Part shown: positions 1 through 64,000 of the stretch, in pieces
Position numbering within the stretch: the first letter of the stretch is position 1
Layout: each line of letters opens with the position of its first letter
Source: Patescibacteria group bacterium
GTDB taxonomy: Bacteria; Patescibacteriota; Microgenomatia; Levybacterales; UBA12049
Length of the DNA: 64,000 nucleotides
Assembly (NCBI GenBank): GCA_038062115.1
Contig: JBBTXS010000009.1
Coordinates: forward strand, 91,681-155,680
Direction: 5' to 3'
Translations under genes and position numbers: made by a program
Notes under the pieces: model-generated
Database searches by the model: none
What the model saw: only the letters and a program-made list of their open reading frames with translations
Told to the model about the DNA's origin: nothing

Positions 1-1394
1 GGCAGAAGAACAAATTCAAGAGGAAATAAAAATTCTCTTACTTTAGAAAACGATGAATTTTTAGGTCTATTGGTGAAATCAATGATAACCATTGCCAAGA
101 ATGCGAATAAACACGAAGTTAATATAAAACCAGCGAGTCTTGGCAGACTGTATCCAAGAGTAGTTCTTGAAAAAACAGGATTGAGTATTGGGATAATGTT
201 AGCTGCAATAGTTATTATGAACCAATTAACCGGCCAGAGAAAATGATCAAGCAAAACATTGTATAGTAAAAGTGTTTTCCTTAAAAAGGGAACGTTAGGA
301 ACTGTAAACCACCATTTTATAAAAAGTGGATCATCAGATGCGCCCCAAGACCATCGGCGTTCTTGTTGATACTTATTTTTTAAACTTTTAATATAAGTCG
401 AAGACAGTGGAGAATCCATAGAAGTTTTAAGGAAAATTGGCTCTGTCCATACATTGCCTCCTAATTTGTAAAATGCCTTGAAAAAGATTCTGTAGTCTTC
501 TGGAATAACATCAGAGTCCCAAAATCCCACTTTCTTAAGAAGCGCAAAAGACAAGGAATAGGTTGAATTTGAGATGAGACGGTCTTTTTGTACAAGAAGC
601 CCAGTTCTCCAAAGGCTTCCAAAAAATGAGATAATTCGAATAGGAGCAGGAACATGCCAAAAATTGTTGTGATTTACATTTGCGGATTGCCAGAATTTAT
701 TGTAACGTTTAGGGTCGCTTAAAAAAGCAAAAGTAAGGTATGCAAAATATTGCTTATCAAAGATCGAATCTGCATCAACAGAAGAAACAGTTGCGTAATT
801 TATATCAATAATGCCTGCTTTAATAAGTGTATTATATGCTATCTTTCCAGCATGAGCTTCATTCGAAGACTTTCCTCTAACTTCTGCGGCAAGGTCTTTG
901 TGATAAGTGGCAAAAATATCCGCAAATTTACCTTTAAACTCATTTATTAAGACGTCTGCTTTTTGTTTTGCACCTTTTTCTCTTTTTTCCATAGCAAGTA
1001 CAACAAAAATTTGTTGTGATGGCATGGTCTGAATACTTATGCTTTTGATTGTTTGTCTTAATTTATTTAAATTTTCTTTGTAATTTGGAATTATTACAAC
1101 ATGGTTCACTTTATGAAAATTTTGAGTTGTTTCTACTTTTTGTAGCCAATTAGTGTTCTCTGCAATTTTTATTTTTTTTGAGGAAAGAAATGCTGTTATA
1201 ACAAGGTTAAAGGATTTGTAAAACCAATAAACATCAAAGAAAAGAATAAAGTAAGCCACAATATAGGGAATAAGAAAAGATCCCCAAACTGGAAAAAGAA
1301 TAAGCGTCCAAGAGACTAGTCCCGGAAGCATTTCCAAAAGCCGTTTTGTTTTAATGGGATAGCGAGTAAATATTGTATTGAAAAAGCTTGTCAT
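1..1394 (-). CDS. Family-2 glycosyltransferase, membrane-bound processive (cellulose/chitin-synthase-like); 3' end runs off the window
   Basis: Absent from the ORF track because there is no stop in the window. My reverse-complement read from the ATG (rc of cat at 1392-1394) stays open to base 1: MTSFFNTIFTRYPIKTKRLLEMLPGLVSW...HVVIIPNYKE...VSSVDADS...QQERRWSWG. Hydrophobic N- and C-terminal segments. DxD-like and Q-x-x-RW-like motifs. Confidence 0.7.
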   Translation of the reverse strand, partial: MTSFFNTIFTRYPIKTKRLLEMLPGLVSWTLILFPVWGSFLIPYIVAYFILFFDVYWFYKSFNLVITAFLSSKKIKIAENTNWLQKVETTQNFHKVNHVVIIPNYKENLNKLRQTIKSISIQTMPSQQIFVVLAMEKREKGAKQKADVLINEFKGKFADIFATYHKDLAAEVRGKSSNEAHAGKIAYNTLIKAGIIDINYATVSSVDADSIFDKQYFAYLTFAFLSDPKRYNKFWQSANVNHNNFWHVPAPIRIISFFGSLWRTGLLVQKDRLISNSTYSLSFALLKKVGFWDSDVIPEDYRIFFKAFYKLGGNVWTEPIFLKTSMDSPLSSTYIKSLKNKYQQERRWSWGASDDPLFIKWWFTVPNVPFLRKTLLLYNVLLDHFLWPVNWFIITIAANIIPILNPVFSRTTLGYSLPRLAGFILTSCLFAFLAMVIIDFTNRPKNSSFSKVREFLFPLEFVLL

Positions 1395-1413
1395 AAACTT
1401 AGGGTTTAGTTTA

Positions 1414-2223
1414 TTAGTGTTTAGCGTCTAGTTTAAAGATTGCATTGGCATTTTCTATTGTTTGACGTCTAACTTTTGCAAAAGATACGTTTTTTATTTC
1501 AGCGACTTTCTTACCAACTAGTATAACATAAAAAGGTATGTTTCTACTACCGCGCTTTGGCTCTGGAGTTAAAAATGGGCTGTCTGTTTCGGTTACAATT
1601 CTATTAAGTGGAGCATATTTGACTAAATCTTTGAGCGTAGTTGTTTCTCCCTGTGCTAATCCTTTGTAAGTTATATTGCCATCAAAGCCTACATAAAAGC
1701 CAAGATTTAAGACTTTTCTTAGTAAATCAATATCTTGAGACATACAATGAAACATTCCAGGAGGATTCAAGAGGTATGATTTATGATTTATGAGGATATC
1801 GAGAATGTCTTTGCCAGCATGGCGGTTGTGAATTTGCAAAGGCAGTTTTAGCTTATAAGCAAGTTCAATTTGTTTAATAAAGACCTCTTTTTGAAGTTTT
1901 GGATCAACAATATCATTTGATTTATAGCTAAAGTAATCCAGTCCACACTCCCCAATTCCAACCACTTTTTTCGCATTTTTCGTTAGTTTTACAAGTTCTT
2001 TGTCCCATCCTTTGTCTAATTTATCTGCATGATGAGGATGGATTCCAACGATCGCATATAAATTCTCGTACTTTTGTGCCAATTCTACTGCTTTTTGGCT
2101 TGAGTCAAGCTTTGTTCCAACATTAATAATCTTTGTTACACCAGCATCAAAAGCGTTTTGGATTACTTGGTCATAATCTTTCTCAAATGCATGGAAATTT
2201 AGGTGACAATGTACATCAATCAT
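1414..2223 (-). CDS. TatD-family metal-dependent hydrolase/DNase
   Basis: MIDVHCHLNF...IGECGLDY...PLQIHNRHA...ETDSPFLTP, the classic TatD motifs over the full length. Confidence 0.9.
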   Translation of the reverse strand: MIDVHCHLNFHAFEKDYDQVIQNAFDAGVTKIINVGTKLDSSQKAVELAQKYENLYAIVGIHPHHADKLDKGWDKELVKLTKNAKKVVGIGECGLDYFSYKSNDIVDPKLQKEVFIKQIELAYKLKLPLQIHNRHAGKDILDILINHKSYLLNPPGMFHCMSQDIDLLRKVLNLGFYVGFDGNITYKGLAQGETTTLKDLVKYAPLNRIVTETDSPFLTPEPKRGSRNIPFYVILVGKKVAEIKNVSFAKVRRQTIENANAIFKLDAKH

Positions 2224-2226
2224 GGA

Positions 2227-2448
2227 TTATGCTTTCAAAAATTCTTCGTCATTTATACCAGCTTGTCTGATAATACTTCGAATTGTTCCTGTTTTTACTT
2301 CCTTATGATGAGGCACAACGCAGGTTTTTCTTGTTTGCTCGTTCCACCATATTTCATGAGATCCGCCTGTTGCCCTACGAAATACAAAACCTAGCCTACG
2401 AAGTTTTTTAATAACATCTTTGTAAGAAAGAGGTGAAATATGTACCAT
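2227..2448 (-). CDS. hicA: HicA-family toxin (mRNA interferase)
   Basis: 73 aa with a YcfA/HicA-like pattern: KDVIKKLRRLGFVFRRATGSHEIW...VPHHKEVKTGTIRSIIRQAGI. Sits 3 nt downstream of hicB. Confidence 0.8.
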   Translation of the reverse strand: MVHISPLSYKDVIKKLRRLGFVFRRATGGSHEIWWNEQTRKTCVVPHHKEVKTGTIRSIIRQAGINDEEFLKA

Positions 2449-2451
2449 AAC

Positions 2452-2736
2452 TTAGTTGGCTGATACGATTAAAGGGACACTGAGGATAAATCCCTTTTTT
2501 GCCCTTTGTGTAGTTCTTTTGAGCTTCAGAGGAATAACTATACCCTCTTCTTTATATAATTCAATAAGGGAAGATGCAACATAAGAAATCTCATTAATTG
2601 TTTCTTCGATTGTGTCTCCTTGCGCATAGCAATCTTTCCATGAAGAGCATACAGCAGTAAACCCACCTGCTTTTTCTTCCTGCATAGAAATAGGAAGTTC
2701 GTATTCCTGAATATGTAATGTTTTGTTCTTTTTCAT
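2452..2736 (-). CDS. hicB: HicB-family antitoxin (UPF0150-like N-domain)
   Basis: 94 aa: GGFTAVCSSWKDCYAQGDTIEETINEI...LIELYKEEG. This is the typical HicB RNase-H-like fold signature, and the gene is paired with hicA. Confidence 0.7.
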   Translation of the reverse strand: MKKNKTLHIQEYELPISMQEEKAGGFTAVCSSWKDCYAQGDTIEETINEISYVASSLIELYKEEGIVIPLKLKRTTQRAKKGFILSVPLIVSAN

Positions 2737-2747
2737 AATGAAAATAT

Positions 2748-2856
2748 GGCTGGGTCATAAATACCCATTTGTCATTCCGAGCGAGCGTGAGCGAGTCGAG
2801 GAATCTCGTTGAAGGAGATTTCTCGGCAAGCTCGAAATGACAATTGTGACCCAGTC
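2748..2856. mobile_element. Palindromic MITE-like element (GTCATTCCGAGCG...CTCGAAATGAC core) flanked by a 13-15-bp direct repeat
   Basis: Inverted ends are GGCTGGGTCATAA / TTGTGACCCAGTC. The flanking direct repeat (TC)ATAATGAAAATAT occurs at 2733-2747 and 2855-2869, and the left copy includes the hicB start codon (rc). Confidence 0.7.
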
Positions 2857-2907
2857 ATAATGAAAATATAATAGCAGATTCATTCTTATTCTTCAATGGT
2901 AAATTTC

Positions 2908-3030
2908 GTAACTGTCCACGATTTGACAAAACATCTGCCATCTCGAGCCTAAGCGAGAGATCCCATGGGGATTTCTCACCTACTGCGTAGCTTCGAAATG
3001 ACAATCCTTTGGAAACTCGTGGACGGTTAC
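2908..3030. mobile_element. 123-bp MITE, GTAAC...GTTAC family, diverged copy, with 8-bp TSD
   Basis: TIRs are GTAACTGTCCACGATTTG / AAACTCGTGGACGGTTAC. Palindromic core is CATCTCGAGCCTAAGCGAGAGATCCC...CTTCGAAATGACA. Perfect 8-bp direct repeat TAAATTTC at 2900-2907 and 3031-3038. Confidence 0.85.
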
Positions 3031-3112
3031 TAAATTTCATGATAGACTTTATATTGTAGCTTCAGTTTTTTGATACTCCAGTTGGATAATAGAACCTGAT
3101 ATAATTTCTTTA

Positions 3113-3751
3113 ATGAAAGTAAATAAATTAACTATTCAAAAGAACTGGAAGGAAATAACAAGGAGTAGTTATGACAAACACGCTGAAGAATTTGCAGCAT
3201 TTACAACTATATTTAGAGGTAGATTGCAAAAATGGATTGACTATTTCCCCGCCCAACTTCCTAAGGGTTCATTAATTCTTGATGTTGGATGTGGTGCAGG
3301 AAGGGACGCTTTGTACCTTACTAATAAAGGTCTTTCCATAACTGGTATTGATTTTTCGGAGAAACTTATTGAAATAGCCAAAAAGAAAGTTAGACGTGGA
3401 AAATTTATTGTTATGGATTTTGAAAAGTTATCATTTCCTAAAAATAGTTTTGATGGAATCTGGGCATCCGCAAGTCTTTACCATGTTCCAAGAGAAAATT
3501 TATTAGGGGTTCTTAAAAAACTAAATTTAGTTTTAAAACATGATGGGTTATTTTTCTCCCTATATAGAGTTGGAGAAGGAGAAAAGTTTACAAAAGAGAA
3601 AAGAGGAAATGCTATCCTTGAAAGATTCTGTGCTTATTACAAACCACAAGAGATAGGGAATTTGTTAACTAAAACAGGATTTAACAGTATAATATCAGAG
3701 TTAGATGTCATAGAAACTGGTGACTGGCTAGGAGTTTTTGCAAGAAAATAA
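3113..3751 (+). CDS. Class I SAM-dependent methyltransferase
   Basis: Motif I LDVGCGAGRD, then the post-I/II pattern DGIWASASLYHV. 212 aa. Confidence 0.85.
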   Translation: MKVNKLTIQKNWKEITRSSYDKHAEEFAAFTTIFRGRLQKWIDYFPAQLPKGSLILDVGCGAGRDALYLTNKGLSITGIDFSEKLIEIAKKKVRRGKFIVMDFEKLSFPKNSFDGIWASASLYHVPRENLLGVLKKLNLVLKHDGLFFSLYRVGEGEKFTKEKRGNAILERFCAYYKPQEIGNLLTKTGFNSIISELDVIETGDWLGVFARK

Positions 3752-3762
3752 AAATAGGATGG

Positions 3763-5199
3763 TTAAAGTCTTAGAAATAATGGTTTTTGGGAAGTAATTT
3801 TTGGTTTTTTGAATTGGTCTTCGATTTTTTGGGCAGTTGTTGGAAGAAATGGTTCAAGGAGTATTGCAATTTCTTGGATTTGGTCTATTGCATGATCTAG
3901 GATAGTCTTTAGTCTTTGGCTTTTGGTCTTTACTAATTCCCAAGGTTTTTCGTTATTGATAAAACGATCAAGAAGAGTAATTTTTTTCCAAATAAAAGAC
4001 AGGGCATCGTTAAATCTAAATTCAAACAAAGCCTCTGAATATTCTTCGATGGCAATAATATGTACATATGTTTTGCTTACTGATTGCATTTGCTTATAAT
4101 TGGCAGTTTCTGCAAGTTTTGCAACTCTAGATACTGTGTTCCCCAAACCATTTGCCAAATCAGAATTATATGCTTGAATTAGTTTTTCCTCTGATATATC
4201 ACTATCATCTGTAAGATTAGTGTATCTTAAAAGATAATAACGGACAGCGTCTGCACCATATTTTCTTACCCAATCTGTGGGTCTTATTATATTTCCCAAA
4301 GATTTGCTAATTTTTTGGCCATTGAGAGTTAGGAATCCATTGACAAGAATTGTTTCTGGCAGATCTATCCCAGCACATTTAAGCATGGCAGGCCATAAAA
4401 GCGAATGCCACCTAAGATTGTCTTTTCCTAAAACATGAATCTCTGCAGGCCAGAATTTTTTAAACAGTTTTTCGTTTTCAAGAAAACCAATGCCTGTAAG
4501 GTAATTTGTTAATGCGTCAAACCATACATACATAACTTGTTTTGGTTCATTTGGAATTGGAACGCCCCATGTAAAATTTGATCTTGAGATAGGAATATCT
4601 TTTATGTTTTTGGCAAACTTAAGCATTTCGTTAACCCTTTCTTTTGGAAAAATAAAATCCTGATTTTTTTTAAGATGATTAATCAAAAAATCTTTATATT
4701 TAGACCATTTGAAGAAATAGTTTTCTTCGGTTATTTTTTTAATTTCAAGACTTGGGTGAAAAGGACACTTTCCATCTATCAAATCTGATTGTTCGTAGTA
4801 AGCTTCGCATCCTTCACAATATAATCCTTCGTATTTACCAAGATATATATCCCCGTTATTGTTTACTCGTTTCCATATTTCTTGAGCTACTTTAGTATGA
4901 TCTTCGTCCGTTGTTCTTATGAATCTATCGTATGAGATGTTTAGAGCGTCTTGTTGTTTTTGGTCAGAGTCGGAAATTTTTTTAACAAATTCCGATGGAG
5001 AAATACTAGCTTGTCTTGCAGCTTTTTCTGCCTTTTGGCCATATTCATCGGTACCAGTCAGGAAAAAAACATTTTCCTTTCCAAGTACTATGCGATAATA
5101 TCGAGCCAGAACATCAGCCGCAATCTTTTGGAAAGCATGCCCAATGTGAATTGTGTCATTAACATAATCAATTGCTGTTGTTATATAGAATTTGTTCAC
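3763..5199 (-). CDS. metG: Methionyl-tRNA synthetase (short form, no C-terminal tRNA-binding domain)
   Basis: HIGH-type motif TIHIGHAF, KMSKS-type motif KISKSLGN, and a Cys knuckle CEGCEAYY...CPFH. Confidence 0.95.
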   Translation of the reverse strand: MNKFYITTAIDYVNDTIHIGHAFQKIAADVLARYYRIVLGKENVFFLTGTDEYGQKAEKAARQASISPSEFVKKISDSDQKQQDALNISYDRFIRTTDEDHTKVAQEIWKRVNNNGDIYLGKYEGLYCEGCEAYYEQSDLIDGKCPFHPSLEIKKITEENYFFKWSKYKDFLINHLKKNQDFIFPKERVNEMLKFAKNIKDIPISRSNFTWGVPIPNEPKQVMYVWFDALTNYLTGIGFLENEKLFKKFWPAEIHVLGKDNLRWHSLLWPAMLKCAGIDLPETILVNGFLTLNGQKISKSLGNIIRPTDWVRKYGADAVRYYLLRYTNLTDDSDISEEKLIQAYNSDLANGLGNTVSRVAKLAETANYKQMQSVSKTYVHIIAIEEYSEALFEFRFNDALSFIWKKITLLDRFINNEKPWELVKTKSQRLKTILDHAIDQIQEIAILLEPFLPTTAQKIEDQFKKPKITSQKPLFLRL

Positions 5200-5245
5200 A
5201 AAACAATTCTAGCAGAGGATACGTATTCAAGCAACATAGTTAATT

Positions 5246-5368
5246 GTAACTATTCAGTTCTTACCAATGAAGCTGTCATTTCGAGCGTAGCGAGAAATCC
5301 CCAGGGGATTCTCACGGCTACTTCGTAGCCTCAGAATGACATTCTGTTGGGAACAACTGAATACTTAC
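5246..5368. mobile_element. 123-bp MITE, GTAAC...CTTAC family, copy A, with 8-bp TSD
   Basis: Base-for-base identical to 11915-12037. TIRs are GTAACTATTCAGTTCTTACCAA / TTGGGAACAACTGAATACTTAC. TSD AGTTAATT at 5238-5245 and 5369-5376. Confidence 0.9.
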
Positions 5369-5428
5369 AGTTAATTAGCCTAAAGTAGGCTACTACGTAG
5401 TAACACACTTTAGAAACACGATAAACGC

Positions 5429-5764
5429 CTATTTTTTCTTGGTAAATAGAAGTTCGAGGGTGAAGAAAAGAGCTAATAAAAGAATAAGGAAAAATACGTG
5501 CATTAGGTGAAAAAAGCGAAGAAGTAAATAGGTTGTTATCAATAAGGCAAAGAATAGTCCTCTTCGGTAATGGTTTAAGACATAGGAAACAAAAGAAAAA
5601 ATAAATAAAAAAATAAGGGGAAAGAAAACAACAGTAATCGGTAACCTGTAAGTAGTAATTAGTAATTGGTGGTTGGGAGGAAAAGAAAAAATAATATAAG
5701 TAAGCGTTGCTAAAGACAAAATACTAAATACCAAAAGCCAAAAGGATCGTCTTTTTCGCCGCAT
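5429..5764 (-). CDS. Small integral membrane protein, unknown function
   Basis: 111 aa with about 4 hydrophobic helices. No recognisable family. Confidence 0.5.
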   Translation of the reverse strand: MRRKRRSFWLLVFSILSLATLTYIIFSFPPNHQLLITTYRLPITVVFFPLIFLFIFSFVSYVLNHYRRGLFFALLITTYLLLRFFHLMHVFFLILLLALFFTLELLFTKKK

Positions 5765-5797
5765 ATACTAAAGTGTAGCATATTTAAAAATTACCTC

Positions 5798-5835
5798 TTG
5801 ACAAAAGGTTAGCAGTCATGGTATATTAGTGCCAA
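5798..5835 (+). promoter_or_regulatory. Sigma70-like promoter of hrcA operon overlapping a degenerate CIRCE operator
   Basis: TTGACA (5798-5803), an 18-nt spacer, then TGgTATATT (extended -10, hexamer 5822-5827). TTAGCAGTC-N9-TAGTGCCAA (5809-5835) matches CIRCE TTAGCACTC-N9-GAGTGCTAA in 8/9 + 7/9 positions. Lies directly upstream of hrcA. Confidence 0.65.
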
Positions 5836-5847
5836 TTCGTCAAGATT

Positions 5848-6579
5848 ATGCATGATTTAACACAAAGACAAGTAAGCATATTAAAAAGCCTCATAGAGGA
5901 ATATATTGATACTGCAGAGCCTGTTGGCTCGGAAACTTTGGAGAAAAAACATAATTTAAGTGCATCCCCGGCTACTATTAGAAATGAGATGGTTACCTTA
6001 ACAAAAAAAGGTTATCTTAAAAAAACTCACGCTTCTTCTGGTCGTGTTCCAACACCAACAGGAATGAAGTTTTATGTAAAGCAGTTAATGAAAGAGAAAG
6101 ATTTATCTGTTACTGAAGAAGTTGCAGTTAAAGAAAGTCTTTGGGATTATCGAGGCAAAGAACAACGCTTCCTAAAAGAGCTCACAAAAACTTTAGCAGA
6201 CAAAACTAAAACATTAGCAGTTGTTATTACAGAGGAGGGAGATATTTACTGTTCGGGATTCGCAAATATTTTAGAGATGCCTGAGTTTTTTGATATAGAC
6301 GTAACAAAAAACTTACTTTCTACAATTGACGAGTTTAATTATTTTAGTAATCTTTGTACCAGCATAATAGATGATGGGGATGTTCATATTTTACTTGGAG
6401 AAGAATTGGGTCCAAAACTTCATGGGCCATATGGATTTGTTTTTACTCGTTTTAAGACTCCAATGCGTAAAAATGGTGAGGTTGGAGTCATCGGTCCTAC
6501 CAGACTAGATTATACTTATATTGTTCCAGCAGTAAGATATTTTGGCAACTTAGTTGAGGAAATTGCCCAAGGCTGGTAA
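5848..6579 (+). CDS. hrcA: Heat-inducible transcription repressor HrcA (short form, 243 aa)
   Basis: N-terminal winged helix: RQVSILKSLIEEYIDTAEPVGSETL...SPATIRNEM. First gene of the grpE-dnaK operon. Confidence 0.9.
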   Translation: MHDLTQRQVSILKSLIEEYIDTAEPVGSETLEKKHNLSASPATIRNEMVTLTKKGYLKKTHASSGRVPTPTGMKFYVKQLMKEKDLSVTEEVAVKESLWDYRGKEQRFLKELTKTLADKTKTLAVVITEEGDIYCSGFANILEMPEFFDIDVTKNLLSTIDEFNYFSNLCTSIIDDGDVHILLGEELGPKLHGPYGFVFTRFKTPMRKNGEVGVIGPTRLDYTYIVPAVRYFGNLVEEIAQGW

Positions 6580-6594
6580 AAAGAATTAATAATT

Positions 6595-7137
6595 ATGGAT
6601 AGGAGTGATACAAAGATAAAAATAAGCGAGAAAAAAGGAGAAGTTGAAAAGCAAGACGAAAATCACGAGGAAGAGAAAAAGGTAAATAAAGAAATTGAAG
6701 AATTAAAAAAAAGACTTGAAGAGCTTGACAATAAATACAAACGAGCTTTGGCAGATTATCAGAATTTGGAAAAAAGGGTAAGAGAAGAAAAAAGGGAATG
6801 GCTGCTTACTGTCAACAAAGATCTTCTCTTGCATCTTTTGCCAGTTTTGGATACACTAATACTTGCCAAGAAACATATTAAAGTCCATGATGAAGGTTTA
6901 AGCCTAAGCATTAAACAGTTTGAGGATCTTTTAAAAGCAGAAGGGGTTGAAAGAATAGAGACAGTAGGCAAGAGTTTTGATCCGCACCTTATGCAGTGTG
7001 TGGAAACCATAGAGGGCGAAGAAGGAAAAATAGTAGAAGAGATTAGAGCTGGCTATAAATTACATAATACAGTTTTGCGGGCAGCTCTAGTAAAAGTCGG
7101 AAAGAAAAAGATCGAAAAAGAGGAGATTGTTAATTAA
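6595..7137 (+). CDS. grpE: Nucleotide exchange factor GrpE
   Basis: Coiled-coil ALADYQNLEKRVREE... followed by a C-terminal beta domain FDPHLMQCV...GYKLHNTVLRAALVKV. Confidence 0.95.
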   Translation: MDRSDTKIKISEKKGEVEKQDENHEEEKKVNKEIEELKKRLEELDNKYKRALADYQNLEKRVREEKREWLLTVNKDLLLHLLPVLDTLILAKKHIKVHDEGLSLSIKQFEDLLKAEGVERIETVGKSFDPHLMQCVETIEGEEGKIVEEIRAGYKLHNTVLRAALVKVGKKKIEKEEIVN

Positions 7138-7140
7138 ATT

Positions 7141-9042
7141 ATGGGAAAAATAATTGGCATTGATTTAGGTACAACAAACTCATGCGTTGCTGTAATGGAG
7201 GGCGGATCTCCCAAAGTAATCTATTCGCTAGAGGGACGCAATGTTATTCCATCAGTTGTTGATCCAATTTCCCATGTAGTTGGCGATGTGGCAAAACGCC
7301 AGTTAGTTCTAAAACCTAAACGAACTATCTTTTCGATAAAAAGACTAATGGGGAGAAAATTCAATGACCCATCTGTTCAGTTTGACATGAAATGGCTTCC
7401 ATACACAATTAAGGGTGGGCGTGATGGTATGGCAGTAGTTGAGGTTGAGGGTCGAATCTTTACTCCTCAGGAAATTTCTGCCCAGATTCTGCAGAAAATA
7501 AAGGGAGATGCAGAGGCCTACTTGGGTGGAAAGGTTACACAAGCTGTTATTACAGTTCCAGCGTATTTTGACGACTCACAAAGACAAGCCACTAAACAAG
7601 CAGGAGAAATTGCTGGGCTTGAAGTCCTTCGTATTATAAACGAACCAACAGCATCAGCTTTGGCTTACGGACTAGATAAAAAAAATGCCCATACAATAGC
7701 TATATATGATTTAGGCGGAGGAACCTTTGACATCTCTGTTTTGGAGTTGGGGGATGGGGTTTACGAAGTAAAGTCAACAAATGGAGATACGCATTTGGGA
7801 GGAGATGATTTTGATCAAGTAATTATTAACTATATTGCAGAGGAATTCAAAAAAGGGCATGGCATTGATCTTCGCCGCGATCCACAGGCACTGCAAAGAC
7901 TTAGGGAATCCGCAGAAAAGGCAAAAATCGAGCTTTCAAGCGCACAGCAAGCCGAAATTAATCAACCGTTTATTACTCAGGGCAAAGAAGGCGCTACTCA
8001 CTTAACAATGTCTTTGACGCGCGCAAAGCTTGAACAACTTGTCGACCATCTTATACAAAGAACCCTTCGTCCTGTTGAACAGGCGTTAAAAGATGCAAAA
8101 GAAACTATCTCCGATATAGATGAAGTAGTTTTGGTAGGAGGAATGACAAGAATGCCAAAAGTTATAGAAATAGTTGCCAAATTCTTTGGCAAAGAACCAA
8201 ATAAATCGGTTAATCCAGACGAAGTGGTAGCAGTTGGCGCATCGGTTCAAGGAGGAGTTTTGGGTGGAGAGGTAAAAGACGTATTACTTTTGGATGTAAC
8301 ACCATTGACGCTTGGTATAGAAACATTAGGCGGGGTCTCAACCCCACTTATTGGAAAAAATACAACTATACCAACTTCAAAATCACAAGTTTTTTCAACT
8401 GCTGCGGACAATCAGACACAAGTTGAAATAAATGTATTGCAAGGTGAACGACCTATGGCAGTGGATAATAAATCATTGGGTCGATTTATTTTAAGTGGTA
8501 TCCCTCCAGCGCCTCGTGGTGTTCCTCAAGTTGAGGTTACTTTTGATATCGATACAAACGGCATTCTAAACGTAAAGGCTCAGGATAAAGCAACTGGCAA
8601 AGAGCAAAGCATTAGAATTACTGGCTCAACTGGACTTACTAAAGATGAAGTCGAGAAGATGACTAGAGAAGCAGAAATGCATGCAAAAGAAGATGAGTTG
8701 AAAAAAGAGAAAATTGAGGCCAGAAATTCAGCAGATTCACTTATGTTTACAGCAGAAAAAACACTTAGAGATGCGGCAGATAAAGTAAACGCCGATGTTA
8801 AAAAAGAAGTTGAAGATAAAATAGCAGCTCTTAAGGCAATTCTTGAAACTGGAACTAAAGAAGACTTGATTGCTGCGACTAGAGATTTATCAGACAGTCT
8901 GCAAAAAGTAGGACAAGCAATGTACCAATCCCATACATCGGATGCCAAAGGTCAAAAGTCAGAAGAAACGTCAGGCGGCAACGAAAAGAAAGAAGAAAAG
9001 AAAGATAAGGATGAGCCGGTTGAGGGAGAAGTGGTAAACTAA
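7141..9042 (+). CDS. dnaK: Chaperone DnaK (Hsp70)
   Basis: [23 protein letters not shown] and [10 protein letters not shown] signatures. 633 aa. Confidence 0.98.
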
Positions 9043-9072
9043 TTAAGGATTAATTATTAATGATAAAGGATT

Positions 9073-9097
9073 AAGCGCTAAGAACGGCGCTTATTTG
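9073..9097 (+). terminator. Weak hairpin after dnaK (possible terminator)
   Basis: AAGCGC-taagaacg-GCGCTT followed by ATTTGG. Short stem and a poor T-tract. Confidence 0.3.
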
Positions 9098-9112
9098 GTA
9101 TAATGGATGATT

Positions 9113-10873
9113 ATGTGTGGAATATTTGGTTATATTGGTCATAGACAAAACGCTGCCCATATAGTATTTGAGGGATTAAAACTCTTAGAATATCGCGGAT
9201 ATGATTCGTGGGGTGTGGGAGCAGCAGTTGATAAAAAAATAGTTATTGACAAGCATGCAGGCAAAATCCTCGATGCAAAAGTTAAGCTACCAGATAGCAA
9301 CTTTGCTTTTGGGCATACGAGGTGGGCAACACACGGCGGGGTAACTGATATAAACGCTCATCCTCACCGTGACTGTACTGGAAAAATTGCAGTTGTTCAT
9401 AATGGAATAATCGAAAATTATGAGGAAATAAAAAAAACCTTAGGTCGTAAACATAAAATTATTTCAGAGACTGATACTGAAGTTTTTGCACATCTTATAG
9501 AAGACTATTATAAAAACCATACTCTAATTGAGGCAGTCAGGTTGGCTTTCTTAAAACTGCGTGGACTATCCGCGTTTTTAGTAGCAGACGCCACAGATAA
9601 AACTTTCATTGCAATAAAGACAGGATCCCCTTTTGTTATAGGGATAGGAAAAAAAGAAAATATGGTTGGATCCGATTTCAACTGTTTGCTGTCTTTAACT
9701 AGAAATGTTATTTTTCTTGAGGATAATCAACTTGCAGAAGTAACAGAAAATAATGTTAGCGTTTTTTCTATAAAGACTGGAAAAAAAATTAAATCGCAGA
9801 TTCAAAAAATTGATTGGAAAGAAGCAATAGCCACAAAAGGAAATTTTTCCCACTTTATGATCAAAGAAATCCACGAGCAGCCAAATGTTATAAGAAATAT
9901 CGCCGAAAACTATTCAAGCCAAGTCGAAAAACTGGCAAAAAATATCCAAAAAGCAAAAGGAACTTTTTTTATAGGAGCAGGTACTGCTTTTCATGCAGGA
10001 CTTTCGGGTAATTATCTTTTTTCAAAAATTGCAAAAATGCATGTAAACACTGCTGTTGCATCCGAGTTTAATTACCTAGAGGATTTTCTTACAAAAGACA
10101 GTCTTATTATCGCTCTTTCCCAAAGCGGGGAAACTATTGATGTTGTCGAGCCTTTAGATCGGGCAAAAGCAAAAGGAAGCAAAATTTTTGCCGTAACAAA
10201 TACTTTGGGTTCAACAATTTACAGAATGGCCGATTACAACATGCTTCTTAATGCGGGGGTAGAAAAGGCAGTTGCTTCTACCAAGGCATACATTGCAAAA
10301 ATAAGTGTTATACTTATGCTTGCATATTCTATTGTTGGAAAGGTAGATGAAGTAAAAAAAATTCTTCTCAAAACAGCGGATGAGACACAAAGGATACTTT
10401 CAAAAAAAACAATAGATGGTATTAAAAAAATCGCCAAAGTTTTAAGTAAAGCAGAAAATATCTATGCGATAGGACGGGGAGTTTCATATCCAACAGCTCT
10501 TGAAGCAGCGCTAAAAATCAAAGAAGTTTCCTATATTCCAACCGAAGGACTCGCGGGAGGGGAATTAAAACACGGAACAATAGCTTTGATTAGTCGTTGC
10601 ACCCCATGCATTGTATTTGCCCCTCAGGACGAAACATATGAATCTATACTTTCAAACGCAATCGAAATTAAATCAAGAGGGGGAATAATAATCGGAGTTT
10701 CCCATAAAAATTCTTCTGCGTTCGATCATTTCATAGAAATTAAAGATATAAAAGAGGGATCGTATATAGCACAAATAATTGTTGCTCAACTTCTTGCATA
10801 TTTTATGGCAGTTGATTTAAAACTTGATCCGGACAAGCCAAGAAATTTGGCAAAGAGCGTGACGGTGAAGTGA
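9113..10873 (+). CDS. glmS: Glutamine--fructose-6-phosphate aminotransferase
   Basis: MCGIFGY (catalytic Cys2; I prefer the ATG at 9113 over the ORF-track 9107), two SIS domains, and a C-terminal [11 protein letters not shown](K/E). Confidence 0.95.
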
Positions 10874-10877
10874 GACT

Positions 10878-11738
10878 ATGAATAAAGATTATTATCAAAT
10901 TTTAGGGGTCCCAAAAACAGCCCCTCTTGATGAGATAAAAAGAGCGTATAGGAAACTTGCACTTTTGTATCATCCAGATCGCAACAAGGGTAAAGAGGCA
11001 GAAGTTAAGTTTAAAGAAATAAACAAAGCCTACGAAGTATTGTCTGACCAACAAAAAAGGCAGGCATATGATCAGTTTGGCGCCTCTGCTTTTGAACAAG
11101 GATCCGGTTCTGGGCAGCAAACTGGTCGCTATGGGCCTTTTACATATACTTATACAACATCTGGAGATGCCCCAGATGTTGATTTTGGTGGGTTTTCTGA
11201 TCCTTTTGAAATATTTGAACAGTTTTTTGGCGGAGCATCTCCTTTTGGCAGACGCCAACGCCGTACTACTTATTCTTTAAATATTAGTTTTATGGAGGCA
11301 GTCCACGGAGCCCAGAAACGAGTTACGCTTGATGGAAAGACGCAAACAATAAAAATACCAGCGGGCGTAGATGATGGTTCACGAATTCGTTTTGGAGAAT
11401 ATGATGTTATTGTCGAGGTAACTCCTGACCCAAGATTTAATAGAGAAGGATACGATATTATTACAGAAAAAGAGATATCATTTCCCCAGGCAGCATTAGG
11501 CGATGAAGTTAATGTTGCAGTAGTAGATGGTGATATAAAAATTAGAATTCCTTCGGGAACACAGTCAAATGCTGTTATAAGACTTCGTGGTAAAGGAGTT
11601 CCTCATGTGCAAAGTACAGGCCGGGGAGATCATTATGTAAGAATAAAAGTAATAGTTCCCAAACATTTAACTCGTAGTCAAAAAGAAATTCTGAGGGGAT
11701 TTGAGGAAGAAGGAAAACACAAGAGAGGCTGGTTCTAA
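10878..11738 (+). CDS. J-domain co-chaperone, DnaJ/CbpA-like without zinc-finger domain
   Basis: DYYQILGV...HPDRN J-domain, a G/F-rich linker, and C-terminal substrate-binding domains. There are no CxxCxGxG repeats. 286 aa. Confidence 0.85.
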
Positions 11739-11778
11739 TAAAAATTTGCACGTCATTTCTAGATGGTGAAATGTTAGT

Positions 11779-11906
11779 GTAGCTAACAGTTTACTCTTCT
11801 GACATGAATTTTATTCTTCGAGCGTAAGCGAGAAGTTTACAGCCCTGTTATTTCTCGGCTTTCAGCCTCGAACAATAAAAAGTTTTGACAACTGCTGAAC
11901 GGCTAC
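11779..11906. mobile_element. Degenerate palindromic MITE-like element adjacent to copy B
   Basis: Ends are GTAGCTAACAG... / ...CTGAACGGCTAC. Core is ATTCTTCGAGCGTAAGCGAGAAG...TTCTCGGCTTTCAGCCTCGAACAAT. I could not identify a clean TSD. Confidence 0.5.
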
Positions 11907-11914
11907 AAGACAAT

Positions 11915-12037
11915 GTAACTATTCAGTTCTTACCAATGAAGCTGTCATTTCGAGCGTAGCGAGAAATCCCCAGGGGATTCTCACGGCTACTTCGTAGCCT
12001 CAGAATGACATTCTGTTGGGAACAACTGAATACTTAC
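11915..12037. mobile_element. 123-bp MITE, GTAAC...CTTAC family, copy B, with 8-bp TSD
   Basis: Identical to 5246-5368. TSD AAGACAAT at 11907-11914 and 12038-12045. Confidence 0.9.
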
Positions 12038-12090
12038 AAGACAATAGGTTGCATGTAAAGCCAGCCTGATGTAGAATTGTTATTCATCCT

Positions 12091-12930
12091 ATGGGAAGTG
12101 TAGACCAAGAACCCATAAGTTTAACTATTAAAGAAAGATTTCCCCGCTTAGAAGAAATCCCTGAAGGCATATACCCCAACGGTGGATACCCCAACCATGT
12201 ATTAATTATCCCAGACCGAAATAGAACCTTTGCAAAGAAATTTGCACAAGCGTCAATCTTTGGTCATAGAAAAGGAGCAGAAGCTCTAGAGCAAGGATTG
12301 CTTGATTTATGGGAGCTGGAAATTCCTAACATTAGCATTTGGGGAGCATCCGAAAAAAACATAGACGAAAGAGATAAACACGAAATGAAGGAGCTATTTC
12401 AGCTAGAAGAATCTATGGTAACCAGAAATTTACTTAATCTCCAAAAATATGGAATTCGATTTATTCGTGTAGGCAGAAAAGATAGGCTACCAGCAAGCCT
12501 TCTGACAACTATTCAAAGCGCAGAAAAACTGACTGAAAATAATTCAGAAAAAACACTTCGCTTATTACTTGATTATGGAGAAACCTATAGGCAAAGAGAG
12601 TATGATAAAAAATTAGCCCAAGCCATTATCGACTTAGCTTTACCCCCAAGAACTATTGCTACCGATGACTTAATCAAAAGCCTTAATATCCCTGATATTA
12701 TGCCTCCTGTAGATTGTGCAATAAGAACAGTTGGTCCAAAGGAAGACGAAGATATTGATTTCTTTTGGACATCCGAGATTGGCAGAATTACTGACAAGGC
12801 TTACTGGTTCCTCATTTATAAATATTTTCCAGAAGCTACTACAGAAGACTTTGTTAATGCTATAATAAGTTATTATAAAATAGATAAGAGAAAAGGTGGC
12901 GACTCAAAAAGATCCACTAAAAATGTTTAA
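12091..12930 (+). CDS. uppS: cis-Prenyltransferase (UppS family), divergent
   Basis: HVLIIPDRNRTFAKK compared with the canonical HVAIIMDGNRRWAK. IFGHRKGAEAL and ISIWGASEKNIDER compared with the canonical LTLYAFSTENWKR. Confidence 0.65.
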   Translation: MGSVDQEPISLTIKERFPRLEEIPEGIYPNGGYPNHVLIIPDRNRTFAKKFAQASIFGHRKGAEALEQGLLDLWELEIPNISIWGASEKNIDERDKHEMKELFQLEESMVTRNLLNLQKYGIRFIRVGRKDRLPASLLTTIQSAEKLTENNSEKTLRLLLDYGETYRQREYDKKLAQAIIDLALPPRTIATDDLIKSLNIPDIMPPVDCAIRTVGPKEDEDIDFFWTSEIGRITDKAYWFLIYKYFPEATTEDFVNAIISYYKIDKRKGGDSKRSTKNV

Positions 12931-12933
12931 GCT

Positions 12934-14055
12934 ATGATAGAAAAAGATACAGCACCAGTAGATGCATCAAAATCAGAAACACTGAGTATCCAAGAATTTA
13001 AGGAAAGGTTTGACCCCATTCTTAAAACCACGCTAGAGCAGAAAATTTCTCATCTTACAAAGCTAACCGACGACAAAGAGGATGCTTCGATTTTGGAAGG
13101 GCTTGATTATATGAAAAAACTTGTCCTTGAGGATGGAAAAAGAATAAGACCTTATATGGCGTATTTAATGTATTCTGCTCTTGGTGGCAAAAATACAGAA
13201 CAAGCACTACGATTATTTACTTCTCTTGAGCTATTTCATGCTTTTGGATTTATCCACGATGACATTATTGACAAAGGATCTAGGCGTCGCGGCATGGACA
13301 CTCTACATATACATATCGCAAATAAATTGCAAAAGGGAGGACAATCCACAGACTATTTTCATATAGGCAATTCCCAATCTATACTCCTTGGAGATCGTCT
13401 ACATGGTTGGTCGCAAGAAATCATAAACTCTAATTCTCACTTTGACGAGGAAAAAATAAAAAAAGTAAGAGGTATCTTCGCTGCTATGACTGATCAAGTA
13501 TTTGTGGGTCAAGCAATTGATGTTGATATGACTACCCACCCTCAAGTATCTACTCCTCGCATAGATAAAAAAATCCGTCTTAAAACAGCAAGCTACACAT
13601 TTATAGGGCCAATGTTAATAGGAGCAGCGCTAGCAGGCAAAGATACAGAAAACATCGAAAGATTTTGTGAGGAATTTGGACTACAGCTTGGCATTGCTTT
13701 TCAAACACAGGATGATTTATTTGACATAATCTCGCCAGAGAAGACTTTAGGCAAAACTACTTTATCGGATATACCGGGGCATCAACACACTTATCTTACC
13801 CAATATGTGCTAGAGAATGGAACCGATGATCAAAAAGAAAGGCTTGCTGACTTATCAAATCTACCCCTAACAACAGAAAGTAAAGCAGAAATCCAACAAA
13901 TTTTTGATGAATCTGGAGCAATACAGTTTGGCAAAAAAATCATAGCAAAAAGTATGCAAGCGGCACAACAACTAGTTGCTACAGCGCCAATGGAAACAAA
14001 GGAAAAAAATAGTCTTATTAGAGTAATAAACGATTTGGCAACAAGAAGCCATTAA
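12934..14055 (+). CDS. trans-Polyprenyl diphosphate synthase (FPP/GGPP synthase family)
   Basis: First and second Asp-rich motifs: FHAFGFIHDDIID and FQTQDDLFD. Confidence 0.9.
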   Translation: MIEKDTAPVDASKSETLSIQEFKERFDPILKTTLEQKISHLTKLTDDKEDASILEGLDYMKKLVLEDGKRIRPYMAYLMYSALGGKNTEQALRLFTSLELFHAFGFIHDDIIDKGSRRRGMDTLHIHIANKLQKGGQSTDYFHIGNSQSILLGDRLHGWSQEIINSNSHFDEEKIKKVRGIFAAMTDQVFVGQAIDVDMTTHPQVSTPRIDKKIRLKTASYTFIGPMLIGAALAGKDTENIERFCEEFGLQLGIAFQTQDDLFDIISPEKTLGKTTLSDIPGHQHTYLTQYVLENGTDDQKERLADLSNLPLTTESKAEIQQIFDESGAIQFGKKIIAKSMQAAQQLVATAPMETKEKNSLIRVINDLATRSH

Positions 14056-14070
14056 ATGTGGAGCAAAATT

Positions 14071-14544
14071 TTATCTCTTAGGACTTTGCTTTTTTCTTCT
14101 TGACTTTCCGCCCATGCCAACTTTTCGCCGTTCGCGAACGCGTGCATCACGAGTCAGCAAACCTCTTTTTTTAAGAATTGAGTGAAATTTTTCTTTGTCA
14201 GACTGATCTAAGGCTCTTGCAATACCTAAAATGGTTGCTCCTAGTTGTCCTGCGTTTCCGCCTCCCTGAGCTTTTACTGTAACAGCAAACTTTTTTTCTG
14301 TATTAGTAACTATTAATGGTTCTCTAAATACTTTTTCTGACTCGCTACCAAAATATTCTAATGCCGATCTTTTGTTTACAATAATATCTCCCTTTTTAAC
14401 CTCAACTCCCCATACAATACTATCTTTGGGATAAAGTCTAACCCTTGCAACAGACTCTTTTCGTCTACCAACGGCAAAAACATAATCTTTTTTAGCAACT
14501 TCTTTTTCTGTTATATTTTTTTCTGATTTCGTATCTCTTGCCAT
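14071..14544 (-). CDS. rpsI: 30S ribosomal protein S9
   Basis: C-terminal ...LLTRDARVRERRKVGMGGKSRRKKQSPKR. N-terminal extension of about 25 aa. Confidence 0.95.
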   Translation of the reverse strand: MARDTKSEKNITEKEVAKKDYVFAVGRRKESVARVRLYPKDSIVWGVEVKKGDIIVNKRSALEYFGSESEKVFREPLIVTNTEKKFAVTVKAQGGGNAGQLGATILGIARALDQSDKEKFHSILKKRGLLTRDARVRERRKVGMGGKSRRKKQSPKR

Positions 14545-14546
14545 AC

Positions 14547-15008
14547 TTATGAATTGTAACTTGTAGTTTTGAGTTTTGAGTTTTGAGTTTTGAGTTTTTC
14601 TTTATATGGGTGTTCGTCTTGAGCAAATACAAATAAGCGGCTCATCATTCTATCGCGCAATTTATTTTGCGGAAGCATACCGGAAACTGCATGGCGAATA
14701 ATTTCTTCTGGCTTTCTTTTTCTTAAATCACCTAAGGACTCTATTCTTAAGCCTCCTGGGTAACCCGAAGAACTATAATACTTTTTGAGAATTTCTTTTT
14801 TTCCAGTAACTTTTACGTCTTTTGCATTCACAACTATAACATAGTCGCCAACATCAAGGTTTCTCACAAAATATGGCTTTGATTTTCCCATCAAAATCAC
14901 TGCAATAGTTGATGCTATCCTTCCCAAAGTTTTTCCCTTAACATCCACTAGATGCCAAGATTGTTTTATCTTTGATGCTCTTGTTGGCGCTGTAAATTGA
15001 GCTTCCAT
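14547..15008 (-). CDS. rplM: 50S ribosomal protein L13
   Basis: WHLVDVKGKTLGRIAS...GMLPQNKL. The C-terminal tail is encoded by the GTTTTGAG octamer repeat. Confidence 0.95.
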   Translation of the reverse strand: MEAQFTAPTRASKIKQSWHLVDVKGKTLGRIASTIAVILMGKSKPYFVRNLDVGDYVIVVNAKDVKVTGKKEILKKYYSSSGYPGGLRIESLGDLRKRKPEEIIRHAVSGMLPQNKLRDRMMSRLFVFAQDEHPYKEKLKTQNSKLKTTSYNS

Positions 15009-15490
15009 TATTTTTTAGTTTTAGCCCCTCTTTTTTTAGCCATTGATGACTTATCCTCCGCTTTTTTATCAGTTTTTTCAAATCCCTCTTCTTCATTTTT
15101 CATTTTTAATTTTTCTCCGCCAGATGGCGGATTAATTTGATCACCCTCCACCCATTCCATTAAAACCATTGATGCATTATCCGATAATCTTCTCCCCATT
15201 CTTGTAATCCGACTATAACCACCTTGCCTTCTTGCAAATCTTGGTGCAACTTCAGAAATTGCTTTTTCAACAGCATCTTTGAAAAGGTATGATTGTAATA
15301 CTCTTCTTGCAATATCTCCTTTCTTTGCATAACTCACAATCTTATCTGCGTCCCCCCTAATTGCTTTTGCTTTTTCTTCTGTAGTTTTAATCCTTCCTTG
15401 TAAAATTAAAGAAGAAATTAGACTCTTAAAAAGAGCCTTCCTTTCATTTGTATCTCTTTTAAATTGTCTTCCAAAAATATTTTTTCGCAT
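15008..15490 (-). CDS. rplQ: 50S ribosomal protein L17 (with Lys-rich C-terminal extension)
   Basis: MRKNIFGRQFKRDTNERKALFKSL..GRIKTTEEKAK. I place the start at the internal Met (15490) because the ORF-track N-terminus reads into the repeat region. Confidence 0.9.
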   Translation of the reverse strand: MRKNIFGRQFKRDTNERKALFKSLISSLILQGRIKTTEEKAKAIRGDADKIVSYAKKGDIARRVLQSYLFKDAVEKAISEVAPRFARRQGGYSRITRMGRRLSDNASMVLMEWVEGDQINPPSGGEKLKMKNEEEGFEKTDKKAEDKSSMAKKRGAKTKK

Positions 15491-15510
15491 AATAACAAAC
15501 AATCTCAAAT

Positions 15511-15620
15511 CGCAAAACGCAAATCGCAAAACTACAACTTAAATCTCAAATCTTTTAAGATTTACAGTTTTTAGATTTGAGATGTAGATTTGAGTTTTTA
15601 CATTTGAGATTTGAGATTAA
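15511..15620. repeat. Long imperfect palindrome built from AAATC(T/G)CA / TGAGATTT octamers, rpoA-rplQ intergenic
   Basis: Left half is AATCTCAAATCGCAAAACGCAAATCGCAAAAC...AAATCTCAAATC. Right half is GATTTGAGATGTAGATTTGAG...ATTTGAGATTTGAGATT. Confidence 0.8.
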
Positions 15621-16544
15621 TTATGATACTAATGATAGACCTTTTTGTTTAAGTTTTTCTTCGATAACTGCTATAGATTTATTTCCCATATTTCTCATAG
15701 ACAAAAGGCTTTTCTTTGAAGCTTCCATTAGATGGCCCAGAGTTTCTATACGGTTATTTCGAAGACTATTATAGATTCTTGTTGGAAGGTCTAATTCGTC
15801 AATAGTAAGTCTTAAAACACTATCCGAAACAGATGGAGACTTTGCTTGAGCACCTAAAGATACCATTGCCTTCGGTTCATAGATTTCCGAAAAGTAAGAA
15901 TACAAAATTCTAGCTGCTTCATCTAATGCTTCTCGTGGTTTAACTATACCATTAGTCCAAATTCTAAGAATTAATTTATCCAAATCTGTTTGTCGTCCCA
16001 CACGAGTTGCTGTAACTTCATAATTGACTCTTTTAACTGGCGTAAATACAGCATCTGTTGCAATAACACCAAGGGTGGATATCCTTCGCTCTTCAGCCAA
16101 AGAATAACCCATTCCCCGCTCGACTGTTAATTCCATATCTAGCTTTGCTTTTTTATCACTAAGATAACCTATATAATGGTCTTTATTTGCTACTTCGACA
16201 TCCTCTGGTAAATCTAAATCCGAGGATGTAATCTTTTTTGGTCCTTTTACAACAAGCGCAACTGTGCTTTTTGCCTTTGAATCAAGAAGTATAAGATTTA
16301 ATCCTTTTATATTAAGTAAAAGTTCAACGACATTCTCTTTAAGTCCTGGAACTGTCGAGAATTTATGTTTTACTCCAGAAATTTTAACTGACGTTACTGC
16401 TACTCCAGGAATAGACGACAAAAGAGTTCTTCTTAACGCATTTCCTAAAGTATGTCCGTACCCTGGATCTAGAGGTTCCATTACAAACTCTCCGTAATCC
16501 TGACTTATTTTTTCCTCTTTAATTTTGAAGATTGGATTTAACAT
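15621..16544 (-). CDS. rpoA: DNA-directed RNA polymerase alpha subunit
   Basis: GYGHTLGNALRRTLLSSIPG and a C-terminal alpha-CTD LDLPTRIYNSLRNNRIETLGHL. The start is moved to MLNPIFKIKEE (16544) to avoid overlap with rpsD. Confidence 0.93.
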   Translation of the reverse strand: MLNPIFKIKEEKISQDYGEFVMEPLDPGYGHTLGNALRRTLLSSIPGVAVTSVKISGVKHKFSTVPGLKENVVELLLNIKGLNLILLDSKAKSTVALVVKGPKKITSSDLDLPEDVEVANKDHYIGYLSDKKAKLDMELTVERGMGYSLAEERRISTLGVIATDAVFTPVKRVNYEVTATRVGRQTDLDKLILRIWTNGIVKPREALDEAARILYSYFSEIYEPKAMVSLGAQAKSPSVSDSVLRLTIDELDLPTRIYNSLRNNRIETLGHLMEASKKSLLSMRNMGNKSIAVIEEKLKQKGLSLVS

Positions 16545-16560
16545 AAAGCCTATTGTACCA

Positions 16561-17166
16561 CTATCTTGAGTAGTACTCAACAATCAGTTGTAAATCGAAA
16601 GGAAGCTGAACATCCTCCCTTTTTGGCATTCTTATTAGTTTTCCATAAATTCCTTCTTTTTTTATAAATGGTAATGTATCAGTTTTTTCTTCTAAAGATT
16701 GTAAAACTTGTGGATTTTTCTGAATCTTAGGAGAAAGAGAAATAACATTGTTTACAGTTACTTGGTACGATGGTACATTCACTTTTTTACCATCAACATT
16801 AATGTGTCCATGAGAAACAATTTGACGAGCCATAGCTCTTGTTTTTGCAAAACCAAGTCTGTAAACCAAATTATCAAGTCTAGTCTCAAGAAGAGATATA
16901 AGCATTTCTCCAGTCTCTCCTTTCTTCTTTTCAACTGTTTTAACCAAATTACCAAATTGTTTTTCTAATAATCCGTATATTGTTTTTGCTTTTTGTTTTT
17001 CTCGAAGTTGAATTCCATATTCAGAAAGTCTTCTCTTGAACTTTCGACCCTTTATCCCACCAGGAGGGACATTTAGACGTCTCTCTAAACTTGAAGACTG
17101 TTTATCTAAAATGTTTGCTCCTTCTCTTCTTGCTAATTTATGTTTTGGTCCAGTATATCTAGCCAT
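16561..17166 (-). CDS. rpsD: 30S ribosomal protein S4
   Basis: MARYTGPKHKLARREG...LDNLVYRLGFAKTRAMARQIVSHGHI. Confidence 0.97.
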   Translation of the reverse strand: MARYTGPKHKLARREGANILDKQSSSLERRLNVPPGGIKGRKFKRRLSEYGIQLREKQKAKTIYGLLEKQFGNLVKTVEKKKGETGEMLISLLETRLDNLVYRLGFAKTRAMARQIVSHGHINVDGKKVNVPSYQVTVNNVISLSPKIQKNPQVLQSLEEKTDTLPFIKKEGIYGKLIRMPKREDVQLPFDLQLIVEYYSR

Positions 17167-17567
17167 TAGATTCTCCTTTTTTTCTTTGCCCTAACACCGT
17201 TGTGAGGAATAGATGTTATATCAGCAATTGATGCGATAGAAAGTCCCCCACTTTTAATTGCGCGAAGCGCAGAGTCTCGTCCAGAGCCTGGTCCTTTTAC
17301 ATACACATCTACTATTTTTAAGCCTGCATCCACTGCTTTTCTAACAACTGATTCAACAGCAGAAGTTGCAGCAAAAGGGGTAGATTTTCTAGTGCCCTTA
17401 AAACCCGAAGCGCCAGCACTACCCCATCCGATTGTATCGCCTTTATCATTAGTTATTGTAACCAATGTATTATTAAAAGTTGATGTAATATATACTTTTC
17501 CCTTATTAGATACTTTTACTGCAATTTTTTTCTTTTGTTCTTTTTTTTGTTGCTTTTCTGCAGCCAT
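17166..17567 (-). CDS. rpsK: 30S ribosomal protein S11
   Basis: ITSTFNNTLVTITD..G..WGSAG..GFKGTRKSTPFAA...PHNGVRAKKKRR. Confidence 0.97.
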   Translation of the reverse strand: MAAEKQQKKEQKKKIAVKVSNKGKVYITSTFNNTLVTITNDKGDTIGWGSAGASGFKGTRKSTPFAATSAVESVVRKAVDAGLKIVDVYVKGPGSGRDSALRAIKSGGLSIASIADITSIPHNGVRAKKKRRI

Positions 17568-17573
17568 AAAATT

Positions 17574-17981
17574 TTATTCTTTTTTCTCTGTTTTACTTTC
17601 TGTCATTTTAGCAGCCAGTTCTTTTTTTATTGCTCCAATTGTAACCCTCTTGCCTCTTTTTGTTCTTGCATTAGAGCGAGTCCTTTGCCCTCTAACCGGC
17701 AAGTTTCTACTGTGCCTAATTCCCCTATAAGAACCAATTTCTTTTAATCTTTTAATATTTGCCAAAACTTCTGTTCTTAAATCTCCTTCAAGCTTATATG
17801 CTTCCAATGCCTTTTGTATTATTTTTTGCTCATCTTCCGAAAGAGCATGTACTCTTTTGGCATTCTCTACATTTGTTTTTTTGAGAATTTGCATAGCATT
17901 ACTTCTTCCTATGCCATAAATGTAGGTAAGTGAAATGTCTACTCTCTTTGCATCTGGTATATTAACCCCTGCAATCCTCAT
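17574..17981 (-). CDS. rpsM: 30S ribosomal protein S13
   Basis: MRIAGVNIPDAKRVDISLTYIYGIG. The Met at 17981 is the canonical start, and the ORF-track extension overlaps rpmJ. Confidence 0.95.
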   Translation of the reverse strand: MRIAGVNIPDAKRVDISLTYIYGIGRSNAMQILKKTNVENAKRVHALSEDEQKIIQKALEAYKLEGDLRTEVLANIKRLKEIGSYRGIRHSRNLPVRGQRTRSNARTKRGKRVTIGAIKKELAAKMTESKTEKKE

Positions 17982-17986
17982 AAAAA

Positions 17987-18100
17987 TTACCCTTGTCTTT
18001 GCTTGTGTTTTGGGTTTTCGCAAACGACTCTGACAACTCCTTTTCTTCTAATAATTTTGCATTTAGCACATCTTGGTTTGACACTAGCTTGAACCTTCAT
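17987..18100 (-). CDS. rpmJ: 50S ribosomal protein L36 (zinc-ribbon type)
   Basis: Too short for the ORF track. My rc translation is [37 protein letters not shown]. Its ATG overlaps the infA TGA (ATGA). Confidence 0.9.
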
Positions 18101-18315
18101 TTGTATCTATACACTATCCTTCCTTTTGTCTTATCATAAAGAGTCATTTCTAGGCGAACCTTGTCTCCTGGCAAAATTTTTATAAAATTCATCCTCATTT
18201 TACCAGACAAATGGCAGAGAATTATATCGCCATTTGTAATTTCTACTCTAAAAAGCGTGTTTGGCAACGACTCCTTGACAACGCCTTCTACCTCAAATGA
18301 TCCCTGATGAACCAT
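18097..18315 (-). CDS. infA: Translation initiation factor IF-1
   Basis: 72 aa S1-like OB fold: [39 protein letters not shown]. Confidence 0.97.
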
Positions 18316-18366
18316 ATAAATAAATTGAACTTGATTATACCAAACTATCCTCTAAACCGCAATCGT

Positions 18367-19134
18367 TTATTGGGTCAAAATCATTGGCATATCTTTAGTA
18401 ATAGCAACTGTTCTTTCAAAAAGTCCAGAAAGACTTCCATCCTTTGTTTTAATTGTCCATCCATCATCGTTTGAGTAAACCACATCTGGTTTTCCCATGT
18501 TATAAATAACCTCAATTGCAATTACCATTTCCGCAAGAAGCTTGGGTGTATTTTCTACACTGCCAGCAAGAAAACCTGGAACCTCTGGCTCTTCATGCAG
18601 ACTCTTCCCAACCCCATGCCCTACAAGCGATCTAACCACAGAATATCCTTGTCCTTCTATAATTTTTTGGATATTCTTAGATATATGTCCTATCCTATTT
18701 CCAACTTTCGCAACATTGATCGCCTCCATCAAAGCCCTTTTCCCAGTTTCCAAAAACCTATAAACCTTATCTTCCTTTATCCTTAATCCTTTATCCTTAA
18801 TCCTTATTGTTTCCGCCATATCCGTATAGTAACCCTTGTAATACACTCCACAATCAATTCCAATAATATCTCCTTCTTTTAATTGGTATTTTGTTGGGAT
18901 GCCATGAACTACGACATCGTTAGTTGAGGTACATATTGCATGACAATATCCTTTAACTTTTTTAAATCCAGGCTCTGCTCCCTTTTCTTTTATCAACCTT
19001 TCCGCTAGGCTATCTAATTCAATCTCCGTAACGCCACTTTTTGCATGTTCCGAAACCTCAAACAAAACTTCTGCCAATATTTTTCCGCCTTGCCACATTA
19101 TCTCAATTTCTTTTTCGGTCTTTATGTCAATCAT
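18367..19134 (-). CDS. map: Methionine aminopeptidase type I
   Basis: VVHGIP, DIIGIDCG, GHGVGKSLHEEP and an EVIY-type pattern. Carries an in-frame CCTT(T)A(A)T repeat insertion (IKDKGLRIKEDK). Confidence 0.95.
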   Translation of the reverse strand: MIDIKTEKEIEIMWQGGKILAEVLFEVSEHAKSGVTEIELDSLAERLIKEKGAEPGFKKVKGYCHAICTSTNDVVVHGIPTKYQLKEGDIIGIDCGVYYKGYYTDMAETIRIKDKGLRIKEDKVYRFLETGKRALMEAINVAKVGNRIGHISKNIQKIIEGQGYSVVRSLVGHGVGKSLHEEPEVPGFLAGSVENTPKLLAEMVIAIEVIYNMGKPDVVYSNDDGWTIKTKDGSLSGLFERTVAITKDMPMILTQ

Positions 19135-19688
19135 GCATCTATCCCAAGGCGTTTAAGCAGTTTGTCTACCTCTCTATGTAATTCTTTTATGTCGTCCCCA
19201 TTATTAACAATAATATAATCTGCAATTGCTATTGGGCCTCCTTTATCGAGCTCTTCAAGTTCGGCAATATCTCTTCCTCTTGCTTCTTTAAGGGATAAAG
19301 GTCTTATTGCTCGTTTAGACAATCTTTCGTACCTCTTGGGCGGTTCTGCAAAAACATGTATCAGTATTAGACTAAGTAACTCTTTCTTTAAAAAAGTATA
19401 TTCCTCCCATGAATAAAGTCCGTCAAGCACTATCACATCGTGATCTTTAAGAAGCTTGTCTATTCTTGGCTTCATTTTTATGGCGTATGCTGCCATTCCA
19501 AGTTCTTGACGAAGCTTCTCCCTTACCATTCTTTCGTTTTCCTGAATAAGAGGTAAGCCTAAGGTACTGATGGTCTCATCTGTTATTTGTCCAAATCTAG
19601 CAAACGGAATATTTTTTGTTTCAAGATATTTTGTTGCTTCTGTCTTTCCCGCACCAGCCATTCCCACAATTGCAATTATTTTATTCAT
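19131..19688 (-). CDS. P-loop nucleotide/nucleoside kinase-like protein (resembles archaeal UPF0200 / dephospho-CoA-kinase-like family)
   Basis: Walker A IVGMAGAGKTE. The pattern VLDGLYSWEEY...RYERLSKR...RDIAELE..GGPIAIADYIIVNNG is recalled from archaeal UPF0200 proteins. Family assignment is from memory only. Confidence 0.55.
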   Translation of the reverse strand: MNKIIAIVGMAGAGKTEATKYLETKNIPFARFGQITDETISTLGLPLIQENERMVREKLRQELGMAAYAIKMKPRIDKLLKDHDVIVLDGLYSWEEYTFLKKELLSLILIHVFAEPPKRYERLSKRAIRPLSLKEARGRDIAELEELDKGGPIAIADYIIVNNGDDIKELHREVDKLLKRLGIDA

Positions 19689-20230
19689 GCTCTAACTTTA
19701 ATTTTCCTCAAAATCTCCTTATGTACTTCTTCAACTTTTTTCTCTCCATCAACCTCTACCAAAATTCCTTTTTTGCGATAGTAACCTAATACTGGCTCTG
19801 TAAGTTTGTGAAAAAGTTCAATTCGCTTTCTAATTGCAGCAAGAGTTTCATCGTCTCTTACATCTCCATTTCTGTAAGAAAGGCGCCATAAAGCTTCCTT
19901 ATCAGAAACCTTAAAATAGACAACTTTATCTAAACCATTCTTAAAAGCTTTTGCTTGAACAATAGTCCTTGGAAATCCATCTAAAATATACCCCTTCTCA
20001 TATTCTGAACGCTTAAGATATTCACTTACTATGGCAATAGTTTTTTTGTCTGGAATAAGATATCCAGCATTCATTACTTCTTTAATATATCGCCCAAGAG
20101 AAGTATGTTCTTTGGACAAGTTTCTAAAGATATGACCAGTAGAAAGATATGGTATTTTTAACTTGTTTGACAATAAATTACCCTGCGTTGATTTTCCAGC
20201 TCCCTGTATGCCGATTAAAATTATTTTCAT
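19685..20230 (-). CDS. adk: Adenylate kinase (short, no zinc lid)
   Basis: [17 protein letters not shown]...YLSTGHIFR...ILDGFPRT. Confidence 0.93.
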
Positions 20231-21513
20231 TTACTGAATCCTTCGTAACTTCTCATTACCAACTGCGCTTCAATTGCCTTAATTGTTTCCAATACCACAG
20301 AAACCACAATTAAAATTCCAGTTCCTCCCAAAATGAGTGTTTGAACATTTGTAAAAGTTTTTGCAATACTTGGGAATATAGCAATAATACCAAGAAAAAT
20401 TGCTCCAGCCAAGGTGATGCGAGTTAAGATATAATTTAAATAACCTGCTGTTGGGCTTCCTGGCCTAATCCCTGGAATAAAACCTCCATATTTTTGTATT
20501 TCTCCAGCGATTTTTTTTGGATTAAAAATAACTGCTGTATAAAAATATGTAAATCCAACCACTAGTAGAAAATATAAAATATTATAAAAAATACCATCTG
20601 GATTAAGCAATAGCGAAATTGATGTTGCAATTTTATTAAGAACAATATTTTTTGACGCTGTCAAATAATTGGCAACAAGGGAAGGAACAAGAACTAAAGA
20701 CACAGCAAATATAATAGGAATCACTCCTGCTTGATTAACCCTAAGGGGAAGATGGGTTGATTGCCCCCCATACATTTTGTTTCCTCTTACTCTTTTTGCA
20801 TAATAAACAGTAATTTGTCTTGTCGCTTCATTAATTAAAACTATTGATGCAATCACTACAAGTCCCATCACAAAAAACGTAATTATATTAAAAAAATTAG
20901 CTGCAGTTGTAGTTACTAAGGTTTGGCCAAAAACAACAGGCACTCTTCCAACAATTCCAGCAAAAATAAGAAGCGATATCCCATTACCAACTCCTTTTTG
21001 GGTAATTAGCTCTCCAAGCCAAACCAAAAGCATTGTTCCGGCAGTCATTGTTGCCAAAAGAGATATAAGCTCAATTGGCGCTAGATTAGAAATAATCCTT
21101 TGGCTATTGAGTAAAGCATACATACCAACTGCCTGAAGCACTGCAAGAGGAACAGTTAGCATCCTTGTGTATTGGTTGATTTTTTGTCTGCCCATCTCGC
21201 CTTCTTTTGATAATGCCTCAAGTTTTGGAAAAACAAGGGTTAAAAGCTGCAAAATTATAGAAGCATTGATATATGGATTAAGTCCTAAAGCCATAATCGA
21301 AAAATTAGCAAGCGTTCCTCCCGAAAATATATCAAGTAGTCCCAAAAACTGATTCTCAGAAAAGAGGGTCTTTAATGCGGCTACATTTACTCCAGCAACT
21401 GGTATATGAGCAAATATTCTAAAAACTACAAATATTAAGCTCGTAAATAAAATTTTTTTTCTTACCTCAGGTGAAGCGATGCTGTTTCTAAAAACTCCTA
21501 GGATGTTATTCAT
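20227..21513 (-). CDS. secY: Preprotein translocase subunit SecY
   Basis: 428 aa with about 10 TM segments. Motifs: [16 protein letters not shown] and [11 protein letters not shown]. Confidence 0.97.
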
Positions 21514-21953
21514 ACATGCTCTATTTTACCACCAATTTTTTCAACCTTTAAAACTGCCCTTTTTGAAATTGGCAATCTTATGGTTAAAGGAATCAAGATT
21601 TCCCCATCGCCCAAAATTTTAACCCCATACATTTTTGCATCTTTTTCGCAAACTTTTCTTTTTTTAATTAGAGTTTCAATATCGACAATGCTGTCTTTTT
21701 TAAGAAGATTTAATAGCTTTAAATTTACAATTATTGGCTTTTTTTTAAATGCTTTATTCTTACCTTTGCCCCTCATAAAGGGAAGCCTCTTTATAAGAGG
21801 CAATGCTCCGCCCTCAAAATCAATTGGAATTTTGTTTCGGGCTTTCTGCCCTTTTGTTCCCCGTCCTGCTGTTTTACCGCGCCCTGACCCATGACCCTGG
21901 CCCAAACGCTTTTGACTTCTTTTTGTAATTTTTGTTAACGAATAAAGCTCCAT
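21510..21953 (-). CDS. rplO: 50S ribosomal protein L15
   Basis: [24 protein letters not shown]...[13 protein letters not shown]. Confidence 0.95.
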
Positions 21954-21956
21954 ATT

Positions 21957-22424
21957 TTAATCCAAAGTTTTTGATTGTTTAAGTTTTTTATATCTATAAG
22001 ATATCCTGCTTAGTGCTTCCATGGTTGCATAAACGTTGCTCGCTTGATTTTTTGTTCCTAAAACTTTAGACGAAATATTTTCTATTCCGCAAGCACTAAC
22101 AACACTTCTTACTGCTCCCCCCGCAATAACTCCGCTCCCAATTGGGGCTGGCTTGAGCATTACTCGTGCAGCACCTAACTTAACATTGATAGCAAATGGG
22201 ATTGTCCCATTTACTATTGGGATTTCTATCATATGTTTTTTTGCAAAGCTAACTGCTTTTTTGATTGCCGAAGATACATCAGCAGCTTTTCCAAGACCAA
22301 CACCAACTCGTCCTTTTTTATCACCAACCACTACCAATGTAGAAAAACCAATTTTATTTCCACCCTTAGTTTTCTTAGAGACCCTATTTACCTGAACAAT
22401 CTTTTCTTCAAATCCGCTATCCAT
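21957..22424 (-). CDS. rpsE: 30S ribosomal protein S5
   Basis: VNRVSKKTKGGNKIGFSTLVVVGD..GRVGVGLGKA. Confidence 0.96.
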   Translation of the reverse strand: MDSGFEEKIVQVNRVSKKTKGGNKIGFSTLVVVGDKKGRVGVGLGKAADVSSAIKKAVSFAKKHMIEIPIVNGTIPFAINVKLGAARVMLKPAPIGSGVIAGGAVRSVVSACGIENISSKVLGTKNQASNVYATMEALSRISYRYKKLKQSKTLD

Positions 22425-22771
22425 TAGAACTTTAACCCTCCTTTTCTTGCTGTTTCTGCAAACAAACGCAATCTTCCATGATATGCGTAACTACCACGAT
22501 CAAATATTACATTCTTAATTTTTTTCTGAATTGCTTTTTTTGCCAAAAATAATCCTAATGCCTTAGCGCGTTCTGTCTTCTTTATACCTTTTATATTGTC
22601 TAGATTTTTCTCCGAAACTCCCAAGATAGTTTTCCCTTTTTCATCGTCTATAAGTTGGGCATAAATATATCTGTTTGATCTAAAAACAGATAATCTTGGT
22701 CTATCTTTCCGACCTGTGATTTTTGATCTAACCCTGACCCGCCTTCTTAGTTTTTGTTTAATTTTATTCAT
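22424..22771 (-). CDS. rplR: 50S ribosomal protein L18
   Basis: RPRLSVFRSNRYIYAQLIDD...FDRGSYAYHGRLRLFAETARKGGLKF. Confidence 0.96.
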   Translation of the reverse strand: MNKIKQKLRRRVRVRSKITGRKDRPRLSVFRSNRYIYAQLIDDEKGKTILGVSEKNLDNIKGIKKTERAKALGLFLAKKAIQKKIKNVIFDRGSYAYHGRLRLFAETARKGGLKF

Positions 22772-22776
22772 AATTA

Positions 22777-23331
22777 TTACTTAGCTGAAGATCCAATGGC
22801 TTTAGCAGCCTTTCCAGCCTTTCTCCTAATTATCTCATCTTTATATCTTATACCTTTGCCTTTATAAGGTTCTGGTGGCTTGACTTCTCTAATTTTGGAA
22901 GCAGTATTTCCAACCAGGGTTTTATCTATTCCAGAAACCGTTATTATATTATCTGAAACCGAATAAGTTATTCCCTCTTTCTCTGGAATTTTAACAGGAT
23001 GAGAAAAACCTATAGACAATATAATATCTTTCCCAGACAACGATGCCCTGTACCCAACTCCAGATAGTTCAAGCTTTTTTTCAAAACCAGTAGATACACC
23101 TGTTACCATATTGGCAATTGTTGCCCTAGTTAAACCCAAGACTTCGTTTTTATCTTCGTCTTTCTCTTTTGGCATTACTTGTAAGCGATCATCAACAATT
23201 TTTACACCAACACCTATAGGAATTTTAAAAGTAAGAACTCCTTTTGGGCCGCTAACTTTAATATTATCATTCTCAAAAGAAACCAAGACGCCTTCTTTTA
23301 TGCCAACTGGAACTCTCGAAAGTTTTGACAT
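22777..23331 (-). CDS. rplF: 50S ribosomal protein L6
   Basis: SRVPVGIKEGV...GVGYRA...PEPYKGKGIRYKDE. Confidence 0.96.
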   Translation of the reverse strand: MSKLSRVPVGIKEGVLVSFENDNIKVSGPKGVLTFKIPIGVGVKIVDDRLQVMPKEKDEDKNEVLGLTRATIANMVTGVSTGFEKKLELSGVGYRASLSGKDIILSIGFSHPVKIPEKEGITYSVSDNIITVSGIDKTLVGNTASKIREVKPPEPYKGKGIRYKDEIIRRKAGKAAKAIGSSAK

Positions 23332-23333
23332 AT

Positions 23334-23726
23334 TTATAATATCTTAAAAAGAACCTCCCCTCCAACCCCTTTTCTATATGCATCGCTACCCAGCATAATT
23401 CCCCGACTTGTCGAGATGACTATTGTATTCATGCCTTTCTTTTGAATTTCTGGTATGTTTTTTGCACTAGCATAAACTCGAAGAGATGGTTTAGATATTA
23501 TGTTTACATCCGATATAGCTGGACTTCTTTTATCAAATTTAACAGTCGCTTCCAAAACTTTTCTACCCTCAACCTTTTCTTCTTTTATACTTTTTAAGAA
23601 TCCACCTTTTACCAAAACATTACCGATTTCTTTAACCACTTTACTATAAGGCATAATAACTTTCCTTCTTCGAGAAAAAGAGGCATTTTTAATTCTAATA
23701 ATAAAATCTGCAATTTGATAATCCAT
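23334..23726 (-). CDS. rpsH: 30S ribosomal protein S8
   Basis: MDYQIADFIIRIKNA... The ORF-track N-terminus (MVVLRQAQGTLT) reads into a palindromic-repeat fragment, so the start is set at 23726. Confidence 0.93.
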   Translation of the reverse strand: MDYQIADFIIRIKNASFSRRRKVIMPYSKVVKEIGNVLVKGGFLKSIKEEKVEGRKVLEATVKFDKRSPAISDVNIISKPSLRVYASAKNIPEIQKKGMNTIVISTSRGIMLGSDAYRKGVGGEVLFKIL

Positions 23727-23755
23727 AGTAAGTGTACCCTGAGCCTGTCGAAGGA

Positions 23756-23941
23756 CTACCAAGAGGCTTTAGTAACTCCTGGTAATTCGCCTTTTATCGC
23801 TAGCTCTCTAAAGCATAATCTACATAATCCAAAGCGTCCCATATAACTTCTTGCTCGCCCACATAAATTACAACGGTTTCTTTGACGAACCTTATATTTT
23901 TGTTTTCTCTTAAATTTTACTATGCTAGACACTTTAGCCAT
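23756..23941 (-). CDS. rpsN: 30S ribosomal protein S14, type Z (zinc-binding)
   Basis: 61 aa: CNLCGRARSYMGRFGLCRLCFRE. Confidence 0.95.
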   Translation of the reverse strand: MAKVSSIVKFKRKQKYKVRQRNRCNLCGRARSYMGRFGLCRLCFRELAIKGELPGVTKASW

Positions 23942-23944
23942 ATA

Positions 23945-24484
23945 TTAAAAAGCAAACGGCATGCCCAAAGCTTTGAGTAGGGCATAGCCTTCTTTATTGC
24001 TTCTTGCTGTTGTTACAATACTAATTTCTAAGCCTTGTATTCTATCAACTTTTCCAGGATCTATCTCGGGAAAAACAGTACTTTCCAAAAGACCCAATGT
24101 GTAATTTCCATGTCCATCAAAACTCTCTTTTTTTACACCATGAAAGTCTCTAAATCTCGGCAAAATGATCGCTACCAACTTTGTAAAAAAATCATACATT
24201 TTTTTACCTCTTAGCGTTACCATAAGACCTATTTGATCACCTTGTCTTAGTTTGAAACCAGAAATGGCTTTTTTTGCAATTGTTACCTTTGGTCTCTGTC
24301 CAGTAATAAGAGTCAGGATTGCATTTGCTTTCTCTATATTTTTTTTATCATTTAGAGCATCTTTTACTCCCATGTTAACAACTATTTTAGAAATGACTGG
24401 AACAGCCATTGGGTTTTTTAATCCAAGCGTTTTTTGTAATTCTTGTAAGCTTTTTGTTTTAAATACATTCTTAACACTATCCAT
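23945..24484 (-). CDS. rplE: 50S ribosomal protein L5
   Basis: NPMAVPVISKIVVNMGV...ITGQRP...FDGHGNYTLG. Confidence 0.96.
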   Translation of the reverse strand: MDSVKNVFKTKSLQELQKTLGLKNPMAVPVISKIVVNMGVKDALNDKKNIEKANAILTLITGQRPKVTIAKKAISGFKLRQGDQIGLMVTLRGKKMYDFFTKLVAIILPRFRDFHGVKKESFDGHGNYTLGLLESTVFPEIDPGKVDRIQGLEISIVTTARSNKEGYALLKALGMPFAF

Positions 24485-24490
24485 AGTTTT

Positions 24491-24793
24491 TTATACTGTT
24501 TTTTCGCATTTTTTACAAATTCGAATTTTTTGGTCACCTTCAACCCTAAACCCAACTCGTGTGGGCAATTTACACTCTGGACAGATAAGAGCAACATTAT
24601 AAATAGGCAAAGGCTTTGTTATGGTAATAATTTTAGACTGTTGTTTTTCTGATCTTCTCTTTAAATGCCTTTTATACTGATTAACATTGGCAATTAAAAC
24701 TTTAGTCTTAGAAACTACCCTTTCTATTTTTCCAGTTTTACCTTTATCTTTCCCTTTTATTACTCTTACCTCGTCTCCTTTCGTGAGCTTCAT
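24491..24793 (-). CDS. rplX: 50S ribosomal protein L24 with C-terminal CxxC...CxxC knuckle
   Basis: KOW motif KGDEVRVIKGKDKGKTGKI. C-terminal CPECKLPTRVGFRVEGDQKIRICKKCEK. Confidence 0.93.
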   Translation of the reverse strand: MKLTKGDEVRVIKGKDKGKTGKIERVVSKTKVLIANVNQYKRHLKRRSEKQQSKIITITKPLPIYNVALICPECKLPTRVGFRVEGDQKIRICKKCEKTV

Positions 24794-24795
24794 AA

Positions 24796-25170
24796 TTATA
24801 GTATCTCCTCTGCCATGCTCGCAATCTTTGTAAATCCTTTATCCTTTACCTCTCTTGCAATAGGTCCGAAAATCCTAGTTGCTCGTGGGTTTTTATCCTT
24901 TGGATTATCGATTATAACACCAGCATTATCCGAAAACTTAATAAACGAACCGTCTTTTCTTCCATTTTCTTTTTTTGTTCTAACAAGTACCACCTTTACA
25001 ATTTCGCTATCTTTAACTTGGCCTGTTGGAATTGCCTCTTTAACAACGCAATTCAAAACATCTCCTACATATCCAAACCTTCTTTTTGATCCGCCAAAAA
25101 TATGAATAACCATCAATGATTTTGCTCCACTATTATCGGCAGAGCGCAAAATTGTTCTATGCTGAACCAT
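24796..25170 (-). CDS. rplN: 50S ribosomal protein L14
   Basis: MVQHRTILRSADNSGAK...RIFGPIAREV. Confidence 0.97.
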   Translation of the reverse strand: MVQHRTILRSADNSGAKSLMVIHIFGGSKRRFGYVGDVLNCVVKEAIPTGQVKDSEIVKVVLVRTKKENGRKDGSFIKFSDNAGVIIDNPKDKNPRATRIFGPIAREVKDKGFTKIASMAEEIL

Positions 25171-25402
25171 CTTGTATTACCTCCATTATCTTAAAGTGTT
25201 TATCTTTTGAGATTGGTTTTGTTTCAACAATCTTAACCCTGTCTCCTAAATTTGGAGAAAAACTTCCATTATCTGCCTTGATTTTTTTGTCTATTTTTAT
25301 AAGCTTTTTATAAATTGGGTGGGTTGTTTTAGACGTAATATTAACAACCACAGTTTTTACCATCTTATTCGAAACAATTATTCCTTCAAATATTTTTTTC
25401 AT
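25157..25402 (-). CDS. rpsQ: 30S ribosomal protein S17
   Basis: GIIVSNKMVKTVVV...HPIYKK...GDRVKIVETKPISKDK. Confidence 0.95.
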   Translation of the reverse strand: MKKIFEGIIVSNKMVKTVVVNITSKTTHPIYKKLIKIDKKIKADNGSFSPNLGDRVKIVETKPISKDKHFKIMEVIQDGSA

Positions 25403-25403
25403 A

Positions 25404-25616
25404 TTATAAAGATTTTTCCACCAACTCTTTTTCTCGAATTAATGTTAATATTAAGGCAATTTCTTTTCTTTTTAAGAAAATTGATCTTGTATTTTTAAGC
25501 TTATTTTGCGCTTTATCAAGTTTTAATAAAAATAATTCATTTCTTGCTTTCTCAAGCAAATTTTTTAACTCTTTTAAACTATTTGTTCTAAACGTTTGTT
25601 TATCTTTTAGCTTCAA
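25404..25616 (-). CDS. rpmC: 50S ribosomal protein L29
   Basis: 70 aa helical protein: ELKNLLEKARNELFLLKL. Position between rplP and rpsQ. Confidence 0.9.
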   Translation of the reverse strand: MKLKDKQTFRTNSLKELKNLLEKARNELFLLKLDKAQNKLKNTRSIFLKRKEIALILTLIREKELVEKSL

Positions 25617-25618
25617 AT

Positions 25619-26029
25619 CTAATCTCCCTTCGCAACAATTCTTGTCTTTACAGGCAGCTTGTAAGAAGCAAGTCTTAAAGCGCTATATGCTATATCTTTT
25701 GTAACCCCACCCATTTCAAACAACATCCGTCCTTTCTTAACTGGCGCAACAAACTCGAATACGTCTCCTTTGCCCCCGCCCATTCTGGTTTCAGCGGGCT
25801 TTTTGGTAATTGGTTTATGCGAAAAAATCCTTATCCAAAGTCTTCCGCCACGCTTCGTATAATGAGTAATAGCACGCCTAGCAGCTTCTATTTGCCTGCT
25901 TGTAATCCTAGCTTTCCCAAGAGACAAAAGACCATACTCTCCAAAGGAGATTCTTGTACCGCTTTGTGCGTTACCTCTTATTACCCCCTTAAATGCTTTT
26001 CTAAATTTTGCTCTTTTTGGTACAAGCAT
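25619..26029 (-). CDS. rplP: 50S ribosomal protein L16
   Basis: [15 protein letters not shown]...[15 protein letters not shown]...ETRMGGGKG. Confidence 0.97.
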
Positions 26030-26061
26030 ATTAGTCTAATTAGACAAATTGGTCTAATGGC

Positions 26062-26721
26062 TCATGGTCTGTTTATCCACACCTTCACTCCTATATACCC
26101 TTTTTTTGTTAGTGCTGGAATACTTGAAAAACTAATGTTTTCTCTAATTGTTGAGAGTGGAAGTTTACCAGCATGCATTTTTTCCGTCCTTCCTATCTCT
26201 GCTCCTCCAACTCTACCTGCAAGAACAATTCTAACTCCTTTTGCGTGAGCACCCATAACTTTTTCAATTGCCGATGTCATAACTCTTCTATGAGGCAGAC
26301 GCTTAACCAGTTGATCAGAAATATTCTTCGCAACCAAATAGGAATCTAAATTCGGCTCTTTTACCGGCTCTATTCTAATATCGATTTTTGGCGCTAGTTT
26401 TGAATTTATTTTGACCGCGTCTGACGCGGTTTTGATATTCAAAACTTTATGTAAAAAAACTTTAAGTGTTTCTAGTCCACTACCGCCGCGTCCAATAACC
26501 ATACCTGGCCTTGCCACATAAACAGTCAATTTAACACTATTAATAGATCTCTCAATTTCAATTTGAGAAACCCCGGCATTTTTCAGCCTTTCCACAAGAG
26601 CGGATCTCACTTTAAAATCTTCGAGTAGATTTTCTTTATATTTTTTGTCTGCAAACCATCGGCTACTCCAATTATACACTGTCCCTAGCCTAAAGAGTTT
26701 TGGATTAACTTTTTGTCCCAT
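26062..26721 (-). CDS. rpsC: 30S ribosomal protein S3
   Basis: MGQKVNPKLFRLG...KH domain...GRVGGAEIGRTE. Confidence 0.97.
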   Translation of the reverse strand: MGQKVNPKLFRLGTVYNWSSRWFADKKYKENLLEDFKVRSALVERLKNAGVSQIEIERSINSVKLTVYVARPGMVIGRGGSGLETLKVFLHKVLNIKTASDAVKINSKLAPKIDIRIEPVKEPNLDSYLVAKNISDQLVKRLPHRRVMTSAIEKVMGAHAKGVRIVLAGRVGGAEIGRTEKMHAGKLPLSTIRENISFSSIPALTKKGYIGVKVWINRP

Positions 26722-27055
26722 AATTTTTTTCCTCCAATACTATTTTTATATGACTACTCCTTTTCTTATAAGGATGCGTTCTTCCTCTTGTTGACGCACG
26801 AAATCTTTTAAGAAACGGTCCCTCTATTACTTCTATTCTTTTAATAAACAATAAATCTTTGTTTTGGTGAGCGTTGTTAACTGCATTTGCCACTGCGCTT
26901 TCTAACAACTTAATTAAAACTGTTGCACTTCGTTTCCTTAAAAGAGTTAGAGTATTAAGTGCTTGTTGTACTGAGTTATTTCGTATAACATCGGCAACCA
27001 ACATTACTTTCCTAGGACTAATTCTCGCAGTTTTACTTTGTGCTACAGTCTCCAT
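26705..27055 (-). CDS. rplV: 50S ribosomal protein L22
   Basis: METVAQSKTARISPRKVMLVADVIR. Start set at the internal Met (27055) so it abuts the rpsS stop. Confidence 0.93.
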   Translation of the reverse strand: METVAQSKTARISPRKVMLVADVIRNNSVQQALNTLTLLRKRSATVLIKLLESAVANAVNNAHQNKDLLFIKRIEVIEGPFLKRFRASTRGRTHPYKKRSSHIKIVLEEKNYGTKS

Positions 27056-27056
27056 A

Positions 27057-27341
27057 TTATGTCTTTGAAACCTCCCTTGCCACAACTCTTCCATGATTTC
27101 TAAATGTGCGGGTTGGAGCAAATTCTCCTAGTCGATGTCCAACCATTGTCTCTGTAATAAACACATTAACAAATATCCGACCATTATGAACAGTAAAAGT
27201 ATGACCAACAAATAGAGGCGCAATTTGTGATGCTCTTGCCCATGTTTTTATGGCACTTTTTTCTCCAGTTTGTTTTTGTCTTAGTACCTTTTTTAGTAAT
27301 TTTGGGTCTACAAATGGACCTTTTTTTGATGAACGAGCCAT
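27057..27341 (-). CDS. rpsS: 30S ribosomal protein S19
   Basis: [12 protein letters not shown]...[10 protein letters not shown]...[12 protein letters not shown]. Confidence 0.97.
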
Positions 27342-27343
27342 AC

Positions 27344-28084
27344 TTATTTCTTCCTCCGCTGTATTATATATTTATTTGAATATTTTTTCTTATTCCTTGT
27401 CTTTCCAACAGCTGGCCGTCCTGCATATGTCTTAGGAGTTGACATGCCAATTCCACTTCTGCCTTCTCCTCCTCCATGAGGGTGAGATCTTGGATTCTGA
27501 GCAACTCCTCGAACAACAGGACGGATTCCCATATGTCTTTTTCTGCCAGCATTCCCCATAACTTCATTTTTCCACTCAATATTTCCAACTGTTCCAACAG
27601 TTGCAAAACCTTCCCCTCTAACTTTTCTTAGTTCTCCCGATGGAAGCCTTAGGTGAACAAGTTCTCCTTCTTTTGCCGAAACTGTAGCATAGCTACCAGC
27701 ACCTCTTGCAAGTTGAGCTCCACGGCCTGGCGTCAACTCAACGCTATGAACAACGGTACCAAGCGGTAAAACATTAAGAGGGAGAGAATTGCCAATTTTA
27801 ATCTCTACGTCTTTGCCTCTTTTTATAGTATCGTTTATATTTAATCCAACTGGTCTTAAAATGTATCGCCTTTCTCCATCGCTGTATTGAATAAGAGCAA
27901 GTGTCGCTGTTCTATTGGGATCGTACTCAATTGCCACAACTCTTCCCTCAATGCCTATTTTATTGCGCTTAAAATCAATAACCCTATAATAGCGTTTATG
28001 CTCTCCACCTTGGTGTCGAACAGAAACACTTCCGCTTGAATCTCGTCCCGAATGTTTCTTTTTGATGATTCTTAATTTTCTCAT
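27344..28084 (-). CDS. rplB: 50S ribosomal protein L2 (N-terminally short, 246 aa)
   Basis: [19 protein letters not shown]...[32 protein letters not shown]. Confidence 0.95.
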
Positions 28085-28123
28085 ATCCTTAATTCTGAAT
28101 TCTAAATTCTGAATTCTGAATTT

Positions 28124-28423
28124 TTATTTCCCTCCTATATCAAATATCGAAATTTTTTGTCCAGTAGCAACTTTTGCAACAGCTTTCTTCCAAGGACTTT
28201 GCGAAATCTCAGTTCTTTTCTTTCCAGCCTTTATCTTTTTGCCTTTTACAATCGCAGTTTTAATATCCAAAACATTCACTTTAAATTTATCCTCAATTGC
28301 CTTCTTAATAATTTTTTTGTTAGACTGTATCGCAACTTTAAAAGTAAATTTATTAGAACTTGCGTCTTTCATTGACTTCTCGCTTATTATTGGCGCTAAA
28401 ATAATATCTTGATGAATAGTCAT
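28124..28423 (-). CDS. rplW: 50S ribosomal protein L23
   Basis: ILAPIISEKSM......FTFKV....K..IK.AIE..F.V.V. Position between rplD and rplB. Confidence 0.93.
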   Translation of the reverse strand: MTIHQDIILAPIISEKSMKDASSNKFTFKVAIQSNKKIIKKAIEDKFKVNVLDIKTAIVKGKKIKAGKKRTEISQSPWKKAVAKVATGQKISIFDIGGK

Positions 28424-28424
28424 A

Positions 28425-29144
28425 TTAAATATTCTCCATCTTTAAAAACGTCTCTTTCATTACATCTATTGAGGGTTTCATCAAAAGTATTAGCTTGTTA
28501 TCTAAAACTTCGTAAACGTTAAGAATATCTGCGTTTACAATATTTACTCCCTTAATGTTTCTCGAAGCTCTATAAACATTCTCAAATTCTTTTTTAGTTG
28601 AGGGCGTTACCAATAACACTTTCTTATCCTTATCCCTTATGCCCAAGTTTTTCATTGCCGAAACCATCAATTTAGTTTTTGGTTCTATTTTCTCAAAACC
28701 AGTTAAACCTTTTAATTGACCTTTCTTGAATTTGGAAGTTAGAGCAGAAAAAAGAGCCAATCTTTTCATTTTTTTAGAAAGTTTTAAGGAAAAATCTCTT
28801 GGTTTTGGACCAAAAACAATACCTCCACCAACAAAAATTGGAGCTTTTCTAGATCCATGCCTTGCGCGCCCTGTATGTTTTTGTGCCCAAATTTTTTTAG
28901 TCGAGCCACTAACTTCTCCCCTTGTTTTTGTAGAGGCAGTTCCCATTCTCTGATTTGCCAAATAAACCCTAACAGATTGAGCCATAAGTTGATTGTTAAC
29001 TTTTGCTCCAAAAATTTCTTTTGGTAATTCGATCTTCTCTGCAGCTTTACCTTGTATGTCAAAGCAATCAATAGTTAATCCGCTCGCTCTCTTAATCTTT
29101 GTTCGTAATTTTTGAGATTTGAGATTTGAGATTTTATTTACCAT
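28425..29144 (-). CDS. rplD: 50S ribosomal protein L4 (repeat-encoded N-terminal extension)
   Basis: GSTKKIWAQKHTGRARHGSRKAPIFVGGGIVFGP. The first ~20 aa (MVNKISNLKSQKLRTK) are encoded by the GAGATTTG octamer repeat. Confidence 0.93.
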   Translation of the reverse strand: MVNKISNLKSQKLRTKIKRASGLTIDCFDIQGKAAEKIELPKEIFGAKVNNQLMAQSVRVYLANQRMGTASTKTRGEVSGSTKKIWAQKHTGRARHGSRKAPIFVGGGIVFGPKPRDFSLKLSKKMKRLALFSALTSKFKKGQLKGLTGFEKIEPKTKLMVSAMKNLGIRDKDKKVLLVTPSTKKEFENVYRASRNIKGVNIVNADILNVYEVLDNKLILLMKPSIDVMKETFLKMENI

Positions 29145-29814
29145 TTATATCCTCCTTGTACAATGGTATAAACTTCTTGTCTTCTCCTACCTTTTTAATC
29201 ATTACTAAACTATTTACACTTCCTGGCACTAAGCCTTTAATAGATATTTGATCTTGTCCAACATCAACAATCCTTAAGTTCTTAATTGTTACGCGAGTAT
29301 GTCCCATTCGCCCTGCCATTCTTTTTCCTTTATAAACTCTTCCTGGTGTTGTTGTTTGCCCAATAGATCCTGGGGCTCTTTCTCTATCGGATTGGCCGTG
29401 CGTCCTTGGTCCTCCTTTAAAATGATGTCTTTTTACAACGCCTGCATATCCTTTACCTTTTGAAATACCTATAACATCAACAATGTCTCCTGGTTTAAAA
29501 ACTTCTGTTGCGATAATTTTAGTTCTGAGGGGTAGGGTCGAGGCGCCGTCGGAATCGGCTAATCGGACTTCTCTTAAAAATTGAGGTGCAGTTTGTAAAT
29601 TTGCCTTTTTCATAATCCCCTGCAATGCCCGCTTGGGATTTTTTTTAATTCCGAATCCAATTTGGATCGCAGAATATCCATTTCTATCTTTTGTTTTAAT
29701 CCCAATAATAACATTGTCTCCTATCACTAATTTTGTGACAGGGATGCGAGTCCCGTTTTCCAAAAATCTCTGTGACTGCTCAATTTTCTTTCCCAACATT
29801 GCTCGTATGCTCAT
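29134..29814 (-). CDS. rplC: 50S ribosomal protein L3
   Basis: MLGKKIEQSQRF..NGTRIPVTKL...KGKGYAGVVKRHHFKGGPRTHGQS. The start could be 29814 or the Met at 29799. Confidence 0.95.
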   Translation of the reverse strand: MSIRAMLGKKIEQSQRFLENGTRIPVTKLVIGDNVIIGIKTKDRNGYSAIQIGFGIKKNPKRALQGIMKKANLQTAPQFLREVRLADSDGASTLPLRTKIIATEVFKPGDIVDVIGISKGKGYAGVVKRHHFKGGPRTHGQSDRERAPGSIGQTTTPGRVYKGKRMAGRMGHTRVTIKNLRIVDVGQDQISIKGLVPGSVNSLVMIKKVGEDKKFIPLYKEDINGK

Positions 29815-29825
29815 AAAAACAAAAA

Positions 29826-29845
29826 AGCGACCACATAGAGTCGCT
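29826..29845 (-). promoter_or_regulatory. Terminator-like hairpin + U-tract directly upstream of rplC start (possible attenuator)
   Basis: Minus-strand RNA is AGGAGCGACucuauguGGUCGCUUUUUUGUUUUUAUG(rplC). 6-bp GC-rich stem, 8-nt loop, and a 12-nt U-rich tract that ends at the ATG. Confidence 0.4.
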
Positions 29846-29969
29846 CCTAATTAGGGCCAATCTTCCCTAAAACTACCTACTATGTAGACAAATACACCTC
29901 CAATCGGTTAATCATGATTTAAGGTAGAGTTAATTATATAACGCCAAAAGAGGAAATGCAATACGTCCA

Positions 29970-30278
29970 CTACATCTTTATTTCTATATCAATACCCGCT
30001 GGTAATTCCAAATGTGTTAGGCTGTCTATAGTTTTATCAGTGGGCGAAATAATATCGATTAATCTTTTATGAACCCTTATTTGGAAATGGTCTCTTGCAT
30101 CTTTATCTATAAATGGAGACCTATTTACTGCGTAGACGCTTCTTTGAGTAGGAAGAGGAATAGGGCCAACAACTTTTGCTCCAGTTCGTATTGCAGTATC
30201 TAAGATTTGTTGACAACAGGAATCTATAACTCGTGCATCATAACTTTTTAAACGTACTCTAATTCTACCTTTTGGCAT
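29970..30278 (-). CDS. rpsJ: 30S ribosomal protein S10
   Basis: IRVRLKSYD..VIDSCCQQI...GPIPLPT...RSPFIDKDARDHFQIRVHKRLIDI. Confidence 0.97.
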   Translation of the reverse strand: MPKGRIRVRLKSYDARVIDSCCQQILDTAIRTGAKVVGPIPLPTQRSVYAVNRSPFIDKDARDHFQIRVHKRLIDIISPTDKTIDSLTHLELPAGIDIEIKM

Positions 30279-30298
30279 TTTTAAATGTGCTTAGATTA

Positions 30299-31486
30299 CT
30301 ATGCTATTATTTTAGAGATCACTCCAGCCCCAACCGTCTTTCCACCTTCTCTTATTGCAAACCTAAGACCTTCCTCAAGAGCAACTGGAACAATAAGTTT
30401 AACTGACATCTTTGTATTGTCTCCTGGCATAACCATTTCAACGCCCTTTGGAAGCGTAACCTCTGCTGTCACATCTGTTGTTCTAATATAGAACTGGGGT
30501 CTGTAACCAGTAAAGAATGGCGTATGACGTCCACCTTCCTCTTTAGCAAGAACGTAAGCCTCTGCCTCAAACTCTTTGTGTGGAGTAATACTACCGGGTT
30601 TTGCAACAACTTGTCCTCTTTCTACATCGTCTTTTTCTATTCCGCGAACCAAAAGTCCAACATTGTCTCCTGCCTGTCCTTCATCGAGTTGTTTTTTGAA
30701 CATCTCAACTCCAGTTACTACCGATGCTTTTGTTTCTCTAATTCCAACAATCTCAATTGAATCGTTAACTTTTATCTTACCTCTTTCTATTCTTCCAGTA
30801 ACAACTGTTCCTCGACCTTTTATAGAAAATACGTCTTCTATGGGCATTAGAAATGGCTTATCGATATCTCGCTTGGGAATTGGAATATATTTATCAACTG
30901 CATCCATTAATGCCATAATTTGCTTTTCGCCTTCAGGATCGCCCTCAAGAGCTTTAAGAGCCGAACCTCTTACTATTGGTATTTCGCTTCCCGGGTATTG
31001 ATATTTTGTAAGAAGTTCTTTAACTTCCATCTCAACCAAATCTAATAATTCTTGATCTTGAACCATATCCACTTTATTAAGAAATACTACAATTGCTGGA
31101 ACTCCAACTTGACGAGCCAATAAAATGTGTTCTCGAGTTTGAGGCATTGGACCATCTGGAGCAGAAACTACCAATATTGCACCATCCATTTGCGCAGCAC
31201 CTGTAATCATATTTTTTATATAATCTGCGTGTCCGGGAGCATCAATATGGGCATAATGTCTTTTTGCTGTTTCGTATTCAATGTGGGAAATATTTATTGT
31301 AACTCCTCTTGCTCTTTCTTCTGGAGCGTTATCTATATCTTCGTACTTTTTAGCCTCTGCCATTCCTTTTTTGGATAAAACAGTAGCAATTGCAGCTGTT
31401 AAGGTTGTCTTGCCATGATCAACATGGCCAATAGTGCCAATATTTATATGAGGTTTTGTTCTTTGGTATTTCTTTGTCTCTGCCAT
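30299..31486 (-). CDS. tuf: Elongation factor Tu
   Basis: [21 protein letters not shown] and NKVD motifs. 395 aa. Confidence 0.99.
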
Positions 31487-31527
31487 TTAATATAAAATAA
31501 GTCCTTAATTTTCTTAAGGACAAATGT

Positions 31528-31556
31528 ACTATACAATATTTTTTTTACCCCGTCAA
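31528..31556 (-). promoter_or_regulatory. Candidate sigma70-like promoter for tuf/S10 cluster
   Basis: On the minus strand: TTGACG (rc of 31551-31556), 17 nt, then TATAGT (rc of 31528-31533). It is followed by the 5'-UTR hairpin GTCCTTAA-gaaaa-TTAAGGAC (31501-31521) and a U-rich run up to the ATG. Confidence 0.45.
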
Positions 31557-31611
31557 TAGTCAAAATAAATTTGTGTCAGTAACGGTGACCTGTTACAATT
31601 TGTAATATTCC

Positions 31612-31640
31612 TTAAATTACTCTCTTATTTGTGCTATAAT
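31612..31640 (+). promoter_or_regulatory. Candidate promoter giving a near-leaderless transcript for the 31648 ORF
   Basis: TTAAAT (31612-31617), 17 nt, then TGcTATAAT (hexamer 31635-31640). The ATG at 31648 is only 7 nt after the -10, and there is no SD. Confidence 0.4.
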
Positions 31641-31647
31641 GTAAAGT

Positions 31648-32100
31648 ATGCATAAAGCTTTTTATGCAAGCGGATTACTCTATCATTTAAAAACACAACA
31701 GATTCTCTTGCATCAACAAAATAAAAAAAATAATGTACTTTCTACATGGTCTATGATGCGTGGACAGGGTCAGAAAAAAGAGGATGCTCAAAAAACCTTC
31801 CAGAGAATTATATACAAGCTCTTAAGAGTAAAAGTTAATCCAAAACACATTCATCCTGTTTACGATTACTTCCACGAGACTCTTCAGGCAACACATTATG
31901 TGCTTTATGCCGAAGTAGGTAGTATAAAAAATTTCCATTCCTCAAAAAAAGGAACTTTATCCTGGTTTACTTTTAAACAAGCAACAAAACTTCCTTTTCG
32001 TGATCAAACAAGACAAGATCTTGTGGTTTCAGAGCGAGTAATTAAAGCTCAAGCAAGGAGCAAGGAGTCAGAACATAATCTATACAACGTCCAACCATAG
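31648..32100 (+). CDS. Hypothetical protein, possibly a degenerate NUDIX-fold protein
   Basis: ASGLLYH...ILLHQQ...W.MMRGQGQKKEDAQKTFQRIIYKLL loosely follows G-x5-E-x7-RE-x2-EE, but the catalytic RE/EE positions are replaced. Confidence 0.35.
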   Translation: MHKAFYASGLLYHLKTQQILLHQQNKKNNVLSTWSMMRGQGQKKEDAQKTFQRIIYKLLRVKVNPKHIHPVYDYFHETLQATHYVLYAEVGSIKNFHSSKKGTLSWFTFKQATKLPFRDQTRQDLVVSERVIKAQARSKESEHNLYNVQP

Positions 32101-32253
32101 GTCTATTGCTCCCCCTGAAGGACTTATTCATTAACAAGGGAATTGAGTTTGATTATAGCCTAGAAGAACTAAAAATTCTATATTCTAATTTCCAGTTGCC
32201 TATTTAGTTTTCTTATTCTTATTTATTGCTAATCCCAAAACATCTGCATAGTC

Positions 32254-32655
32254 TTATTTTAAGAGATTTTCAAGATTCTTAATCGTAGCTGGTGGTATTA
32301 CTCGTAAAATGTCTTGCGGTATTTCAGAAAAAGATTTTATCCAGTGATAGTCAGGCTTATCTTCAATGATTTCAAATAGCCTTTTATTACCAGTTGAATA
32401 GATTGAGTAATGATTAGCGTTAACTACATAGGGATAATCTTTTAAGTCTCTTCTAAAAATGTCCATGCCTGCAATAGCAATGCTTGCACCAGAATAATTG
32501 CTTATTTGACTAAAAGATGCACTACCTGCAACAAACTCAAACATTGGAGGCAAGGTTACTTCTGGAATGGGAGAATGGTCAAAAGGCTTTATCTCCCAAT
32601 CTTGATTTGCTAAGAAACCTTTTAGGTTTTCTATTGATGTTATCTTGCGTTTCAT
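32254..32655 (-). CDS. Hypothetical protein
   Basis: 133-aa ORF in an intergenic-looking context. No family recognised. Confidence 0.4.
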   Translation of the reverse strand: MKRKITSIENLKGFLANQDWEIKPFDHSPIPEVTLPPMFEFVAGSASFSQISNYSGASIAIAGMDIFRRDLKDYPYVVNANHYSIYSTGNKRLFEIIEDKPDYHWIKSFSEIPQDILRVIPPATIKNLENLLK

Positions 32656-32721
32656 AAACTCTGTTTAAGAAAACTTGCCATTTAAAAAAACGCCTTCTTT
32701 GATTATTTATGGGTAAGGCTA

Positions 32722-32919
32722 TTAAGCGAGTTTTACGTTTTTTGCTCTTGGGCCTCTTTCGCTTTCTACAATATCAAAAGTAACCGCTGCTCCTTCTTGA
32801 AGAGCATCAAAAGTAACACCGACCAAATCTGTAGAATGGAAAAAAAGATCTTTTGTTTCTCCAACGCGTGAAATAAACCCAAATCCTTTTTCTGTTTTTG
32901 TTTTAATTGTTCCGGTCAT
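32722..32919 (-). CDS. cspA: Cold-shock domain protein
   Basis: MTGTIKTKTEKGFGFISR...DLFFHSTDL (RNP1/RNP2-like). AGGAGG lies 9 nt upstream of the ATG at 32919. The ORF-track N-terminal extension is discarded. Confidence 0.9.
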   Translation of the reverse strand: MTGTIKTKTEKGFGFISRVGETKDLFFHSTDLVGVTFDALQEGAAVTFDIVESERGPRAKNVKLA

Positions 32920-33012
32920 GGTATGTTGTACCTCCTTTCGTTTTCTTATTATACTATCTGAGAGGATAATTTGTAAGTACATGCAATATTGGAAGATGTG
33001 TTATAATCCATT

Positions 33013-33456
33013 ATGGCTTTTAATAGAGATAATAGATCGCGTGGCGGGCGCGACTTTGGCAGAGAAAGGCAAATGTTTAAGGCAACCTGCAGCAACTGCG
33101 GCAAAGAATGTGAAGTTCCCTTTAAACCCACAGGAAGCAAACCTGTTTATTGCAGAGACTGTTTTAGAACCATGGGAGGAAGCTCATTTTCAAGGCGGGA
33201 CGATAGAGGCTCATCAAGGCCAAATTTTGACAATAGCAACAGGGGATCGTCCTATCCTCAATATAAAGAACAATTTGAAACGCTTAATGTCAAGCTTGAT
33301 AAAATCTTAAAATTATTAAATCCGGAAAAGCCAGTGGAAGCACCAAAAGTAGTTACAGAGCCTAAAGCTGAGAAAGTATCGAAAACTGTAGAAAAGGAAA
33401 AGCCAGCAAAAAAGAAAACAAAACCCAAAAAGCAAGTAACTACAGAAACGGTTTAA
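33013..33456 (+). CDS. Zinc-ribbon protein with RGG-like N-terminus and Lys-rich disordered tail
   Basis: CSNCGKECEVPFKPTGSKPVYCRDCF (CxxC-x17-CxxC), flanked by RSRGGRDFGRER and KKKTKPKK low-complexity segments. Confidence 0.7.
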   Translation: MAFNRDNRSRGGRDFGRERQMFKATCSNCGKECEVPFKPTGSKPVYCRDCFRTMGGSSFSRRDDRGSSRPNFDNSNRGSSYPQYKEQFETLNVKLDKILKLLNPEKPVEAPKVVTEPKAEKVSKTVEKEKPAKKKTKPKKQVTTETV

Positions 33457-33555
33457 AATAATTGTTCCACCTAATGGGAAATACCATAACTTAATTTGCT
33501 TCAACTCGATTGATGGCTGTAGTGTATGCTAACGTTTATAAGGAGGTGATAAAAA

Positions 33556-33795
33556 ATGAAAACAATGACATGCCAACAACTCGCTGGAGCTTGCGGTATG
33601 CAGTTTCATGCTGATACTTGGGAAAAAATGGCGCAGTTGAGCAAACAACACGGTACGGAAATGTTTAATAAGGGCGATAAGCCACATCTTGATGCCATGG
33701 AAAAAATGAAAGAGCTTATGAATAAACCTGAGGAAATGAAAGAATGGTTTGATAAAAAGCAAAAAGAATTTGACGCTTTACGTGAAGATAAGTAA
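33556..33795 (+). CDS. DUF1059-like small protein
   Basis: MKTMTCQQLAGACGMQFHADTWEKM...HG. Strong SD AAGGAGGTGA 7 nt upstream. Confidence 0.65.
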   Translation: MKTMTCQQLAGACGMQFHADTWEKMAQLSKQHGTEMFNKGDKPHLDAMEKMKELMNKPEEMKEWFDKKQKEFDALREDK

Positions 33796-33806
33796 TGTTA
33801 ACTTTG

Positions 33807-33878
33807 CTCCCCCGCGTGGATTCGAACCACGAACCACTCGCTTAACAGGCGAATGCTCTACCATTGAGCTACAGGGGA
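33807..33878 (-). tRNA. tRNA-Asn (GTT)
   Basis: The rc folds as acceptor TCCCCTG/CGGGGGA, D arm GCTC-AATGGTA-GAGC, anticodon arm TTCGC-CTGTTAA-GCGAG, and T arm CGTGG-TTCGAAT-CCACG, with discriminator G. CCA is not encoded (GCAA follows). Confidence 0.9.
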
Positions 33879-34197
33879 ATGTCTTCCAAGCACTAATTTT
33901 ATCATTAAACTATGCATAAATCCACCCCATAATTTTCCTATTAGTTGCAGAGTCGCTAAAGCGAATCGCAAATACCCGTATTGGTGTATGTTTTTTCTGA
34001 CCTTTTTACCTGACTTATCAATCCCTAAAGATACATACTCATCAACATCTATTATCCTCATAATCACCGGTAAAATAAGTGAAGGATTAGTTATTTTCTC
34101 TTATTCTTTTTATAGTTATCTTCATTTTAAATGGACTATATCAAAAAATTAAATCTTCTAATTGCTTTCTTCTTTAAAAATTTTCTATAATGATCTT

Positions 34198-34743
34198 ATG
34201 AATAAGTTTTTGATTCCTACAATAGTTATCGTTGTTATAGGGATCAGTGGCTTTTTTGTCTTCGGTAAGCCTAGTTCCGAACCTTCTATGCAAACCCCTG
34301 TTCTTTCCTCGCCAACATCAATTTCAACAGAAGCTACACAACCAGCGCAAGATGAAACGGTCAATTATCAAGCCGTATTCGCCATTTACACAAATAGTGT
34401 TTTTCGCGTATTTACTGCACCAATGTATCACAATTTATCTAAAGATGTGTATATTCAAGCAGATAATCCTAATATTGTGCTTGTTAAAAAATCAGGAGTT
34501 AGCTGGAATGATTTTTTCAATACACTCCCATTTAGTGTAACAAAAGACTGTCTAATTACCGGTACTAAAGAAACATTTTGTACCAATCCAACCAAAACCT
34601 TAAAATTTTATCTTAATCGAGTACGAAACGACAATCTGCTTAATCTTGAAATAAAACCAAACGATAAGGTGTTAATTACCTACGGCGACGAAAATGAAAC
34701 AGAAATTAACAAGCAAATAGAAAAACTGTCTTCAAGCTTTTAG
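34198..34743 (+). CDS. Membrane-anchored/secreted hypothetical protein
   Basis: MNKFLIPTIVIVVIGISGFFVF signal-anchor, then a Cys-containing soluble domain. Start moved to 34198. Confidence 0.6.
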   Translation: MNKFLIPTIVIVVIGISGFFVFGKPSSEPSMQTPVLSSPTSISTEATQPAQDETVNYQAVFAIYTNSVFRVFTAPMYHNLSKDVYIQADNPNIVLVKKSGVSWNDFFNTLPFSVTKDCLITGTKETFCTNPTKTLKFYLNRVRNDNLLNLEIKPNDKVLITYGDENETEINKQIEKLSSSF

Positions 34744-34746
34744 CAC

Positions 34747-35109
34747 CTACTTTTCTATTTGCGTAATCTTTGTGTGGGATCTTGTAACAGAGATGTGAGA
34801 AAATTCAGATTCCTCCGCGGCACCATGCCAGTGGTCTTCTCCGGCAGGAGTCCAGATAACGTCTCCTTCTTTGACTTCAAACTCTTGCTTCTCTGTTGCT
34901 ACAATACCGCGACCTTTAAGAACAATCAGCATTTGGTCATTTGAATGTTTATGGAATTTATTTCTTACGCCTTTGGGAAAATGCACGTAATCAATACTTA
35001 AATCGCTTCCCTCGTTATCCGTTACCGGCGACTGCCGGATAACTTCTCCTGTAAACAGGGGCTTGTGCAAATGCTGCTTTTTAGTGTCTTTAATATTGAT
35101 AATTTTCAT
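34747..35109 (-). CDS. Cupin-domain protein
   Basis: FHKHSNDQMLIVLKGRG...GDVIWTPAGEDHWHGA, the two cupin His motifs. Confidence 0.85.
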   Translation of the reverse strand: MKIINIKDTKKQHLHKPLFTGEVIRQSPVTDNEGSDLSIDYVHFPKGVRNKFHKHSNDQMLIVLKGRGIVATEKQEFEVKEGDVIWTPAGEDHWHGAAEESEFSHISVTRSHTKITQIEK

Positions 35110-35153
35110 TTGACTTTCTAATGTTAACACGTTTGGAACTCAGTTTCTAGTAG

Positions 35154-35405
35154 TTGCAATGTAGACTTAGAACGCATTTTTGTCAACAAAAGAAAAATTT
35201 ACATGCCTATCTTACCAAAGACCGCATAGTGCTTATGAGCTCTGACATGGTGGGACCAGAGGGATATGTCAAGGGAAACACCATTTTTCTATGTCTGGTT
35301 TGCAGCAGCAAAGAAGAAATTGAAACATTCTTTTCAAAACTTTCTGAGGGTGGACAAGTTACACACCCATTGAAAGAGGAATTCTCTGCAACATATAGTT
35401 CGTAG
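35154..35405 (+). pseudogene. Fragment of a PhnB/VOC-like (glyoxalase-fold) gene
   Basis: IVLMSSDMVGPEGYVKGNTIFLCLVCSSKEEIETFFSKLSEGGQVTHPLKEEF resembles the middle of PhnB-like proteins. N-terminal ~45 aa and C-terminal ~25 aa are missing. Confidence 0.45.
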
Positions 35406-35427
35406 TAATAAGATCAAACATAGTAGG

Positions 35428-35709
35428 TTATTTATGGAGATTATTGAAGTGCTTCTCAATATCTTTATCACTTTTTAATACAGTGTATTTTCCTTCCTTA
35501 AGATCTTGTAGACTTTTGCCAATCAGTTTTTCTGTTTCTTCATCAACCATGGGTAGATCTTCGACCTGCTCTTTTATATCAAAGACAGCAAGCATGCGGA
35601 CATACTCCGTAAAAGAAATGCCGAGTTTTTCTGCTTTTCTTTCAACCAGAGTATAGAGATTGGGAGAAAAGGTTATTAGTTTTTGCACTCTATCTTTTTG
35701 CAATTTCAT
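35428..35709 (-). CDS. Ribbon-helix-helix (CopG/ParD-like) protein, orphan antitoxin-like
   Basis: MKLQKDRVQKLITFSPNLYTLVERKAEKLGISFTEYVRML has the RHH pattern. There is no adjacent toxin ORF. Confidence 0.55.
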   Translation of the reverse strand: MKLQKDRVQKLITFSPNLYTLVERKAEKLGISFTEYVRMLAVFDIKEQVEDLPMVDEETEKLIGKSLQDLKEGKYTVLKSDKDIEKHFNNLHK

Positions 35710-35921
35710 AGTTTTTATATATATTTTGCTTATATTAAGCATATTTTACAGGGTAAAGCTGCCTTTGTCAAGCGTGTAAAATACTTTTCATCTGCTATGC
35801 TTGCGTTAACAAAGGAAAACCAGTCCAGCTAGCTAATATTCCCAAAAAGCCGTAAGATTTGGTTTTGAGGAAAAAAGAGAGGATGGGAGGTTATGTCGGA
35901 CGACAATAGAAATGTCACCCC

Positions 35922-36716
35922 CTAATAGTTCACTTTGTAGTATCGTCTCCATGGATGATTAAGAGACGGTTTCCAATTCAGTTTATGCGTTGTAAGAATT
36001 AATGGTTGTCTATTCATCTTCTTAGGCCTTTCTGGCAAAACTGTGTAATTGAGATATTTTTCTCTTAACGAGAAATGTATCGTTTCATCAAGCCATTCTT
36101 CAACAAGAACTTTGTCTTTTGCCCTAACAGTTGTCGGCTGAAGTTCCGTTAACTGATACCACTTGTTTTTAAACTGATACGAGTTTCGCAGTTCTAGTAG
36201 AATACCTATATGTCATTCCCGCGAAAGCGGGAATCTATACCAATAATTTATTTATATGGATTCCGTGTCAAGCACGGAATGACAAATGTGCGAAACTCGT
36301 GACTGAATAGTAAAGTCATTGTTTACTCGGCGTTTTGATTGCGCAGAAAAGATGCGGTGTATATTTTTTCTGTCAGTGTCTGAGAGTAATCTATGAATAT
36401 CGCCTTCTTTTGCGGGAATAACTGCAAATCTATTATTGAACTTTGGCAGAAAAACTTTTTCTAAAAACCTATTTCCCTCCTCAGGAGTATTTATGTTGGC
36501 AAGTCGCATTTCTTTCATCAGTCTATCCCGCAGGGTTTCAAACAATCGTTCTACTCTTCCTTTTGCTTCAGGGGAATGGGCAGTGATTAAAAGTATATCC
36601 AAATCTTTTGTTCCTCGTTTAAACTGCGTCATTAATTCATGATTATCTACGGCTGCTTTATAGTTAATCTTGTAAGTGGAATGGTATTTTATATTGGACG
36701 CATATAAAGAAGGCAA
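35922..36716 (-). pseudogene. Remnant of an rve/DDE-type transposase (C-terminal ~40%), interrupted by a MITE
   Basis: HSPEAKGRVERLFETLRDRLMKEMRL...FLPKFNNRFAV...DFTIQ | MITE | (Y)QFKNKWYQLTELQPTTVRAKDKVLVEEWLDETIHF...*. The N-terminal HTH and the first part of the catalytic core are absent. Confidence 0.75.
36179..36300. mobile_element. 122-bp MITE inserted in the transposase remnant
   Basis: 12-bp perfect TIR ACGAGTTTCGCA / TGCGAAACTCGT. Core is TGTCATTCCCGCGAAAGCGGGAAT...ATTCCGTGTCAAGCACGGAATGACA. Removing it rejoins the transposase reading frame. Confidence 0.85.
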
Positions 36717-36717
36717 T

Positions 36718-36831
36718 AAAGACCATACATTAATGGCAAAATATCTAAGGGATAAATTTAAAGTAAATCCCTGGTGGGCGCAGATTATTACAAATCGCTA
36801 CGAATGGAACCGCGGATTAAGAAATAAATAA
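36718..36831 (+). pseudogene. 3' fragment of a DUF4287-like gene
   Basis: KDHTLMAKYLRDKFKVNPWWAQIITNRYEWNRGLRNK* resembles the C-terminus of DUF4287 proteins. It begins exactly where the transposase remnant ends. Confidence 0.35.
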
Positions 36832-36876
36832 TTTTAAGTTTCTTTGTACGCGGTTGATGTAGAAATTGAGCTAAAT

Positions 36877-37485
36877 TTATAGATTTTGCCACAGGATAGT
36901 ACAGGCACAAGTACGGTAGGGGGACCATTTTTTGGTAATTTTTTCAATCTGTTTTCTCGTTGGCTCTCTCTTAAATCCATATAACTTCTTAATTGCCTTC
37001 CTAAGTCCTAAATCCCCATGGGAGAAAACATCAGGCCTTGCAAGCGCGAACATTACAAACATCTCAGCTGTCCAAGGACCAATGCCTTTTATTTTTGTAA
37101 GCTCTTTTATTACTTCTTCGTCTGTCATGCTATCGAGTTCCTCAAGTTTCAATTCTCTATTCACCACTTTTTGCGCTAAACCTTTTATAAATCTCACCTT
37201 TGCGTTTGAAGTTCCTGTTGCTCTTAACTTCTGATGGCTTAATTTAAGAGCATGTCCTGGTGTTATTTTTCCATTTGAATACAGCATTTGAAACCTTTTG
37301 TAAATTGTCGCACTTGCCTTATCAGAAAGTTGTTGATTTATAATCTCTCCACATAGTTTTGCAAAATAATCTTTTGGGGCGACCTTTTCTAAAAGATAAA
37401 GGTCTTTTATAGCTTTGTAAAGAATTGGATCCACTTTCTTGAAGTGGTTTTTTATTTTTTTAAGAATAAGGTGATTTTTTCCCAT
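36877..37485 (-). CDS. DNA-3-methyladenine glycosylase II (AlkA-like, HhH-GPD)
   Basis: LTKIKGIGPWTAEMFVMFALARPDVFSHGDLGLRKAI, an HhH-GPD motif with the catalytic Asp. Confidence 0.85.
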   Translation of the reverse strand: MGKNHLILKKIKNHFKKVDPILYKAIKDLYLLEKVAPKDYFAKLCGEIINQQLSDKASATIYKRFQMLYSNGKITPGHALKLSHQKLRATGTSNAKVRFIKGLAQKVVNRELKLEELDSMTDEEVIKELTKIKGIGPWTAEMFVMFALARPDVFSHGDLGLRKAIKKLYGFKREPTRKQIEKITKKWSPYRTCACTILWQNL

Positions 37486-37570
37486 TTTTAGTTAATATTG
37501 AAAATAATAATACCATAATTCCATTTTCTCCTAGGTTGTTGACAACGATATAATAAAAGTGGAGGTTTTT

Positions 37571-38188
37571 TCAATGGTTATCTTTGTTGAACACAGTCAC
37601 TGAGTCTCTATTGAATTGCTCTTCTATAGTTAGAGTATTACCATTCTTTAAAAGTGTTAGTTTTAACTTGATGGTCTGTTTGCCATTTAGAGGTTGATTG
37701 CCAAATTGGATATGCCAATGAAGCTTGCCTTTTTGTCCCGGGGTTAAACTTAAGAATTCACCTTTGTAGTACTGTGGAGAAATATTAAGATATTCTATTT
37801 TGTCCCAACTTTGTTTGGAGGGAAATTTTTCCCAAGTACCGCTTTTTTGAGAATAGGTTTTATCTTCTACCGCGTAAGTTAAATCGAATGACTTTACTTG
37901 TAAATCAGAGGAGGTGTCATTAAACAAAAGAATCTCTGTTTCCTCATTGGAAAAATTTCCTTCCCCTGGCCAATAATGTTGTAAGGAAACTCCACCCTTT
38001 TGGTAAAAAGGTTTCTTCATTCCATAACCTCCGGAAGAGTTTTGTTGCTGAGGGGGTTGGTTTTGTAGGTTCTGGGGGTGTTGGTTTGACTCACCAGATT
38101 GTCGCGGGGATTTATCACCTGGTTTGAACATAATAACGAGTCCTCCTAAAACCGCAACGATGATTACTACGAATATTACTTTCGTCAT
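37571..38188 (-). CDS. Membrane-anchored hypothetical protein
   Basis: N-terminal TM VIFVVIIVAVLGGLVIMF, a Q/N/P-rich linker, then a beta-rich domain. Overlaps the upstream gene by 4 nt. Confidence 0.55.
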   Translation of the reverse strand: MTKVIFVVIIVAVLGGLVIMFKPGDKSPRQSGESNQHPQNLQNQPPQQQNSSGGYGMKKPFYQKGGVSLQHYWPGEGNFSNEETEILLFNDTSSDLQVKSFDLTYAVEDKTYSQKSGTWEKFPSKQSWDKIEYLNISPQYYKGEFLSLTPGQKGKLHWHIQFGNQPLNGKQTIKLKLTLLKNGNTLTIEEQFNRDSVTVFNKDNH

Positions 38189-39507
38189 CTTTTAAACTCT
38201 GCATAATTGGTGAGTTTCCAGAGGCCACCGCCGCATGAAGTTTGGTTTGTTTTTTCAATCTGTAAGGTTGTTGAAGTGGGCATAGTAAGCATAATAACTA
38301 CTCTAACATTATTCCTATAGGTATCGTCTGTTTCAAAACAATACACATTACCATCTGCTTTTATGTCCTTAAAATGTCTGTTAATGCGTTCCGAGTCTTG
38401 AGGTTGAAAGTTGTAAGTTCCCCAAGAAAACCCTTTACTTTCAGCTGAGTTTCCCATTGAGATTACCCCAATGGTTGGATCTGTATTGTCATAAGCCAAA
38501 GCCAAATGGGGATTCTCATGAGCCACATATTCCTCACCTTTTGCTATCCATACTCCTTGCGCTGTCCCTGGAAGATCCCAGTTGGCTTGCCCACAGACAG
38601 GTTCTGCCGTTCTTTTTCGCCCTCCGTCTGGAGTTCCTAAGCGAGATTTTAGCTGTTCTTTTAATGGAGCAGTGTAATAATCAAGCGGACAGACAGTGTA
38701 TTGCTTTTGTTCCTGGCCAAGCCAGCGTTTTGGATTTGCCAAAGTTGCAGGAGTCGCTCTTTTATCAAATAAACCAAAATCAAACACCATCTGTCCTTCT
38801 CCTCCACCGGCAGTACCTATTTGTTCACCAGCTTTCACCTGAATATTTACCCTTTTATTGCAAAGCTTAAAGGTTAACGTCCCAAACTTTTTGTAAGACC
38901 TTTGGTATTCATCGCACCTTAAGATCTGTCCTTCATCAAACGCTTTTTGGAGCTTTGAAGAAAACGTTTTGAAATGATCAAATAAACCTTTCACTTCTCT
39001 ACATGGAGAAAAATGAATCACTCCATCATTAAAATCTGGCCTTTCTTTTGCCTCGGTAAACCGAATCTCTGTAATGGTTATATCTGCAGGAGCAAAAGCA
39101 GGGATTTCTACTGGCAAACTGTTGAAATTATTCGGGTCTATGCGTCTGGGATGAAAATATAGATGGTGGGTAGGCAGGACATGAGAGGTAGGAGCAAGAG
39201 TTCCCAAAGGGACAATACCATTAAAGTCAGTGGGGTTTAGAGGAGCTACAGAAAAAAGCTCTCTTTTACTCCCACAAGAAGGAAGATTGGCAACATCAGA
39301 AAACCAGTCCTGCGATTGATCTCCTGTATGATTTTGATTTGCTTGTTGTTTTTGTGAATACTTAGGCGTCTCTTGTTGGAAACGCTGCATAATAACAAAA
39401 CCTAATCCAAGCAGTAGTGCCCCAAAAGCAAAGGCGCCAATAAGAAAATAACGAACAGTGAGCTTATTTTTTAACTCTTGAAATTTTGCAAGCATTTCTT
39501 CTTCCAT
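38185..39507 (-). CDS. Membrane-anchored Cys-rich hypothetical protein
   Basis: TM YFLIGAFAFGALLLGLGFVIM, a Q-rich linker, and a ~370-aa extracytoplasmic domain. VKAGEQIGTAGGGEGQMVFDFGLFD is only faintly LytM/M23-like, without the HxH motif. Confidence 0.55.
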   Translation of the reverse strand: MEEEMLAKFQELKNKLTVRYFLIGAFAFGALLLGLGFVIMQRFQQETPKYSQKQQANQNHTGDQSQDWFSDVANLPSCGSKRELFSVAPLNPTDFNGIVPLGTLAPTSHVLPTHHLYFHPRRIDPNNFNSLPVEIPAFAPADITITEIRFTEAKERPDFNDGVIHFSPCREVKGLFDHFKTFSSKLQKAFDEGQILRCDEYQRSYKKFGTLTFKLCNKRVNIQVKAGEQIGTAGGGEGQMVFDFGLFDKRATPATLANPKRWLGQEQKQYTVCPLDYYTAPLKEQLKSRLGTPDGGRKRTAEPVCGQANWDLPGTAQGVWIAKGEEYVAHENPHLALAYDNTDPTIGVISMGNSAESKGFSWGTYNFQPQDSERINRHFKDIKADGNVYCFETDDTYRNNVRVVIMLTMPTSTTLQIEKTNQTSCGGGLWKLTNYAEFKR

Positions 39508-39632
39508 TATCTACTTATCAAGGACGAGAAATCAAGTGGAGATAAGAATAATTCCAACTACGCCTGCCTACTTCAGGAAAAATCACCTTATTGGTGACCT
39601 CAAAAAAGATTTTTTTCTTGGGGTAGGTGATC

Positions 39633-41069
39633 TTAGAACGAATTCCAAAGTACTTGATTGGTAATTTCGTGGTGGAAAATAATCTCAGAAGTTTTAACAC
39701 GAACACCCAGTTCCTTGGGACAACGGTCGGCTGATGCTTGTTTAAAGGAAAGATATTTTTCTTTATTCGAAGGACCCAAAATTCGATCTATAAACTCGCT
39801 GCTTTTAAAGAGTTTCATTGCGTCATTTATTGTTCCTGGCAAAAAACGAAGTCTCTGCCCTTTATCAGAATTATTAACAAGGTTATTTCCTTCTAATCCG
39901 GTTTTAAGCATGGAATACAGCACTAAATAAGGATTTGCATCAGGCGCAACGGATCTAAGTTCAATACGGGCAGTTTTTTCATTTGCAACTGGAATACGAA
40001 TCATGGATCCTCTATCAATTGGGGAAACTTTAATTTGATTAGGAGCTTCAAAGTGTGGATCCAAGCGTCGATATGCATTGACACTAGAGTTTAAAACCAA
40101 GCAAATTTCTGGAGCATGATTTAAGATGCGAGATATAAAATTCCACGCAGTTTTAGAAAGGCCATCTCGTCCGTTTTTTTCATAGAATATATTTTTGCCG
40201 CTTTTGCTTAAAGAAAAATTAGTATGCATGCCACTACCATTTATTCCAACCATTGGCTTGGGTAAAAAAGAAGCAGTAATTCCCATGTTGTTTGCTACTT
40301 GGCGACACACCAATTTATATAATTGGATCTGATCGCACGCTCGTAAAGCCTCTGTGTATGAAAAGTTCATTTCGAATTGAGACGGAGCTACTTCGGGATG
40401 ATCTTTTTCGTTTTGGAATCCCATTGCCCGATGCGCTTCAGATGAGGCATCAATAAATTGTCGAAGTCTATCTAAGGGAAGGGAATGAAAATAACCACCC
40501 ATTGATATGAGCTGAAATCCAGTCCGCTCGTCAAAGTTTTGCTCTGCATTAATGCCGCTTAGTAAAAATCCTTCGATCTCAGAAGATGCGTAGGCAGTTA
40601 AGCCCTTTTTAGCCTTAAGAGTTCGAGCATATTCTTGTAAAATCCCTCGAAAATCAGATTCGTACTGTCCTCGTTCTCTGTTTTGAATATTGGCAAAAAA
40701 TATTACTTTCCCTGGCCCAAACACATCAGATGGAAGCCACATAATGCTTGTCCAATCAACAGAAAGCCGAAGATCCGACTCTCTTTGTAAAGTAAATCCC
40801 CGAATAGACGATCCATCAAAGGTAAGATTGTCAAAAGATTCAAGGAAAAACTTCTTATCATAGTCAAGCATATGAAATCTTCCTTCGATATCTGAAAAGC
40901 AAAGCGTTACAGCTTTTAGCAATTTTTCTTTTTTAAGATACAAGAGGTATTCTGCCTGTAGTTGTTTGGGGTCGACTTTATCTCCTTTTTCTTTCGCCGA
41001 CAAATTCATCTTCTCGAGCTTATCGTAGGGGATTTCCAAAAAATGTTTGAGCTGAGTATTAGAATTCAT
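39633..41069 (-). CDS. glnA: Glutamine synthetase (type I-like)
   Basis: FDGSSIRGF, NGSGMHTNFSL and ELRSVAPDANPYL motifs. Start set at MNSNTQ (41069). Confidence 0.9.
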   Translation of the reverse strand: MNSNTQLKHFLEIPYDKLEKMNLSAKEKGDKVDPKQLQAEYLLYLKKEKLLKAVTLCFSDIEGRFHMLDYDKKFFLESFDNLTFDGSSIRGFTLQRESDLRLSVDWTSIMWLPSDVFGPGKVIFFANIQNRERGQYESDFRGILQEYARTLKAKKGLTAYASSEIEGFLLSGINAEQNFDERTGFQLISMGGYFHSLPLDRLRQFIDASSEAHRAMGFQNEKDHPEVAPSQFEMNFSYTEALRACDQIQLYKLVCRQVANNMGITASFLPKPMVGINGSGMHTNFSLSKSGKNIFYEKNGRDGLSKTAWNFISRILNHAPEICLVLNSSVNAYRRLDPHFEAPNQIKVSPIDRGSMIRIPVANEKTARIELRSVAPDANPYLVLYSMLKTGLEGNNLVNNSDKGQRLRFLPGTINDAMKLFKSSEFIDRILGPSNKEKYLSFKQASADRCPKELGVRVKTSEIIFHHEITNQVLWNSF

Positions 41070-41196
41070 ATTCTTCAATTCATATTTTTCATAATAAAAT
41101 ATCACTAAATTATACTATTTGTCAATTAGATCAACCACAACACACTTTATTATTTTTTCTCAAGAAGATATACTAACAATAGTAATCAAGTAAGAT

Positions 41197-42327
41197 ATGG
41201 GTAGAAGAATTTTTATCTTAATACTTCTTGCGGTAACAGTTTTATTTGTTAGTATAGCTTTTCTTTTTGGAAATGCCGTTCCAAGAGAAAACTCGCTGCC
41301 AAAAATAGAACCAACAATAAAAACAGAGGATAAAAGCCGTATAGAGATTCCGAGAGCATCGATTATCGCCAGTGGTTTGGAAATTCCTTGGGGGTTAGCT
41401 TTTTTACCAGACGGAAGTATTTTGTTTACCGAGCGGCCAGGTCAAGTTAGAATGATTGACATGGAGGGAAATTTTTTACCCTCACCTATTGCCAATATTC
41501 CCCAAGTAAAACATATTGGTGAGGGTGGGCTTTTAGGAATTGCTATACACCCTGATTTTAAAAACAATAAGCATATTTATCTTTATTACACTTATTCAAG
41601 TACTGAAAACAATACATTAAATAGAGTGGCAAGGTTTAATTTTGAAAATGGCACACTGACACACGAGCAGGTTATAGTTGATGCTATTCCCGGGGCAATA
41701 AATCACAACGGAGGAAGAATAAAATTTGGACCAGATAATTTTTTGTATATCACAACCGGGGACGCTCAAAATCCATCTTTAGCTCAAGACGTAAACTCTT
41801 TAGCCGGAAAAATTCTAAGAGTAACAGACGAGGGAAAACCTGCAGCTGGAAATCCTTTTAATAATCTTGTTTATTCCAACGGCCACAGAAATCCTCAAGG
41901 GTTTAGTTGGGACGGCAAGGGTAGGCTTTGGGCTACAGAACATGGCCCACAAGCTCGTGATGAATTAAACCTTATAGAAAAAGGAGCAAATTACGGCTGG
42001 CCTGTTATTACCGGCAATGAAGAAAGAGAAGGAATGAAGAAACCAGTGCTTCAAAGCGGTGATTCCACATGGGCTCCTGCTGGAGCGGTGTTTGTAGAAA
42101 ATTCTATCTTCTTTGCAGGTCTTAGAGGCAATGCACTTTTTGAGGCTAAACTTCTTGATGGCGAGGTTGAGCTTAAAGAGTACCTAAAAGGCGAATTTGG
42201 AAGAATTAGAGATGTAGTTTTAGGTTCTGATGGTTTTTTATACATTACGACCAGCAATCGTGACGGTCGGGGAATACCAAGAGAAGGAGATGACAAGATA
42301 ATAAGAATCAATCCTAAAAAGCTCTAA
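41197..42327 (+). CDS. PQQ-dependent (soluble) sugar dehydrogenase, YliI/sorbosone-dehydrogenase family, membrane-anchored
   Basis: PWGLAFLPDGSILFTERPGQVR, GLLGIAIHPDF, NHNGGRIKFGPD, GHRNPQGFSWD and DELNLIEKGANYGWP. Confidence 0.9.
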   Translation: MGRRIFILILLAVTVLFVSIAFLFGNAVPRENSLPKIEPTIKTEDKSRIEIPRASIIASGLEIPWGLAFLPDGSILFTERPGQVRMIDMEGNFLPSPIANIPQVKHIGEGGLLGIAIHPDFKNNKHIYLYYTYSSTENNTLNRVARFNFENGTLTHEQVIVDAIPGAINHNGGRIKFGPDNFLYITTGDAQNPSLAQDVNSLAGKILRVTDEGKPAAGNPFNNLVYSNGHRNPQGFSWDGKGRLWATEHGPQARDELNLIEKGANYGWPVITGNEEREGMKKPVLQSGDSTWAPAGAVFVENSIFFAGLRGNALFEAKLLDGEVELKEYLKGEFGRIRDVVLGSDGFLYITTSNRDGRGIPREGDDKIIRINPKKL

Positions 42328-42397
42328 AGAATAAAGATACATGATCCCCAAGAACAAATTCATAATTTTAGATTATGGTAGGACGAAATAAGTAAAA

Positions 42398-43009
42398 TCA
42401 CATAATTCTTTTTTCTGTGCCTTTTGTAAGGCGAGCTAAATTTTCTCTATGTGTCCACGTGACGATTATCGATAAGACTAAGTAAAAAATAATTAGTTTT
42501 GGAAATATAAAATATGCAATTATAGGCAAAGTGTAAGTGGATAGGATAGATGAGATTGAGACAATTTTGGTTGTCAAAAAGACTGCCAAAAATACAATAA
42601 AGGCAATTACGATTATTAATGGGTTAATTGCAAGAAGAGATCCAAGTCCAGTGGCTACTCCTTTACCGCCTTTAAATTTTAGCCAAATAGGAAATATGTG
42701 AGCAAGTATAGCAACTGCCGCAATAATTAATGCTTGATCTAGAGGTAAAAATTCTAAAGCTATTTTTGTTGGAATAAAGCCTTTAAGTATGTCTCCAATA
42801 AGAACCAAAACCGCTGGTCTCCATCCTAATGCTCTTAGAGAATTTGTAAAACCAATATTGCCGCTTCCTTTTTTCTGAACATCTATTCCTTGCATGTGCC
42901 CAATTATTTTGCCAAAAGGTATAGATCCAAGAAAGTACGCAAAGCAAATAAATAACAAAAATTGCATAAAGATAATTAACATTATGAAGAATTCATTTAG
43001 ATTATTCAA
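42398..43009 (-). CDS. plsY: Glycerol-3-phosphate acyltransferase PlsY
   Basis: GSIPFGKIIG...KKGSGNIGFTN..RALG...GGKGVAT. The exact start is uncertain. Confidence 0.9.
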   Translation of the reverse strand: MNNLNEFFIMLIIFMQFLLFICFAYFLGSIPFGKIIGHMQGIDVQKKGSGNIGFTNSLRALGWRPAVLVLIGDILKGFIPTKIALEFLPLDQALIIAAVAILAHIFPIWLKFKGGKGVATGLGSLLAINPLIIVIAFIVFLAVFLTTKIVSISSILSTYTLPIIAYFIFPKLIIFYLVLSIIVTWTHRENLARLTKGTEKRIM

Positions 43010-43025
43010 CAGGAGTAAAAGTTTA

Positions 43026-44681
43026 TCATACCTCGATCACAACAGGGAGTACTAGGGGACGGCGGCGGAGGGTACGAAAGATGCTGCGTTCTGATGTTTC
43101 GCCAATTCTCTTTCGTATATAAACCCAATCTGTAACTCTTCCTTTTCTTAAGGCAAAATTTCTTATTAATTCTTTTTTTAGTTCTTTGTTTATTATTGCA
43201 TTATTTATCTTTGAAAGTCCGCGGGCTATAATATTTGGGGCACCAACAATTTGTCCATTTTGTGCATCTACCTCAACCATCACTATGACCACCCCATCTT
43301 TCGATATTTTTTGTCTGTCGCGAATTACAAAATGCTCTACCACTTCTTCTGATATTTCATCAACATACACACTTCCAAGCTCTATTTTTTTACCCAAAAA
43401 TCCTTTATCTTTTGAAAAAATTACTTCTTGCCCATCCTCAATTAAAAAAATTTGCTTTTCTTCAAAACCAAGGCGCTCTGCCAAATCTTTATAAGCTGCC
43501 ATATGCCTAAATGTTCCTCCTATTGGCAAGATATTTCGAGCGTTAGCTAGTGTTATCATTAGCATTAAATCTTCTGCCGCAGCATGACCCGAAACATGAA
43601 AATCATCATTATTTTTTGAATAAATAACTTTAACTCCTTTCTTGGAAATACTATCAATAAGAGAGTTTATAGACACCTCGTTGCCTGGTATTGGATCAGA
43701 AGAAAAAACTATAACATCATTTGGAGATATTTTAACTTCTCTATGCTCTCCATTTACAACTCGGGACAACGCAGAATTTTCTTGCCCTTGACTTCCAGCG
43801 ACAAAAAGTAACAGGTTGCTATCTTTATAGTTTTTAATATCCTCAAGCGTTATCTCCATGCCTTTTTCAAGTTTCATATAGCCCAATTTTTGGGCGATTT
43901 TCGAAGCTTTTACTAAAGAACGACCTACAAAACATACTTTTCTGCCAAGCTTTTTTGCAGCTACTATTGCCTGATTTAGCCTAGAGATGTTGGAAGAATA
44001 TGTTGTTAAAATAAATTTTCCGCTGCACAGCCTCATTTCTTGTTCGATATTTTCTGACAATATTCTTTCTGAAGGAGTGTGCCCTTCTCTTTCTGCACCT
44101 AGACAGTCTGACATTAAGCACATTACCCCCTGTTTTGATACTTCGGATATTTTTGCAAAATCTGTTTTATTGCCATCAAATGGGGTTAAATCAAACTTAA
44201 AATCGCTGGCATGATAAAAATTACCAACTGGAGTTTTTATAAAAATATGCGCGGTATCTGGAATAGAATGGGTTACTCGAATAAACGAAATAATAAAATC
44301 TCCCAAACGGATGTCTTCTTCTCCAAATTTAACTGTTTTTACTCTTACAGTTTCTCCAAACTCAGTAAGTTTTTCATTTGCAAAGGCTGCTGTTAACGGA
44401 GTTGCATAAATTGGAAAACCTGGGAGACTTGGCAAAATAAATGGTAATGCACCAATATGATCTTCATGACCGTGCGTTAAAACCATACCAATAATTTTCT
44501 TTTTTGTTTTTAAGAGATAAGAAATATCTGGTAGCAAAAGATCGACACCAAGCATGGTTTCATCGGCAAAACCTAAACCACAATCAACAATAAGTATCTG
44601 ATCATTATACTCATACAGATACATGTTTTTGGTTACATCCCCTACGCCACCTAAAGGGATGAAAGAAACGTGATTATTCAT
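43026..44681 (-). CDS. rnj: Ribonuclease J
   Basis: Metallo-beta-lactamase/beta-CASP: IVDCGLGF...LTHGHEDHIGALPF...HVSGHAAAEDL. Confidence 0.93.
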   Translation of the reverse strand: MNNHVSFIPLGGVGDVTKNMYLYEYNDQILIVDCGLGFADETMLGVDLLLPDISYLLKTKKKIIGMVLTHGHEDHIGALPFILPSLPGFPIYATPLTAAFANEKLTEFGETVRVKTVKFGEEDIRLGDFIISFIRVTHSIPDTAHIFIKTPVGNFYHASDFKFDLTPFDGNKTDFAKISEVSKQGVMCLMSDCLGAEREGHTPSERILSENIEQEMRLCSGKFILTTYSSNISRLNQAIVAAKKLGRKVCFVGRSLVKASKIAQKLGYMKLEKGMEITLEDIKNYKDSNLLLFVAGSQGQENSALSRVVNGEHREVKISPNDVIVFSSDPIPGNEVSINSLIDSISKKGVKVIYSKNNDDFHVSGHAAAEDLMLMITLANARNILPIGGTFRHMAAYKDLAERLGFEEKQIFLIEDGQEVIFSKDKGFLGKKIELGSVYVDEISEEVVEHFVIRDRQKISKDGVVIVMVEVDAQNGQIVGAPNIIARGLSKINNAIINKELKKELIRNFALRKGRVTDWVYIRKRIGETSERSIFRTLRRRPLVLPVVIEV

Positions 44682-44703
44682 AATTTAACAAATTAAAATT
44701 ATT

Positions 44704-45762
44704 CTACATTTTTGGTAAAAATTCTTTAATATTCTCATTTGTAATTTGAACCGATTGCGCCTTGCCCTCTACAACAAGCCTTGCTACCTTTCTAGAAATT
44801 CCCTCAATCGTTCGCTCAAGGCTTCGAATTCCCGAGTCAAATCCTAAAGGCCTTACAACTGTTGGCCAAACTATATCATCAATTGCTATCTGATTTTCGG
44901 ATAAACCAGTTTGTTTTCTTATTTTTGGAAATAAGAAACTTTTTGCAATTGTTATTTTTTCTTCATCTGTGAAAGATGGCATCTGAACCATTTCAAGTCT
45001 ATCCAAAACTGCTGTTGCAATATTAGTTGTATTGTTAACAGTTGCTACAAACAATACTTGTGATAAATCAAATGGATAGTCGATATAATGATCTATAAAA
45101 GCTTTGTTTTGCTCTGCATCTAAAAGCTCAACTAAAACTCCCATAATATCCGATCTTTCTTCTCCAGTTACTCTATCTAGTTCATCTAACAAAATTACGC
45201 AGTTTTTGCTTTGCGTATGGACTAAACTTTTCATAATAAGTCCTGGTTCTGCATCGGGAACTGTTCTTGATTGTCCCCTTAAAGCCTGTACTCCTCCCAT
45301 CCCTCCAAATGGAATTCTTTCAAACTTTCTGCCCAAAGCTTCCGCAACAGAATAAGCAAGAGTTGTTTTTCCAGTACCCACTAGCCCTATAAAACAAAGT
45401 ACTGGAGATTTTAATTCTTGATTAGGTGTCCTATTTTTAGTATTTAGAATTAAAGAAGATAAATATTCTAATATTTTGTCTTTAGCACTGTCTAGCCCAT
45501 AATGGTTTTTATCCAAAATTTGCTTTGCAACCTTGAGGTCTAATATGTCTTTTGTCTGTTTATCAAAAGGAAGTCTGCATATCCAGTTTACATAATTAGA
45601 CAAACTTGCAAAGTCAATAAATCCTCCTCCTGTATTAAGACTATTTCTAACAGTAGCAATTTCTTCCTCAATCCTTTCAAGTAAATCGTCTGGGATGGAT
45701 GATTCTTTTAATCTTTGCTCAATTTTTTTTATTTGGCGATCTAGAGAAATAGAGGAATCCAT
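44704..45762 (-). CDS. Lon-like AAA+ ATPase module without protease domain
   Basis: ILDKNHYGLDSAKDKILEYL (the Lon pre-ATPase motif), Walker A GLVGTGKTT and Walker B ILLDELDRV. The ORF ends after the alpha-helical lid, with no Ser-Lys protease domain. 352 aa. Confidence 0.75.
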   Translation of the reverse strand: MDSSISLDRQIKKIEQRLKESSIPDDLLERIEEEIATVRNSLNTGGGFIDFASLSNYVNWICRLPFDKQTKDILDLKVAKQILDKNHYGLDSAKDKILEYLSSLILNTKNRTPNQELKSPVLCFIGLVGTGKTTLAYSVAEALGRKFERIPFGGMGGVQALRGQSRTVPDAEPGLIMKSLVHTQSKNCVILLDELDRVTGEERSDIMGVLVELLDAEQNKAFIDHYIDYPFDLSQVLFVATVNNTTNIATAVLDRLEMVQMPSFTDEEKITIAKSFLFPKIRKQTGLSENQIAIDDIVWPTVVRPLGFDSGIRSLERTIEGISRKVARLVVEGKAQSVQITNENIKEFLPKM

Positions 45763-45896
45763 AAAATGATAATACTAAAAAAAAAGCAGATTAACAATAG
45801 TTTGTTTCTACAACGCTCGTTGCGTATAGTATAATTCCCCTTAGGGGATTTCCCAGCAGGAGGCTAGCGGAGAGCGCAGCGAGGAGTTCACTAAGT

Positions 45897-46937
45897 ATGA
45901 AGTATAAACTTGTTGTTTGCGGAGGGACATTCGATCATTTTCATAAAGGGCATAGAGAATTTTTGCGATATGGGCTATCTATTAGCGATAAACTTCTTGT
46001 AGGGTTGACTACCGATGAATTCGTTAAGGCAAAAGATACGATTGGGCCAATTTACGATTACAAAACAAGAAAACAAGAGCTTGAAAATTTTTTTATTCAA
46101 GAGAAGGCAAGAAATAGAGTATCTATAGAACCAATTGGCAGTATTTATATACCAAAAATTTGGGAGCAGCTCTCAATAGAGGCAATTGTTGTATCAAAAA
46201 ATACAATTTCGGCTGCAAAGAAAATTAATTTAGTAAGAAAAGAGCAAAGAAAATATCCATTAATAATTAAGACTGTACAATTAGTTAAAAGCCAGCATAA
46301 TGAGTATATTTCTTCATCGAGTATAAGAAGTGGAGAAATTAATAGAGAAGGAAGACTAAATGTAAATCCCTATTGGTTAAATCACAGTTTGATTATTACA
46401 GAAGAATTGAAAAAAGAGTTTAAAAAGCCATTTGGGATACTCATTAAAGATAAAAAAGATTATGGTAATTTGATCTCCCCTTTTATTATAACAGTAGGGG
46501 ATATTACTACAAAAGTGTTTAACCAAATGGGTCAAAACCCTGATATTTCTGTTGTAGATTTTCGTGTTGCAAGGCATAAAGAGTTTTTTAGTCTTAAAGA
46601 TCTTGGTTTTTCGAAAGTGCAAGAAGTTATTAGGGTAAATAATCCACAAGGATATTTAACTTCTGATCTTTTCGAAGCAGTTTCTAATATATTTGGATCA
46701 CCGAAGAGTAGATGCCGCATAGTGCTTAAAATAGAAGGAGAAGAAGATCTTTCTGTATTGCCCTTAACACTTCGCGCTCCTCTTTCCTCAATAGTATTTT
46801 ACGGTCAACCAGGAGAAGGAGTTGTAAGGGTAGATATAACCGAAAGGAGCAAAGAAGTAGCCTATGGTCTTGCTAATCAATTCAAAATTGTCAATACCAA
46901 TTTCGACAGCCCATTAAAAAAAATATTGTACTTGTAA
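45897..46937 (+). CDS. Fusion protein: archaeal-type phosphopantetheine adenylyltransferase (cytidylyltransferase fold) + DUF359 (archaeal GTP-dependent dephospho-CoA kinase family)
   Basis: N-terminal domain: VVCGGTFDHFHKGH ... ISSSSIRSGE. C-terminal domain: ITVGDITT...DISVVDFRVARH...VNNPQGYLTSDL...IEGEEDLSVLPLTLRAPLSSIVFYGQPGEGVVRV, matching the VGD / NP.G / GEEDL / YGQP pattern recalled for DUF359. Confidence 0.7.
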   Translation: MKYKLVVCGGTFDHFHKGHREFLRYGLSISDKLLVGLTTDEFVKAKDTIGPIYDYKTRKQELENFFIQEKARNRVSIEPIGSIYIPKIWEQLSIEAIVVSKNTISAAKKINLVRKEQRKYPLIIKTVQLVKSQHNEYISSSSIRSGEINREGRLNVNPYWLNHSLIITEELKKEFKKPFGILIKDKKDYGNLISPFIITVGDITTKVFNQMGQNPDISVVDFRVARHKEFFSLKDLGFSKVQEVIRVNNPQGYLTSDLFEAVSNIFGSPKSRCRIVLKIEGEEDLSVLPLTLRAPLSSIVFYGQPGEGVVRVDITERSKEVAYGLANQFKIVNTNFDSPLKKILYL

Positions 46938-47057
46938 AAAAATTAAATATTGATTTATATGTTGATGATGATTTACAATTGCTTGAACACGTAAAAATTC
47001 TTTTGGCTAAACAAAAAGGTGCTCCCAACGTTCACCTCCGAGGTGAACCACGAAAGT

Positions 47058-49472
47058 ATGAATTTTTCTGATGTCATATTTGTTGCACAGTGGTGGGTAA
47101 TGTTTTTTATAATTGGTCTTATCTTTTTGCCAATTACTTGTTCTGTATTTTCTAAATTTTTTGATAAAGGTTATATTTTTTCAAAAATTATTGGAATTGT
47201 CTGTGTAAGTTATGTACTGTTTCTTCTGGGAGTTTTAAAACTTCTACCTTTCACCTTATTAACAATAGATGCGGTAATAATTGGTTTTTTTATTTTCAAT
47301 ATTTTCTTAATATCTAAACGTCCTAGTATCTTAACCTCCTTAAAAAACTCTTGGCGAATATTTCTTTTTGAGGAATTACTTTTTATACTAGCTCTTTTTT
47401 TCTGGTCTTTTATACGCGGTCATCAGCCAGACATTCATGGGTTAGAAAAATACATGGACTTTGGATTTATCAACTCAATAATTAGAAGCACACACTTTCC
47501 ACCACTTGATATGTGGTTTACTCCATATCCAATTAACTATTACTATTTTGGTCACTTAGTTACTGCTGTGTTAACAAAACTTAGCGTAATACCATCCTCT
47601 GTAACTTTTAATCTGATGCTAGCAACTATTTTTGGTTTTACATTTACCTGTGGTTTCTCAATAGGGCTCAATTTATTTTATAAATTCAGTCCGCCAGTTG
47701 GCGGATCAAAAATAGTCAGTGCTTCTGTGATTGCAGGCTTTTTAACTGGGATTTTACTATCCTTTGCCGGCAATCTTCATACTATCTACGCATTCTTTAA
47801 ACCTTACGTAAATGAAAACCCAGTTCCGTTCTGGCAACTAGCATTTTCTCCCAATTCTTCCCCAAACTCTTATTGGTATCCTAACGCAACTCGTTTTATC
47901 CATAATACAATCCATGAATTTCCTATTTATTCTTCTGTTGTTTCTGATCTACACGGACACTTCCTTGATGTTCCGTTTGTGCTGCTAACAATAGCTGTAC
48001 TTTTATCGTTAGTATTAAAATCACAAATCACAAATCACAAGCCACAAATAAATCCAAATATTCAAAATACTAAGCCTCTTGCAGTTTTGAATTTTGGTAA
48101 TTGGAATTTATTTAGGATTTGGAATTTAGGATTTGGAACTTTGTTGTTATTGGGATTCTTCTTAGCAATAATGTATATGACAAATGCGTGGGACGGACTC
48201 ATCTATTTTGGTCTGACCTCCTTAATTCTAGCGTGCTTGATAATTTTTCGACTTCAACATGCCAAACAGCCAAATACTACCAATAACCCAATACTACAAA
48301 TACTACCAATCAATAAAAAAATATTTAATAATTGGGTTATTGATTTGTTTATTGGGTTATTTGTTTATTTGTTTATTATTGGTATTACTTTCCTCATTCT
48401 TTCCCTTCCATTTAACCTCAATTTCAAACCGTTTGCTTCTGGTATCGGAGTTCTCTGTGCGCCAGAATTTATAACCAATATTGGTAAACTTGGTCCATTT
48501 TTATTCGAGAAAGATCACTGTCAGCATTCACCATGGTGGCAGCTTTTGATTCTATACGGTTTCTTTTACTTCTGGGTCGTATCATTTCTTGTCATGATCT
48601 TCAAAATCAAAAATCAATCCCCGATTCAATCGGGGACAAAAATTAAAAATGCAAATCAAAAATTAAAAAGTTTTAAAAATTTAAATTTCATTGAAAATTT
48701 AACTCCTTCTGATATTTTTGTACTTCTACTAATTGCTTTTTCTACTCTTCTTATCATTATTCCTGAATTTATTTATATTAAGGATATTTATCCTGGCCAC
48801 TATAGAGCAAATACAATGTTTAAACTTGTATACCAGTCTTTTATTATGCTCTCTATTGCTTCGGCTTACATAATAGTTAGAATAATGCCAATTATTCTAC
48901 GTCGCTTGAGGAACACCATACCTAATATTTTTAATTTTTCCTTTGTATATTTGCTATTTTCTATTTTATTTTTTATATTAGTAATGATTTATCCATACTT
49001 TGCCATAAATTCTTATTACAACAATCTAAAAGAGTACCTAAGTTTGGATGGCATAGAATATCTCAAGCCTCTTTACCCAACTGATTACCAAGCAATTTTG
49101 TGGATAAACAAAAATATTAAAGGACAGCCAGCAATCTTAGAAGCTCAAGGAGATTCCTATACAGACTATGGGAGAGTCTCCGCTAATACTGGACTCCCAA
49201 CAGTATTAGGCTGGGTGGTGCACGAATGGCTCTGGCGTGGAACATATGATATTCCGTCTCCTAGAATTAACGATGTAAAAGCACTATATGAAACCAAAGA
49301 CGTAAACGATGCTAAAGATCTTCTAAAAAAATATAATGTCTCCCTTGTGTTTATTGGAGAACTAGAAAAACAAAAATATCCAACACTTAATGAAGAAAAA
49401 TTTAAAACTCTAGGAAAACCCATCTATAAAAACGGGAATACAAAAATTTACAGGTTAAATAACACAAAATAA
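47058..49472 (+). CDS. DUF2298 ('chlor_Arch_YYY') polytopic membrane protein, GT-C-like
   Basis: RGHQPDIHGLEKYMDFGFINS...PINYYYFGH signature with many TM helices. Two in-frame repeat-derived inserts. Start set at MNFSDV (47058). Confidence 0.8.
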   Translation: MNFSDVIFVAQWWVMFFIIGLIFLPITCSVFSKFFDKGYIFSKIIGIVCVSYVLFLLGVLKLLPFTLLTIDAVIIGFFIFNIFLISKRPSILTSLKNSWRIFLFEELLFILALFFWSFIRGHQPDIHGLEKYMDFGFINSIIRSTHFPPLDMWFTPYPINYYYFGHLVTAVLTKLSVIPSSVTFNLMLATIFGFTFTCGFSIGLNLFYKFSPPVGGSKIVSASVIAGFLTGILLSFAGNLHTIYAFFKPYVNENPVPFWQLAFSPNSSPNSYWYPNATRFIHNTIHEFPIYSSVVSDLHGHFLDVPFVLLTIAVLLSLVLKSQITNHKPQINPNIQNTKPLAVLNFGNWNLFRIWNLGFGTLLLLGFFLAIMYMTNAWDGLIYFGLTSLILACLIIFRLQHAKQPNTTNNPILQILPINKKIFNNWVIDLFIGLFVYLFIIGITFLILSLPFNLNFKPFASGIGVLCAPEFITNIGKLGPFLFEKDHCQHSPWWQLLILYGFFYFWVVSFLVMIFKIKNQSPIQSGTKIKNANQKLKSFKNLNFIENLTPSDIFVLLLIAFSTLLIIIPEFIYIKDIYPGHYRANTMFKLVYQSFIMLSIASAYIIVRIMPIILRRLRNTIPNIFNFSFVYLLFSILFFILVMIYPYFAINSYYNNLKEYLSLDGIEYLKPLYPTDYQAILWINKNIKGQPAILEAQGDSYTDYGRVSANTGLPTVLGWVVHEWLWRGTYDIPSPRINDVKALYETKDVNDAKDLLKKYNVSLVFIGELEKQKYPTLNEEKFKTLGKPIYKNGNTKIYRLNNTK

Positions 49473-49556
49473 CTACAAAAAATTTATTTCTTTCTAAAGT
49501 ATTACGCTATGTAACATTGTACTTTGGTAAAAAACTTTTTGAAAAAAACCTAAACA

Positions 49557-50651
49557 CTATTTTGCGGAAAAAACTTTAGAGATCGGGCAGTTACCAGTTT
49601 TTATTTCGCAGTCTACATACTTTTGAATTTCCGAAAAATCTCCATTTCCCACCCTTGGAATTAAAACCCACTCATTATTATAGGTATACGATGTTTCTGG
49701 ATGCGTCAAAAGTCCTGGTCGGTTTTTTTGTTCATCCCCATAATCTAAAACTACATTTTGTATATTGGCATTCTTCATTTTTGTCGAAAGTCTTATAAAA
49801 TCGTCAAACTCATCTTCTTTAATATTCGTATCGATGCTATCTTTGACAACGGTATAAAGATTTACAATTTTTGCTGGATTAAGTAGAGTTTCCAAAGATA
49901 TAGCTTTATCTTTAATTGCTTTTATTAGTTCTCCTTGTCTTTTACTTCTTGCAAAATCTGTTCCCTCGTCGCCCGTAGCATGGCGGGAGCGTATAAATTC
50001 AAGAGCTTTCTCTCCATCCATATGCTGCAATCCTTTATCAAAATGAAGATGCAAATAGCGGCACGGAAATGCGTCTAGTTGGGATGAGGCAGTTGCAAGA
50101 GATTTTAGCTCTTCATCGCTATGACCGCAGGAATCATTTTCTTTTCCAGAAATTGGATACTGGTAATCGTCAAAGGCAGACGACACATACACGTCTACTC
50201 CTCCCAAAAGACTTATTGCTTTTTCAACTCCATCAAAGTCAATCCGCAAAACGTAGTCTATAGGTTGACCTACAATTTTTGAGACAAAAGATTTAGCCAT
50301 AGAAATTCCACCCTTAGCATAAACGGTATTTATTCTTCCTTTAATGTCCATCGTCCATAGATCTCTTGGGATAGAAACGAGTACTGCCTTTTCTTTATTA
50401 GAATCTATGCTTACAAAAATTATTGTATCTGTAAGATTAGGCCCTTCGTGCTTGCCCCCGCCTACCCCAAGCAATAATAGATTTATACGGCCATCTGTTT
50501 TTTTAAGCGTAATCTTTTGGTTGAAAAGAAGGCTAGATAAAGGAAAATATTTAGAAGATATCAATGAAAATAAAATTAATAAAAAAAATAGGGCTGCGAG
50601 AATAACACCAGTCTTTTTTTTACGCATTCTTAACAATCTCCAAAAACTCAA
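49557..50651 (-). CDS. LytR-CpsA-Psr (LCP) family cell-envelope glycopolymer ligase
   Basis: N-terminal TM, then NLLLLGVGG...LTDTIIFVSID...VSIPRDLW...INTVYA. Confidence 0.88.
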   Translation of the reverse strand: MSFWRLLRMRKKKTGVILAALFFLLILFSLISSKYFPLSSLLFNQKITLKKTDGRINLLLLGVGGGKHEGPNLTDTIIFVSIDSNKEKAVLVSIPRDLWTMDIKGRINTVYAKGGISMAKSFVSKIVGQPIDYVLRIDFDGVEKAISLLGGVDVYVSSAFDDYQYPISGKENDSCGHSDEELKSLATASSQLDAFPCRYLHLHFDKGLQHMDGEKALEFIRSRHATGDEGTDFARSKRQGELIKAIKDKAISLETLLNPAKIVNLYTVVKDSIDTNIKEDEFDDFIRLSTKMKNANIQNVVLDYGDEQKNRPGLLTHPETSYTYNNEWVLIPRVGNGDFSEIQKYVDCEIKTGNCPISKVFSAK

Positions 50652-51315
50652 GAGGATTAAGACTTGCTCCGCCTACTAACACGCCATCAATACTTGGCAT
50701 TTTGGTAAAGGAATTAACATTTAAAGATGTTACACTGCCTCCATACAAAACTGGAGTATCATTAACAATTTCTTTTATTTTCGCTGCCACACTTTCTGCA
50801 TTTTGAGGAGTGTCTGCTTGTCCTGAGCCAATCGCAAACAAAGGCTCATACGCTAGGATAATTCTATTGTCGTAACTTTGAATTTTGAACCTTGAACTTT
50901 GAACTTGATCAAGATTTGAGATGCACAATATTGGAATTAAACTATGTTTCATTGCCATCTCGATTTTTTTAGCAACCATATCATCGTCTTCTCCAAAATT
51001 TTTTCTTCTCTCTGAATGCCCAACAATTACATAATTGGCGAATTCCTTAATTTGTGCACCGTTAACCTCACCGGTATAAGCTCCCTTGTCAAATGGAGAA
51101 ATATCCTGAGCGGCAGATTCAACAGAAAGTTTTAGATTCCTCATGCAGTAGCGAGCGTGTTCGAGCGATACAAAAGAAGATGCAACGATGACCTTTTTTC
51201 CCCCAACCCTTGTTTTCCCACCTTTAACTCCATCGTCAAAATCATGAAGCCATTTTTCAGTTTCCTTAACAGTTTTATTCGATTTCCAGTTAGCAATAAT
51301 AAATAGCTTCTTCAT
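50620..51315 (-). CDS. tpiA: Triosephosphate isomerase
   Basis: FIIANWKSN, YVIVGHSERR, AYEPLFAIGSG and GGASL motifs. Start set at MKKLF (51315). Carries an in-frame TTGAAC(T/C)T repeat insert. Confidence 0.92.
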   Translation of the reverse strand: MKKLFIIANWKSNKTVKETEKWLHDFDDGVKGGKTRVGGKKVIVASSFVSLEHARYCMRNLKLSVESAAQDISPFDKGAYTGEVNGAQIKEFANYVIVGHSERRKNFGEDDDMVAKKIEMAMKHSLIPILCISNLDQVQSSRFKIQSYDNRIILAYEPLFAIGSGQADTPQNAESVAAKIKEIVNDTPVLYGGSVTSLNVNSFTKMPSIDGVLVGGASLNPLEFLEIVKNA

Positions 51316-51330
51316 GTGATACAATTGTAT

Positions 51331-51417
51331 TGTCATTGCGAGCGCAAGGCGAAGCAATCTCCACTCTTATTGAGATCGCCACGGGACGCACCGTCTGGTG
51401 CATCCCTCGCGATGACA
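51331..51417. repeat. Palindromic GTCATTGCGAGCG-type element upstream of pcrA
   Basis: TGTCATTGCGAGCGCAAGGCGAAGCAATC...GCATCCCTCGCGATGACA. It produces the false N-terminal extension in the ORF track. Confidence 0.8.
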
Positions 51418-51437
51418 CAGTTCACTTATTATACTCT

Positions 51438-53360
51438 ATGCAAAAAGAATTTCTCAAGGACTTAAATCTGGAGCAAAAAAAAGCGGTCCTACATAACCTG
51501 GGCCCAATGATAATTTTAGCAGGTGCTGGGTCTGGAAAAACAAGAGTGTTAACCTATAAAGTTATATATCTAATAAAACAAAAAGGTATAGATCCCCTAA
51601 ATATCCTTATGGTAACATTTACAAACAAGGCAGCGAACGAGATGAAAGAACGTGTGCAAAGATTTCTAGCTACCGACCAATCACCAATCACCAATCACCA
51701 ATCACCCACTATCTCCACTTTCCATTCTATTTGCGCCAAAATACTAAGGATTGATGGAAAATATATTGGTATTTCTTCTAGATTTGTTATTTATGATACG
51801 CAAGACCAGACAGATGCAACAAAAGAAGCTATGAAAAAACTTAGTATATCTGTTAAAGACTATAAACCAGTATCTATTTTAGCAACTATTTCTCAGGCAA
51901 AAAACGAGCTTATTTCAGACGCAGAGTATTCTAAATATGCAAGAGGACATTTTCAAGAGACTGTAGCAAAAGTTTATCCAGTTTATCAAGAAATTCTCAA
52001 AGCAAATTATGCACTTGATTTTGACGATTTATTGCTAAAAACAGTTTATCTTTTTGAACAAAATCCTCAGCTTCTTGAAAAGTATCAAAATCGCTTTCGT
52101 TATATTTTGATAGACGAATATCAAGATACAAACCATGCGCAGTATACACTTGCAAAAATGCTTTCAGATAAATTTAAAAATATTTGTGTCGTTGGAGACT
52201 TTTCTCAAAGTATTTATAGTTGGAGAGGAGCAGATTTTAGAAATCTAACAAAATTTAAAACTGATTTTAAAAATGTAGTAACTTTTGCGCTTTCTCAAAA
52301 TTATCGCTCAACCCAAAAAATTTTAGATGCAGCATCTTCTGTTATATCTAGAAATACTACCCATCCAGTGCTTAAACTTTGGACAGAAAATCCAAATGGA
52401 GAAGATGTTACCATTTATGAGGCAGGAAACGAGCATGAAGAAGTAGAATTTATCGTTAGTCAATTATCCAATTTGAAATATGAAATTACAAATTTAAAGT
52501 ATACAGATTTTGCCATTCTTTACAGAACCAATGCTCAATCTAGAATCATTGAAGAAGTTTTTATACATAGAGGTACCCCATATATTTTAATTGGAGGAAC
52601 AAGGTTTTACGAAAGAAAAGAAATAAAAGATGTATTAGCATATCTTAGAGTCTTAGCAAATTCAAAAGACATGGTTTCTTACAAACGGATTGAGAAATTA
52701 GGTAAAGGAAGGCTTGAAAAGTTTCTAGATTTTCAGAATAAAGTCATTCTGGGGATCCGCCAGCTGGCGGAGACTCCAGAATCTCCTGATACGAAAAGAC
52801 ATTCTGGACAAGCCAGAATGACGACTATTGATATTTTGGATCAAGTTCTTAAAAAAACAGAATATCTATCTTTATATAATGAGAAAAATGAAGAAGATAG
52901 AACAAGACTAGAAAATATTAAAGAACTGCGTTCTGTTGCTGTTTCGCTACCAAAACTTACGCAATTCTTAGAAAATGTTTCCCTTGTTGAACAAGAATAC
53001 CTGCCAGATAAACCTAATAATAACGGAAAAAAAGATGCAGTAACCTTAATGACCTTACATGCTGCTAAAGGACTCGAGTTTCCTATAGTTTTTATGATTG
53101 GCATGGAAGAAGGACTTTTTCCTCATAGCAGAAGCTTAATGGACAAGAACGAACTCGAAGAAGAAAGAAGACTCTGCTATGTAGGGATGACTAGAGCCAA
53201 AAGTCGACTTTTCCTAACATACACAAGACAACGACTTTTCTTTGGACAAAAAATGTCAAACACTGTCTCTAGATTTATTTTTGAGCTTCCAGAGAGCGTT
53301 CTTGCTAAAAATCTTAAGTCTATTAATAAACAGAAAAGCGAAATACCAGAATGGCTATGA
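51438..53360 (+). CDS. pcrA: ATP-dependent DNA helicase PcrA/UvrD family
   Basis: LNLEQKKAV...ILAGAGSGKTRVLT, ILIDEYQDTN, QNYRST and TLHAAKGLEFP motifs. Contains two in-frame repeat inserts. Confidence 0.93.
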   Translation: MQKEFLKDLNLEQKKAVLHNLGPMIILAGAGSGKTRVLTYKVIYLIKQKGIDPLNILMVTFTNKAANEMKERVQRFLATDQSPITNHQSPTISTFHSICAKILRIDGKYIGISSRFVIYDTQDQTDATKEAMKKLSISVKDYKPVSILATISQAKNELISDAEYSKYARGHFQETVAKVYPVYQEILKANYALDFDDLLLKTVYLFEQNPQLLEKYQNRFRYILIDEYQDTNHAQYTLAKMLSDKFKNICVVGDFSQSIYSWRGADFRNLTKFKTDFKNVVTFALSQNYRSTQKILDAASSVISRNTTHPVLKLWTENPNGEDVTIYEAGNEHEEVEFIVSQLSNLKYEITNLKYTDFAILYRTNAQSRIIEEVFIHRGTPYILIGGTRFYERKEIKDVLAYLRVLANSKDMVSYKRIEKLGKGRLEKFLDFQNKVILGIRQLAETPESPDTKRHSGQARMTTIDILDQVLKKTEYLSLYNEKNEEDRTRLENIKELRSVAVSLPKLTQFLENVSLVEQEYLPDKPNNNGKKDAVTLMTLHAAKGLEFPIVFMIGMEEGLFPHSRSLMDKNELEEERRLCYVGMTRAKSRLFLTYTRQRLFFGQKMSNTVSRFIFELPESVLAKNLKSINKQKSEIPEWL

Positions 53361-54451
53361 ATATAAATAGCGTTGCAACTCATCCCCTGCAATCTTTAAA
53401 CTGGGGAGAGTTTAGAAAAAAAACTGGGGTTAAAGTTGTTAGACAAAATGGATTACAAATAACAATTCACAAAATACCCCATTTTGCTTGGACAATTGGA
53501 TATTTTCCAAAAGGCACCATGCCAACAGAGGAAGTAATTCATGAGCTTGAAAAAATTGGTAAAAATGAAAGATGCATTTTTATTCAGATCGAACCGAATA
53601 TAGCTATTGCTCGTCATTCTGGGGAGGAGGAACGACGACTCCAGAATCTCTCTCGGATGCAACATGAGAACGTAAGAGATTCTGGACAAGCCAGAATGAC
53701 AGAATACGGACTTCGTCCCGCCGCTCATCCTCTCTTCACCAAATATACTTTTATTCTCGGGCTAACAAAATCAGAGGATGAACTACTGAAAAACATGCAT
53801 CCCAAAACTAGGTACAATATTAAAGTTGCTCAAAAACACGGCGTTAAGGTAATTGAAGATAACTCAGATGAAGCATTTGAAACATACTTAAGACTTACTA
53901 GGGAAACAACCAAAAGACAAGGCTTTTATGCACATACAGAAAATTACCATAGATTAATGTGGGAAACCCTCGGAATTCAGAATTCAGAATCTATAATTCA
54001 GAATTTCGATAGGAATAAATTGACAGCACATCTTTTTTTGGCAAAATATATACCTCCTTCGTCTAATTCTGAATTATTAATTATAAATTCTAAATTGCAA
54101 GCGCTAACGCTTGCCGCTTGGATTCTTTTTGTCTATAAAGATACACTTTATTATCCCTATGGAGCATCATCAAACCAGTATCGCGAAACTATGGCATCAA
54201 ATCTTATGATGTGGGAGGCAATAAAATTTGGAAAAAAATTAGGTCTTAAAAAATTCGATATGTGGGGAGCGCTGGGCCCAAATCCAGACACTAATGATCC
54301 GTGGTATGGTTTTCATAGATTTAAAGAAGGATATGGCGGAAAATTGGTTGAATTTGTTGGAAGTTACGATCTTGTTATAAATCCAATTTTATATCAACTA
54401 TATAAATTTGCAGATAAACTTCGCTGGTTGATCTTGAAACTTAAAAGCTAA
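53351..54451 (+). CDS. FemAB-family peptidoglycan interpeptide-bridge aminoacyltransferase
   Basis: NMHPKTRYNIKVAQKHGV...YPYGASSN.YRE.MASNLMMWEAIKFGKKLGLKKFDMWG. Contains three in-frame repeat-derived segments. Confidence 0.85.
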   Translation: MAMNINSVATHPLQSLNWGEFRKKTGVKVVRQNGLQITIHKIPHFAWTIGYFPKGTMPTEEVIHELEKIGKNERCIFIQIEPNIAIARHSGEEERRLQNLSRMQHENVRDSGQARMTEYGLRPAAHPLFTKYTFILGLTKSEDELLKNMHPKTRYNIKVAQKHGVKVIEDNSDEAFETYLRLTRETTKRQGFYAHTENYHRLMWETLGIQNSESIIQNFDRNKLTAHLFLAKYIPPSSNSELLIINSKLQALTLAAWILFVYKDTLYYPYGASSNQYRETMASNLMMWEAIKFGKKLGLKKFDMWGALGPNPDTNDPWYGFHRFKEGYGGKLVEFVGSYDLVINPILYQLYKFADKLRWLILKLKS

Positions 54452-54489
54452 GTGTGATAGTTCGAACTATCGAACTATAAAACACAAAA

Positions 54490-55014
54490 TTAGACTACAT
54501 ACAAACTAAGTTTATTTTTTTCATCGATCTTAGCTTCTGGCAAGGCAATATTATATTTATAGCTTACAATTCTTGTTTCTTTTTTTAATTCTTTTTTAAA
54601 CTTTGGCAAAAGACGATTTAGTGCTTTTGGGACAAGATAAACAAACACTACTGTTGCATCGGAAATATCTACGTCAAAAAAATTCTTTCTCTTAATCTGC
54701 ACTTTGTCCGAAAGTTTGTTACTATGTAGTAGCATACTTGAGATAAAGGACCGTAAAGGATCTATTTCTATCCCCACTCCTTTTGCCCCAAATTCTTTTG
54801 CGGCAACTACCAGAGCTGTTCCGTCTCCAGACCCCAAATCATAGACAATATCGTCTTTTCCAACCTTTGCCAATCGACACATTGCTCTGGCAATTTTTTT
54901 ATTCGTCCTCCACCACGGAGACCAAGGACTATCCGGCGGCCACACAGCAGAAAGGACAAGAAGCAAGGATACGATAATACCAAGAAGAATGCTATTAATC
55001 AACAAAAAGCTCAT
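54490..55014 (-). CDS. Membrane-anchored class I SAM-dependent methyltransferase
   Basis: N-terminal TM, then VYDLGSGDGTALVVAAKEFGAKGVGIEIDP. Confidence 0.8.
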   Translation of the reverse strand: MSFLLINSILLGIIVSLLLVLSAVWPPDSPWSPWWRTNKKIARAMCRLAKVGKDDIVYDLGSGDGTALVVAAKEFGAKGVGIEIDPLRSFISSMLLHSNKLSDKVQIKRKNFFDVDISDATVVFVYLVPKALNRLLPKFKKELKKETRIVSYKYNIALPEAKIDEKNKLSLYVV

Positions 55015-55037
55015 TAGGAAAATTCTACATTATTTTT

Positions 55038-55088
55038 TGTAAGATTTCAGTCGAAATAATTGTAGTGTAATATCACTGAAATCTTACA
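55038..55088. repeat. 51-bp hairpin repeat R1 (14-bp perfect arms)
   Basis: TGTAAGATTTCAGT-cgaaataattgtagtgtaatatc-ACTGAAATCTTACA. Confidence 0.9.
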
Positions 55089-55361
55089 ATCGAAGCCCAT
55101 GCCCTAATACTCTCTGCCCTTGGCATAAGTCAGGCAGCCCAGTTTCTCAAAGACATGGAAGAAAGTAACACAGTGGTCATTCGGGTGCGGGCCGCTGATG
55201 AAGAACGGGCGAAACAGATTCTCTTTCAATACGACGACAAAGACTTTTCCTTTGCTGATGCGATCAGCTTTGCTGTCATAGAGCGACTGCGCATCTCCTA
55301 CGCCTTCACTTTTGACCACCACTTCACCCAGTACGGTCTAACCGTTCTTACCGCCAGTTAG
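55089..55361 (+). pseudogene. vapC: 5'-truncated PIN-domain (VapC-like) toxin gene
   Basis: The frame is open from directly after R1: IEAHALILSALGISQAAQFLKDMEESNTVVIRVRAADEERAKQILFQYDDKDFSFADAISFAVIERLRISYAFTFDHHFTQYGLTVL*. The first ~30 aa, including the first acidic residue, are missing. Visibly higher GC than the flanks. Confidence 0.65.
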
Positions 55362-55396
55362 GTGCGGCTCTACCCTACACCAGCCATCACATTTTG

Positions 55397-55661
55397 GATA
55401 GCGTACCAATTCTCGGTTGCTTTTTTGTTAAAACCTGTTTGAAAAGTAGTTGTTTTTCCTTCTCTGTCATTGCGAACCAGTCCGCAGACTGGTGTAGCAA
55501 TCTCCAAATGCATGAGATTGCTTCGTCTCCGTCATCTGACGGATCCTCGCAATGACAAATACTTCACCTTCTATCTTCTGTTAACAGAGGATACTTAAAC
55601 GATTGTCTCAATATGTCAATCTGAATACAAGGATTTAGCAACCGGAAAACAATACGCTATC
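55397..55661. mobile_element. 265-bp MITE with 8-bp TSD
   Basis: TIRs GATAGCGTA..GGTTGC / GCAACC..TACGCTATC. Internal core TGTCATTGCGAACCAGTCCGCAGACTGGTGTAGCAATC...GATCCTCGCAATGACA. TSD ACATTTTG at 55389-55396 and 55662-55669. Confidence 0.85.
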
Positions 55662-55719
55662 ACATTTTGCCACTTGACAATAAATCGTATATCTATTCTA
55701 TAATCGAGTAAGTACCCCC

Positions 55720-55867
55720 TGTAAGATTTCAGTCAAAATAGAGGAAAATTTGCAATGCCTGGGGGTTGAAAGTATATATAGTTTACCTTGCAAATACAGT
55801 CTAAAACAGAAATTAGCTGATTTATCATCTATTGCAAATTGTAGTATAATATCACTGAAATCTTACA
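55720..55867. repeat. 148-bp hairpin repeat R2 (same arms as R1, expanded loop containing a copy of the sodX 3' end)
   Basis: Left arm 55720-55733 and right arm 55854-55867. 55720-55787 is nearly identical to 56392-56460. The loop end AATTGTAGTATAATATC matches the R1 loop end. Confidence 0.9.
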
Positions 55868-55888
55868 GTCGGAGAAGGGAGCACTGTT

Positions 55889-56332
55889 ATGGGTTCGTCA
55901 AAGATAAGTTTCGCAGTAGTCACAGCAGTTTTCTTGGCAGTGGCGGGTGTTTTGGCGGTCTTTGAGGTGTTTGCTAACAGCGTGTCAGCCGCACCCAAGA
56001 TCACAGACCCGCTAGTTGTGAAAGCGTGCATGCGGGCTAACGGCAATATTCGGGTGACCATGACTTGGCATGACCTGGAAGGCGGAGTAGGAGCGGTGAC
56101 TGGGATTGCGAGCTATTATGCAGGTGCTCGAACTGCTTCACTAGCCTACACGCAGTTCCGCTACCAGACTAGTCCCTACCCTTTGTCTGGGCGGCAGGTC
56201 ATGGAATTTGCGCCGGCTCCGAACGTTCCGAGTCCAAATGACGGCCCCGTAAATCAGGTCTTTTACATCTTCGGCACTACACCTCCCTCAGTCGACTTCA
56301 GTGGCAGCATCACGGACTTCCGGAAATGCTAG
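55889..56332 (+). CDS. Secreted hypothetical protein (signal peptide, two Cys), GC-rich cargo gene
   Basis: MGSSKISFAVVTAVFLAVAGVLAVFEVFANSVSA|APK... SD-like AAGGGAG lies 8-9 nt upstream. Codon and GC usage are clearly unlike the neighbours. Confidence 0.65.
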   Translation: MGSSKISFAVVTAVFLAVAGVLAVFEVFANSVSAAPKITDPLVVKACMRANGNIRVTMTWHDLEGGVGAVTGIASYYAGARTASLAYTQFRYQTSPYPLSGRQVMEFAPAPNVPSPNDGPVNQVFYIFGTTPPSVDFSGSITDFRKC

Positions 56333-56391
56333 TGGGTCACTTGTCACGGATATAGCCTTTTCTCCAAGCTGTTAACTGTCATGAGCATGAC

Positions 56392-56436
56392 TGTAAGATT
56401 TCAGTCAAAATAGAGGAAAATTTGCAATGCCTGGGG
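56392..56436. repeat. Solo left arm R3 + shared 31-nt segment abutting sodX stop
   Basis: TGTAAGATTTCAGTCAAAATAGAGGAAAATTTGCAATGCCTGGGG, identical to 55720-55764. Confidence 0.9.
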
Positions 56437-56736
56437 TTAGAAAGTATATATCACTTTACCGATAATATCGTTTTTTGAGATCCAGCCAAACCTCTTACTA
56501 TCCATACTATCTTTTTCGTTGTCTCCTTTTACGAAATATTTTTTTCCGTCATCTGACTGATCAATTTTGGTAATTCTTTTCATAAGCACTCTCTCATTTT
56601 TTCTAAAAACCACAATATCACCCATTTTTGGTTTTGAGAAAAAATAGGGAAGGCTGCTTGCTAAAACACTTTGTCCATTTTTAATAGTAGGTTCCATGCT
56701 GTGGCCTTCGATCTTGAAAAGTGAAAAAAGAAGCAT
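56437..56736 (-). CDS. sodX: S26-family signal-peptidase-like NiSOD maturation protease
   Basis: GHSMEPTIKNG (catalytic Ser), VLMKRI (Lys) and GDNEKDSMDSR. Immediately downstream of sodN. Confidence 0.8.
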   Translation of the reverse strand: MLLFSLFKIEGHSMEPTIKNGQSVLASSLPYFFSKPKMGDIVVFRKNERVLMKRITKIDQSDDGKKYFVKGDNEKDSMDSKRFGWISKNDIIGKVIYTF

Positions 56737-56755
56737 TATGCTTATATTGTTTGTT

Positions 56756-57268
56756 TTATTGCTTAGGAATAATTATTGTTCCACCGCTTGGGTAAGGAGC
56801 ATTTATTTTTGTTGATTTTATACTTTTTGTCTTCCAAAATATTTCTGCTATTTCTTGAACAGTCTCTAAGAGGTTGTTCGCGGCATCAATATTTACTTCT
56901 TGCCGAGCCTTTGATGCAAGCTTCATTGTTTTAAATACTAAATCATGAAGTTCTGGATATTTATTCAAGTGTTCATCTTTAAAATAATCTCCCCACAAAA
57001 CTCGAATTTCATGTTTAACAATCTCGGCATGTTCTTCTTTTACTTTTGTGTAGCGGGAGAGTGCATGAATAAATTTCTTTCTTTCCTCAATAGACGCATT
57101 TTGATCAATCTTTAAATCGCGAATAAGATTCGTCATTCTAATAACAGTATGTGCTGCCATTTGCGCATTGTGCGGATCATAAATTCCACAAGGAATATCG
57201 CAGTGACCATAAGCAATTTGTGTTGGTAAAATTTTAGATACCAATAAAAATAATCTTTGCATTATCAT
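56756..57268 (-). CDS. sodN: Nickel-containing superoxide dismutase precursor
   Basis: The Ni-hook HCDIPCGIYDP follows a leader peptide. VLWGDYFK, YPELHDLV and IFWKTK match the Streptomyces SodN pattern. Confidence 0.9.
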   Translation of the reverse strand: MIMQRLFLLVSKILPTQIAYGHCDIPCGIYDPHNAQMAAHTVIRMTNLIRDLKIDQNASIEERKKFIHALSRYTKVKEEHAEIVKHEIRVLWGDYFKDEHLNKYPELHDLVFKTMKLASKARQEVNIDAANNLLETVQEIAEIFWKTKSIKSTKINAPYPSGGTIIIPKQ

Positions 57269-57305
57269 AATTTGATAGTAATACTAATCTGTTCTCTTGT
57301 CAACC

Positions 57306-58514
57306 TTAACTTTGTTTCAGTTCGCTTTCAAATTTATTCCACTTCCTGAAAGCTTTAAGCATGGGCAAAATTCCTAAAAGATATAGAAGGAATACTATCT
57401 GCTCAACGATCCAACCAATAACTCCACCAATATAAAAATTATTTATCTGTAAAATCGCAAAATGGCCTTTTAAAGGAACAATATATCCAAAATGAGACAA
57501 CTTATATTCTTTAAGAGGTAATTTTTTTATAAGTCTATAAATATTCTCTGCTGCAATTTTTCCCTGTTTTTGGGCAACTTCTGCAACTAGTGGCGCATAC
57601 TTTTTTGTTTTATGATCTATAAATTCTGCATTATCACCAATAGCAAAAATGTTATCAAAGCCTACAACTTGCAAATAATTATTGACTATTAATTGTCCTT
57701 TTGCATTGGTCGCAAAACCGCATTTAGCAATTATGCTTGCTGTCCTTACTCCTCCTGTCCAAATAAAGATATCGTAATTATAAGAATTACCAATATCTGT
57801 TTTTATGGCATCTTTGTTTACACTTTTAACATATTCACCCAAACAAAGTCTAACCCCAAAACTCTCTAGACGTTTTTTGGCGATTTCTGATGCTTTTTGG
57901 TCTAATTCTTTTAATAAACGCTCAGATTTTTGGATAAGCATTACTCTCATGCAGTCATCTTTACAAAAAAGTTGTTTTGCAAGACGTTCTCGAAAACTTA
58001 TAAGTTCTGCGACAAGCTCTGTTCCCGAAAACCCACCTCCCCCAATAACAACATCTACTACTCCTAATTTTGCTTTTTTGTGATATGCATTTTTGATCGC
58101 TTTTTTAATCTCTATTGCATCGGATAAAGTTTTTAGCGTAAGACTGTGTTGGGTAAGTCCGGGTATACCAAAATAAGCAGGTTCACTTCCCAAAGCAATA
58201 ACCAGATAATCGTAATAAAAACAAGCCTTATTTTTTGTTCTTATAAACTTATTTTCCGTATCAATTAAAGTAATCTCTCCACGAGCAACACTTACTTTGC
58301 GCTCAAAAATTTCTTTTAAAGGTATTGCTATATTTTTTTTCGGTGCCTCAGATGTTGCAACTTCATAAAGTGATGGGGTAAACAAATGATAATTATTTTT
58401 ATCTAAAAGGGTAATTCTAATATCAAGTTCGCATGCCTTTTTTACAAGCTCTAAAGCTGTTCTTATACCGGCAAATCCACCACCTAAAATAACGACATTT
58501 TTATTAAAGCTCAT
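57306..58514 (-). CDS. NDH-2-like FAD-dependent pyridine nucleotide-disulfide oxidoreductase with C-terminal membrane anchor
   Basis: Two dinucleotide folds: VVILGGGFAG and VVIGGGGFSGTE. GDNA motif. C-terminal hydrophobic helices. Confidence 0.85.
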   Translation of the reverse strand: MSFNKNVVILGGGFAGIRTALELVKKACELDIRITLLDKNNYHLFTPSLYEVATSEAPKKNIAIPLKEIFERKVSVARGEITLIDTENKFIRTKNKACFYYDYLVIALGSEPAYFGIPGLTQHSLTLKTLSDAIEIKKAIKNAYHKKAKLGVVDVVIGGGGFSGTELVAELISFRERLAKQLFCKDDCMRVMLIQKSERLLKELDQKASEIAKKRLESFGVRLCLGEYVKSVNKDAIKTDIGNSYNYDIFIWTGGVRTASIIAKCGFATNAKGQLIVNNYLQVVGFDNIFAIGDNAEFIDHKTKKYAPLVAEVAQKQGKIAAENIYRLIKKLPLKEYKLSHFGYIVPLKGHFAILQINNFYIGGVIGWIVEQIVFLLYLLGILPMLKAFRKWNKFESELKQS

Positions 58515-58516
58515 TT

Positions 58517-58581
58517 GAAGAGATCCTTCGCAGGTCTCTCCTGCTCAGGATGAATGTGAACGGTACGTGTTCACATTCATC
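58517..58581. repeat. Palindromic element (GATGAATGTGAAC-N7-GTTCACATTCATC plus AGAGA..TCTCT hairpin) in divergent intergenic region
   Basis: 13-bp perfect arms at 58549-58561 and 58569-58581. The adjacent CCTGCTCAGGATGA resembles the GTCATCCTGAGC-type repeat core. Confidence 0.75.
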
Positions 58582-58667
58582 TTATAGAGTTTACAAATAT
58601 TTCTCAAGGTGTATACGCAAGTTTTTGTGATTGACAGGAAAAATTGTAAATGATATGTTAATAGAGT

Positions 58668-58964
58668 ATGGTGGATCCTGCCCAAACGGCTTTATTTTTA
58701 GTGATTGTTGTTTTAACCGTTCTTCTTTTGGCTTTGGGTATTCAAGTATTTTTTATTCTTCGAGAACTTCGTCAAACAATTTCTAAAGCAAATAAGGTTT
58801 TGGACAATACTAATTTAATTACAGAAAAGGTTTCTGGTCCTATTTCAGCATTTTCCTCTTGGGCTTTAGGGATTAAAGCAGGAGCTTCTTTTTTAAATCT
58901 TTTTAAAAAAAATACAAAAGCAAAGCGGAGCTTTGTAGCAAAGGAGACGCATGGAGAGCAATAA
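58668..58964 (+). CDS. DUF948-like small membrane protein
   Basis: One N-terminal TM followed by a coiled segment RELRQTISKANKVLDNTNLITEKV. Confidence 0.55.
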   Translation: MVDPAQTALFLVIVVLTVLLLALGIQVFFILRELRQTISKANKVLDNTNLITEKVSGPISAFSSWALGIKAGASFLNLFKKNTKAKRSFVAKETHGEQ

Positions 58965-59256
58965 CAATGGAGGTAACAAATTTCTAAATGGTTTTTTGCT
59001 AGGTGCATTAATTGGTGGAGGAGCTATTTTTTTGTTAAGTTCGGAAAAAGGGAAGAAAATTTTGAAGATACTTTCGGAAGAAGGACTAGACAAAATTTCT
59101 GATTTACTACAAGAGCAAGAAAATACTATGGAGGATGATCTTGGAGAAGATGAAGCTTTCTCGGTTAATGGTGAATCAGAAGATAATACCGTTAAGGAAG
59201 AAAAAAAGCCGTTTGTAAGAAGGTTTTTTAGAGGAATATCAAAGCGCACTAGATAG
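58951..59256 (+). CDS. YtxH-like general-stress membrane protein
   Basis: FLNGFLLGALIGGGAIFLLSSEKGKK, typical of YtxH. Overlaps the upstream gene by 14 nt. Confidence 0.6.
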   Translation: MESNNNGGNKFLNGFLLGALIGGGAIFLLSSEKGKKILKILSEEGLDKISDLLQEQENTMEDDLGEDEAFSVNGESEDNTVKEEKKPFVRRFFRGISKRTR

Positions 59257-59262
59257 GCTTAC

Positions 59263-60219
59263 TTAATTAACGTATTTTTGGATATTTAAGTTATGAGCTT
59301 CAAGAGTTTTGGCAAAGTGTAAGTGTCCAGATTTATCAGAAATGTAATACAAATAATCTGTAAGTGCTGGGTTTAAAACTCTCTGTAAGGCATCAAGTCC
59401 TGGATTTGCAATAGGAGCCGGTGGAAGACCAATATTTTTGTAAGTATTGTAGGAAGAATTAATATTTAAATCTTCAAGGGTTAAATTTTTCTTCCACCAT
59501 CTTTTCTCATTTTTTTGATAGCCTAAAGTATATTGTACTGTTGCGTCAATCTGTAAAGGCATAGAAAGCTTGAGTCTGTTTAAAACGACAGAGGCTACAA
59601 GGGGTCGATCTTTTTGGAATTTTGCTTCGCGTTCTATCATGGACGCAATAATTACAATTTGTTGAGTCGAAAGATTACTGTTTGGGTTTTTTATACTCTT
59701 AAATTTTTTGTCAAAATTATTTTTCATAATATTTATTATAAGATTAATATCTGCATCTTTTGGAATAAGGTAAGTGTCGGGAAAAAGATATCCTTCATGC
59801 TCTACAAGTTGATTTCTCCAGCTTGATTGATAATTTGGTACATTTTTTTCGAGCATATCTGCTATTTCTTCGGCTCTTTGCCCTTCTGGAATCGTAACCC
59901 AAAGATCTATTGTTCCATGGGTAAGATTTTGGGCGATTTCTTCAGCGCTCATAGAAGGACTTAAGCGAAAATCCCCTGCTTCAATTTTCTTATCTAGCCC
60001 TAATTTTTTAATCATCAAGAAAAAAACAATAGGGTCTTTAATTAAATTTTTAGTTTTAAGCTTGTTTGCTATTTCGCGAACCTCTTCCCCCTTTGGTACT
60101 ACGAAGATATGAAATGTTTTATCGTTTGGGCTTGCGGGACTAATGCCATTCTGCCACCAAAGCATACCTATAATGCTTGATGCAATAATAAGAATAACGA
60201 GTAAGAATAGTTTTTTCAT
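59263..60219 (-). CDS. mltG: Endolytic murein transglycosylase MltG (YceG-like)
   Basis: N-terminal TM, then SMIEREA...YNTYKNIGLPPAPIANPG...HLHFAKTLEAHN. Confidence 0.9.
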   Translation of the reverse strand: MKKLFLLVILIIASSIIGMLWWQNGISPASPNDKTFHIFVVPKGEEVREIANKLKTKNLIKDPIVFFLMIKKLGLDKKIEAGDFRLSPSMSAEEIAQNLTHGTIDLWVTIPEGQRAEEIADMLEKNVPNYQSSWRNQLVEHEGYLFPDTYLIPKDADINLIINIMKNNFDKKFKSIKNPNSNLSTQQIVIIASMIEREAKFQKDRPLVASVVLNRLKLSMPLQIDATVQYTLGYQKNEKRWWKKNLTLEDLNINSSYNTYKNIGLPPAPIANPGLDALQRVLNPALTDYLYYISDKSGHLHFAKTLEAHNLNIQKYVN

Positions 60220-61490
60220 ACGAAATCCAATATTGGAAAATGCAATAAAGACTCTTTTGCTTCTTTGAGAGTATACAAGTTTTCGCTAAAAAGCGTATAG
60301 AGCGTTTGTCCTTTTTGAGCTGTTTCTCCAATTTTTCTGTCCAAGACTATACCAGCGCCTTTCTGTTTTGGTGCACCTAATATTTTTGCAATTATAGTAA
60401 GATTTTTACTACCTATACTTTTTACAACCCCATTTTTAGACGCTGTTATTTTATAATAAAATTTTCCCGGTTTTAAATCCTCGCTATCTATATGTTGACG
60501 ACCTTCTTGTACATGAATTATTTCCTGCATTTTTCTAAAGGCAAGGCCGTTTCTTAGGATTTTTGTTGCCCATCCAAAACAGTTGCCATAATTTTTTTTA
60601 ACATAAGTCTGAAGTATTTCTGGAGAATCTTTTAGACAAATCTCTAAAAGATTTCCGGCAAGATTTATACTTCTAATCTCAAGATCGAGCGGTCGATTTG
60701 GTTTTTGTTGTAATACCCTAAGCGCTTCTCTGGTTTCTAGTATTGGCCCAATCCCGCGTCCTTCTGGTTGATTTGTTTTATGAATTAAAATACGAATTTT
60801 TATATTGAATTTTTTTGCTAGATACTCAAATTTTTCTTTTAGAACTTCTGCATCTTTTAACCTATGTATTTTTACTGTTTTACCATATGGTAAATCGATT
60901 ACAACATGATTTGAGCCAAATGCAATTTTTTTAGCCATTATAGATACTATAATTTTGTCGAAACTTTCAAGTATTAGTGGTTTTTCTACATTTATTAGTG
61001 CATCATCCGCCGGGGCTATATTAAAGCTTCCTCCCCATACAATACAACCATTTGTTTTTTTAACTATTTCATATATTTTTTCTTTTGTAAATGTAACTTT
61101 GGCCAATGTTTCCATGTCATCTGCTGTTCCACTACATGTAGTGATTGCTTTAGATGAACTTTTGGGAATGGTAAAGCCAGCTGCTGCAACAATTGGCACA
61201 ACAATAAGTGTTGTACGAGTTCCCGGTACGCCTCCGATGGAGTGTTTATCGGCAACTATCCCTGAGAATTTCAATTTTTCCCCGGTTTCAACCATTGCTT
61301 TTGTTAGAAAATAAAGCTCTTGATTAGAAAATCCTTTTGAATAACCCGATGCTGCAAAATAGGTTGTTAAAATGTCTCCCAGTCGGTTGTGCGCTATTTG
61401 ATCCATGATTGAATACAATTCTTTATACGTTAATGGTTTACCAAGCAGTTTTTTTTGTATGGCACTTATTGCAATATTTAAGGCTTTCAT
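60216..61490 (-). CDS. deoA: Pyrimidine-nucleoside / AMP phosphorylase family protein
   Basis: DKHSIGGVPGTRTTLIVVPI...SSKAITTCSGTADDMETL. 424 aa. Confidence 0.8.
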   Translation of the reverse strand: MKALNIAISAIQKKLLGKPLTYKELYSIMDQIAHNRLGDILTTYFAASGYSKGFSNQELYFLTKAMVETGEKLKFSGIVADKHSIGGVPGTRTTLIVVPIVAAAGFTIPKSSSKAITTCSGTADDMETLAKVTFTKEKIYEIVKKTNGCIVWGGSFNIAPADDALINVEKPLILESFDKIIVSIMAKKIAFGSNHVVIDLPYGKTVKIHRLKDAEVLKEKFEYLAKKFNIKIRILIHKTNQPEGRGIGPILETREALRVLQQKPNRPLDLEIRSINLAGNLLEICLKDSPEILQTYVKKNYGNCFGWATKILRNGLAFRKMQEIIHVQEGRQHIDSEDLKPGKFYYKITASKNGVVKSIGSKNLTIIAKILGAPKQKGAGIVLDRKIGETAQKGQTLYTLFSENLYTLKEAKESLLHFPILDFV

Positions 61491-61629
61491 AATTGTCCTC
61501 TTATTTGTTTTATGCCACGAGAGATAATCCCTTTTGCGAGAAAGATAATAAAGTATATAACAGTATTCAGGATTCTATAAACAGTTGGCCAAATTTTTAT
61601 TAAAAATTTCTGCATGTTACGACCCAGCT

Positions 61630-62370
61630 TCAAATTTTTTCAAGGCTAGCTTTAACAACAAGTCTTTTCCAAACGGTTCCTGGAGGAGTGCAGGTAACTA
61701 GGGTTACATAAGAATTGTCAAAGGTTTGAGAAAATACGGATGTATCAGATGGATCAACTACAGAAATACTATATATTTTATACAAATAAGATACGCCATT
61801 TACGTGCGTCAAAATTCTGTCTCCAATTTTAAGTTTGTAGGCATTTGCAAAAATCGTTTTGTAATCTTTAGGATTAAAAAGCTGTGGTAAGGTGGAATGG
61901 CCAAAAATTACAGCATTGCCTAAATCTCCTGGAATACTTGTCCCTTGGTAATTTACTAAATGGGCTCCCACATTATTATCAACAGCTGACACATGGGCAT
62001 TATCTATTTGTATTTTTGGGATAGAAAGAGTATAAGAAGAAACTTTAAGAGATCCTTTTCTACCTAATTTACTAACGCTAAAGGTTGGAAACCAATTTTC
62101 TGCATTTGTATAATCAACTCCAGTTAGTGTGTTTTTAGCCTGAATAATAAGGTTTTCTATAATAGAAGAATTTACAACAATTGATTTTGGAATAGGCATT
62201 GTCATATTTTGGGAAGCAAATACTCTCTGGAAATAAATTTGCCATAAGATTAGAGGCGAGAAAATATAAACTGCTATCAAAAGTCCTACTATCAATAATG
62301 TTGCACTTGCAATTCTAAAAGATTTTTTTAATAAATTTCCAGACGTTTTTTTGTAATAGTATTTACTCAT
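61630..62370 (-). CDS. Sortase (membrane-anchored transpeptidase)
   Basis: N-terminal TM, IFGHSTL (catalytic His), TLVTCTPPG (TLxTC Cys) and a C-terminal R in KRLVVKA. Confidence 0.88.
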   Translation of the reverse strand: MSKYYYKKTSGNLLKKSFRIASATLLIVGLLIAVYIFSPLILWQIYFQRVFASQNMTMPIPKSIVVNSSIIENLIIQAKNTLTGVDYTNAENWFPTFSVSKLGRKGSLKVSSYTLSIPKIQIDNAHVSAVDNNVGAHLVNYQGTSIPGDLGNAVIFGHSTLPQLFNPKDYKTIFANAYKLKIGDRILTHVNGVSYLYKIYSISVVDPSDTSVFSQTFDNSYVTLVTCTPPGTVWKRLVVKASLEKI

Positions 62371-64000
62371 TTACGTTGACAATAATTTTTATATTTTTGG
62401 AAGTTTTAGTAAGTATTTTTGGCAAGAATGGAATATTTGGCGAGAATGATATATTTATGTCGGACACTTGGGGGATTTTTGAAAGTTTTGCTAAAGCAAT
62501 CTTATATGAAACGCCAGAAAGCTCGGAAACTAATGATTTTTTATCTATAATAGGCTGTAGTAAAGCCTTAATCCTAAGATTTGCACTAATATTATCCTTG
62601 TTCTGGGTGACATCTTTAATATCTATTTTTACGTTTTCGTAGTTTATGGTCATATTATTTGAAATATTATTTTGAACAAGAGAGCGGCTTAACGACTTAA
62701 GATCATCATTTTTATAAGCAATGCTTTCATAAATAACTGTTGCGTTTAGCGTTATTTTGTCGGCCTGTTCTCCGATTTCTTTATCTAATTTTTTCTTACC
62801 TAGGGTTTTATTGGTAAAAATAGGAAGTAAACTTTTATCTTTTGAGATTTGTTTTGCAATATCGTCTTTAGCCCGGCTCACAAGCAATTTAGGCAGTTCT
62901 TCTAACAATTTATCTACATCGTTTTTCGAAACAACAGTAACTTCTTTTTTTGTCCCGCCACCAAAAGGACTATCGTTTTTTGCGACTATATCGGAAGTAT
63001 CAAAATTGGAAACGCTAAACTTGGTTGCCGAGGGAAGGTTTAATTCTTTGCCAATTTGTCTTGCCGTAACAGAAACTTGTGCTGTAGTAGGAGAAACTGT
63101 TTCGTCTGCCGAATGTGATGCAACACCTTTTAGAGTAAGAGAATCATCGAGTGTAAATTCTAAACCATTTGGAGATCTTATTATAGTTGCCTGCGGAAGA
63201 GTTTTTTCTTGAGTAAGACTATTAAAAATTGTTACTTTGCCTTTTGCATGACTTCCTATTTCTTTTTTGCCTGTTGTCGCAATTGAGTTTGAACCTTCTT
63301 CCGATACAGATACTGTTTCTCCCGCAATTACTCCTTTTGAAGGATCCGAAGTTGTGGATGTTGAGAAAGAAACATTTTTATTTTGCTCTATTATTCTTGG
63401 TTTTATGGTTAAAACTACTGTTGCCGATGTTCCAAATAAATAATAAATAAAAAATAAAGCTATACTAGCAGCAACGACAATAGGAATAAAAATATTTTTT
63501 TTGCTAGTTGGAATAGCGATTGGAATTTTCTTAAGACGGGAAAGCACGGACAAATTATCTTTTACTCTTACTAAGAGTGAATTTACTTTAGTTTTTGATA
63601 TTTTGGGAGGGACTATTTCTTGTTTAGCCTGAGCTTTGTCGAAGGGTTCTTCTTTTTTTTGCGCGATAGGACTTATGGTAATATCTTTTTCGCCAATAAA
63701 CCCAAAGCCAATGAGCGAGGAATACTCTTCTTCTTGCTCTTTTTCTACCTCCCTATCTATTCCTGCAATTGATTCCTCTTTATTGAGCCCTTCTTTTTTC
63801 TTGGGTTCTTGTAATACTTCAAAACCCATTTGAGTTGCAGCCCCAAAAAGAACTGCTTTTGCATCAAAGTTGGGAGGAAGAGTTGCTATTTGAGGAAGAT
63901 GCAAAAAAGGCAAGCTCTTGCTCCATGAATGAGAAATAAATTCCTGGCTTAGATCTTTTTCTCCATCAAAAAGTATAATTCTAGATGGTAAAATCTCCGA
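62363..64000 (-). CDS. Large single-pass membrane protein, unknown function; 5' end runs off window
   Basis: The frame stays open upstream of the ORF-track TTG start to base 64000 (...SEILPSRIILFDGEKDLSQEFISHSWSKSLPFLHL...). TM IFIPIVVAASIALFFIYYLF, then a ~350-aa S/T/K-rich extracytoplasmic region. 8-nt overlap with the sortase gene. Confidence 0.6.
   Translation of the reverse strand, partial: SEILPSRIILFDGEKDLSQEFISHSWSKSLPFLHLPQIATLPPNFDAKAVLFGAATQMGFEVLQEPKKKEGLNKEESIAGIDREVEKEQEEEYSSLIGFGFIGEKDITISPIAQKKEEPFDKAQAKQEIVPPKISKTKVNSLLVRVKDNLSVLSRLKKIPIAIPTSKKNIFIPIVVAASIALFFIYYLFGTSATVVLTIKPRIIEQNKNVSFSTSTTSDPSKGVIAGETVSVSEEGSNSIATTGKKEIGSHAKGKVTIFNSLTQEKTLPQATIIRSPNGLEFTLDDSLTLKGVASHSADETVSPTTAQVSVTARQIGKELNLPSATKFSVSNFDTSDIVAKNDSPFGGGTKKEVTVVSKNDVDKLLEELPKLLVSRAKDDIAKQISKDKSLLPIFTNKTLGKKKLDKEIGEQADKITLNATVIYESIAYKNDDLKSLSRSLVQNNISNNMTINYENVKIDIKDVTQNKDNISANLRIKALLQPIIDKKSLVSELSGVSYKIALAKLSKIPQVSDINISFSPNIPFLPKILTKTSKNIKIIVNVNE

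What the first reader, a model, noticed from the sequence alone, without database searches (positions are those of the whole stretch)
55020..56470. Hairpin-bounded, GC-rich single-gene cargo segments inserted next to sodX, with a ~70-bp duplication of the sodX 3' end
A 14-nt arm TGTAAGATTTCAGT occurs three times (55038, 55720, 56392). Its exact inverse ACTGAAATCTTACA occurs twice (55075, 55854). Together they give a minimal 51-bp hairpin (R1), the same hairpin with a ~120-nt loop (R2) and a solo arm (R3). Each right arm is preceded by the shared AATTGTAGT(G/A)TAATATC and is followed immediately by DNA that is visibly GC-richer than the AT-rich host. The first such segment is a 5'-truncated PIN/VapC gene plus a MITE. 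The second is an intact 147-aa signal-peptide ORF. Separately, 55720-55787 and 56392-56460 are near-identical direct repeats, made of the arm, 31 nt, and a copy of the last ~25 nt of sodX including its stop. The sodX-proximal target was therefore duplicated when the distal segment arrived. Variable-length imperfect palindromes separating single-gene cargo, including a toxin gene, is reminiscent of integron attC/cassette arrays. However, no integrase is present in the window. The arms also resemble the termini of the 123-bp MITE family found here (TGTAA[C/G]NNTTCAGT). A transposase-mediated or hairpin-recombination cargo-capture mechanism is therefore equally possible. I cannot assign this arrangement to a described system.
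Basis: partly seen in the sequence, partly recalled or inferred. Interest (0 to 1): 0.72.

Follow-up and report, generated by a model that had tools for sequence, protein, structure and literature searches.

The report
Foldback repeats bounding foreign gene pieces
Three copies of a 148-bp, non-coding, promoter-carrying foldback repeat sit between a methyltransferase gene and sodX in a groundwater Patescibacteria genome and mark the joints of two pieces of foreign GC-rich DNA; it behaves like a small transposon relic that stitches in foreign genes, not like an integron.

Summary
The 14-nt arm occurs exactly five times, at the stated coordinates, and nowhere else in the 64 kb. The two segments after the right arms are the strongest compositional outliers in the window. 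Independent assemblies reproduce every junction.

The "hairpins" are copies of one conserved 148-bp foldback element, called E here. E2 (55720-55867) is complete. E1 (55038-55088) has an internal deletion. E3 (56392-~56455) is only the left ~60 nt. Full E copies, 82-87% identical, occur in two other metagenome contigs. One abuts sodX. The other lies inside a GC-rich toxin-antitoxin island.

The supposed "copy of the sodX 3' end" is intrinsic element sequence. sodX borrows its last codons and its stop from E3.

A sister genome has an empty sodX-methyltransferase junction.

E fails the attC tests and no recombinase is encoded in the window. Its termini match a 125-bp MITE family in the same window that makes 6-bp target duplications. 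E copies themselves have none.

Best reading (about 0.5): a MITE-like element whose directly oriented copies accreted foreign DNA by copy-to-copy recombination, as IS26 arrays do. A dedicated hairpin-site capture system is not excluded (about 0.12).

The parts
54490..55014 (-). Left host flank: a 174-aa class I SAM methyltransferase gene. It is syntenic with sodX in the sister genomes.
   Evidence: Pfam DOT1/PrmA. NCBIfam protein-lysine methyltransferase, below cut-off. 79% nt identity to L153 and 69% to L151.
55038..55088 (+). A 51-bp internally deleted copy of the element: the left 21 nt are fused to the right 30 nt. The stem is 15 bp and perfect.
   Evidence: (I9, D3, D4). nhmmer profile positions 117-147 match 55058-55088.
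55089..55361 (+). Cargo 1a: a 5'-truncated vapC (PIN toxin), the last 90 of 145 codons plus the stop. GC is 0.51. The homology starts at the first base after the E1 right arm.
   Evidence: up to 97% aa identity to 145-aa PF01850 proteins; 85-91% nt identity to the 50-52% GC contigs L020-L022, starting at 55089.
55397..55661 (.). A 265-bp insertion bounded by inverted repeats, with the 8-bp duplication ACATTTTG. It carries an inner hairpin MITE of about 90 nt. It is a later hitch-hiker, not part of the E family.
   Evidence: I5, D10. Contigs break here.
55664..55716 (+). An AT-rich promoter block (TTGACA 55674-55679, 19-nt spacer, TATAAT 55699-55704). It is 96% identical to the block upstream of the same ORF in L013.
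55720..55867 (+). The complete 148-bp element. Terminal block: TGTAAGATTTCAGT / ACTGAAATCTTACA. Second inverted block: AATTTGCAAT / ATTGCAAATT. An outward promoter-like site lies at 55822-55850.
   Evidence: I2; 82% identity to the L024 and L029 copies.
55876..56332 (+). Cargo 2: a ribosome-binding site (AGGGAG) plus a 147-aa secreted-type ORF (55889-56332). GC is 0.53. It is 92% nt identical to L013 7637-8088, and the homology ends one base after the stop.
   Evidence: The structure model has low confidence (pLDDT 57, all-beta).
56392..56455 (+). The left ~60 nt of the element, fused to sodX at an ATATAT microhomology. It supplies the last 4-5 codons (..IYTF) and the stop of sodX.
   Evidence: D1; profile positions 1-63.
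56437..56736 (-). Right host flank: sodX, the Ni-SOD maturation protease of the S26 family. sodN follows at 56756-57268.
5245..5369 (.). A 125-bp MITE whose termini (TGTAACTATTCAGT / ACTGAATACTTACA) match the E arms at 12 of 14 positions. It has the 6-bp target duplication GTTAAT. An identical copy lies at 11914-12038 with the duplication AGACAA.

Best explanation
The three "hairpins" are three copies of one non-coding foldback element, E. It is 148 bp long and has 14-bp perfect terminal inverted repeats ending TG...CA. It has a second inner inverted block. It also has a conserved promoter-like site reading outward through its right end. E is best read as a non-autonomous (MITE-like) relative of a DDE-type transposon. 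It shares its termini with the 125-bp MITEs that transposed recently in this same genome.

The slot between the methyltransferase gene and sodX differs among sister genomes. In this genome it was built stepwise. A resident E copy next to sodX served as the landing pad. Incoming DNA that carried another E copy plus adjacent foreign sequence was then joined to it by recombination between E copies. Either of two routes could do this. One is a trans-acting transposase in an IS26-like targeted conservative reaction. The other is ordinary homologous recombination on the ~150 bp of identity after DNA uptake, with the far end sealed by microhomology.

This mechanism yields what is seen: directly oriented copies interspersed with cargo, no target-site duplications, genes cut off exactly at element ends, and one truncated copy fused to sodX. 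The right-end promoter of E then reads into the cargo (E2 into the 147-aa ORF).

Shown here: the element family, its orientation, the exact breakpoints, the foreign origin of the cargo, the empty sister site, and the absence of target duplications.

Inferred: the enzyme, the order of events and promoter activity.
For: Family.
- Full 148-bp copies occur in L024 and L029 at 82-87% identity. The arms are identical apart from one mismatch in the L029 left arm.
- Host sodN is only 80% identical between the window and L024.

Termini.
- TGTAASWWTTCAGT has 9 hits against 0.35 expected, and all are termini of E or of the 125-bp MITE.
- That MITE has two identical copies with clean 6-bp duplications.

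Array signature.
- E1, E2 and E3 all lie in the same orientation.
- None of the 4 intact-ended copies has a flanking duplication (sequences).
- vapC homology starts at 55089, the first base after the arm.
- In L029 an ORF runs open into the left end of E.
- In L024 sodX runs into the right arm and stops there.

E2 and E3.
- Their left halves are identical for 46 nt and then differ. This is what a crossover between an incoming full copy and a resident truncated copy would leave.

Foreign cargo.
- Searches show the compositional shift.
- The closest vapC relatives sit on contigs of 50-52% GC.
- The ORF also occurs in a second AT-rich genome (L013) and in a 57% GC contig (L019).

Variable slot.
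- L153 is empty, with a spacer of about 112 nt and no arms.
- L150 and L151 hold an unrelated gene there.

Promoter.
- A promoter-like site matching 10 of 12 positions sits at the homologous place in all three full copies.

Analogy.
- The IS26 translocatable-unit mechanism is described in PMC4196232.
Against: - No transposase or recombinase is encoded in the 64 kb. No autonomous element with these termini was found.
- Only five copies in three genomes are known, and none is dispersed elsewhere in the window. A typical MITE family would be dispersed and would carry target duplications.
- The block shared with L013 is not bounded by the arms. The homology stops 8 nt after the right arm and 58 nt before E3.
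- L013 has a different foldback at the same place in the 5' leader, plus a matching solo arm after the ORF. This hints at a more specific foldback-ORF relationship than chance insertion.
- The element is about as conserved as host coding genes, so it may have a cellular function.
Confidence: 0.5

Rival explanations
1. E is the recombination site of a dedicated gene-capture system that works like an integron but is unrelated to one. A recombinase encoded elsewhere in the genome recognises the two arms, as a duplex or as a folded single strand. It inserts circular cargo precisely at the outer end of an arm. Successive insertions build an array next to sodX.
For: - The joints are exact at the arm ends.
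- All copies share one orientation, and none of 4 has a target duplication.
- The arms are identical, bar one mismatch, across genomes whose genes are about 80% identical.
- E sits beside the sodX 3' end in two lineages (window and L024).
- E is linked to foreign toxin-antitoxin genes in the window and in L029.
- An outward promoter could express captured genes.
Against: - No recombinase lies in the window or in the 12 kb of L029.
- Cargo 1 is a gene fragment, not a cassette.
- The ORF block shared with L013 is not delimited by the arms, and L013 uses other hairpins.
- The three changes in the L029 left arm are not compensated.
- The arms match the ends of an ordinary MITE that makes target duplications.
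Confidence: 0.13
2. E is a single-strand hairpin substrate of an HUH (Y1) transposase, in the manner of REPIN/RAYT or IS200/IS605 elements. Cargo moves with it by peel-and-paste or by read-through to a second hairpin.
For: - In L013 the same ORF lies directly downstream of a 221-aa Y1_Tnp gene.
- That gene is flanked by inverted hairpin repeats. A third copy of the repeat follows the ORF.
- E copies have no target duplication.
- R1 and R2 fold well as single-stranded DNA (z about -5).
Against: - No Y1 homologue is found in the window (tblastn).
- The L013 Y1 gene has its own, unrelated hairpins (TTTCACCTTTCAGGTGAAA). It does not have the TGTAA arms.
- E has true terminal inverted repeats ending TG...CA. 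IS200/IS605 elements lack these.
- No compensatory changes support the stem.
Confidence: 0.06
3. E is mainly a cellular regulatory module: a promoter plus a long leader hairpin, paired with a complementary 3' arm. It was retained because it lets AT-rich Patescibacteria express or stabilise foreign GC-rich genes. On this view the array reflects selection and local duplication rather than a mobility mechanism.
For: - The promoter-like site is conserved.
- In both the window and L013 a foldback sits between the same promoter block and the same ribosome-binding site, and a complementary arm follows the ORF. The arms are 40 nt at 83% in the window and 21 nt at 100% in L013 (I1, 96 I3).
- The element is conserved to about the same degree as coding genes.
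Against: - E1 faces a dead gene fragment.
- The L024 copy points antisense into sodX.
- E3 is a broken copy.
- Regulation does not explain exact breakpoints of unrelated DNA at the arm ends, or the similarity of the termini to a transposing MITE.
- Rfam finds nothing.
Confidence: 0.1
4. The arrangement is an assembly or binning chimera that joins a GC-rich organism to a Patescibacteria contig at short repeats.
For: - The window comes from a metagenome-assembled genome.
- Several contigs break at the nested MITE (55451 and 55607).
Against: - The same joints appear in independent assemblies from different wells and filter fractions. L001 spans the whole island.
- The same ORF is embedded in a second AT-rich genome, assembled in two other projects.
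- The arms are AT-rich and far shorter than assembler k-mers.
Confidence: 0.02

Closest known systems
IS26-type arrays (pseudo-compound transposons built from translocatable units; PMC4196232)
   Same: - Directly oriented copies of one element are interspersed with unrelated cargo.
- Internal copies have no target duplications.
- Genes are truncated exactly at element ends.
- New units are added next to an existing copy.
   Different: - E is 148 bp and non-coding, whereas IS26 is 820 bp and encodes Tnp26.
- The termini are unrelated.
- The enzyme here is unknown, and plain homologous recombination may suffice.
Promoter-bearing bacterial MITEs such as Neisseria Correia elements, and MITE-flanked mobilisation units (IMU, TIMEs; PMC4133298). 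Their properties are recalled from my own knowledge.
   Same: - They are 100-300 bp long and non-coding.
- They have terminal inverted repeats and a foldback structure.
- They carry outward promoters.
- Pairs of copies can bracket and move passenger genes.
   Different: - Those families are dispersed in many copies and carry target duplications (TA for Correia elements).
- E copies are few, clustered at joints of foreign DNA, and have no duplications.
Integron attC sites and attC clusters lacking an integrase (CALIN)
   Same: - Imperfect palindromes of variable length separate single genes, including toxin genes.
- All lie in one orientation, with no integrase nearby.
   Different: - The core-site polarity is reversed.
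- The stem is perfect, with no extrahelical bases.
- Cargo includes a gene fragment and a promoter.
- The same ORF carries different flanking hairpins in another genome.
REPIN/RAYT and IS200/IS605 hairpin elements
   Same: - They have hairpin-forming repeats and no target duplication.
- A Y1 gene neighbours the same ORF in L013.
   Different: - E has true TG...CA terminal inverted repeats.
- The window has no Y1 gene.
- The L013 Y1 gene has its own, different hairpins.
Integrative elements that duplicate the 3' end of their target gene (attL/attR)
   Same: A 60-70 nt direct repeat brackets cargo 2 and overlaps the end of sodX.
   Different: - The repeat is element sequence found in other genomes away from sodX.
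- It shows no similarity to other sodX ends.
- No integrase is present.

Membership tests
Integron attC / CALIN | Core sites R'' (RYYYAAC) at the 5' end and R' (GTTRRRY) at the 3' end of the site | tested here: not met
   The arms read 5'-(T)GTAAGAT...ATCTTAC(A)-3'. This matches 6 of 7 positions only in the reverse polarity. The consensus is from my own knowledge. No attC model was available, and Rfam gave no hit.
Integron attC / CALIN | A folded strand with extrahelical bases and unpaired spacers | tested here: not met
   R1 folds into a perfect 15-bp stem with no bulge. R2 is a bipartite 14 + 11 bp stem.
Integron attC / CALIN | An IntI integrase and attI in the genome | tested here: inconclusive
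   None lies in the 64-kb window. The rest of the genome could not be read.
Integron attC / CALIN | A cassette is a complete ORF that travels with its own site | tested here: not met
   Cargo 1 is a truncated vapC plus a promoter. The 147-aa ORF in L013 is flanked by other foldbacks, and the homology is not delimited by the arms.
MITE (non-autonomous DDE transposon) | Short, non-coding, with terminal inverted repeats | tested here: met
   148 bp; 14-bp perfect arms within 38-nt arms at 82%; all six frames carry stops in L024 and L029.
MITE (non-autonomous DDE transposon) | Target-site duplication flanking each copy | tested here: not met
   None of 4 copies with both ends has one (E1, E2, L024, L029). 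The related 125-bp MITE has 6-bp duplications.
MITE (non-autonomous DDE transposon) | Many dispersed copies in a genome | tested here: inconclusive
   The profile search finds only the three clustered copies in the 64 kb. An exact-arm pattern scan of 185,579 representative genomes gave only 2 chance hits. The same scan of JGI metagenomes gave 2 real loci. These were exact-match scans, so diverged copies would be missed.
MITE (non-autonomous DDE transposon) | Termini shared with an autonomous element or its transposase | not testable with these tools
   The termini are shared with another MITE. No transposase gene is in reach.
IS26-type translocatable-unit array | Directly oriented copies interspersed with cargo, no internal duplications, genes cut at element ends | tested here: met
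IS26-type translocatable-unit array | The element encodes an IS6-family transposase | tested here: not met
   E is non-coding.
REP/RAYT or IS200/IS605 | An HUH Y1 transposase associated with the hairpins | tested here: not met
   tblastn of the L013 Y1 protein against the window gave no hit better than E = 0.8. In L013 the Y1 gene is flanked by different hairpins.
Xer/dif modules | A 28-bp site: two 11-bp arms around a 6-bp spacer | tested here: not met
   The arms are 14 nt long and lie 23 or 120 nt apart.
Integrative element with a duplicated target 3' end | The repeated segment derives from the target gene | tested here: not met
   The segment is present in the E copies of L024 and L029. 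Element interiors show no significant similarity to five sodX 3' ends.

The most novel reading that the evidence does not exclude
Patescibacteria may possess a previously unknown hairpin-site gene-capture system. A conserved 148-bp palindromic site with its own outward promoter would be recognised by a recombinase encoded elsewhere. Foreign GC-rich genes from neighbouring or host bacteria (toxin-antitoxin pairs, small secreted proteins) would be inserted precisely at its ends, preferentially next to sodX. Functionally this would be an integron analogue with unrelated sites and an unrelated enzyme.
Probability: 0.12. Interest if true: 0.85.

Novelty: new variant of a known kind. Interest (0 to 1): 0.45.

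Why it matters
Patescibacteria (CPR) have tiny genomes and few recognised mobile elements. How they take up genes from other bacteria is poorly understood.

This locus offers a concrete, repeatable signature: a conserved promoter-bearing foldback element sits at the joints of foreign GC-rich DNA in at least three genomes. The slot next to sodX is empty, filled with a native-looking gene, or filled with foreign pieces, depending on the lineage.

If the element is the agent of these joins, it would be a simple marker for locating acquired genes in CPR genomes. It would also be an entry point for finding the enzyme responsible. If it is only a MITE that likes such islands, the finding is ordinary mobile-element biology in an under-studied phylum.

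Tried and rejected
1. The repeat as a copy of the sodX 3' end. Rejected: the same sequence lies in the E copies of L024 and L029. Alignment scores of element interiors against five sodX ends are no better than shuffles. SodX C-termini vary after GKV(I/V)x, so they cannot settle the question by themselves.

2. Homology between the right-side promoter of E and the promoter of the slot gene in L150 and L151. Rejected: p = 0.03-0.07 by shuffles, and 43 of 3660 random window tiles score as well.

3. attC or any known RNA family. Rfam gave no hit and the attC features are not met.

4. A phage or plasmid origin. There is no match in phage or plasmid records. The arm pattern and the ORF are absent from viral contigs. 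The 120 viral hits of the bare 14-mer are single chance matches.

5. Other metagenome hits (L023, L025-L028). These are single arms with no partner in unrelated contexts, so they are chance matches.

6. Structure of the 147-aa protein. The model has pLDDT 57, too poor for a fold search.

7. Strain-level variants in the Hainich data (empty site, inversion). None was found among the contigs. The only differences lie in the loop of the nested MITE.

8. Hidden homology between the window island and L013, L024, L029 or L019 beyond the reported blocks. None was found.

9. Host genes shared between L029 and the window, to look for an empty site. None was found.

10. Literature on Patescibacteria MITEs or integrons. 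Nothing relevant was found.
Full report
**Observation**

- The 14-mer TGTAAGATTTCAGT occurs exactly at 55038, 55720 and 56392 on the + strand. It occurs at 55075 and 55854 on the - strand. There is no other hit with 0 or 1 mismatch in the window. Looser matches are at chance level (14 found, 13.7 expected).
- The arms give a 51-bp hairpin at 55038-55088 with a 15-bp perfect stem.
- They also give a 148-bp foldback at 55720-55867, whose 38-nt arms are 82% complementary, and a solo left arm at 56392.
- A direct repeat joins 55719-55779 to 56391-56451: 61 nt at 97%, or 70 nt at 94% with one gap.
- The DNA after each right arm holds the two highest GC peaks of the 64 kb (0.50 and 0.57, against mean 0.357 and sd 0.040). 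It also holds the largest tetranucleotide deviation, 0.78 against 0.416 ± 0.047.

The arrangement is not an assembly artefact. The window comes from Hainich groundwater metagenomes. A contig from another well (L001) spans 54693-57538 at 99.8% identity. Eight further contigs cover the individual joints.

**The cargo**

- Segment 1 begins with the last 90 codons and the stop of a PIN/VapC toxin gene. Full-length relatives are 145 aa and up to 97% identical.
- Nucleotide homology to those relatives, which sit on contigs of 50-52% GC, starts at 55089. That is the first base after the right arm of the first hairpin.
- Next comes a 265-bp insertion bounded by inverted repeats with an 8-bp duplication. 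It carries an inner hairpin MITE.
- An AT-rich promoter block follows.
- Segment 2 is a ribosome-binding site plus a 147-aa ORF with a signal-like N-terminus and two conserved cysteines. The ORF has no family assignment and only two homologues among 5.8 billion proteins.

**The hairpins are a conserved element**

An exact-pattern scan of JGI metagenomes found two true relatives. I call the element E.
- L024 carries a full 148-bp copy directly abutting the 3' end of sodX. There sodX reads ...GKVVYA|VRFQ*, with its stop inside the arm.
- L029 carries a full copy inside a GC-rich island (0.50-0.58) in an AT-rich genome. The island holds three toxin-antitoxin pairs: Gp49/HigB-like with an HTH protein, DUF433 with DUF5615, and HTH_17 with PIN. 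An ORF on the left runs open into the element.
- The three full copies are 82-87% identical. Host sodN is 80% identical between the window and L024.
- The 14-nt arms are identical except for one mismatch in the L029 left arm. A second inverted block, AATTTGCAAT / ATTGCAAATT, is also conserved.
- The three changes in the L029 left arm are not compensated. The data therefore show sequence conservation, not covariation.
- All three full copies carry a sigma-70-like site matching 10 of 12 positions at the homologous place, reading outward through the right arm. It is TTATCA/TTGATC/TTGATT, then 17-18 nt, then TATAAT.

In the window, E2 (55720-55867) is the complete copy. E1 (55038-55088) is an internally deleted copy: the left 21 nt joined to the right 30 nt. 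E3 matches profile positions 1-63 (56392-56455) and then stops.

**The sodX "duplication"**

The repeated 60 nt includes TAGAAAGTATATAT. That sequence is part of the element in L024 and L029, and L029 is not next to sodX. I tested whether element interiors resemble sodX 3' ends. I used the window sequence beyond 56451 and the sodX ends of L024, L150, L151 and L153. None scored better than shuffled controls (p 0.08-0.9).

E3 is therefore a truncated element copy fused to sodX at an ATATAT microhomology. The last codons (..IYTF) and the stop of sodX are element sequence. The tail is acceptable because SodX C-termini vary after GKV(I/V)x.

**Sister loci**

- Homologues of SodX at 57-78% identity led to syntenic loci.
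- L153 has sodN-sodX, then a very AT-rich spacer of about 112 nt with no arms, then the methyltransferase gene.
- L150 and L151 hold an unrelated gene of 221 or 274 aa in the slot, which looks like an HExxH peptidase.
- L024 holds other DNA, a different foldback, and E.
- The slot is thus variable. The window's 1.35 kb is an insertion relative to L153.

**The second occurrence of the ORF**

L013 is another AT-rich genome (37% GC), assembled in two unrelated projects.
- The promoter block (53 nt, 96%) and the ribosome-binding site plus ORF (458 nt, 92%) are shared with the window.
- The piece between them differs. The window has E2. L013 has other hairpins, including a 90-nt foldback with arms TGTAAATTTGCA.
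- A solo arm perfectly complementary over 21 nt to that foldback's right arm follows the ORF.
- The homology to the window ends one base after the stop codon. It starts 8 nt after the arm in the window and 36 nt after it in L013.
- A relative of the L013 foldback lies beside E in L024.
- In L013 the module lies between two direct copies of a hairpin repeat that also flanks, inverted, a 221-aa Y1_Tnp gene.

**What E is not**

- It is not attC. The arms read 5'-GTAAGAT...ATCTTAC-3', the reverse of R''/R'. The R1 stem has no extrahelical bases. Cargo 1 is a fragment. The same ORF has other flanking hairpins elsewhere. Rfam has no hit.
- It is not a Xer/dif site, because the geometry is wrong.
- It is not demonstrably HUH-linked. 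The window has no Y1 homologue, and the L013 Y1 gene has its own hairpins.
- The 30 largest non-ribosomal ORFs of the window are housekeeping genes or have no family match. None is a recombinase or transposase.
- Nothing similar is found in phage, plasmid or viral collections.

**What E most likely is**

- Its termini match those of the 125-bp MITEs at 5245-5369 and 11914-12038 at 12 of 14 positions. The motif TGTAASWWTTCAGT has 9 hits against 0.35 expected, all at element termini.
- Those MITEs are two identical copies with clean 6-bp duplications, so a matching transposase has been active recently.
- TG...CA ends are typical of the DDE transposases of the retroviral-integrase superfamily, such as IS3, IS481, IS21, Mu and Tn7 (established knowledge).
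- Yet none of the four E copies with both ends has a target duplication. All three window copies lie in one orientation, and unrelated DNA starts exactly at the arm ends.
- This is the signature of arrays built by recombination between element copies, as shown for IS26 translocatable units (PMC4196232).
- Here the reaction could be catalysed by a trans-acting transposase. Alternatively it could be RecA acting on about 150 bp of identity after DNA uptake, with illegitimate joining at the far end.
- The 46-nt identity of E2 and E3, followed by differences, fits a crossover between an incoming full copy with cargo 2 and a resident truncated copy at sodX.
- The ATATAT joint at sodX looks like a microhomology joint.

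These last steps are inference.

**Weak points and rivals**

- No enzyme has been identified.
- Only five copies in three genomes are known. This may partly reflect the exact-match scans.
- The repeated foldback, ORF and arm layout in two genomes with different foldbacks is not explained by chance insertion.
- That layout keeps two rivals alive. One is a dedicated site-specific capture system (about 0.13). The other is a regulatory role for the foldback and promoter (about 0.10).
- An HUH mechanism (about 0.06) and an assembly chimera (about 0.02) are less likely.

**Verdict**

The integron reading and the "sodX target duplication" are not supported.

The object is a new, conserved, promoter-bearing foldback element family of Patescibacteria. 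It marks joints of foreign DNA in a variable slot next to sodX. It is a new variant of a known kind (MITE or IS-array biology), of moderate interest. There is a modest chance that it is something more specific.

Noticed in passing
window 55397-55661 (inner hairpin about 55467-55560): A 265-bp insertion bounded by inverted repeats, with the 8-bp duplication ACATTTTG, nested in cargo 1. It contains a GTCATTGCGA...CGCAATGAC hairpin MITE of about 90 nt. Several independent contigs break here (55451, 55607). The only differences between L001 and the window lie in this hairpin's loop (55530-55541).
   Followed up: partly
window 5245-5369 and 11914-12038: Two 100% identical 125-bp MITEs with 6-bp target duplications (GTTAAT, AGACAA). 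This is evidence of recent transposition in a Patescibacteria genome. Their termini match the E arms at 12 of 14 positions.
   Followed up: yes
window 2907-3031: A third MITE with a similar core (about 62% identical) but different terminal repeats (GTAACTGTCCACGA) and the 8-bp duplication TAAATTTC. The same core appears to have been paired with different ends.
   Followed up: partly
window 51330-53360 and 53351-54451; L024 376-753: MITE-derived in-frame peptide inserts (..SGQARMT..) lie inside a UvrD-like helicase and a FemAB-family protein. L024 SodX carries an in-frame insert of about 26 aa of the same kind, as do P0124 and P0294.
   Followed up: no
L013 6507-8154: A 221-aa Y1_Tnp (IS200-like, PF01797) gene is flanked by 35-nt inverted hairpin repeats (91%). 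A third, direct copy of the right repeat lies 862 nt downstream. The ORF147 module sits between the two direct copies, as if it were passenger DNA of a RAYT/IS200-like unit.
   Followed up: partly
L029 1-3652: A GC-rich island (0.50-0.58) in an AT-rich genome (about 0.35). It holds three toxin-antitoxin pairs, a membrane protein and a truncated ORF. It ends about 90 nt before cysS and lies at the end of the fetched locus.
   Followed up: partly
window 55050-55100 compared with L020, L021 and L022: At the E1/vapC' joint the donor genes read GTGTTACTC|ATCGAAG and the window reads ATCTTACA|ATCGAAG. A TTAC lies 2 nt off the joint in the donors. It could be patchy microhomology or chance.
   Followed up: partly
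L019 725-898; L021 31-963: The GC-rich relatives of both cargo genes sit next to tyrosine-recombinase genes. L019 has a Phage_integrase fragment beside the ORF147 homologue. L021 has a 310-aa integrase two genes upstream of vapBC. The cargo may have come from integrative elements or integron-like arrays in the donor organisms.
   Followed up: no
window 38185-39507 (-): A 440-aa membrane-anchored protein with no Pfam or NCBIfam match. It lies in one of the few other GC-elevated stretches of the window (0.47).
   Followed up: partly
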